Assembly: GCF_018350175.1 (NCBI RefSeq) | Contig: NC_058373.1 | Span: 73,470,001 to 73,534,000, forward strand | Direction of reading: 5' to 3' | Source of the DNA: Felis catus | Taxonomy: Eukaryota | DNA: 64,000 bases | Shown here: positions 1 to 64,000 of the stretch, one piece after another | Layout of the letters: every line of letters begins with the position of its first letter | Position numbering within the stretch: the first letter of the stretch is position 1 | Notes under the pieces: generated by a model | Seen by the model: the letters and a program-made list of their open reading frames with translations, nothing else | Told to the model about the DNA's origin: nothing | The model's database searches: none | Translations under genes and position numbers: made by a program

Positions 1-387
1 AATAATAAATAAACATTAAAAAAAATTTTTTTACATAAACTTAAAAAAAAGTTAAAAAAAGAAAAAAATTACTTGGAGACAAATTTAAGACTTAAAATGG
101 AATTCAAATCAAGATTAAACAGCTGTGTCTAAAAACCGGTGAACTCAACTGCTTACTATAAGTAACATCATACGTTTGTTTAACAACCAAAGGTAATATA
201 TGTCACAGGCAGCTGTCAGACCCAATGCACAATGAAAAAAACTGAGGTTTTATGAACTGCCCAGAGCCACAAAGCTCAAATGGAAGAGCTGACTCTTGAT
301 TAAGGTCCCCTGACTCTAAGTCTAATGTCTTATCAAGTCGATCAAATTACCTCTCTCTCCTGTATTTTATAACTTAACTTTAAAGAT

Positions 388-990
388 TTTTCTAATTTTA
401 TTTTTTATTTTTTAAAATTTATATCCAAATGAGCATTTAGTGCAACAATGATTTCAGGAGTAGATTCCTTAGTGCCCCTTACCCATTTAGCCCATCCCCC
501 CTCCCACAACCCCTCCAGTAACCCTCAGTTTGTTCTCCATACTTGTGAGTCTCTTCTGTTTTGTCCCCCTCCCTGTTTTTACATTATTTTTGTTTCCCTT
601 CCTTTATGTTCATCTGTTTTGTCTCTTAAAGTCCTCATATGAGTGAAGTCATATGATTTTTGTCTTTCTCTGACTAATTTCACTTTGCACAATACCCTCC
701 AGCNNNNNNNNNNNNNNNNNNNNNNNNNNNNNNNNNNNNNNNNNNNNNNNNNNNNNNNNNNNNNNNNNNNNNNNNNNNNNNNNNNNNNNNNNNNNNNNNN
801 NNNNNNNNNNNNNNNNNNNNNNNNNNNNNNNTTTGGCTACTGTTGATAGTGTGCTATAAACATGGCGGTGCATGTGTCCCTTCAAAAGATCACACCTGTA
901 TCCCGTGGATAAATGCCTAGTAGTGCAATTGCTGGGTCGTTGGGTAGTTCTATTTTTAGTTTTTTGAGGAACCTCCATGCTGTTTTCCAG
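388..990 (-). mobile_element. 5'-truncated carnivore LINE-1 3' end with 12-bp TSD
   Basis: Poly-T then reverse-complement L1 3'UTR/ORF2 end; AACTTTAAAGAT at 376-387 and 991-1002; contains N-gap 704-831. Confidence 0.85.
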
Positions 991-1002
991 AACTTTAAAG
1001 AT

Positions 1003-1222
1003 CTTAAATTTTTTTTTTTAACGTTTATTTATTTTTGGGACAGAGAGAGACAGAGCATGAACGGGGGAGGGGCAGAGAGAGAGGGAGACACAGAATCGGA
1101 AACAGGCTCCAGGCTCTGAGCCATCAGCCCAGAGCCTGACGCGGGGCTCGAACTGACGGACCGTGAGATCGTGACCTGAGCTGAAGTCGGACGCTTAACC
1201 GACTGCGCAACCCAGGCGCCCC
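1003..1222 (-). mobile_element. Can-SINE (SINEC_Fc type, young)
   Basis: Minus strand: GGGGCGCCTGGG head, A/B boxes, (CT)n, A-tail; many CpGs retained. Confidence 0.92.
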
Positions 1223-1265
1223 GAACTTTAAAAAGAAGAGTACACAGCATTCTAATATGTCTAGA

Positions 1266-1266
1266 T

Positions 1267-1313
<47 letters not shown>

Positions 1314-1314
1314 T
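1266..1314 (+). repeat. (TTTA)n microsatellite
   Basis: About 12 perfect units. Confidence 0.95.
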
Positions 1315-1334
1315 GATTTGGGGGGTTTTTAAAA

Positions 1335-1642
1335 ATTTTTTAATATTTATTTCTGAGAGAGAGAAAGAGACAGTACGAGCCAGGGAGGGGCAGAGAGAGA
1401 GGAGACACAGAATCTGAAGCAGGCTCCAGGCTCTGAGCTGTTAGCACCAGAGTCTGATGTGGGGCTCCAACTCACAAGCTGTGAGGTCATGACTTGAGTC
1501 GAAGTCAGATGCTTAACTGACTGAGCCACCCAGATGTCCCTAAGATTTCATTTTTAAGTAATCCCTACGTCTAACATGGTGTTCAAACTTACAACCCTGA
1601 GTTCAAGAGTCACACTCTACAGACTAAGCCAGCCAGGCACCC
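1335..1642 (-). mobile_element. Two tandem Can-SINEs (full-length plus short variant)
   Basis: SINE heads near 1540 and 1642. Confidence 0.85.
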
Positions 1643-3109
1643 CAAGATGTCTAGTTTTAAATACATACTCATCTGAAGAATGATTGTTCTGACAGGTTTA
1701 TCAAAAGAATTACTCCCCTCAGTCACACCTTATTATGTGTCTTCTAGGTATGAGGCAGCATATACTTCAAAATATTAGGAACCTGGCTAATTTTAATACA
1801 TACTATTTGGCCTATTGTGGAAAAATGGTTCTTTAAAGGTTTTGATGTTCTGTTTCTTCCAGTCATTTTGGCTGCCAGGTCTATACAAGTTCTCTAGGTG
1901 TCATACAGCTCCTCTTTATATTTTTACAATCTTTTTCCTCCCCAAATGAAATGCTTCGGATTTCAGTAATTGCTCTCTGTTGACTGCTAGTACAGAGTAG
2001 GAATTACTTAAACGCACAAAAACTTTCACTTAAGTCCACAAACGAACCACCACCTATCAAGTAAAGTTTTCACTCAGGTACTCAGAAATGAATGAATCCC
2101 TTTAAGCAAAGATACACACAACACCAGCACATTTTGAAATGAAATCTCACTAGGTTTGGTGCATCTTTTCAGATATCCTAGAAGCAGTAAAGTCCCAAAC
2201 ACCATGCATTTTCACACTGGGAGTTTTCAAACTCTTCCCATGTCCCAAATTACGGGTCAAAGTCCATTCAATCCCATCCATTAAGACACTGTAAGAGCCT
2301 TAGTCCATCCCAGCTCCAAAGACTGCATTAAGGGCGGGCCCACAATCATGCAAGTCTCGGGGCTCTATCAACGCACAGTCAAGACCCAAACAAGCACTTA
2401 ACTTAGGCCCCACTGCTTAAGGGACAAAAGAGAGTGAAAAACCACTGTCAGCTCAGTTCAGGCAAAATTCACCACATGCTGAGTCCCAAAGGGTGATCAC
2501 CTCCTGGGTCCACAGTCACAGAGCTGGACACAAACACCTCCAAACTGAAGACAGCTTAATTAAGAACAGGAGCAGTAAGATAAAAAACATTCCCCATGCT
2601 GCGTAACAAGCCAAGGCTACACTTCAAAAAACGGTCCTTACTGTAAGCAACCGACTGGCATGGTCTCTGCGAGGGCCAGTGTCCCATGCTAAAAACCTCT
2701 TATGAAGCCTCACTATCCTCCGGTACAGCCACGGAATGTGTGGTTAAAAAAAGAGGGAAAGCCCCGAGGCGACAGAGTGAACACGAGTCTTCCAGAGACT
2801 GAAGACTGAGGAAGAAATCTCAGTTCCCTAGCCTCTCTCGGAGTGGTAGCACTAAGAGCTGAAACCCGAACCTGCGAGCTCTGTCAGACCGCCCCGGTAT
2901 GGACGACCCTAAACGTCAGGGCAGAGGGGACCTGGAAAGATATCAGTCACTGGGATCCTTAAGACAGCACCTTCACCATTAAGAGATATACCCACGAGGG
3001 TGCCGATCCCTAAATCCATGCCAGCGGGCTACATTTAGGTAGCGAACACTTCCAAATCAAAGTAAACAATTTTTCTTTGTTTGTTTTTAAAAGTTTGCCT
3101 GACTCTGCT

Positions 3110-3830
3110 CTTGACGCCATTTTCTGCCTGTGACGTCAGGGGGAGGCGCCGTGCGGCGACGTCACGCATAGGTGACGTCGCGGAGGGACCGGGTTTCGGG
3201 GTTTCTCACCAGTTCCGGGTCCCCGCAGGGGGCCCCGGTTTCCTCCGCTCCTTTGGGTGTGTTGGGGGCGCGAAGCAGGGCTATTTTCCAGAGTCTCAGC
3301 AGTAAAAGCAGCACTGCAGTCGGAGCTTCTCCTCTTCCCGCAAAATGGCGGCACCTCCGCTGTCTTCCAGAACTTTCCCCAATCTGCGCAGGCGCCGAAA
3401 CATTTAGGCGGTGGAACTAATCTCACTGGTTTCGCGGCAACAGTCCAAAGTCTAAATTTTCATTGGCCAAAACCCTAAGCATGGGTGGAGCCAAACTCAA
3501 ATGTTTCTTAGCAACCATCAAGTTCCCATTGATTGGCTAACCTCTCCCAGACACGGGAAAGTGGAAGCGTCCTACGGCGACCCGCCCGTAGCTCTCTCAT
3601 TGGTAGGCGACTCGAGGAAGGCGGAGAATGCGGGCAAAGAACCAGCGGGAATGACTTCCTACCCAGCTCCCGAGCTCCAGGCCAACGCCGGCAGGCAGAG
3701 CCGGCAAAGAGGTACAATTGACCTCTTTGCTAGTCCCTCCCTACTCTTGATTTGCCGAGGGTTGCGTCGGACTTACCTGTGACAGCTTTGGGGACACTGC
3801 GGCACACGTCAGGAGGGATGCCGAACTCCA
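3110..3830. promoter_or_regulatory. CpG-island promoter of RBM23, probably bidirectional
   Basis: High CpG density; CRE TGACGTCA 3131-3138; YY1 motifs CGCCATTTT 3115-3123 and AAAATGGCGG 3342-3351; ATTGG (CCAAT) boxes near 3462, 3532 and 3599. Confidence 0.75.
3210..3355 (-). other. RBM23: Probable non-coding first exon of RBM23; the rest of the gene lies left of the window
   Basis: CpG-rich region ~1.3 kb downstream of the PRMT5 poly(A) signal; minus-strand donor CTG|GTGAGA (GT at 3209-3208); YY1-type GCCGCCATTTTG near the presumed start. Name rests on recalled synteny; no coding sequence in the window; 5' boundary approximate. Confidence 0.55.
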
Positions 3831-4688
3831 CATCCCCATTCTGAGCTGGCTGTCTACACAACCCTCCCAACCATCTCCTCTTGCCCTTAGTGCTTTGGCC
3901 CCAGGAAACACAAGTCTTGTAACAGATTTGTCTTCTTTCACATTCTGTCATATCGTCATTACCTGGTCCCACAGCTCACACGCCTCCCACTCCAAGAGTA
4001 AACCTGGAAGATTCTCCTGGGACTCCGTGGGTGCAATACTCAGCCCTCTCTAACCAGAAAGAGAAGGAACTAAGGTCCATTCTCACATTCCAAGGGCTTC
4101 CGTAATCCCCACACTTCACTTGCCCCATACGTGCTGCCAAAAACATAGCTGGTTATAACATCAAGAGAGCCAGAGTCAGAGGATGTGTTCCAGTCTTGAA
4201 TACTAACTTCGTATCTATCAGTTTGATTCCTCCTCTGTAAAATGGAGAATTGGACTCTTAGGACTTCAAACTCTCACCTTGTGATTTTATTCAAACAAAA
4301 CAGGTGCCTTCTTGCCGGCGATGCCTGGATGGCTTCCAGCTTCCCTTCCAAGAGGTAGCAAAGGAGCTGGTGGTGCAGCAGCTCAGAAAAGTGGAAGGGA
4401 AGCTGGCTTCACTCACTACTACATCTTTCTCCATAGTGGCAAAATTTCATCCCCAGAGAAAAGCCTAATCACAGGACCTAATGTACAAGACCTCTTTGCA
4501 GCTGGCCGAAAAGGCCTACAGCCAGGAGTCCAAGAGTGACCATTAAGCTTCCTGAATAGGGAACAGTTTTAGGGCGCTTTGAATCTTGCATAAGGGCACA
4601 GATCTGAATATGCCTAGGTTTAAGTAAAGTGTGGGAAAGCAGAGGCAGGGGGCAACAGGGTTGGAGCAGGAAAAGGCTATAACTTCAC

Positions 4689-4694
4689 TTTATT
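4689..4694 (-). terminator. PRMT5 polyadenylation signal AATAAA
   Basis: tttatt on + strand, ~370 nt after the PRMT5 stop codon. Confidence 0.75.
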
Positions 4695-5062
4695 TGTATT
4701 TCCTCCCACACAAAACCATCAAAACAGGAACAGAGATGGGCAGGGAAAAGGGCTGAAAATTTGTTCAATCCACATGTTCTCAGGGCTATTCCAGGGAGCA
4801 CTTGAGGCCGAATGCCTGTTGGAGTAGCTTCAGATCCAGCACTAATTCCTCCCACCCTGGCCTGAAGTCTTCACAGATTGGTGGCTCGAGCCCTGCAATT
4901 AATTCTCATCCTTTGCCCACCTTGATGTAAGGCAGGAAAGCAGACTGAAATGCTCCACTCTGATGGGCAAGGGGAATCACAGCCCACAGATGTACTGCAC
5001 TTTCTGTGCTACAGGAGCAGAACTTGAAGCTGCTTCCAAGGTCTCAACACTTGTAGGCAGGG

Positions 5063-14150
<9,088 letters not shown>

Positions 14151-14151
14151 A

Positions 14152-14224
14152 GGGCCAGTGGCGCAATGGATAACGCGTCTGACTACGGATCAGAAGATTC
14201 CAGGTTCGACTCCTGGCTGGCTCG
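14152..14224 (+). tRNA. tRNA-Arg (anticodon ACG)
   Basis: GGGCCAGTGGCGCAATGGATAACGCGTCTGACTACGGATCAGAAGATTCCAGGTTCGACTCCTGGCTGGCTCG: 73 nt, intact A and B boxes, cloverleaf, anticodon loop CTACGGA. Confidence 0.98.
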
Positions 14225-14961
14225 GCGGGACTGAGACTCCTTTATTGCATCGCATGCGACACGGCCTTAAGCAAAATCTTTTAAATCTCCCTTCCTTTCC
14301 TTACACTCTTAGAAGTTTCCTCTTTTATCTTTTCGCAGCTTCGTTTTATAGGTCTTAATTTGACTGAGTTCTGCAGCCATCTTATGTCAGCTTTTTCCGT
14401 TACCTAATTCAGAAATGACTCTTGTGTCACTACTTGCTTAGGTCCATCTAAGCAAGAGAATTGAGTTAATGGCTGGTGCTCTTAAAATGGGCTTTGTATG
14501 GGCCTTCGTATATTTACAAATAGATTGTGGAAACTCAGCCACTAATTCCTTGTGATTTTATATCTCAACACAAAAGGTAAACACACACACTCACACATTC
14601 GTGGTAAGGGATTACAGCGAAGAGGAGTCATGAAGTGCCTGGAGGAGGCCTGGGAAAATATATACACTCTTGTTAGAGGGATGGAAAGAAGCAGAGGAAT
14701 GAAGCAAGGGAAGACACGGGGAGGAGAAAGGGAATACCTGAAGGCGGGGAGCCCAGAGGTGTTGAGGGCCTGGGAGCAGGGATGGAAAAGAGAACACAGT
14801 GCAAAAAGCCCGAAGAAGGAGGCGTTGGCAGAACTTAGGGACTGCTTCGCAGGGCTCCAGGAAAGAGGAGTCTGGGTTCTGGCCTCTGTGAGTGAAACAA
14901 GAAAGGAGAGAAGCGGGTTTAGGGAGAATCAAAGTTCGGGTTTAGAAGTGCTGAATTGATT

Positions 14962-14980
14962 GGGCGCCTAGGGGGCGCTG
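14962..14980 (+). promoter_or_regulatory. Candidate CTCF motif
   Basis: GGGCGCCTAGGGGGCGCTG resembles the CTCF core CCASYAGRKGGCRS with 5' mismatches. Confidence 0.45.
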
Positions 14981-15309
14981 TGTAATAGAGAGTTGGATGA
15001 ACAGTGAGTGATCTGATCTGAACCAGAGAAGATTTAGAAATGCCAGAAGAGAGGTAGTGATGAAAGCCACGAGACTGAATGAGATCATCCTGGACCGTTG
15101 GGGACAAAGTCCTTGGAAACATGGAAAGGGTGTGGATAGGATAAGCTCTAAAGAGCTCTGGGTGCAACGATAAATGCTCCAGAAGGACGAAAGTCAAAAA
15201 GCCAAACAACTAAGAAAAGGCATACAAAAAGCCTCAAGTGGTTGGAAGTGCTTTTGTCCCATCATTACTAGTACACCTACTACAAACTACTACTAGTAGA
15301 CTTTATTTC

Positions 15310-15512
15310 TTTGCTTAAGTTTATTTATCTATTTTGAGAAAGAGAGCACAAGCAGGGAAGGGGCAGAGAGAGAGAGGGGGAGAGAATTCCAAGCAGGCTC
15401 CACACCATCAACACAGAGCCCCATTTGGGGCTCTGACTCACCAATCATGAGATCATGACCTGGGTGGAGATCAAGATTCGGACCCTTAACCGGCTGAGCC
15501 ACCCAGGCACCC
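15310..15512 (-). mobile_element. Can-SINE
   Basis: Typical head and tail on minus strand. Confidence 0.88.
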
Positions 15513-15524
15513 CTAGCACTTTAT

Positions 15525-16215
15525 TTGCTAAAACAGTTTTAGATTTACAGAATGATTGAGCAGATAGTACAGTGAGTTCCCATGTGCCTCCCCAGAGCTC
15601 TCTTTGTTATTAAGATCTTCACATGTATGGTACATTTATTATAATTCAGGGACCAATATTGATAAATTATTATTATCAAAGTCCATAGTTTATTCAGATT
15701 TCCTTAGTGTTTACCTAATGTCCTCTTTCTGTTACAAGATCCAATCCAGAATACTGTGTTACATATAGTTGTCATGTCTCCTTAGGCTCCTCTGGGCTGT
15801 GACAAGTTTCTCAGTTGTTCCTTGTTTTTGATGGCCTTGATAGTTTTGAGAAGTACTGGTCAGGCATACTATAGGATGCCCCTCTGTTGGAATTTAGTTT
15901 GTCTGATTGTTTTCTCATGATTAGACTGGGATTATGGGTTTGGGGAGGAAGATCACAGAGGTGAAGTATCATTTTCATAATATATCAATAGTACATACTA
16001 TCAACATAATTTATGACTGTTGATGTTGACCTTTATCACCTGGCAAGAGTAGTATTTATCAGGTTCCTCCACTGTAAAATTACACTCTCCTCACCCCCTC
16101 CCATCCTGTGCTCTTTGGGAGGAAGTCACCATGTGCATCCCACACTTAAGGAGTAGAGAGTTCCGCTGACCCTCCTTTAGGGTGGAGTGTCAACAATATT
16201 TATTTGGAATTCTTC
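15525..16215 (-). mobile_element. Old LINE-1 (L1M-type) 3'UTR fragment
   Basis: Motifs such as AGTTTTAGATTTACAG...GAGTTCCCAT and TTCTCATGATTAGACTGGGATTATGGGTTTGGGGAGGAAGATCACAGAGGTGAAGT; subfamily not determined. Confidence 0.7.
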
Positions 16216-17519
16216 CCTGCAGGTCTTATGAGTAGGTGGTTGTCCACAGGAAGTGGGTGAGTGCTCTACCAACATTTTAAGAGGTAAAGAAGAGTTTTCA
16301 GGGGGCCTGCTTGTTCTCTGCCCCAGCTGTGCCCAACCAAGCTCTACATTCAGAGAAGACTTATGAGATGTGGTTTCTTCTTCGGAAGCTAATTATCTGG
16401 GTTGTGGACCATCTGTGCTCCTGGCATCTTCCTCCTGATGTCAAGCTGGTGGCTGCTCTTGGCTGTTGGTTGTTAACTAACCCATCCATGAGTAAGAGAG
16501 AGAGAGAGAGGAAAATCTATAAAACAGTAATGTCAGTTTTGCCATCATTAAAATAATTTTCAAAAGAATATGTGTAAAAAGGGCTTGGAATTTGTTTGGC
16601 CTTAAAATAAATTCACATGGGCTGCATTTCAATTCTCTGTAATGTCTTTGGTTTTTCATTCAAGATGGCCTCAGCTCTAAGGCAAGCATGATGCTGAACA
16701 GCTCACAATAATTCCATACCATGTTGTTCCCAGTCTTTCCTGCAGCACTTACCTGTGACTTAAAAAAAAAATACAGCAAATACTATGGGTCTATCTATAT
16801 GAACCAGAGAGAAGCAGAAGGCAAGGAGTGAAAAAGATACAGAGAACTTTGTCAAGGACTTGGCCCTAAGCATAAAGTCAGAGCTGGCAAAGTCTGTCTT
16901 CTGTTCTGACTCCCTCTGCCCTGCCCTCCGTGCTGAACTCTTGTGCTCAGAAACATGTAAGTCACTGACAGAAGGCCTCCAGATCCAAGCCTTTGCTGAG
17001 ATGAGGGTAGGGAGATGGTAGGACAGTGGGGCAGATACAATATTATTTTCTCCCAACAGGAGCCAGTGACCAACAGGCAAAGCACTGGAAACTCCTCTGG
17101 AAAGGAAACAGTATCCTCTCCCAGATAATTCTCTCCTTACCCCCCCCCCCACCCCCACCCTTCCACACCATCCCTAACCCTGCCTGGCATTCCTCACCTT
17201 CAGGCCCAGTTCTTCTACCTGATCCTGTTTTTGTGACCTTGTTTAAACACCTCCAGCCCATTGTAAATGCTCCTTTCATCTCTGGTGCTCAGCTCCTCCC
17301 TCAGCACTTGCCTCCCTCCCCAGGACCCCTTCACTCACCTCTGTGCCTGCCCAGCCAGCTACACTCTTCAACACCAAAATAATGGACCGTTTGACCCTCC
17401 TACTGCTCCAAATTGCGCCTGTACAATCAAGGCTGTCCTACAGCTACAAAAGTGGCGGAGTTACTGAGGCAAAATAATCTGTGCCGATTTGCATTCTCTT
17501 CCTTGTCATCTCTATTATA

Positions 17520-20500
17520 CAGTGTTTATCTGTCAAAATGAATAGAAAGTAGAAACTGTTCTGGAACATAGAAAAAGATGGAAAACTACCCAATTTGTTT
17601 ACGAAGCCAGAATATACCTAATATCAAAACCTGTCAGAAATAGCACCCCCTCAAAAAAACCCTATAGACAAATCTCACTTATGCTGCACATAAATGTAAA
17701 AATAAAAAATATTTAAGATTAATACATAAAGGTCAACAGTATATTAATATAATAATTATATACCACAACCAATTAGAGCTTAATCTCAGGATTTAAGACA
17801 AGATTAGGTATTAGGAAATTTATTTATATAAAAGGTCAAAATAAACCAAACAAAAAAAATTTGATCATTTTTTAATAGTCACCAAAGAGAATGTGGCAAA
17901 TCAATTCCATTTTCTGTAAACACTCCTAATCGTGTTAATATTCTTCATATATAAACACATGTATTTATATACATGAAGTCAACAGTTTATGTAAAAAAAA
18001 GAATGTCTACTTTCATCACTGTGTTATTTAATATTATTCTGAAAAATCAAATAAAATAGGCTGGAAATTTGAAAAAGGGGTTATAGCTTTTGGAAAGAGA
18101 GAAGCAAATTTATCACTGTTTGCAGATGATATAATTGTATACATAGAAAATCCGTAAGAATCTATTTTAAAATGATGAGAACTGAAAAAAAAAGGGGAGG
18201 GGGCACCTGAGTGGCTCAGTTGGTTAAGTGTCTGACTTCAGCTCAGGTCATGATCTTGCGGTTGCGGTCTGTGAGTTCAAATCCGGCGTCTGGCTTTGTG
18301 CTGACAGCTCAGAGACTGGAGCCTGCTTTGGATTCCGTGTCTCCCTCCCTCCTGTAGCCTTTTAAATGCTGAGAATAACCAGTTAGAAGACATAATTAAT
18401 AAAAAATATCCCAAAAACATGATAGTTAAGATTATGGACTGTGAAGAGGTGCCTGGCTGGCTCAGTCAGTGGAGCATATGACTTTTGTGGGATTGTGGGT
18501 TCAAGACCGACCGTGGTTACAGAGATTACTTAAAAATAAAATTTTGGGAGTACCTAGGTGGCTCAGTTAGTGAAGCATCTGACTTTAGCGGTCATGATCT
18601 CACAGTTCATGGGTTCAAGCCCTGCGTCAGGCTCTATGCTGACAGCTGAGAGCCTGGAGCCTGCTTTGGATTCTGTGTCTCCCTCTTTGCCCCCCACCCC
18701 CACCACTTGTGCTTCTTCTCTCTCTCTCTCAAAACTAAATAAGCATTAAAATTTAAAAAAATAATAAAATCTTTATATATATAAAAAAAGACGGGACTAT
18801 GGAGCCAGATGGAAAGAGATTAAAGTTCTGTTCTTCCATTTACTAGCCACATGAGCATAAACATCTCTGGCCTCGGTTTCCTCATCCATAAGATGGGAAT
18901 GTAAATAACAGTTTTTATCTATTGAGAATTAGTTAAGTTTAAATGTTTATTTATTCTGAGAGAGAGCAAGCAGGGGAGGGGCAGAGAGAGAGAGAGAGAG
19001 AGGGAGAGAGAAATCCCAAGCAGGCTCTGTGCTGACAAAGCCCAATGACTCAGGGCTCCAACTCAAGAACCATGAGATCATGACCTGAGCCGAAATCAAG
19101 AATCAGTGCTCAACTGACTGAGCCACCCAGGCACCCTGATGATTAGTTCAGTTTAAATTAATTAAAATAGCAACACACTTTCCTGCACATAGTAAGCCTT
19201 CAATATTGTGATTAGGAGGCGCCTGGGTGGCTCAGTCGGTTAAGCGTCCGACTTCTGCTCAGGTCATGATCTCGTGGTCCGTGGGTTTGAGCCCCGCGTC
19301 GGGCTCTGTGCTGACAGCCCACAGCCTGGAGCCTGTTTTGGATTCTGTGTCTCCCTCTTTCTCTGACCCTTCCCTGTTCATGCTCTCTCTCTGTCTCAAA
19401 AATAAATAAATGTTAAAAAATTAAAAAAAAAAATACCGTGATTAGTATTTTCCCCATTCACAGTGGTAACAATAACACTGCTATAAAATACTTAGTTGTA
19501 ACCTTACTGAAAAATGTGAGGAACCTATATAAAGAAAACAATAGGGGCACCTGAGTGGCTCAGTTGGTTAAGCATCCAACTCTTGATTTCAGTTCAGGTT
19601 CATGAGATCAAGCCCCATGTCAGGCTCTGCACTGACAGCGTGGAGACTGCTTGGAATTCTCTCTCCTCTCTCTGCCCCTCCCCTGCTTGCACACACTCTC
19701 TCTCTCTAAATAAATAAATAAACATTAAAAAAAGAAGAAAACTACAAAGTTTTGCTGATACAATGAAAGAGAAAAAAAAGGAGACAGCCGTGTTCTTACA
19801 AAAAATGAATCTCATAAAGATGTCAATTCTTACAAAATTAATTTCTCACTTTTACAACATTCAATCACAATTCTAATGGAATCTTTTGTTACTTGACAAA
19901 ATGATTCCACTGTTCATCTGTATAAAAATCAGACAAGAAAAGCAAAGAAAATTTTAAAAAAGAGGAGAGTGAAGGAATTTATTCTATAGTTTTAGCCCTT
20001 TACCTCAAACCCCTTTATGAAATAAGCAATGTATAAATAAAGAGACACAATGTGCAGTTGGTATAAGAATAGAGAGAATAAAAGAGCTAAACCAATAGTC
20101 CAGAAACAGACCAGTTGTATGTGTGTACATGTTTGTGATTAAAAATGATTTTATTTGTAATAATAAAAACAGCTAACAATTACTGAGCCCTTCTTTTGTG
20201 TCAGGTTCTATGAAAAGCATTCCACATTTATAAGAACGCTGTGAGGTAGGAAATATTATTCTTTCAGTCTTAGAAAGATTAAGTGAGCTGCCCCTCTAAG
20301 AAAGAGTTTAAATGGGGTACAAACTCAGGTCAACAGACTCTAGAGCCTTCGATCTTAACCTTAAGATATATCATCTATAATTTTCCTTCTAGAAAGCTAT
20401 CCTACTATCTTAGACAATCTTTCCAAACTAGGACAAAGATTAATTAAGAGAAATGCTTAGTGTAGCATTTTTTTTATGATTACAAAGAATGTAAAACAAC

Positions 20501-20730
20501 AACTTGGATACCCTATAGGGGTATGGTTAAATAAATCATCCATGCAATGAAATCTTAAGCAGCCATTAAAATCAATGTTGCCAGAGAAAATTTAATAGCA
20601 TGGAGGACCACTCAATGATATGCTATTCTGTGACACAGATTACAAACTGTATACACAGAATGACTTTGATATGTGGGAAAAAAGTGGTATTTTCCAAATT
20701 TTCTGTAATAAATGTGTTTATATTATATGG
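17520..20730 (+). mobile_element. Degenerate old LINE-1 ORF2/3' fragments interrupted by several Can-SINEs (18199-18352 +, 18447-18765 +, 18935-19136 -, 19215-19432 +, 19544-19735 +)
   Basis: A-rich, with L1 RT remnant TCACTGTTTGCAGATGATATAATTGTATACATAGAAAATCC (SLFADDIIVYIENP) at ~18113-18153. Confidence 0.75.
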
Positions 20731-20736
20731 AAGACA

Positions 20737-20960
20737 TTTTTAAAGTTTATTTATTTATTGAGAGAGAATGAGTGGAGGAGGGCAGAGAGAAAGGGGGACA
20801 GAAGATCCAAAGTGGGCTCTGTGATGACAGCAGAGAGGCCAATGTGGGGCTCAAACTCATGAACTGTGAGATCATGACCTAAGCTGAAGTCGGACACTTA
20901 ACCAACTGAGCCACCCAGGTGCTCCTGGAAGACTTTTCTTTAAATTTTATTTATTTTAAC

Positions 20961-21021
<61 letters not shown>

Positions 21022-21140
21022 CTCAAGCAGGCTCCAAGTGCAGCACAGAGCCTGATGTGGGACTCAATCCCACAATCCTGGGATCATGATCTGAGCTGAA
21101 ACCAAGAGTTGTATGCTCAACTGACTGAGCCAAGTGCCCC
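20737..21140 (-). mobile_element. Two Can-SINEs, the second with an expanded (GA)n at ~20968-21018
   Basis: Heads near 20925 and 21140. Confidence 0.85.
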
Positions 21141-21141
21141 A

Positions 21142-21410
21142 GTTTAAGGCCTTTAGAGCAAAAACTGAGGTTTCCCGCTGAAGAAGAAATTCTGCCTCAA
21201 GACAGGAGCATCACTTCTGCCAGAGTTTCCTGCCTACAGCCTGCGCTATAAATTTCAGAATTGCCAGCCCCACAATCATATGAGCCAATTCCTTAAAATA
21301 AATCTTTTTATCTAATTAATATAATATAATAAATATAATAATATAACATACATATTAATATAATATAATCATATAATCATAGGTTCCGTTACTTGGGAGA
21401 GCCCTGACCT
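21142..21410 (+). mobile_element. MLT2-like (ERVL) LTR fragment
   Basis: ACTGAGGTTTCCC..GAAGAAATTCTGCCTCAAGAC..GAGCCAATTCCTTAAAATAAATC; recalled similarity. Confidence 0.6.
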
Positions 21411-21587
21411 TGCTCTTTGGATAACCCTTTTCTAAACTCTGGGCTAATTGTTTACTTTTCATTATACATTCTTTCTTCAGCCAGGCTTGGTACACTTAAG
21501 TGTCTCTAAATTTCACTGTATTTTTCTGAGACTAGGAAAGCCACTTAGGCTAGACCTCAGCCACTCAAATACATACCATTTTTACTG

Positions 21588-22633
21588 TTTTTTTTTTAAT
21601 TTTTTTAAGTTTATTTATTTATTGGGGGGGGGGGCAGACAGAGGGAGAATCCCAAGCAGGCTCTGCACTGTCAGCACTTAGCCCAATGAGGGGTTCAAAC
21701 TCGCAAATCGTGAGATCATGATCTGAGCCGAAATCAAGAGTCTAAGGCTTAACCGAGTCACCCAGATACCCCATCGACGACATACCACTTTTCTTGGTAA
21801 ATTATTTCTAGAGATTGCTAATCTTGTCCATTATCAGTTGCCTCTTACGTTTTCACTGTCTTAAGGTATGAAAAGACCTACCAATTCCTTTTTTTAGTAA
21901 CATATAATTTTTTTTTAACATTTATTTGAGAGAGAGAGAAAGAGACAGAGCACAAGTGGGAGACAGGCAGAGACAGAGAGACACAGAATCCAAGGCTCCA
22001 GGCTCTGAGCTGTCAGCACAGAGCCCCAGGCAGGGCTCAAACTCTCGAACTTGTGAGATCAGAACCTGAGCTGAAGTCGGATGCTCAACTGACAGAGCCA
22101 CCCAGGTACCCTGACCTACCAGTTCCTTTAACAAAACCTAGCTCAGGTCCTTCAAGATGGGTAATGCGGAGGGACTGTTCACAGGGTGAGGGGCCCCACT
22201 GAGGGGGGTGGATGTCAGGGATTCCTTTCTCCTTTGGGGATCATCAGACTGGGCTCTAAGGGGGCACTGTATTTCTTCTTTGTGGTGGCTGAGGGAAAAT
22301 GCAGGGTGGCTGCCCCAGAGACCTGGATAGTCACCCTTCATAGAGAACCTTGAAGGAACAGGTTTAGTTTGTCCAAGAGCCCCAGAGTTTCCTTAAGGAG
22401 AACAATCCTAGGGGCGCCTGGGTGGCTCAGTCGATTAAGCATCCGACTTCCACTCAGGTCATGATCTTGTGGTCTGTGAGTTCAAGCCCTGCATTCAGCT
22501 CTGTGCTGACAGTTGAGAGCCTGAAACCTGCTTCGGATTCTGTGTCTCCCTTTCTGTCTACCCATCCCCCACTTGTGCGTTCTCATTCTCTCTCTCTCTC
22601 TCAAAAATAAATAATTATTAAAAGAAAAAAAAA
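21588..22633. mobile_element. Can-SINEs at 21588-21772 (-), 21905-22112 (-) and 22411-22633 (+)
   Basis: Heads and tails; TSDs GACCTACCA(A/G)TTCCTT and AGAACAATCCTA. Confidence 0.88.
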
Positions 22634-23969
22634 AGAACAATCCTATCCTGAGCTCTGGAGGTGATATACTTTGTTTCTTATTATTGAGGAAGAATCAGCA
22701 AGACTTAGTTCTTGATCAGATGTAGTAAAAGACAAGTGAAGAAAGATATGCCCGCAAAAGAATGAAGGAAAGGCAGTAAACGTAAATCTTTACTGAAACG
22801 CGTGAGGGGCAGCGAGGGCAACTGAAGTCCAAGATGTTAACCTTCAGCTCTCACTGTCACTCACCCCCTCTGCTGGCCCTCCTCCAATCCCCTTCCCACC
22901 TAGTCCACACTAGCCAACGGCTCATCCTGCGAACCTGCTATCTCCACTCACTGCAAAGAATGAGGACCAAGACAAATTGCTGTAGTGTCCCCTTTGGGCA
23001 GCACTGAACACCCTTCATGTCCCTTCTCCCACCTCCATGGAACAGTCTGGAGATACTTTTCCTACCAAACTACATTCATAAGCTCAGTAATTAGTTTATT
23101 TTTTCATGAAATTACTAGAATTAATATATTGATTTTCTATACCAAAAATGCTTTAAAGGCACTTGAGCAAGAAACAAATGCAATGATATTCAATTAAGCA
23201 TTGTGTAATAGGGCAAACTGGGAACAATCTGAATATCTATCATAAAGGGAATGGTGAAATCATGATACAGCCATACCCCCAACGATATGAGCTAATATTT
23301 CTGTGCATACATTTGCAAATGTTTAGAAAAAGCTCTGCTCTGGCATTATATTCACCAAATCAGTCTAGTTATTCTGGGGTAGTGAATTGGCATAATGGGC
23401 TGTGTGTGTATGTACACGCGTGTGCACGTTAAACCTTTTACTTTTATATATTTCTGCTTGAATTTTTTTACAAAGCACATTTGTTTTGCTTTTAAGCCAA
23501 TGTTTTTTATATAGTTGGGCAGCACTGTTGCTAGCAAATGTTCAGTTTTATTTAGGTTTTGGGAAACACGAGGAACAACTAGCTGTCCAGCTCCCTGTCA
23601 TTTAGGGAACCAGGGCTGGGAACCACTGCCTTGGAAGCCATTTTGTTTTCTCAGGTAGTCACTTCTCAAACCTCAGCTCTCCAGAAACTTGATTGACACC
23701 AGGAGATATTCTTTTCAAATTTTGGTCATTTAAGATGAAATCTTTCCTTGGTGTGCGATTATTTCTCACCCTGTGCTTTCACTTACCGTCGCTTCCCCTT
23801 TCTCTGTCACTTTTTGCACAATGCCATCCCAGACTCACCTCTACAAATCCTGAACCAAATCTGTTTTCCCTACTAAGGCTCTACCTTATAATCCCGGATT
23901 CACTTCTCTTGGTTTTTCAACCATACTCATTTGCACTTCCTGTTACTTTATATTCTTAGACTGTCTTTT

Positions 23970-24687
23970 AAATTAATTTTTAAACGTTTATTCATTTTTG
24001 AGAGGGGGGAGGGGCAGAGAGAGAGGGAGACACAGAATCTGAAGCAGGCTCCAGGCCCTGAGCTGTCAGCACAGAGCCTGATGCGGGGCTCAAACCCACA
24101 AACTGGGAGATCATGACCTGAGCTGAAGTTGGATGCTTAACTGACTGAACTACCCAGCCGCCCCATATTCTTAGACAGTTTTTAATGTGCCCACTATTGT
24201 CTATAAGTTGTAGACACTAAGACACAGTCCATTTTTTTTTAATCATTATATCAAATACCAAAACCTAGTATGGTTTAAGATGAGTACCTAAGGAAATGCT
24301 AAATGCCATAATAAATATCAGGAAAAACTATTTTGAGACTTTTGATGTCATCTCCAGATGATACTAACTACAAAGGGAAAATGTACTTCTATATTTTACT
24401 TCTATATTTTAGAGACATTGGTTACCACCTTAACCAAGCAATCCAACTCAGCATAATTTAAATCTTTAAAAAAAAATTTTTTTTAATGTTTATTTTTGAG
24501 AGAGAGGGAAAGAGACAGAATGTGAGGGGGTGAGGGGCAGAGAGAGAGGGAGACAGAATCTGAAGCATGCTCCAGGCTCTGAGCTGTCAGCACAGAGCCC
24601 CAGGCAGGGCTCAAACTCTCGAACTTGTGAGATCATGACCTGAGCCGAAGTCGGATGCTTAACCGACTGAGCCACCCAGGCATCCCC
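23970..24687 (-). mobile_element. Can-SINEs at 23970-24164 and 24465-24687
   Basis: Heads and tails; TSDs TATTCTTAGAC and CAAC(T/C)CAGCATAATT. Confidence 0.88.
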
Positions 24688-24851
24688 AACCCAGCATAAT
24701 TAATAGTGACACACTCTAACCTGATATGGCTCCAGGGTGATATAATGTGAAGTACATTATGTCATCTATTAAGTTTTCTTTGCAAAAATGTTTACCCTGA
24801 ATCTAAAAAGGCTGTAGACCTACTTCTAGTTTACAGGAAATATAGGCTTAT

Positions 24852-25533
24852 AGCACTGTCCAATAGAACTTTTTTTTAAACAGCATTTGTATTTTTTGTT
24901 AATGTTTATTTATTTTTGAGAGAGACAGAGAGAACAAGTGGGGAGTGGGGGAGGGGCAGAGAGAGGAGAAAGGAAATCCCAAGCCAGCTCCACAATCAGT
25001 GCAGAGCCCAACACAGGGCTCAATTTCACACCATGAGATCATGACCTGGGCAGAAATCAAGAGTCGAACACTTAACCGACTGAGCCACCTTGGCACCCCA
25101 ATAACTTCTTTATATTTTTAAAAACTTTTGTTTATTGGGACTGTGGTGGCTCAGTAGTTGGGCGTCTAACTTCAGTTCAGGTCACAATCTCAGTTTGAGT
25201 TCGAGCTCCACATTTAAAAAATTAAAAAAAAATTTAAACGTTTATTAAGTAATCTATACTCCCAACGTGTGTCTAGCGTTGGTAGCATAGTAGTGAGCAT
25301 AACTGCCTTCCAACGTGGGTCTTGAACTACAACCCAAGATCAAGAGTCCCACTGACTGTTCCACTGACTGAACCAGTCTGGCGCCCCTAGAACTTCCTAG
25401 AATGATAGAAATGTTGCATATTTGTACCATCCAATACAGTAACCACCAACCTACTGAAATTTTATGTCATCCTAATTAACTTAAATTTGAATTTAAATAC
25501 CTGTATGTGGCTAGTGGCTACTATATTGGACAG
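24852..25533. mobile_element. MER3-like hAT-Charlie MITE split by SINEs at 24890-25099, 25137-25230 and 25240-25387
   Basis: Inverted ends CTGTCCAATA (~24856) and TATTGGACAG (~25524); internal ATGTGGCTAGTGGCTAC. Confidence 0.65.
25276..25313 (+). pseudogene. 5' half of tRNA-Gly(TCC), tailless retro-fragment
   Basis: GCGTTGGTAGCATAGTAGTGAGCATAACTGCCTTCCAA versus recalled tRNA-Gly(TCC) GCGTTGGTGGTATAGTGGTGAGCATAGCTGCCTTCCAA (4 transitions in 38 nt); flanked by CCAACGTG direct repeats. Confidence 0.8.
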
Positions 25534-25679
25534 AACAGGAAAGGTGCAAGTTAACTACTGCAGCAAATAGACAATGGGACATTCTACAAAGTAACCAGCC
25601 TGGATTTTTCAAAAAATTAATTTCTATTTAAAAAGAAAAAAAAAGGTAGGAGAAATGGTCTATTTTTAAAGAGATTAAA

Positions 25680-25850
25680 GGGGCGCCTGGGTGGTTCAGT
25701 TGGTTAATGAGGTTGAGCCCCACATCGGGCTCTGCAGTAAGTGTGGAGCCTGCTTGGGATTCTCATTCTCCCTCTCTCTGCCCCTCCCCTGCTTGCACTC
25801 TCTCTCTGTCTCTTGCTCTCAAAAATAAGTAAACATTAAAAAAAAAAAAA
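25680..25850 (+). mobile_element. Can-SINE with an internal deletion
   Basis: Head GGGGCGCCTGGGTGG, (CT)n, A-tail. Confidence 0.85.
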
Positions 25851-26446
25851 AGAGAGAGAGAGAGATTGATTAAAGAAACCTAATATCCAAATGTAATGCC
25901 TGGGCCTTTATTGGACCCTAGACCAGGAAAACATATTAGGGAAATTTTAATATGACCTGGATAAGAGTTATTACAAAGTTACTAACTTTTAGGTATAATA
26001 ATTTTATTAGTTATACAGAGGAGTGCCCCTATTTTTAGGAGTTACCTGCTTAAGTATTTAAGAAATGAAATATCACATCTGTAATTTACTATAAAATGGT
26101 TCTAGAAAAAAAAAGTCCATATAACCAAATATTTATCAATCTATTTAGAGAGAGAGGGAGGAAGGAGAGAAAAGAAACAGAGAAAATCAAAATGTTAGTA
26201 GTTGTTGAATCTAGGTTGTTGAGATTATACTGGTGCTTATTGTATTATTCTTTTATATTTTTCTGTAAGTTTGAAACTTTACCCCAAAAATGTTGGGGAA
26301 AAGAACACTATACAACTAAGCAATATTGATTATTTCTGACTTTTTCCATTAAGTGGTTTGTGATTTGTTAATTTTCCTTATAGATAAATGGCAATAAGCA
26401 CCATTTACAGAAAAAGCTAAAAAAAAAAAAAAGTTAAAATTATGTC

Positions 26447-26650
26447 AGGATACCTGGGTGGCTCAGTCAGTTGAGCATCCAGCTCTTGATTTTGGTTCAG
26501 GTCATGATATCAGGGCTTGTGGGTTCCAGCCCCAGCTCTACATTGACAGTGTAGATTCTCTCTCTCTCTGGCTCTCTGGGATTCTCTCCCTCTGTCTGGC
26601 CCTCCCCCACTCACACACTCTCTCTCAAAATAAATAAACTAAAAAAAAAA
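26447..26650 (+). mobile_element. Can-SINE
   Basis: TSD TAAAATTATGTCA on both sides. Confidence 0.85.
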
Positions 26651-27045
26651 TAAAATTATGTCAAAGACCTTAGTCTTTCCTATAAAGCAATCCAAGACCA
26701 TCGTTATTCATTGTAGCAGAATGCCTTGAGACAGCCTCCCTTGAAAGAAGTTTGAGAAGCTAGATAGGCTCTTCTAAATAAGGGTGGAGGTCTTCTGCTT
26801 CTGTTCTCAGTCCCCGACTGTGATGCCAATCAGGGCCCTGCCTTGTTCTAAAATAAGTGGACTATGAAACTTGGTCCCTCAGGGTGATCTCTTCCCACTC
26901 TCTGCTTTCAGAGGAAAAAGTAACCCTCAAACCACACCAGAGGGAACCAGGAATCCAAGGGGCGGGTGTCCCTTCTAGTAACAGAGCTGGGTGCCCTGCT
27001 TCTTTATCAGGACTGCCCCACTGAGAGCTGTGGTGATGGAATAGT

Positions 27046-27046
<1 letters not shown>

Positions 27047-27076
<30 letters not shown>
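27047..27076 (+). repeat. Poly(C)30 homopolymer
   Basis: Thirty consecutive C. Confidence 0.9.
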
Positions 27077-27077
<1 letters not shown>

Positions 27078-27314
27078 CCGCCTTGGCATCGAGCACTCCT
27101 CTGGATATTACAGTTCTTCAAGAGCAAGGCCAGATGTAATCCAAGTCTGCTCTCCAAGAATGAAGCCTCTAAGGCTCCAGGTGGGCAGGCTGCACTCCTG
27201 CCTCCCACTGCTAGCAGAGGCATTATCCATCGGTCTGTCTGGATCCACTGAGTTCTCCTCCTTACCCACCTTTCATGTTCTTTTTTCATCCTTGCCCAAA
27301 GGAAGCATCATCAC

Positions 27315-27320
27315 TTTATT
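27315..27320 (-). terminator. HAUS4 polyadenylation signal AATAAA
   Basis: tttatt on + strand, ~270 nt after the HAUS4 stop codon. Confidence 0.7.
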
Positions 27321-27588
27321 CAGGAGGTAATCAAATATCCTATAGGGCTGACACTGACAAACAGTTGCACATAAAATTATATAAATCTGTTACATTTCCC
27401 AGAAGAGACTCAGTCACTGTAAACAAGGAAGAAAAACCAGGACGGTGCCTAAACCACTGCAGGGCTTCAAGCAAGTGTCCCCACACTTCCGGAGTGAAGG
27501 TGGGCCTCAGGTGGAGGTGGTCCTTTTGGCAGGAGGGGGAGGCAGCACCGGAGCAGAAGTCCACCTCCAGACCCCCACCAGCCAGCGC

Positions 27589-27772
27589 TCAGCGGCAGGC
27601 CTTGTTAAACTCTTGGAGGGCCCAGCGCTTGTTCTCAGTTGCCTGCTTGAGTTGAGTGTACTCTTTTACCAGCCTGTCAAACTCCTCCCCAAGGACCTCA
27701 TAGGTGCTTAGGACCTGTCGGGACTTCTCCATGTCCTGCTCTTGTAGGCAGATGGCCCCCTCCAAACGGTCC
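27589..27772 (-). CDS. HAUS4: HAUS4 exon 10, coding part
   Basis: DRLEGAICLQEQDMEKSRQVLSTYEVLGEEFDRLVKEYTQLKQATENKRWALQEFNKACR*; 184 nt. Confidence 0.93.
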
Positions 27773-30700
27773 CTATACACCCGGGGAACAGAAGATACAA
27801 TATAAGGATCTGGCTCCTCAGAAAGTAGACAAGATTATCCAAAAGATACAAAAATGCTGATTGAAACAGGTACATGCACCCCAATGTTTACAGCAGCGCT
27901 ATCAACAATAGCCAAAGTATGGAAAGAGCCCAAATGTCCATCGACAGATGAATAGATAAAGAAGATGTGGTGTGTGTGTGTATACATATATAGTGTAATT
28001 TTAAAAAAAATTTTTAATGTTTATTTATTTTTGATAGAACACAAGGGGGGTAGGAGAAGAGAGAGAGGGAGACCCAGAATCTGAAGCAGGCTCCAGGCCC
28101 TGAGCTGTCAGCACAGAGCCCGACATGGGGCTCGAGCCCATGGACCAAGGAGATCATGACCTAAGCTGAAGTTGGTCGCCCAACCAACTGAGCCACCCAG
28201 GTGCCCCTATATACAGTGTAATATTACTCAGCAATCAAAAAGAATGAAATCTTGCCATCTGCAACAAAGTGAATGGAACTAGAGTGTATTATGCTAAGCA
28301 AAATAAGTCAGAGAAAGACAAATGTCATATGATTTCACTCATATGTGCAATTTAAGAAACAAAACAGATGAACATAGGGTAAAAGAAGGAAAAATAAGAA
28401 AAACAGAAGGGAGGCAAACCATAAGAGACTCTTAAATATAGAGAACAAACTGAGGGTTGCTGGAGGGGAGGTGGGTGGGGGGATGGGCTAAATGGGGGAT
28501 GGGCATTAAGGAGGGCACTTACTGGGATGAGCACTGGGTGTTGTATGTAAGTCATGAATCACTGGATTCTACTCCTGAAACCAATACTACACTGTATGTT
28601 AACTAACTTGAATATAAATTAATAAATTTTTAAAAAAAAGAAAGTAGACAAGAATGTGACCACGTTAAAATGAATAGGTATGGAGAACACAGGACCAGCT
28701 CTAACTGCACCCTGTCCTCAAGAGTTCTTACCTTTTTTTTTTCAAAAAATTTTTTAATGTTTATTTTATTTTTGAGAGAGAGAGAGAGAGAGACAGAGTG
28801 TCAGCAGGGGAAGGGCAGAGAGAGAGGGAGACAGAATCCAAAGCAGGCTCCAGGCTCTGAGCTGTCAGCACAGAGCCCGACGTGGGGCTCGAACTCAGGA
28901 ACCATGAGATCATGACCTGAGCGGAAGTCGGATGCTTAACCGACCGAGCCACCCAGGCACCCCGGGAGTTCTTACCTAATGAGACGATGAACTTCCACTT
29001 TCTCAGTAGTGTAAGTGTCAGACAAGATCTTTAGCTCCTCCATCCTGACAAAGGGAAGAAAGAAATATCAGCCTGATGATCCCTGACAACAGCAAAGTTA
29101 TGAACACAACAGAGAGTACCTGCCTATGGTCAAGGTGTGGGCTAAGCAGTGACAGGACAAGCAAGGTCACTCTGAGTTCCTTAGCAATGTATCTCATCTC
29201 ACAGGAAAGCACCTATTTCAGAAGGCTTTAAAAATAAGACTCAGGAATGGTGAATGCTTATGGGTAATCCAAAGGCTAATACCCACAAGGTGCTAGGCAT
29301 GGTGGAGAGGAAAGACAGATGAGGGTGACGATTGAAGGGGGTGGTGTGTGAGACAGAGTTCCTTGGACCCACAGGGGTCAAAGCTCACCTCAGCTTAAGG
29401 ATCATGGCACTGCACTTGATCTCTAGGTACTGAGCATTGATGCGGTCCAGCTCAGACTGAGTCTTAAGCCGGTGCTCTTGAAGAAGCCTCTGCAGCAAGG
29501 CTAGGCAGCGGAGAAGCACCTGAGCCCCCGGGAGGCAGGAAGAAGAGGGCAAAATCAAAGTCAGTAGTAAAGAAGGCAGATCAGAAACCCTTGTCTTCCT
29601 CAGGGCACCCGGGTGGCTCAGTCGGCTAAGCATCAACGTTGGCTCAGGTCATGATCTCACAGTTCATGAGTTCGAGCCCCACCATCGGGCTCTGTGCTGG
29701 CAGCTCAGAGCCTGGAGCCTGCTTTGTATTCTGTCTTTTTCTCTCTCTGCCCCGCCCCTGCTCACGCTTTGTCTCTCTCTCAAAAATAAATAAACATTAG
29801 AAAAAAAAATTCTTGGCTTCCCCCAAAGTGCCCCTGGGGCCAGGATAAAAGGGGGAGTGGCTATCCCACTGCCCTGACAAACCTGGGAGTAGGTGGCACT
29901 CTTCTTCTCCAGCAGCACCATCTGCTCCTGCTGCTGGCTCTTGGCATCCTGGCATTGCTGCTTCTCACCCACCAGGATCTCTGCCAGTTTCCACACCTTT
30001 GCCGCCTTCAAGGTTTCACTGTCTGAATCTGGGCAAAGAAACAGAGGACTAGACAGGAAAACCCTGACTGCTACTGCCCTTCTGAGGCCATTTTTCAGTG
30101 CCTTATCCCTGATCTAGCTCTACAAATTCTCTCTTCAGGTTTTCTTCTGATGTCCTGTTAAAATGGCCCACTTCTCATAATTAAGTTCTCTTTCCTCTTA
30201 CCTTTATTTTTTATTTTAAAATTTTATTTATTTAAGTAATCTCTACACCCAACGTGGGGCTTGGCCTCACAACCTAGAGATCAAGAGTCACATGCTCTGC
30301 CATCTGAGCCAGCCATGTGCCCCTCGCTCTTACCTTTAATTCCAGATTTGGCCCTTAATTCTTAAGTCAAATAAATAAGATAAGGAGAACACCTATTAGC
30401 TTGAACTTTCCTCCCTATTCCATTCCGATTCTCCTAAGAATGAATTCATCCTTCCCTGTAGCAAGAGGACACTCCCACTTGGTTTTCACACAATTCCTTG
30501 CTTGTATTCTACCAGCAAGGAAAGAACCCTCTCCAGTGCTTCCTAGCTTCTGTCGCAAATCTATAATTCAACAAGTTATTCTCAGAAGAGCAGACCAAGA
30601 GACTGGAAGGTCAGCTGTGGACAGAACAGAGTGCCAGCACTCACCTGAATTGGGGTCATGGTAGCACAGCAGGGTGAAACATTTCTTCTTGAGCTGCTCC

Positions 30701-33700
30701 TCTACTTCCAGTGGGAGCCGAGCTCTCATCCACACAAAATCCTACATCCGCAGGAATGAGAAGGGAGATGCAAATAGACCATTAGAACTAGGAAGATCCA
30801 GCCGATGAGCACAGGATGATAAGTATCTCAGTGATAACCAAAGAAAATGCCTCAAGAGACATCAAGGAGATTCACTTTTAGCCTACCAAATTTGCAAAGG
30901 ATAAAATGATGGTTAAGAGCCCATGATGATGAAAAAGTGGGGAGCTGGCAATATGCACCAATGTTTAATGTGTATATCCTCTTGACCCATTGATCCCACC
31001 CCAAGTACTAATACTCCGGGAAATAATCATACAAAGGCAAACCACACCTATGAACTAGCATGATCCTATTAGTGTGGTTTCTAACAGCAAAATGTAGAAA
31101 CAACCGTATCGATCACTAACGTTGAGCAAACTGTGCTACATTCATACAATGGAATCCTTTTGGTTTTTTAGTGTAATCTCCACCCCCCCATCCTGGGGCT
31201 CAAACTCACCACTTGGAGATCAAGAGTCACATGCTCTACCAACTGAGCCTGCCAGGTGCCCCCACACAATGGAATCCTACCAGTGATTTAAATTGATGAT
31301 ATACTAAGAACGCTGAGCACAAACTACGTGCCTGGCACTGTGCTTGGAGTGCTTTAGGAACTATCGGTTTATTTATGTTTATTTATTGACTCGAAAAAAA
31401 GTCCAAAATATATTCAGTGAAAACGGATTATATTCACTATACAAGCATGGAGGCTATAATACCGTTTATGTCAAGTTATATATAAAACACTGTATTTATT
31501 TCTAGATGTAGTATTTCAGCTTTTACTCTCTTCTGTGTAACATATCTCTCTCTTATTTATTAGAGTTTGCTCCCCCCCATGAAATTAACGCGTATCATTT
31601 TTGAAAAAACAATAAAGTGTAACGAGACCACGTTTAAGTATATGGGAGAAATTAAGCCATTTCACTTCTTTGGTCCCCGTATCTGCCCACTCCCAACCTC
31701 TGAGGGGGGCATGAGCTCCAGAAGGTCGGCTTTCTCCACCCCTAGCAGTGGAGGCATTTCCTTCTCCCGGCTGGGCCCTAACAGCCCCGTCAGTTCAGTC
31801 ACAAGTAGCCGCTGTTCAAGGGTCTCGTGAAACTGAAAGAGAATAAAAAACAAAAAGAGGTTACTATAAAATTTCTCCCACTCCACCTCCTCCATCCTCA
31901 TATACCAGTTCTTCACACATTTTTAAAGTCCTCAAACACGTTATCCCCTTCAGCTGCCAGCGCTTTCTCCTGTCAGTCTTCCTTTTCAAAACCCTAACAA
32001 CACACCCACCTCTTCCCCCATAACTACGGTCCATTTCTTTCTTTCCTTTTTTTTGTTAAGGTTTTATTTTTAAGTAATCTCTACACCCAACATGGGGCTC
32101 AAACCCACAACCCTGAGATCAAGAGAGGCATGCTCTACCCTCCAAGCCAGCCAGGTGCCCCCTGTCCAGTTCTTTTTTGATAACCATTACTCAAAGCTCC
32201 TATTTCCCCTAGATCATACAATCAGGCGAAGCCATAGTTGGCCTAGTCATTCCTGCAGGTGGTAACCAATGCCTCCTGTGTCTCTCCTGCTTCACCTTTT
32301 TGTCCTCAGAAGTTAAATTTGTGTCTTGTGTCTTCACATAGTAGTCCACAAGCAGCTCTTGAATGACTCTCTGTAAAATCTCAGACCTCAACCATGTTGT
32401 TTTATGCAGTCGAACTTCCTTCCATGCCTAGAAAACCAAAAAAATCCCAGGTAGGAACTTCTCTGTCTTGGAAGATTTTCCCTTCCTCCTATCATCCCTC
32501 CCCCGAGAGCTCTTACCTGAGCCTGCTCCTTTGCCAGGGTGAGGCTTAAGCCACTCTCGTCTACGTGTTGTGCGAGACTCAGCAGCAGCTTGCTGAAGTG
32601 TGGGTTTTGTAACAGGTCCTTTTCACTCAGGTTACAAGGAGGAAGCTGTTTGCTGCACACTTCGTGGGATATCCCCATAGAGACAAAAAAAAGCAAGGAT
32701 GGTATTATATATAATTGAGAATAACTCTTAGCTTAACACTTCCAAAAAGGTTTTTGGTAGGGGAGTTTTTTAAATCTAATGAAATGTTTATTTATTTATT
32801 TTTATTTATTTAAAAAAATGTTAATGTTTATTTATTTTTGAGAGAGAGAGAGAGAGAGACAGAATGCAAGGCGTGGGGCAGAGAGAGAGGGAGACACAGA
32901 ATCCAAAGCAGGCTCCAGCTGTCAATGCAGAGCCCGATACGGGGCTTGAACTCACAGGCCGTGTGATCATGACCTGAGCCGAAGCTGGCCACTTAACTGA
33001 CTGAGCCACACAGGCGCCCCTAAGGAAATGTTTAAAAAAAAAACAAACAAAAAAACCCCACAAATAAACTAGAGGCAACACTCAAAGTAACAAGTATTTA
33101 TAATATATACAAAGATATTGATCAAGGATTAGGGAATGAGTCTCTAATAAAACTAAGAGATTTGGGGTGCCTAGGTGGCTCAGTCAGTTAAGTGACCGAT
33201 TTTGGCTCAGGTCATGATCTCACAGTTTGTGAGTCTGAATCCTGCATAGGGCTCTGTGCTGACTGTGCGGAGTCTGCTTGGGATTCTCTCTCTCTCCTCC
33301 TCTTTCTCTGCCCCTTCCCTGAGTGCATTCTCTCTCTCTCTCTCTCTCAAAACAAATAAACTTAAAAAAATAATAATGAGATAATAAAACTAAGAGCTTA
33401 GAAAATGGAAGTACAGTTGGAAAATATTACACAAATAGAGTCAGGAATAAGGGACCTCTTAGTAGGGATCACCACAGTACCCCAAATACCTCATTCACAC
33501 TGAATAACTAGAATTCTTGAGGAAGGGGGAAAAAAACATGTAAAGTTCCTTTGGATGTGATCTCTAGTCACATAAGCAAGACTGAGAAAAGGTATATTCT
33601 TAGGGATAAGTGAAAAACTTAATGGAATTCTTATTGTAAACAGAGTTGAGTAACCCACCTGGATTCAGAGCAGCACATGTATGAGAAAAAGTGCAAGAAA

Positions 33701-34853
33701 CTGGGATCCTCTGGTTATTCCATAGGTACAAGGGGCTTTCTTTAAAAATTTACATTTATTGGGGCTCCTGGGTGGTTCAGTTGGTTAAGCGACCGACTGC
33801 GGCTCCGGTCATGATCTCGCAGTTTGTGAGTTCGAGCCCCGTGTCGGGCTCTGTGCTGACAGCTCAGAGCCTAGAGCCTGCTTCAGATTCTGTGTCTCCC
33901 CCTCTCTCTAACCCTCCCCATGCTCTGTGTCTCTCCATCTCTCAATAATAAATAAACGTTAAAAAAAATTAAAAATGTATGTTTATTTAGTTTTTGAAAG
34001 AGACAGAGCACAAGTGGCAGAGGGGCAGAGAGAGAGGGAGACACAGAATCCGAAGCAGGCTCCAGGCTCTGAGCGGTCAGCACAGAGCTCGACGTGGGGC
34101 TCGGGCTCACAGACCACAAGATCATGCCTGAGCTGAAGTCAGACGCTCAACCCACTGAGCCACCCAGGCACCCCTTCGGCCTTTCTATCTCTTTTGTCAC
34201 ACGTTTTCTGCTGGGGTCCTCTGTTTTACTCCTACTTACCAAACAATCAAACTTTCATTCTTTGGACCCTCAGAAAGTCCCTTTGAAGAATAAGAAATCT
34301 CCTTTTTCTCCCCTCAGGCACTGAAGGATCAACATGGAAATGGTCAAAATGTAGAAGATTCAAGTTCTTGAAGGATTCAAGATATAGAAAGGGTGTGAGA
34401 TAACGGAAAGAATTCAAGATACGAGACGATATGGAAGCATCTGAGATTTTAGAGTACAAGATATGAGAAAATTCAAGATGCAGGTAGGAAGGAAGCCTTC
34501 ACAGAGTTTCTTGGCCAGCCTTACATTCAGGTTATGCCTGCTAACACAGCATCAGAGCAGCATGAGTTTTTAGTCCACTGCAGGAGCAGACACTTGATAG
34601 GAGCCAGTGTAATATGTTTTCCAATAAGAGAGTATTTAAGAATCTTTATGTATTCTCTAGTTTCCCCCAGAAACTTAGGCTTTTATGTGAGAAACCATAC
34701 TGGTGAACTTTATAAATCCTTTTTATTATAGAAAGCAAGAACCTGGATAAGATCTCTCTGGAGAAGTCATCAAACCTCATTCAAATGGCAGCCCTTACCT
34801 TGTTGGAGTATTTCCATTCCTTCTCCAGGTGAGCAGAAATCCCCGGATGCCAT
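27589..34853 (-). CDS. HAUS4: HAUS augmin-like complex subunit 4 (9 coding exons, 1092 nt, 363 aa)
   Basis: Spliced translation MASGDFCSPGEGMEILQQVCSKQLPPCNLS...KRWALQEFNKACR*; all junctions in phase. Confidence 0.96.
27835..28638 (+). mobile_element. 5'-truncated carnivore LINE-1 with 15-bp TSD in the last HAUS4 intron, with a nested SINE (~28000-28207, -)
   Basis: L1 ORF2 C-terminal motif ACATGCACCCCAATGTTTACAGCAGC plus 3'UTR and A-tail; AGAAAGTAGACAAGA at 27820-27834 and 28639-28653. Confidence 0.9.
28734..28965 (-). mobile_element. Can-SINE inserted at the HAUS4 exon-9 donor
   Basis: TSD GAGTTCTTACCT at 28722-28733 and 28966-28977. Confidence 0.92.
28976..29044 (-). CDS. HAUS4: HAUS4 exon 9
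   Basis: MEELKILSDTYTTEKVEVHRLIR; 69 nt; donor AG|GTAAGA. Confidence 0.93.
29389..29519 (-). CDS. HAUS4: HAUS4 exon 8
   Basis: VLLRCLALLQRLLQEHRLKTQSELDRINAQYLEIKCSAMILKLR; 131 nt. Confidence 0.93.
29602..29808 (+). mobile_element. Can-SINE in HAUS4 intron 7
   Basis: Head, (CT)n and A-tail. Confidence 0.88.
29883..30028 (-). CDS. HAUS4: HAUS4 exon 7
   Basis: SDSETLKAAKVWKLAEILVGEKQQCQDAKSQQQEQMVLLEKKSATYSQ; 146 nt. Confidence 0.93.
30645..30741 (-). CDS. HAUS4: HAUS4 exon 6
   Basis: DFVWMRARLPLEVEEQLKKKCFTLLCYHDPNS; 97 nt. Confidence 0.93.
31698..31832 (-). CDS. HAUS4: HAUS4 exon 5
   Basis: FHETLEQRLLVTELTGLLGPSREKEMPPLLGVEKADLLELMPPSE; 135 nt. Confidence 0.93.
32296..32427 (-). CDS. HAUS4: HAUS4 exon 4
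   Basis: AWKEVRLHKTTWLRSEILQRVIQELLVDYYVKTQDTNLTSEDKK; 132 nt. Confidence 0.93.
32517..32659 (-). CDS. HAUS4: HAUS4 exon 3
   Basis: VCSKQLPPCNLSEKDLLQNPHFSKLLLSLAQHVDESGLSLTLAKEQAQ; 143 nt; AAG acceptor. Confidence 0.9.
32810..34174. mobile_element. Four Can-SINEs in HAUS4 intron 2: 32810-33020 (-), 33164-33370 (+), 33761-33968 (+), 33970-34174 (-)
   Basis: Heads and tails; TSD TAATAAAACTAAGAG around the second copy. Confidence 0.9.
34799..34853 (-). CDS. HAUS4: HAUS4 exon 2, coding part (exon begins at 34875)
   Basis: MASGDFCSPGEGMEILQQ; donor GTAAGG. Confidence 0.92.
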
Positions 34854-35849
34854 CTGATTTTCTTGAAATTCTTATCTGTGGAACTGAGTGAAAGAAAACA
34901 CAAAGTGAATAAACTGGGTTGCTGCTCCAGAGAAAACTACCATGGGTTCAAGTTTCTGTTGTCTATGAGCTGGGGAGGAACTTCAGGGATGCCTCTTACA
35001 GGGAGGGACTATATTGCACATCATGGGTCCCAAGCTCTTGCAAGTTTTATAGACAGACTTCTAAGTGGCAAAACAATTTGCGTTCTAAGCACATAAATGT
35101 TTCCACTTGTTCCAAGCCTTCTAAAAAGGAACCTTCTTTGGAAAGAAAATTTTCCAATTCACTGAACAGGACGATGCTCCCCTCCCCTCACCATTATGTC
35201 TAAGTTAAAACGGAGTTGCTACTTGCCAGTGATGAGTGAGTTGGAGGAAGGGAGGGTGGGGAGTCAATGTCTGCTTTTTTTCCCTAGTCAAATAACTCCA
35301 CTTTCAAATTCCACAATAGTTTCTTGTACTTCTTTAACTTGTCCTTTCATCTAAGACCTGTTGGTAGTTTTTGATCATTAACTTTAGAATCATCCTTCAG
35401 GATTGACAAATCATTCCATATTGAACAACCACCATTGGTTTTCACATAGCAGCGTTAGTAAAGAGCACCTGGAGGAAAGAGCATGACAAGAAGACTGACA
35501 GGGAGGGAGGTCGGCGCCAAAAGAGCAATGCAAAGGTGTAGTTAATACAGCTAAGGCTGGGCTGTGGGGTGTTTTGCCAGAACATGGAGTACACTGAAAA
35601 GGATGACATCAACACAAAGGGGCAGTAAAGGTGGGCACAGTTTGGACTCAAGACAAAATTTTTCCCTTGACCTTATCTTCCATTTTTTTGCTCCACCCTG
35701 TCCTCTCTGTAAGGTATTAAACTCCAAAGGGCAGCTGAGCCTCCCAAAGAAGACATTGAAGGTTATTAGGATTTAACATTTGATGTTCACAGAACATTTG
35801 GTTTACTCCCTTGTTTTATGAGTAGCATCAAAGTAACTACTCATTTATT

Positions 35850-35868
35850 ATTAAGTTTACTTATTTAT

Positions 35869-35913
<45 letters not shown>

Positions 35914-36081
35914 ACAAGAGCAGGGAAGGGCAGAGAGAGGAGAGAAGGAATCCCAAGCAGCTCCATGCTGTCACCGCAGAGCCCTTGGTGGGGCAGTGGC
36001 TCCATCCCACCACCCACGAGATCATGACCTGAGCCAAGATCAAGAGTTGGATGCTTAATGACTGAGCCACCCAGGCGCCCC
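35850..36081 (-). mobile_element. Can-SINE with (GA)n
   Basis: TSD ACTACTCATTTATT. Confidence 0.88.
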
Positions 36082-36679
36082 TACTACTCATTTATTTTGT
36101 AACATGGTCTAGAGAGGAACACAGATGAGGAGTCCAGATGCTAGGACTTCATTTGCAGCTTAGCCGTCGCTGCTGTGTGAAGTTAAGGGAAATGCTTTTT
36201 GGTGCCAAACTTTCTTCGCCTGCAAAAGAGATAATAAATCCTGCCTTGGATGAGACATCAAGAATTAATAACACAACTCGTTAACAAAAGCCACTAGTTA
36301 AACTCAGTGTTTTAACAATTCTGTTGATCTAAGTTCTGCAGGCAAATTTCGCAGACGGAAATGAGGACCAATCCAAATTTCAAAAAAGTCAGCTGTTCTT
36401 CCCTCCCTAGGGGAATTGCCCACTGGGGTTTTCTTAGGGTGCTTTTCTTTACCCTTTTAAAATGTTACAGGGCGTGAACGAAGGCGNNNNNNNNNNNNNN
36501 NNNNNNNNNNNNNNNNNNNNNNNNNNNNNNNNNNNNNNNNNNNNNNNNNNNNNNNNNNNNNNNNNNNNNNNNNNNNNNNNNNNNNNNNNNNNNNNNNNNN
36601 NNNNNNNNNNNNNNNNNNNNNNNNNNNNNNNNNNNNNNNNNNNNNNNNNNTGTGACCCTTACAGGGCCCGAGATGAATC

Positions 36680-37180
36680 AAAATGCGGAGAGGGCTCTCC
36701 GGCGCCTACTTCCCTTCCGTCTGGGCAGCCAAGGATTCCCAAGGGCGAGGGCGGCCGAGCCGGAGGCCGGGGGCTGGCCGGACTGACCCTCCCAGCACTC
36801 CTCCTCCCCGCCGCGCCGCCCTCCGACCCTCAGAGGCAAACCTGCACACCATGGGGCAGCTGAAGCTCCCGAGGCAGTGCGGAGCGGCCTGGGGCGGGAT
36901 GGCCCGCAGCGTCCACGCCGAAATCCCGCCCGCACCCGGGCTCCGGAACCTCTCACTCGGGCCTGCACTGGGGTTGGGGGAAGCTAGGCCCGGGTGGACT
37001 GAGCAGGAACTTCGGGGGAGAGGGGAAAAAGGCCGAAAGTGCACAGCGGCCCCGTGGGAGGGAGGAGGGGCGGGGCCCCGCCTGAAGCGGGAACTGTAGG
37101 CCCCGCCCCTCGTCGAGCGCGCGCCCTCAGTCCTCAACCACCTGCGAGCCCGGCTTTTCGGCTTTTGGAGCGCGGGGTGG
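36680..37180 (-). promoter_or_regulatory. HAUS4 CpG-island promoter and non-coding first exon (candidate donor at 36956)
   Basis: CpG-rich; GC boxes GGGGCGGGG near 37067 and CCCCGCCCC near 37101; ZNF143-like CTACAGTTCCCGC (minus strand, ~37087-37099); donor GA|GTGAGA. Confidence 0.7.
36876..36950 (-). ncRNA. Sequence orthologous to the human MIR4707 hairpin (diverged; function doubtful)
   Basis: Minus strand GGTTCCGGAGCCCGGGTGCGGGCGGG...GACGCTGCGGGCCATCCCGCCCCAG resembles recalled hsa-mir-4707, which lies at the HAUS4 5' end. Confidence 0.3.
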
Positions 37181-37254
37181 GAAGGCCTCTTTGCCCCTTT
37201 TTCTGAGGGCCTCCCCTTTGTTGAGGGCAAATGTAGAGAAAATGGTAATGATTG

Positions 37255-37465
37255 CCAACATTTATCGAGGGCCTACAATGAGTCAAGAGCTATGTCAATA
37301 GGCTTTACTTGCCTTGCGGGTTCCTCATTTAGTTCTTACGTCAGTTCTTAGGGCATCCTACGAGAGAGTCACTATCATACCCATTTTACAGAGGGGAAAA
37401 CTAAGGCGCCGAGAAGTTAAGTGACTTGTTCATGGCCGCAGCTCACAGAGTCTAAATCGGACCCA
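37255..37465 (-). mobile_element. MIR element
   Basis: MIR core CCCATTTTACAGAGGGGAAAACTAAGGC..GAGAAGTTAAGTGACTTG. Confidence 0.75.
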
Positions 37466-39208
37466 ATGGCCCTCTGAACCTTACACCTGCCGCCCACACT
37501 AAGCCTGCCAGTCTCTTCACTCTGGCGCTGCCCCCTGGGTCAGCTTCCAATCTAATTTCCTCCCAGGCTCCTCTAACTTCATTATCTCTCATCCTTCATT
37601 CACCTCGCTCTCTCAGGCTAGCTCGCTCCCTCTCCCCCCTCCCTCCCTTTCACCTTCTCTCCTTCTTTTTTAAACTACAGGGACTTGTATAGTTTGCTTA
37701 ATAATAAATCTGGAGCTGGAGATCCCAAGGCTTCTTAGTAACTCTGTGGTCATGTTTTTTTTTTTGCATTTTCCTTATGGTTACAGGGTAGCTGCAGAAA
37801 TCCAAGAAGTACATCCAATTCAACAGCATCCCAAGCAGGCAGGAAGGGGAGGAGCCTTCTTCCTGCAACAGTCAGGGAAGAAAATCTTTCCCAAAGTACA
37901 CAGAGGACTTTCCCATATGTCTCATTGACCAGACTGGGTCACGGGCCCATCTCTAGACCAATGAGCTAGATATCTTCCATTTGCCCCCCAGATAACCAGT
38001 AAGGACTGCCTGTAAATACTTCAGGGTTTCCATATGCCCTACTTTCAGCCAATGGGGGGTCCCGGCAGGAGGCTGGATGGGAGGGAGGGGATGACTGACT
38101 TTCTCACTGGGCTTGACCTGAGGCTGCCTACAGACTTTAAACCAAGATCATTACTTCTGTCAAGGGGGTTCCCCTACCTCTCTCTGTCTTAAACATCACT
38201 CATTCCCACACTCTTTTCAAAGTTGACTGGAATGTAATCATTAAGTGAATTATTTCTAAAATAATATTTGTTGCTAAGTAAATTACACCAAGTTTCTCAA
38301 ATCTCTTGCATCAGAGAAGCTGGTAGTCTGGGGTGGTGGGGCAGGAATCTTGGTTAGGTGTGCAGGGTGGTAGAGAGTTTCATATTTTTCTTTAGTACCA
38401 ACCAGAGAGTTCTACTGGCAATACATAGAGGAATAGTGTGATCCAGTGCAGAAATTTTATATCCCTGGTCATCTTGTCAGCTGCCACCTTTCGTGCTTAA
38501 TATTAAAGTGCTGTCATTTTCTACGGCTTTTAAAAATCATTTATGCTTCCTCAGCTCTGTGGTGCAGCATCATTAAATATCAGGCATAATGTCCCTAACA
38601 AACGACACTTGGAACAAAATAGCAAGCATGCTTTGGTGACTCAGAGCGGATCAGAAATCTACTGAAATTTCATGTCTCGTATTTGTCAAGTTTTATAATC
38701 TGGTACTACAAAGCTTTGGCTAAACAGCTCTAAAGGACTTGGGGAATGCAAAGGTGAAGGGTGAAGAGGCCTGTCTTCAGATAGTGTAGAGGGGAACGAG
38801 GGGGAGAGCCATGGGAAACCTTGAATTGGCTCAAACCTTCATATGTAATTATCTGTTCCAGCTCTCTCTCTCTCTGTCTGTGACCTTGGGCTTCAGGTTC
38901 CTTATTTGTCACAAGGAGGAAATAACATATTTCTAGCTCCTCCAATCTCGTAGTGTTGATGTAATGATCAAATGAGATAATGGCTGAAAAGTGCTTTGGA
39001 AAGACTATCAAAGTGTCTTTGATAGTCAATTTTAAAATTGACACTTATTGAGCACATATTAAGTGTCTTGAGAGAGACACATAGATAAATATGACCCAGT
39101 CCCTGCCCTGAAATTCATAATCTAGTTGAGAAGATAAGACATGCACACGAAAAGCAAATAATAAATACTAGAAGCAAATAAATACTAAAAGCAAATTATA
39201 AATACTCG

Positions 39209-40565
39209 AGGGGCACCTAGCTGGCTCAGTCAGTAGAGTATGTGACTCCTGATCTCAGGGTTCTAAGTTTGAGTTGGGTGTAGAGATTACTTAAAAATAA
39301 AAATCTTAGGGTTGCCTGGGTGGCTCAGTCAGCTCAGTGTCCAACTCTTGATTTCGGCTCAGATCATGATCTCAGTTTGTGAGATCGAGCCCCACGTCGG
39401 GCTCTGTGCTGATAGCATGGAGCCTGCTTGGGATTCTCTCTCTCCCTCCTTCTCTGCTCATGTGAGTGCACACTCTCTCTCGATATAAATAAACTTAAAA
39501 AAATGTTTAAAGGTTATAAATACTAGAGAAACTTAAAAAAAGGTACAGAACTCTTTCTGCAGGAATGGATAGTAAAGACTATGAAATCAATCTTATCTTA
39601 ACTGGGCCTAAAAGGAGAGAAAATTCGGATCATTTAGAATGGAGGAATATCCCAGCAAGCATAGGCAGGGACAGGGAGTCCAAACTGCTTTCTGGGTTCA
39701 AGAGGACACTGGCCCAGCTGAAGTGAAGGACTGTATAGGCCAGTTCTACATAAGACTACAACATTTAGCCCATAGACCATCTGGGCAATCAAAACTGCAG
39801 CAAAGTACTGAAAAAAGATATTACAATTGCACACTGTCTGATGTCCTTGAGCAAGTAAGATTTGCAAGAGAGTCCCTAGAATTCATTGTCTTTCTCTCTC
39901 CCTCTCCCTCCCTCCCTCCTTTTTTACTCCCAAATTAAAACAAACAAACAAACAAACAAACAAACAAAAAACCACTCACACAGGGGCATCTAGCTGGCTC
40001 AGTCAGAAGAGCACAGGACTCTCGATCTCAGGGTTGTGAGTGAGTTTGAGCCCCATGTTGAGTGCAGAGATTACTAAATAAATAAATAAATAAATAAGAA
40101 CTAAAAACAGGGGCTCCTAGGTGGCTCAGTCGATTGAGCATCCAACTCTTGATTTCTGCTCAGGTCATGATCCCAGGGTCATGAGATTGAGTCCTGCTTT
40201 GGGCTCCTCCCTGTGTGGAGCCTGCTTGAGATTCTCCCTCTGCTCCTCATCCCTGCTCACGTGTGCTCTTTTCTCTCTCTCTGTCTCTCTCAAAAATAAA
40301 AATAAAAAACAACAACAACAAAAATACACACAAAAACAGTTTTATTTATGGGGCACTTGGGTGGCTCAGCCAGTTAACCATCCAAGTCTTGGTTTCAGCT
40401 CAGGTCATGATCACAGGGTTTTGTGGGTTCGAGCCCCATGTCAGGCTCCACAATGACAGTGCAGAGCCTGCTTGGGATTCTCTGCCTCCTTCTCTCTCTC
40501 TGTCCCTCCTCCACTTGCGCTCTCTCTCTCTCTCTCTCTCAAAAATAAATAAACTTAAAAAAAAA
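39209..40565 (+). mobile_element. Cluster of same-orientation Can-SINEs (39209-39305, 39308-39503, 39982-40095, 40110-40310, 40350-40565)
   Basis: Repeated GGGGC(A/T)CCT(A/G)G(C/G)TGGCTCAG-type heads and AATAAA/A tails. Confidence 0.88.
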
Positions 40566-41379
40566 GTTTTATTTAGGTATTTTGACATACAATATTTAAC
40601 ATGTACAATTCATTAAGTTTCAACCTTAACTATACATATGTGCTATCACCATAATCAATCAAGAGAGTGAACATATGCATCACCCTCTAAATGTTTACTT
40701 GTGCCCCTTTGTAATTCTTTNNNNNNNNNNNNNNNNNNNNNNNNNNNNNNNNNNNNNNNNNNNNNNNNNNNNNNNNNNNNNNNNNNNNNNNNNNNNNNNN
40801 NNNNNNNNNNNNNNNNNNNNNNNNNNNNNNNNNNNNNNNNNNNNNNNNNNNNNNNNTGTACTAGTATCAATAGTCCATTTTTTTAGTCTGTGTTTATTGT
40901 TGAGAAGTGGCATGAAACCCACTTTAAAACCTTCATTTGTTTGGGTTTGTATTTAAGGAGGTGCTTCCTCCATGATCCTAAGGTACCTATCTCAGTGCTT
41001 GGCATATGGAGCGCTTATTTGTTGAAAGAATGAATTTTCACCACCCCACAATGTTAATTCCTTATATAGTTTTGTTTGTTCCATGGAACGCTTGACCTTT
41101 ATAGGCCTGTCTCTTCATCAGTGTTGTTCATCTCACATTCTGCTATGCCATATGCAAAATACAATCACTCACTTCTTAAATGTTCTTTAATGATAAAGCC
41201 AAGAACATGCTCAAGTATTCCTGAGCTAGATTCTTGCAAGGAATGGGGGGGGGGGGGGGGAGCGTGTAGAAAGATAAATTAGGCATAACTCCTGCCCACA
41301 ATCTAGCTCTACTTTCTTGGAGACATTGCTCTTGATCTAGTATTTAAAAATATTAATGTGTATGTTTTGAACTTGATGT

Positions 41380-42710
41380 TAAATGTAAATGGGAGCCTGA
41401 GAAAAAGTTTACTTAACCTTTCAGACTTGGACATTCCTTTGCTGCATTGTTTAGAATTACAGAGAAGAATGGAGATTTGCTGAGAACATTGTAAGAACTC
41501 TGCCTCCCACACTCTAGCCAGGAAACAAAATGGCACTGCAAAGATAGAGTATTTAGTACACATTCTATTTATCAAACCAACGGAAACTTTTGAGTAGAAT
41601 ACGTTTTCACATGGAAAATTTGGGCTTAAATAATCAGATTTCAAAGCTAGGATATTAAAATCGCCATTGGAGTGTGGAACTACACTTCACTGAGCAATTG
41701 TTTAGAAAAATTAAAAAAAAAATGAACGATAGTACTTTGAAAGTATCTGAATATGAGTAGCAAGGATATATTTGTATTATGGACCTGAATATATATGAAA
41801 CCAGTTTCAGGAATAAAATTTACAGGCAGTCAAGAGGTTTTCAAATTATTTTCAAGGGTGTTCACTGGAAAATGAAGGTATTCAGAGACACAACTATTGA
41901 TGATTAAGCTAGGAAATTCCATGCCCATTGTGAGTACATGATTTAAGGAGAAAACAAGTGGATAAAGAAAATACGTAATCAACCTATGACATCGAATGGC
42001 AATTTTGGAACAAATGTTCATAATGTGCCATTTTTCAATTGCTTAACCATTCCAAGGGGGATTTCAAACCCAGCTCCCTTGTGGCTTCAAGGGTTGCCTG
42101 TCTGTTCATGGAAACATTTGTTATACAAACTGAAATGAGCCTGGTTTTACTGAGACACCATTGTGAACTAGTATATAAATAAGGCCTGATAGGACATTTT
42201 GGATCTCAAAGAAAAGCTGAGAAATTTGGCTCAAAAATGGGACAGATTGAAACAATTTTTACCAAAGGAATATGAGACAGTAAAGGAAATTGATTCAGAA
42301 GAAGAAGACCAGTATCATTTTGAAAAGCTAGACATGAGGCACAACGTGTGCAGTTCTTGTTATAAGGATTGAGTGTGCTGCTGTAATGAGAAAACATGTG
42401 CCAGGCTGATAAAAGTATTTCCCTGGATTTTAAACTGATGATGACACTGTCTTACACTGAGTTGCATATGAAAGAGATTTTCTCCTTTAAAAATTGTATC
42501 AGAACCAGTGGGAGAAACAGACCAACCAAAGAGCATTTGGAGTTTCATGGTTGGGAAGACCATACATTGTAAATTTTGAAATGCCCCCTAAGATTAAGGT
42601 GTAATGGCAAAAAAAACCAAACCTTGAGGAAGTTAGCAATTTAGTATACTTTCCAAATTCCACTTACCAAAGAGAAATTTTACTAAACTAATTTACAGTA
42701 TGCAACCATG
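41380..42710 (+). mobile_element. Degenerate hAT DNA-transposon transposase fossil (possibly Tip100/Zaphod-like)
   Basis: AT-rich; 42429-42498 reads FKLMMTLSYT/VAYER/FSPLKIV across two frameshifts, resembling the hAT C-terminal dimerisation motif. Boundaries approximate. Confidence 0.45.
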
Positions 42711-43939
42711 GTAGCTAAGTAGATTAATTATTACATCTGGGTTTCACATGACTGGGTTGCCTTATAAAAAACAAAAACAAACACAAACACAAACACAAAC
42801 AAACAAACAAACAAACAAACCAGGTACAGGTAATTCTGGAACAGATGCTTTTCTCGGGCAGCATTTCAAAACTAATTTGTTGGTACCTTCAACAATTAAT
42901 AATGGGAGGGTCTATGGATGGGGAGGAGCCCATCAGGATCACCCAACTAGAGGGTTACTGATTCAAACAGAGGGTCTACAGGAGCCAGGCAGTAAGCAGT
43001 GTGAAGCACACAGAGTGGTAAGAACTGTGACAAATGAAGGAGAGAATATACCCTATAAAGGAGCAGCCATCACTCGGTTCCAACTAATTGTTGCCTTGTG
43101 AGACTGGAAGGCCAGGGGTGACAGATCTTCTGATTATTCAGAAAAACCTTAGAAACCCCTCTCTTCACATACAATCTACGGATTTTTATGTGAAATCTCC
43201 TTAATTATAAAAGTTGGCAACTAGTTATTTTATTCGTAACAGCTTTTTACTACTACAGAGGCAGTACAAGTGCACTGTATAAAAATAGAAAACATAGGCC
43301 AACAACACAAAAACATACTCTCACCACTCAGAGATCACCACTGTCAACACCTTCATGCATATCCTTTCAGATCTTTTTTTTTTTTTTTAAACATATAGAC
43401 ACTTTGAAAACAAAAAAACGATTACCCTGTACTGGTTTTGTGACTGGCATTTTTGTTAATGATTTTGACCTTTCTGGCTCAGTAAATTTTCACCTCATCT
43501 AATCCCGTCCATATAAAAAATTTCCCAGTTGACTCCAAATATCTTTTATAGCAATTTGCTTAAACCAATAGGGAATCCAGGACCATGCGTTGTATTGTTA
43601 CGAGATAGCTTAAGTCCCTCTAATCTAGCAGTTTTGAAGTTAAAAAAAAAAAAATCATGCGGACTTGCTCAAGAGCGCTGACCCATTGCCCTGCAGATTG
43701 CCTCACCTCCTAGGTTTGTGGGGTTGCTTCCTCCTGGCATCCTTTACTTTCTCACAGCACTTCCTGTAAACCTCAAGCTACATGTCCTACTTCTCCGGTG
43801 GGTGGGGAGCAGCTGGACTCTACACTAGGCTGGGTTATGTATTTGCCTCACACCAGAACCGGTCAACTGGCTGGTGATACTAAGACCCATTCCAGGGAAT
43901 GAGTGATGACAAGACCATAAGCTGGTAGGTTACTTGGCA

Positions 43940-43945
<6 letters not shown>

Positions 43946-43998
<53 letters not shown>
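43946..43998 (+). repeat. (TA)n(CA)n compound microsatellite
   Basis: Read directly. Confidence 0.92.
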
Positions 43999-43999
<1 letters not shown>

Positions 44000-46250
44000 A
44001 CGTCCAGTTGTCCACCAATCATTTCACTTATAGCTTTCACTCTGCTTAATAATTTGGCCCGAATCAATTATTTTATTCGGGTTCACAAAATGCTGTTTTT
44101 GCAATTCTATCATTCTTTCTACATTTACTATCTGGCATTTTCCTCTCCTCAGTGAAGGTTCAAAATAATATAAAAAATAACTCCCACTCCCAGTGGCCAA
44201 AGAATGCATTTGGGGACAGGATTTGTCTATGGGCCGCCACATTCTGATCTACAATCGAAGTCCAACAAAGTCTCCCCCCTGTCATCTGTACCCTGCAGCA
44301 TTAGGTCTTTTGTTTGTAACACTCATTACTTTGCACTTGGTGACATGTTGCTTGTAATCTTCTCAAGGCATTTTATGTGTGTATTTGTCTCCCTGGCTAG
44401 ACTGTGACCTCCTCAAGGGCAGGGACTCTCCTGCAGTGTATTTCTTTTGCTTCTTCTAACGTGCTTTTAAAGATACTTTGGCTACTGCTAGTTCAAGTTA
44501 GCAAAAAAACCAACCAACCAACCAACCAAAAAACAAAAACGTTAGTAAGAAGCACAAGTTTTCATTATTGTCTCTTATATTCCCTGGCTTTCCCACTAAA
44601 ACTTTCCCTAATTATCCATCATAATGAAGGGCTGATCTAATTTACAGTTTACTTGTGCTGTGGGAGTCCCTGCAATGGGGATGAAGGTTCGGGTGGGAGG
44701 GAAGAGGGGAAATAAACTCTTCATTAGTCTTCGAAAGTTGGAACCTCATTTTCCAGCTGCATGACCTTAGGTAAGTGCCGTTATCCCTCCACTTCTATTT
44801 CTTCATTTGGTAAAACGAGGTCACAGAGTTCCAAAATCACACCCTGCTTGGCTCTAACCCTCCCTCTAGGATACAAGCCTAACCTACACCTTTCAGCAGA
44901 TGTTCCTGGTAACCTGTGTCTCCCTGCTTGGATCGCTCCTTGGCTCCCTTCACAAGGGGCAGTGCTATCCTTTCTAAGCATAGGTGGACAGAATCTGCCT
45001 CTGACTACTCTCCAAACACATTAGACTGCTCTAATCCATATGTCCCAGTGACAGTTTGCTCTTGTTTCCAAGGTCAAACCTCAGTCCTTCACAACCAGGG
45101 CCAAGTGTGGATATTCCAAGGTCTCTACACCAGTAACGGGCAGCAAGGCAGAGGCCGTCTTAGGTTCTCCTTTACTGTGAGGGAGAATGGAGAGGACAGA
45201 GATTGTCTTTGTTGTGGAACCCTCTAACATTAGGGCTCCAAATGACCTGGCTCGGGTCTGGATCCTTCTAAAACAACAAAATGCTTTTGCTCACTGGTTT
45301 TTCCAATCCTTTTGTCTCAATCCTATCAGTCTCCTTTCTCTCTCATTATCCCTCTTGTTATATGTACAATCTCAAGGACCTTATCCAGCTGGCTTTATGT
45401 GCCTAGAAATAGCTTTCTCTACTTCCTCAACTGAGGACAGTCTCCGGCCTGATTGCAAATGGAATCTTACCAATTCCCTGGCCTAGGAAAGGGGGAAGGG
45501 AGAAACAGGTCTTGAAGGGGTGAGGCAGAGGGAGAACCACCACCAACCATATTCTTCATAAACCAAACCACATTCAGTCCTGTAGTGAACGGAGCTTACC
45601 AGAGCAAACAGCCAGTCTGCTGTGAAAGCCTGACCCCTGTACTGTGACTCTCATCTAGAGACACCAAAAAGATCCAAGACTCTCCCATTTCCCCCTTGTC
45701 CCATCTCAGGCCTAGTGGCTATTGATGAAAACCAGGCAGTAAGCTGGCCAAACAAGGTCTACCTGTTGCTGGGTCCTTTGCAGCACCCCACGAATCTATT
45801 AGCTGTAAATATTAAATAGAATGGGTCAGGTAGAGCTATCTCCTGGGAAACAGGAAGAAGGGGTCTTGCAATGCAGGGAATACTTGGGAGCCTGCCAGTG
45901 ACAACGTGAGGTGGCTGGGGCTGATCTTCTGCCACAGCCTGCCTTCCCTGGGCCTGTCCTCATCAGCTGTTAGCACTTGTCTTTTCTCAGGATGGAGGAA
46001 GGGAGTAGCCCCAGTGGCAAGAAGAGTCCTGGGGAGCCTTGGGGCTGGCACAGAGGAGCACAGACCCAGAAAGGAATCAGCCAGTAAGATGGAGGCTGAA
46101 ATCAGAGTAAGAAACCAAAGGTCAGAGTGGACATGACCTCCAAGAGTCAAAGAAGGGATGGGTGTAAAGGTATACATACTTGTCTGGATTTCCCAGGCCT
46201 GGAGCAGCCTGGTGAGAAAATTGCCCAGTCAGCGTCATTGTATTCACTTA

Positions 46251-46256
46251 TTTAAT
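46251..46256 (-). terminator. Candidate AJUBA poly(A) signal ATTAAA (3'UTR ~2.05 kb)
   Basis: tttaat on + strand in AT-rich context; distance fits a long 3'UTR, but other AATAAA/ATTAAA hexamers lie in the interval. Confidence 0.45.
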
Positions 46257-48293
46257 AATAATAATTCAGAAGAAGCAATCCCAGCTGTAGATCAAGTAAT
46301 CTATCAGAAAATTTATCCCTCCAAAAAAAGTGCATCCCCTCTGCAGTCAGGGGTATGAATGTGAGCTCTTACTCCCCCACACCCTCATGCACAGGCCTCT
46401 CCTCTGCAACCCCAGCTTGGCTGGCACGGTCACCTTAGAATAACCCCTAAACGCGGAATTTCTGTTCTTAGGAGTAATCATTTCTAGTATGAAACTCTAA
46501 GTGACAGGGAATGAAGACTAAGGATTAAAGATTATCAGATTAATTTGCCGAAAACCAATTCACCTACAGACAATTAGTCTAAAATAAGTATTTATCAAAT
46601 CTGCAGCATTTCAAAAGGACTTTAGCAGATTTACCCTTTCACTTTTTATTGTTGTTGTCCACATAACCTTTAATTGTTAGTCAACTGAACATGCCACATG
46701 CCTGCTCATTTGTTTAGAATATATTGGCATTTTTAACAGCAGGAATGTAGAAGTTAGGCCAAAGCATCAAAATCATATTGAGCTCTATTACATTTTCCAA
46801 GGCATCTAATTTGTAAAGGAATATTGAATTAAGAAACACAAAAAAATGATACACAAAATGTCCATACCAATTATATTTATTGCTAGAAACTTTAAACTTT
46901 TTAGAAAAGTGTTTGAAAAGTAGATAACATAGGAAAATGTCCATAAAGGTAGGAAGCAATCTCAACATTACAAAGTGCTGCAAATTTGATAAATTTATGT
47001 TGTTGACAATAATTCAGAAGTACTGTTGGATGAATAGATGTAAATCTTGAAAACACCCAAAACATAACAACGAAACACCTAAATGGCTATAAAAATACCC
47101 CAAAGGGACTGAGCTTTTGGCAAACTGGTCATTAAGTAAACTTTGGCAGCTCTTTCTGCCCACGGGTCCTATTCCCGTGCTTTCAATAAAACCACCTTTT
47201 TTTGCACCCTCCCTGCCCCCCCCTCCAAAACAAGTAAACTTTAAGCATACAAGTCTCCCACGAATTGGCTTTAAAGGAGTCTAGCTTAGGTAAACCGATT
47301 TCAGCCAAACGACTAGAACCAGATCAAAGTGTGTTGCCCCTCTGGCTCCCCAGAACCTCAGAGTTTGGGAGTTGTAGTGGTTATAATCCTAGATTCCTCT
47401 GAGAGGTGGCAGGTCTGGAGTGGTGAGTGACTATTAGGGAACTGGATAAGAGTGACCTGAGAAGAAGGGAGTGAGACAGTGTGTCTATGAATGTGCCTAT
47501 GTGTGTCTACATTGGGCTGGGGGTATCAGTGCACCTATACCTGGGCATGTGCACGGAGCGCGGTTGGCCTGACACTTCTTACATGTCTCACCTGGCACCT
47601 CCACCCCCAAGGACCCACTCATTACTTCCCCAGCTGAGGAGAAGAGGAACCAAGTATGGGCACCCACCTAGCCTTCCCAGGCCCACGTGAGTCCCTGAGA
47701 AATAGGCAATACAGGCAACAGGCCCACTGAGAGCTGTCCCCCTTCCCAGCAGAGGGGTGAGCAGTGCTCCTAGTCTATAGGGAGAAGGTGGCCAAGAAAA
47801 AAACTCATTAATAAGGTCTAGTGTCCATCTCTTCATCCAGATACAAAGACACTGTAGTAAGAACCTGCTGACCCCATACCTGACCCACATGAGGGGTACA
47901 AAAGAGTGAGGAGTGCTCATGATGTCCTCTCTTCCTATAATCCAAAGCTGGAACATCACTTGACTTATGCATAATCAGACACTGGAGATATAGACCAGAA
48001 TCAGACCTTTAGAAAGTACTGGAACTCGCCTGTAGTGTGTGCCTGAATACACGCTACAGCACAGGCTACACACATGGAAAGAAAGCCAGTCACCCCACCA
48101 TGGCAATTGGAAGGTTCCTTCTCCACAATCCATTTGGAATGTCATATCTTTGGGTCTCTGGCCCTTGGGGCCTTCCCCAGAGGGCTCTTCTTCCCGGCCT
48201 GGGAGTGCGTTCCTTGCCTCAGCTGGCCTCAGAGGGGCCCTCTGGCCAGAGGAATTTGTCAATGGTGGCGAAGGCAGCAGTAGTGACTGCAGT

Positions 48294-57310
<9,017 letters not shown>

Positions 57311-58879
57311 GACTTTGTTCCTACTGTGGGGACTGTGGGAGAGACGGAGAGAGACTGGCACAGAAGTAGTGAGACAGGGAGAGTTCCATAAAGAGGGGGA
57401 CAGGGAAAAAGAAAGGTGGATACACAAAGAGGCTCAGAGACGCGTATGTGAAGAACCCAGAAGGGCGATGAAACCCATGTAGAGAGGTGGAAGACAGGTA
57501 GCGAAAGAAAGGGCGAGCCGGAGCAAAGGGGATCGTGGGTGGTACGGAGACCGAAAGATGAACAGACTAAGAAAAAGAAAAATTTATGCATGTCCGGACA
57601 GAATGAGAGACCTACGATAATCTGCAATAAAAAGACACCACTTTCTGAACCCAAAGCTCTGCGACGGTAGGGAGAGAAGGACCTTTAGGGGCTACGTAAA
57701 AGGAGTGGGGAAAAGGGTTGGGGCTAATCTCTACCTTCAGGGTGGGACAGATACAGGAATAGAGACACCCCCTGGTGTTGGGAAATGAGATTTTTAGCAA
57801 CTATTTCAGGTGACTATGGGGATAGAAGGACTGGTTTTAGGGCTAGCGAATGCCTCCCCCTTGGTTGGCCCACAGGAGATTGGTGATAAAGAGTAAGTAT
57901 TAACTTAGGAAGAAGAAGAGAAATGTCCTTTAGATGAGCTAGCAAGTGAAAATGATCAGGGTGGAAAAGGGAAAGAGGCTTCTAATATGGGCCACACTGG
58001 AAGGATCAAGAACAAGGAAAGAAGGAAAGGGGGGGCTGAAACTGAACATACCTAATTAAATACCAGTCAACTGATTTTGCCCTGACTAGCACATCAGGCG
58101 CAAGGGGTGGAGGAGGTAGAATGGAGAAGGAAAATGATTCTTTTGTATTTAGATAGTAAATGAGTATGAAAATTATATGCAAACAAATCATGCATATTAT
58201 TTTCATTTCAACATTTTGAACACCTTTCATAATCTTAGTGTAGCCTTAGGGAATGGTGAAGCAAAGGAGGTTAATATCTTTGGGGAAATTAATTTGGCAC
58301 AAACTATTTGGCTTCTTTGTCCTAGCTGCATTGTCTCCCTGACCTCATCTCTCGGGAGAATCAGCCTCTCTGTTTCCCTATCAGGCCTACAGCTCTTCTC
58401 TGATCCAGAGGAGAGTTCACTATCAGACCAGAAGCAGGGAACACTGAAAGCGTTAGTAACAGAGGGGAGCTATCAGGTTGCATCCAAAACCTGCTGTGAG
58501 CAACATCTTCAGAATTAACCATAAGGCTCTCCCTCCTTTCCTGTCTCCATATGGAGAAGGAAAACCTGGATTCTTCCTTCCTATTACTTACAACCAGAAT
58601 ATCCACAGAACCTCTCATATTTGGAAGCTTTCCCCATTTATAGTGAGGATGGGAGACTGAATCTCTTATGAAAAGTTGAGGAGCCTTTGGTGGTGGCAGC
58701 AGTGGGCACAGTTGGGATCAAGCACCTGTATTTTCAGGGGATAACAGGAAACAGAGACAAATGAAGGGGGAGAGGGATGCACTGAGGGCATACTCCGGTA
58801 GTGCTCATGACCTCAGGGTAATCACTCTTTTGGAGCCAGGAGCTCCACCAGCCCTGTTCTCCCTTCTCAAGACTTTAAT

Positions 58880-59860
58880 TATGAACTATGTACACAGATG
58901 GCTCCCAAATCCCTATCTGTAGCCCAGACATTTTTTTTTTTTAAGGTAAACTCTACGCCCAACATGGTGCTTGAACTCATGACTCTGAGATCAAGAATCC
59001 CATGCTCCACTGATTAAGTCAGCCAGGTGCCCCTTAGCCCAGACTATCTTAGACTTAAAAACTCAGCTGACTACTATCATCTCCACGTGGTTGTCTCAAA
59101 GGCATACAACCCCCTCAACTGACTTCACCTTCTCTGCCTCCTGAAATTGGCCCCTCCAGCATCCCAAGTAAACGGCGCCATTAACCACTTAGATGCTTAT
59201 GCCAGAAACCTGAACGTCAACCTCATGTCCTCCTCCCTCAGCCTTAAGTCCAAGCCCTGTCAATCACCAAGTCCTTTCAGTTCGGCTTCCTAAATCTCTT
59301 TCAAATCCCCTCACCATCACTTTCTGTCTAGCCACCATCTCTTCTCTCCTGAACCACTGCAGGACATCCCCCCTGCCCCCGCCCCGCAAGGCTTTCTTTC
59401 TCCCTGCAATCCATCTTATCCCCAGGGCAAGTGATTCTTATCAAACACAGAACTGACCATCTCATTTCCCTGCTTACCACCTTTGAAGGATTTCTCATGG
59501 CCTTTGAACTAAAGTCTGTACTCTTCAAGATACTTGACAAGGTCTCTGGGTCTCTCCAGCTTTCCTCTGCACCAACTCCTCCCCATCTTTCAGGTATTAC
59601 TTTAAACACCACTCTCTGAGAAGCGTTTCCCCACCACCAGAGTAGGTGAGCCAACCCTGCTGTCTGCTGCCGCTACACCTTCTGCTCCCCCATCACCACC
59701 CTTATCACAGTTCATTTCACTGTCTACTTAACTACCTGGCTTCCTGATTAGATAATAAAACCTAATCGGCATCTAACCTGATCCACAGTGTAACCACAGC
59801 ACCCAACACAGTACCTGACACCTAGTAAGCAATCAGTATTTGTTACATACTGACTGAACA
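58880..59860 (+). mobile_element. L2-like fragment with a short Can-SINE (~58930-59033, -)
   Basis: Pyrimidine-rich L2-type text ending ACAGTACCTGACACCTAGTAAGCAATCAGTATTTGTT..ACTGACTGAAC. Confidence 0.6.
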
Positions 59861-59947
59861 GAAAGCCATTTTTACTTCACAATCCATTCGTAATGCACAA
59901 AGTGTGGGTGTGGGTGTGGGGGGGGTGCACATGTGGGTGTGCGCGTG

Positions 59948-59975
<28 letters not shown>
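59948..59975 (+). repeat. (CA)n microsatellite
   Basis: Read directly. Confidence 0.92.
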
Positions 59976-59978
<3 letters not shown>

Positions 59979-60235
59979 CGTCCTCAAAATACAGTTTGGT
60001 TGACAGGACTAATAGCTACAAAGCCTCATATACTGCTTGGTCACACAGTGGGAGAGCAGCTGCTAGTGACACATGGGAACTCTTTAAGCTTTAATTTCTT
60101 CATGTGTAAGATGGGAATAATAAAATCTGCCTTACATAATTCAATAAACAATAGCTATTATATCTGTATCCCAATTCCCAAATAGAGACACAGCCATGTT
60201 CTGCTCAGAAGCATCAAGCCCATGGCTGAGACTGC

Positions 60236-60249
60236 CCACCAGGTGGCAG
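60236..60249 (+). promoter_or_regulatory. CTCF motif between C14orf93 and AJUBA
   Basis: CCACCAGGTGGCAG is an exact match to the consensus CCASYAGRKGGCRS. Confidence 0.65.
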
Positions 60250-60710
60250 TATTATCCTGGACTGGTTCTGTGCGGCTTCCACTGCAGAGCCAGACCAGCA
60301 GTCATGGGGAAGCAGAAGGTACAACCAGGGCTGCTTCCCCAGAGCTTTGAGTGAAACCAGAAAAAAAAACCAACTCAGAGACTGGGGCAGATGTCAAGAA
60401 GGCCTCATGTTTCTTAGACCCATCCTTCTCCTTTTTTTCAGCTCAGGCTCCCCGAGGCACTATTTATGCTTAGAAATAAGCATTTTCTGGCTTGCCATTC
60501 ACAGTGGGGGGCGGTTTTCCCCCTTCTAGATAAGTCTTTATCCCAGCACAGCTGCTGGCTTCCACTTCCATTGGGGACTGTGTTAAGAAGAGAGACAGAT
60601 TTGCTTTCTCAGACTGCAGAGGACATCTTGTTATTCTGGGAAGCCCCGTGGCCATCCATTTCTGGGACATGGGGAGTGGCAGAAGCCAGAGTTATTCTTG
60701 GTTATAGATT

Positions 60711-63065
60711 TCATTCATCCTTTTCCACTTTGATTTCAATGAAGGAGTTCAAGTCAGGACAACAGGTTTTGTGGGGTTGGTCAAAAGATGGGGAGACAGG
60801 TCCATTCTCATCACCTCCCTCATCTTCCTCTTCTTGGAAATTAGGATTGTAAAGTTCTGGTGGAAGGAGCTGGGCCTCAGCAGAAGGTAATCGGTCTGAG
60901 GGAGGTCCATACACACGGTTGGCTTTTGTGCCATGCTTAGAGTTGGCATCCAGGTGGTAGCAGAGTTCCGTGAGGCGCTGGGCCCGGAAACGGGGAGGCC
61001 GGGCCACCCAGACACCTGGCTCATTAAGACTGTCCTCTTCATCTGACATCAGCTCTTCTGTCACATCCTTCCATAGGCGTTGGTCCTCAGGTCCAAAATG
61101 CCTCATGATGCTGGATCGGTTGGCAAAAAGCTAAGGTAGGAGCCCAGGATAGAGATTAGGAAGAGAGACAGACTAAGGATTAGATTTGGGGAGAGGGGTT
61201 CCGGTAGGAAAGCTGTGTAAAACCTGTGCCTGAGAGAACCTAGCCCCCCTCCCTCCTCCTCTACCTGCTAACATTCCTGGCTCTCAACCCTATTCTCAGA
61301 TGCCAGGTCCTCTGGCCCTTCCCACTGCAGCTCAGTAGGGTTTAGCATTTAGCATCTTGAAAGGAAGGCCTAGAAACCTACCCGGTATCTGCGACTTCGA
61401 AGCTTCTTCTCCTCTTTTTCCTTCAGGCCTTTAAAGGGGTTCAGGGAATTGCGGTACTCACGCCTCTTAGTAAGGAAGTAGGCTACACAGGCTCCTGGGA
61501 GGAGGGAGAAGGGAGGGGGCAGAGAGCAGGGTCCTCTGAACCAGGTCCTCAGCCCTTTTTTCTGCCCTAACACTGTTGGCTGGGAAGGTGAGGGTCCCTC
61601 TAGATGGTGGGCTTTCTCATAGACCCATCAGCAGGTATTTACTCCTCTTTGGTTTAGCTCTCTCTGCTCACCTCCATGTCCAGCATTGACTCCACCCATA
61701 TCTCCCCCTGGGAACACAAGTCCAAGCTTCTGTAACTCCCTCCCTGGCCCTTGACTCAATTAAACCCACTCCCATTCTACTCTGCTGGTAGTAGATTCAA
61801 GTGCTTTTTCAACAGCAGCTTTCTAAATGCTTCAGGGTTAGCTACAAGCAAAAAACAGAAGAGTAAGGAAAGTAGAAAACCCAGGACATAATATTTAGGG
61901 ACAAAAGGGCAGGCCTGGGGCACCTGAGTGGGTTAGTCGGTTGAGCGTCAGACTCTTGATCTCAGCTCAGGTCATGATCTCAAGGTTCTGTCGGTGAGTT
62001 CAAGCCCTTTGTTGGGCTCTGCACTGACACGTGGAGCCTGCTTGGGATTCTCTCTCTCCCTCTCTCTCTGCCCCTCCCTCACTTGAGTGAGCACGCACAT
62101 CTTAAACTAAATAAATAAACTTAAAAAAACAGAAAGGGCAGGACTGGATTCTGACTTCCTTTTCTTTCTTTTTTTTTTTACTTTATTTTTTTTTAACATT
62201 TATTTATTTTTGAGACAGAGAGAGACAGAGCATGAATGGGGGAGGGTCAGAGAGAGGGAGACACAAAATCTGAAACAGGCTCCAGGCTCTGAGCTGTCAG
62301 CACAGAGCTGGACGCAGGGCTCGAACTCACGGACCGCGAGATCATGACCTGAGCCGAAGTCGGCTGCCTAACCGACTGAGCCACCCAGGTGCCCCCTGAC
62401 TTCCTTTTCATAACACCCTAGATTCAGGCCCCGCAGAAACATCATGCACGCTGGTTTCAGCCCTTTCCTTTTCCCATTTTCAGTTCAAGCGGGGCAGGGG
62501 AATAAAAAAGCAATTAGAAACAATTCTGTGAAGAAGATGTGAGAATAGCCCAAAAATTTTATTTTAAGTCCACTCTTTTGAAAACCACCCAAATCATCTC
62601 CATTATGCCTCTACTCTGAACAAGAACAGTGAGTGGAAAAAGATGAGATGGGAGTTAATTCAGTTTTTTCTCACCTTTCAGCTCCTTATCAGTGTAATTG
62701 TGGGGACTGGTCACCAGCTCCTGCTTGAGCTTTTCCAGAAGGAACTTCACTACTGAAATATTCCAAGAGGACTTGATGCTGCCACAAAGATCATGAACAA
62801 GGCAGTCAGCATTTTGAAAGCCAGAAAAACAGAGATTCCTGGCATGAATCAACTGTGTGGTAAATGCCCTCACGGCCAAGGGCAGGATGCAAGGGGCAAT
62901 GGTGAGAGCAAAGCCTTAGCCTCATTGTTACACTGGAACAGCCCTCTAGTTCCCTCTCCTTGGCAGAGTACCTTATGATTGTTTTCCCTCAAGGGGATCG
63001 TACCTTTCAGACCCATTGAATCTCTTGTCGTTGGTGATGTGGTTATGCACATTGTGGACCAATTT
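60711..63065 (-). CDS. C14orf93: C14orf93 homolog, last four coding exons (gene continues right of the window)
   Basis: Exons 63004-63065 (KLVHNVHNHITNDKRFNGSES), 62675-62778 (IKSSWNISVVKFLLEKLKQELVTSPHNYTDKELK), 61382-61494 (GACVAYFLTKRREYRNSLNPFKGLKEKEEKKLRSRRYR) and 60711-61130 (LFANRSSIMRHFGPEDQ...IKVEKDE*); phases consistent; position fits recalled synteny. Confidence 0.9.
61917..62396. mobile_element. Tail-to-tail Can-SINE pair: 61917-62130 (+) and 62165-62396 (-)
   Basis: Heads and tails; TSD TGACTTCCTTTT around the second copy. Confidence 0.9.
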
Positions 63066-64000
63066 CTAGGCGAAAAAACAAACACAGATTCAAGCTGAGA
63101 GTGTATATGATGGAACCCTCCTCTGTTCCCTAGGCATTGTCTCTATGGGGTTCTCTGCCTGAATCCTTCCCATAGCCTGGGCACCATTTCTGATGATACT
63201 CTTTCTTAGCCAGAGAGCCTATCCAAGTCAGTACTTCTAATGTCCCCCCTTTTTTGGTCCTTTTCATTTAATTTGTATGTGGCTCTAGGATCATCCCTGG
63301 TCTTACTTTTCTGTTCCTGGGGAATATGATCAGTAGAGCAAAAGGTCTCAGACATTTTCACAAACATACTCCTTACAAATAGCCAGGAGAGAGCAAATAT
63401 ACACCAAGACTACTGCAAGTGGACATTTCTTGAGGCCCCCTATTCTTGCAAATTTTAAAGTTTTCTTTACAATATATCTGTATTTTTTTTAATCTAAAAA
63501 TGTCTTCCAATCTTTTAGTACAATTGATGACCCAGGAAAATGCCCTAGGTGTATATATCCTTTTGCACATTACCACAAGTCCCAGGGGTATACACACCAT
63601 GGTCTGAAAAACACAAACCTAAAATAACAGAAATGTGAAATGCAAAGGACCTTGGAGACTCTATCACCCAACCTCCCTTTCACATCATCGAACAGGCTTT
63701 CAGCTTTGCTTACACACCTTTAATAATGGGTTCTCACTAGTTTTTTGGGCCAGCTTATTTTACTGTTGAACATCTCTAATTGTTAAAAAGTTTTGCCTTA
63801 GACTCCAAAACCTGACAGTTTTGCCTATAACGGCACCTAACATCTTTGAAGACAGGTCTCATGTACTCCCCAAATCTTCTCCTATTCAGTCTAAATATCC
63901 CCAAGTCCTTCAGCCATTCCTCATGACAGTTTCCAAACAGACTCTTCATGAAACCATCAGGCTCTCTGGCTTGCCAGTGTCCCTTGGACAACATGGCACT

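Follow-up and report, generated by a model that had tools for sequence, protein, structure and literature searches.

A SINE insertion duplicated the exon-9 splice donor of cat HAUS4, and the second copy is probably a tolerated decoy

When a retroposon copies a 5′ splice site as it inserts, which of the two identical donors is used? This question is raised by HAUS4 of the domestic cat (Felis catus), in a stretch of 64,000 nucleotides that we analysed as a whole and refer to as the window; positions are those of the window unless a contig is given. The minus-strand gene is HAUS4 (match to human chain 7sqk_D, E = 5e-28; Pfam PF14735). Exons 8–10 joined at the upstream donor (donor 1) give a translation that matches the C-terminal 127 residues of P0012, a UniRef Felidae protein, without a difference; the exon numbering presumes one non-coding first exon. 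Exon 5 (about 31830–31700, minus strand) is missing from P0012, which is a 318-residue isoform, and 318-residue records occur in many mammals. A run of about 30 G residues on the minus strand lies just 3′ of the end of the gene (about 27049–27080).

The 12-mer that contains the exon-9 donor occurs exactly twice in the 64-kb window, in copies that are identical at 12 of 12 positions (repeat family D11, spacing of 244; Table 1). The rough chance of a given 12-mer recurring within 300 nt is 2e-5. Because the recurrence is far beyond chance and the copies flank the head and the A-rich tail of a SINE, we regard them as a true target-site duplication. The initial annotation had described this duplication as the last two exonic bases plus the 5′ splice site, in two exact copies around a sense SINE with GTs 244 nt apart, and we reproduced both the copies and their coordinates. 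It had also placed the insertion essentially at an exon boundary; the donor is indeed duplicated, but in functional terms the element lies at intron position +10/+11, so exon 9 retains its own donor.

Table 1. Features of the HAUS4 locus and of the similar RPL8 insertion
Feature	Position	Strand	Remarks
HAUS4 exon 8	29389..29519	−	131 nt
HAUS4 exon 9	28976..29044	−	69 nt
HAUS4 exon 10, coding part	27589..27772	−	Last exon; 60 residues and stop; exon start 27772
Target-site copy 1, authentic donor	28966..28977	−	Last 2 exon bases and intron +1 to +10; GT at 28975
Target-site copy 2, second donor look-alike	28722..28733	−	GT at 28731
In-frame TAA within the authentic donor	28972..28974	−	Reached by any read-through
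Full-length tRNA-type carnivore SINE, gene sense (focal SINE)	28734..28965	−	Head starts at 28963 after 2 extra bases; CT tract and a decayed tail rich in A
Pair of overlapping AATAAA hexamers within the tail of the SINE	28760..28770	−	Candidate intronic polyadenylation signal
SINE in intron 7, antisense to HAUS4	29602..29810	+	Inverted partner of the focal SINE; repeats I1, I3, I5
Older insertion in intron 9	27820..28653		Own perfect 15-bp target-site duplication (D8); 3′ end that we take to be L1-like
RPL8 case	G000:C46:83329179-83329419 (L146:1380-1620; L146 = G000:C46:83327800-83332200)		

Reading through donor 1 leads at once to a stop, as had been noted from the sequence: translation runs ...HRLIR-stop, and the 60 residues of exon 10 are lost. 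The SINE is not the source of this stop codon, which belongs to the original donor (AG|GTAA) at a phase-2 junction; read-through of the intron therefore meets a stop with or without the SINE. Splicing at the downstream copy (donor 2) would yield a 313-nt exon with its TAA 240 nt 5′ of the last junction. Under the 50-nt rule for NMD such an mRNA is a predicted NMD target, and the computed geometry bears out the conditional claim of the initial annotation that use of the distal donor would give an NMD-type mRNA with a stop about 240 nt before the last junction, or a protein without its last 60 residues.

How long has this arrangement existed? We compared the focal SINE, a tRNA-type carnivore element, with published CanSINE descriptions. 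The head and tail of the focal SINE are common to a high-copy family, with 35 other BLAST matches in the window and 1,079 candidates in the genome; the best paralogue among the 40 candidates scored of these 1,079 is 91% identical. Against a consensus of 213 copies from the window and from fetched loci, the focal SINE differs at 5 of 135 non-CpG sites (3.7%) and at 7 of 24 CpG sites. Its non-CpG divergence ranks low (10% of copies are lower) and its CpG divergence is typical. Given these differences and the 91% identity of the best paralogue, the SINE is no fresh insertion. At a neutral rate of 1–2.5 changes per billion sites per year, its age would be roughly 15–35 million years, with a wide error because the estimate uses five changes, and the insertion would then fall before or early in the felid radiation. 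Of the feliform CanSINE motifs described in the text that accompanies the published alignment figure, that of subfamily I and the A-box change of IIB are absent from the focal SINE, and that of subfamily II is not literally present (PMC4084570).

The flanking 12-bp direct repeat, together with an A-rich 3′ tail and a tRNA-type head, is what an L1-mobilised SINE would show. Its insertion site, TT|AGGT, matches a TT|AAAA-type target only by TT and two purines, and the L1 target motif resembles TT|AAAA. We infer that L1-driven target-primed reverse transcription began at a purine-rich TT|AG.. site whose resemblance to a donor was a matter of chance. An old carnivore SINE would thereby have been inserted ten bases into HAUS4 intron 9, with target-site duplication copying the exon-9 donor.

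Intron 9 had a history of its own. The older insertion within it, which we presume to be L1-like, sits 47 nt 5′ of the exon-10 acceptor and carries a nested SINE (at about 28207–28000) with changes at 10 of 123 non-CpG sites, which makes that SINE more diverged than the focal one. Intron 9 was thus probably already about 960 nt long when the focal SINE arrived, and not the 140 nt that are left when both insertions, which lie near both intron ends, are subtracted. An intron of about 960 nt at that time would favour exon definition and, with it, the upstream donor.

We propose that the second donor is a tolerated, mostly silent decoy and that the own donor of exon 9 does nearly all of the splicing, a reading to which we assign a probability of roughly 0.7. 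The evidence is indirect: the age of the SINE, a felid protein spliced at donor 1 and a precedent in F7 favour a tolerated decoy over a poison switch. P0012, a UniRef record with 4 felid entries, is the single felid-type protein among 154 HAUS4 proteins, and it has the donor 1 junction and a full-length C-terminus. In intron 7 of human F7, downstream copies of the authentic donor are functional, yet splicing passes them by, although the same paper also cites older duplication experiments with opposite results (PMC1557585).

Pairing with the 5′ end of U1 is predicted to be equally strong at the two HAUS4 donors (duplex energies of −9.4 and −9.5 kcal/mol), so donor 2 has no advantage in strength in that model. 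Exon definition would favour the upstream donor, which closes an exon of 69 nt rather than 313 nt. The stretch that separates the donors contains CU tracts and two G-runs (at 28963 and 28954); the G-runs, just 3′ of donor 1, may aid the upstream donor, as may the CU tract and A tail 5′ of donor 2. Reporter experiments showed suppression of the downstream one of two competing donors when CU-rich elements lay between them (PMC1877881). Donor 2 would accordingly be silent or barely used, with rare products cleared by NMD as noise, and the long survival of the insertion may reflect the small cost that it imposes.

The protein set behind this argument (n = 154) drew on the 120 matches listed of 141 and on the 15 members listed of 239 in the main cluster, and its sensitivity for isoforms is therefore low. 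The collections hold cluster representatives only, an NMD isoform would leave little trace in them, and P0012 is itself an annotated protein. Exons 7–10 are present in 129 of the 154 proteins. Exons 7–9 without a normal exon 10 occur in three (P0002, P0053 and P0128), none of which has felid-type residues; P0053, a non-felid record, terminates exactly at the exon-9 read-through stop, which may reflect intron retention or the end of a contig. Retrocopies, which could serve as fossils of isoforms, were not found among the genome matches of P0012: with 12 candidates scored, all 7 matches lie within HAUS4 itself.

Shares of words in sequencing runs were discarded as evidence of expression, fixation or presence in other species. 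In 20 of 24 listed runs, from 14 studies and under several organism labels, 68–93% of 28 sampled words were present, but 99 of the 283 31-mers of the SINE-bearing stretch recur elsewhere in a SINE-rich sample of only 0.3 Mb. Words of the SINE family can explain such shares, which therefore show none of the three.

Predicted folding does not tell the two donors apart: in the local fold both 9-mers are mostly paired (0.003 and 0.001 unpaired). The long-range fold pairs donor 1 within exon 9 but leaves donor 2 half exposed, an outcome that would, if anything, speak against a decoy. Other features also count against a silent second donor. Donor 2 is an exact copy with A at position −3, a base that is favoured in the donor PWM, and in human MLH1 an Alu at +8/+9 abolished normal splicing.

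An intact donor could instead be a leaky one. Donor 2 would then be used without regulation in at least 5% of transcripts, which would carry the SINE within the 313-nt exon, be lost to NMD and lower the output of the gene without controlling it. The intact copy, its equal predicted U1 pairing and a stop 240 nt before the junction would all suit such a leak, and in MLH1 the duplicated donor scored as the better one with two of four prediction tools (PMC7767547). However, no transcript spliced at that donor was recovered in MLH1 (PMC7767547), the upstream donor is chosen in F7 (PMC1557585), and a silencer-like CU tract lies between the HAUS4 donors. We consider a leak of this size unlikely.

The initial annotation had gone further and proposed a possible poison splice choice that could be a lineage-specific dosage control on an augmin subunit. 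In such regulated poison splicing, the choice of donor would be tuned by tissue or cell cycle as a felid-specific control. Its anatomy and its conditional NMD logic stand, but lineage-specific dosage control is without support. Only the geometry and the intact second donor would speak for it. At 3.7% non-CpG divergence a 12-mer should stay intact even in the absence of selection, and among 60 sampled donor-like 9-mers that were duplicated elsewhere, 45 still have identical copies. Regulated poison splicing at HAUS4 is, in our judgement, highly improbable.

Copy 2 can also be read as a recursive splice site (AG|GT), at which the SINE would be removed first as a mini-intron and the ancestral junction rebuilt. 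The AG at 28733–28732 is the first AG past the CT tract of the SINE, and a full donor then follows. Yet purines make up 70% of the 20 nt before this AG, and about 42 nt separate it from the end of the CT tract, which makes a poor acceptor. We rejected this site on the absence of the required polypyrimidine tract directly before AG|GT and regard recursive splicing as having a negligible probability.

Transcripts might, alternatively, end inside the element. Polyadenylation at the SINE tail would produce a composite last exon that escapes NMD and a HAUS4 without its last 60 residues, and the tail offers sense AATAAA hexamers at 28770 and 28765. [quoted passage not shown] The nested intron-9 SINE carries the same hexamers, however, which are hence generic, and no felid-type truncated protein is present among the 154. 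The tail is also decayed and lies between two strong U1 sites, and such sites usually suppress nearby cleavage; we therefore count them against intronic polyadenylation, which we think very unlikely. In the Xenopus model, C-terminal segments of HAUS4 pair with HAUS1 in a four-helix arm, with the extreme ends flexible and unresolved (PMC9512787), and most mammalian HAUS4 records contain the whole of exon 10. Loss of exon 10 on a large scale would probably be costly, which fits a low use of these alternatives.

Beyond the donors themselves, we found a feature that the initial annotation did not contain: the focal SINE and the antisense SINE in intron 7 form an inverted pair (29602–29810 and 28734–28963, with a gap of 640 nt) that brackets exons 8 and 9. 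One arm begins 11 nt past the end of exon 9 and the other about 83 nt ahead of exon 8. The arms are 88–93% complementary in their best blocks; the predicted duplex has an energy of −350 kcal/mol, and the MFE fold contains 199 long-range pairs. Pairing of the arms could loop out exons 8–9 and result in some skipping or in a 200-nt circular RNA. Skipping of the two exons would remove 200 nt and shift the frame into a 24-residue tail that ends in the last exon and is predicted to escape NMD. The short distance between complementary arms, the strong predicted duplex and the tight bracketing are what such a loop-out would call for, TBXT provides a precedent (PMC10901737), and inverted Alu pairs are enriched around skippable exons (PMC13019027). 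But 16 of the 27 full-length SINEs in the window have an inverted partner within 700 nt, so the focal pair is not above local chance, and a strong duplex is predicted for any two SINEs of this kind (−283 for the focal SINE and the other one in intron 9). The frameshifted tail that joins exon 7 to exon 10 occurs in 0 of the 154 HAUS4 proteins, a comparison of low sensitivity. We judge a loop-out to be distinctly improbable.

The two ideas could be merged into a structural switch, in which pairing would cause exons 8–9 to be skipped or circularised and the unpaired state would leave the donors to compete, with NMD as the outcome, such that the dose of an augmin subunit would be tuned in cats only; this would be a long shot. 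The inverted pair is also a candidate for A-to-I editing. Another close inverted pair, two opposite SINEs that lie tail to tail, is present in HAUS4 intron 2 (33761–34174).

If the second donor is a tolerated decoy, are there others like it in this genome? In RPL8, which we located by PF03947, a sense SINE lies directly 3′ of the exon-3 donor; its 12-bp duplication takes in that donor, and the two donors are about 224 nt apart. That element is older and more decayed (73% identity to the focal SINE over 121 nt). A search of the genome with the profile PF00181 gave no match.

Strict SINE heads that follow AGGTRAG number 211 in the genome; the strict head pattern fits 8 of 28 heads in the window and misses the focal SINE and, by eye, the RPL8 element. 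A donor-like motif was duplicated in 60 of 138 sampled SINE target sites, the sample being all 66 loci of one listing and 72 from the first 100 listed of the 211. The 117 open frames found upstream at 89 loci, with 51 of the frames from 38 of the 60 motif-duplicated loci, gave no Pfam match; the HAUS4 control exons gave one in 2 of 2 cases. Most duplicated donor-like sites are therefore not coding exon ends, within a test that is blind to exons that are short or outside Pfam. Insertions at a real coding donor may thus be the minority, a weak result from which we derive no rate.

Two other elements have a similar layout. A shorter SINE-like element in HAUS4 intron 7 (30338–30196, minus strand) has a 12-bp duplication (D6) with AAG|GTAAGA and no exon attached. 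At a further locus (L024; G000:C13:21520906-21523937, minus strand, about 1450–1750 of the reverse complement), a SINE with a duplicated GAG|GTAAGG lies behind a 52-nt exon-like stretch that has a CAG acceptor and no Pfam match.

The HAUS4 insertion is a real retroposon scar of a layout that is already known from other genes; a literature search that covered few subscription papers found no report of it in HAUS4. SINEs are depleted within about 100 bp of exon boundaries (PMC13019027). HAUS4 and RPL8 together suggest that insertions of a small, recurrent class persist close to exon ends, a zone from which SINEs are usually purged. If regulated use of donor 2 or of the inverted pair were shown, a single step would have placed a lineage-specific control on a spindle gene.

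Several known systems share parts of this arrangement. RPL8 exon 3, in the same genome, likewise has a sense SINE behind the donor of a coding exon and a 12-bp duplication; its element is the more decayed of the two. The canine merle SINE in PMEL, another carnivore element, also sits at an exon boundary, where it is flanked by a 15-bp duplication and affects splicing, but it is antisense, lies at an acceptor, acts through a cryptic acceptor and the length of its tail, and is polymorphic with a phenotype (PMC7349775). The AluY/AluSx1 pair of TBXT resembles the HAUS4 pair as an inverted SINE pair around coding exons; in TBXT, skipping is shown and is in frame, whereas HAUS4 would lose two exons out of frame, by prediction only (PMC10901737). 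The VNTR in F7 intron 7 similarly places identical donor copies downstream of the authentic one, yet it is a 37-bp tandem repeat for which upstream-only use was shown experimentally, whereas in HAUS4 the spacer is a 232-nt SINE, the donors are 244 nt apart and preference for the upstream one is predicted (PMC1557585).

The closest human parallel is MLH1 c.588+8_588+9 (intron 7), a truncated AluSx-like insertion in Lynch syndrome with the donor duplicated at the 3′ end of the Alu (PMC7767547). As in HAUS4, a SINE entered a few bases into the intron, and through the target-site duplication the end of the exon and its donor reappear 3′ of the element; the authors weighed use of the duplicated donor as well as termination at the tail (PMC7767547). 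Unlike HAUS4, in which the element is full-length and old and the gene intact, the 115-bp allele in MLH1 is new and pathogenic, and normal splicing was abolished. HAUS4 thus offers a clean experiment of nature on the competition between identical donors with a SINE in between, and a harmless-looking counterpart of the pathogenic MLH1 allele.
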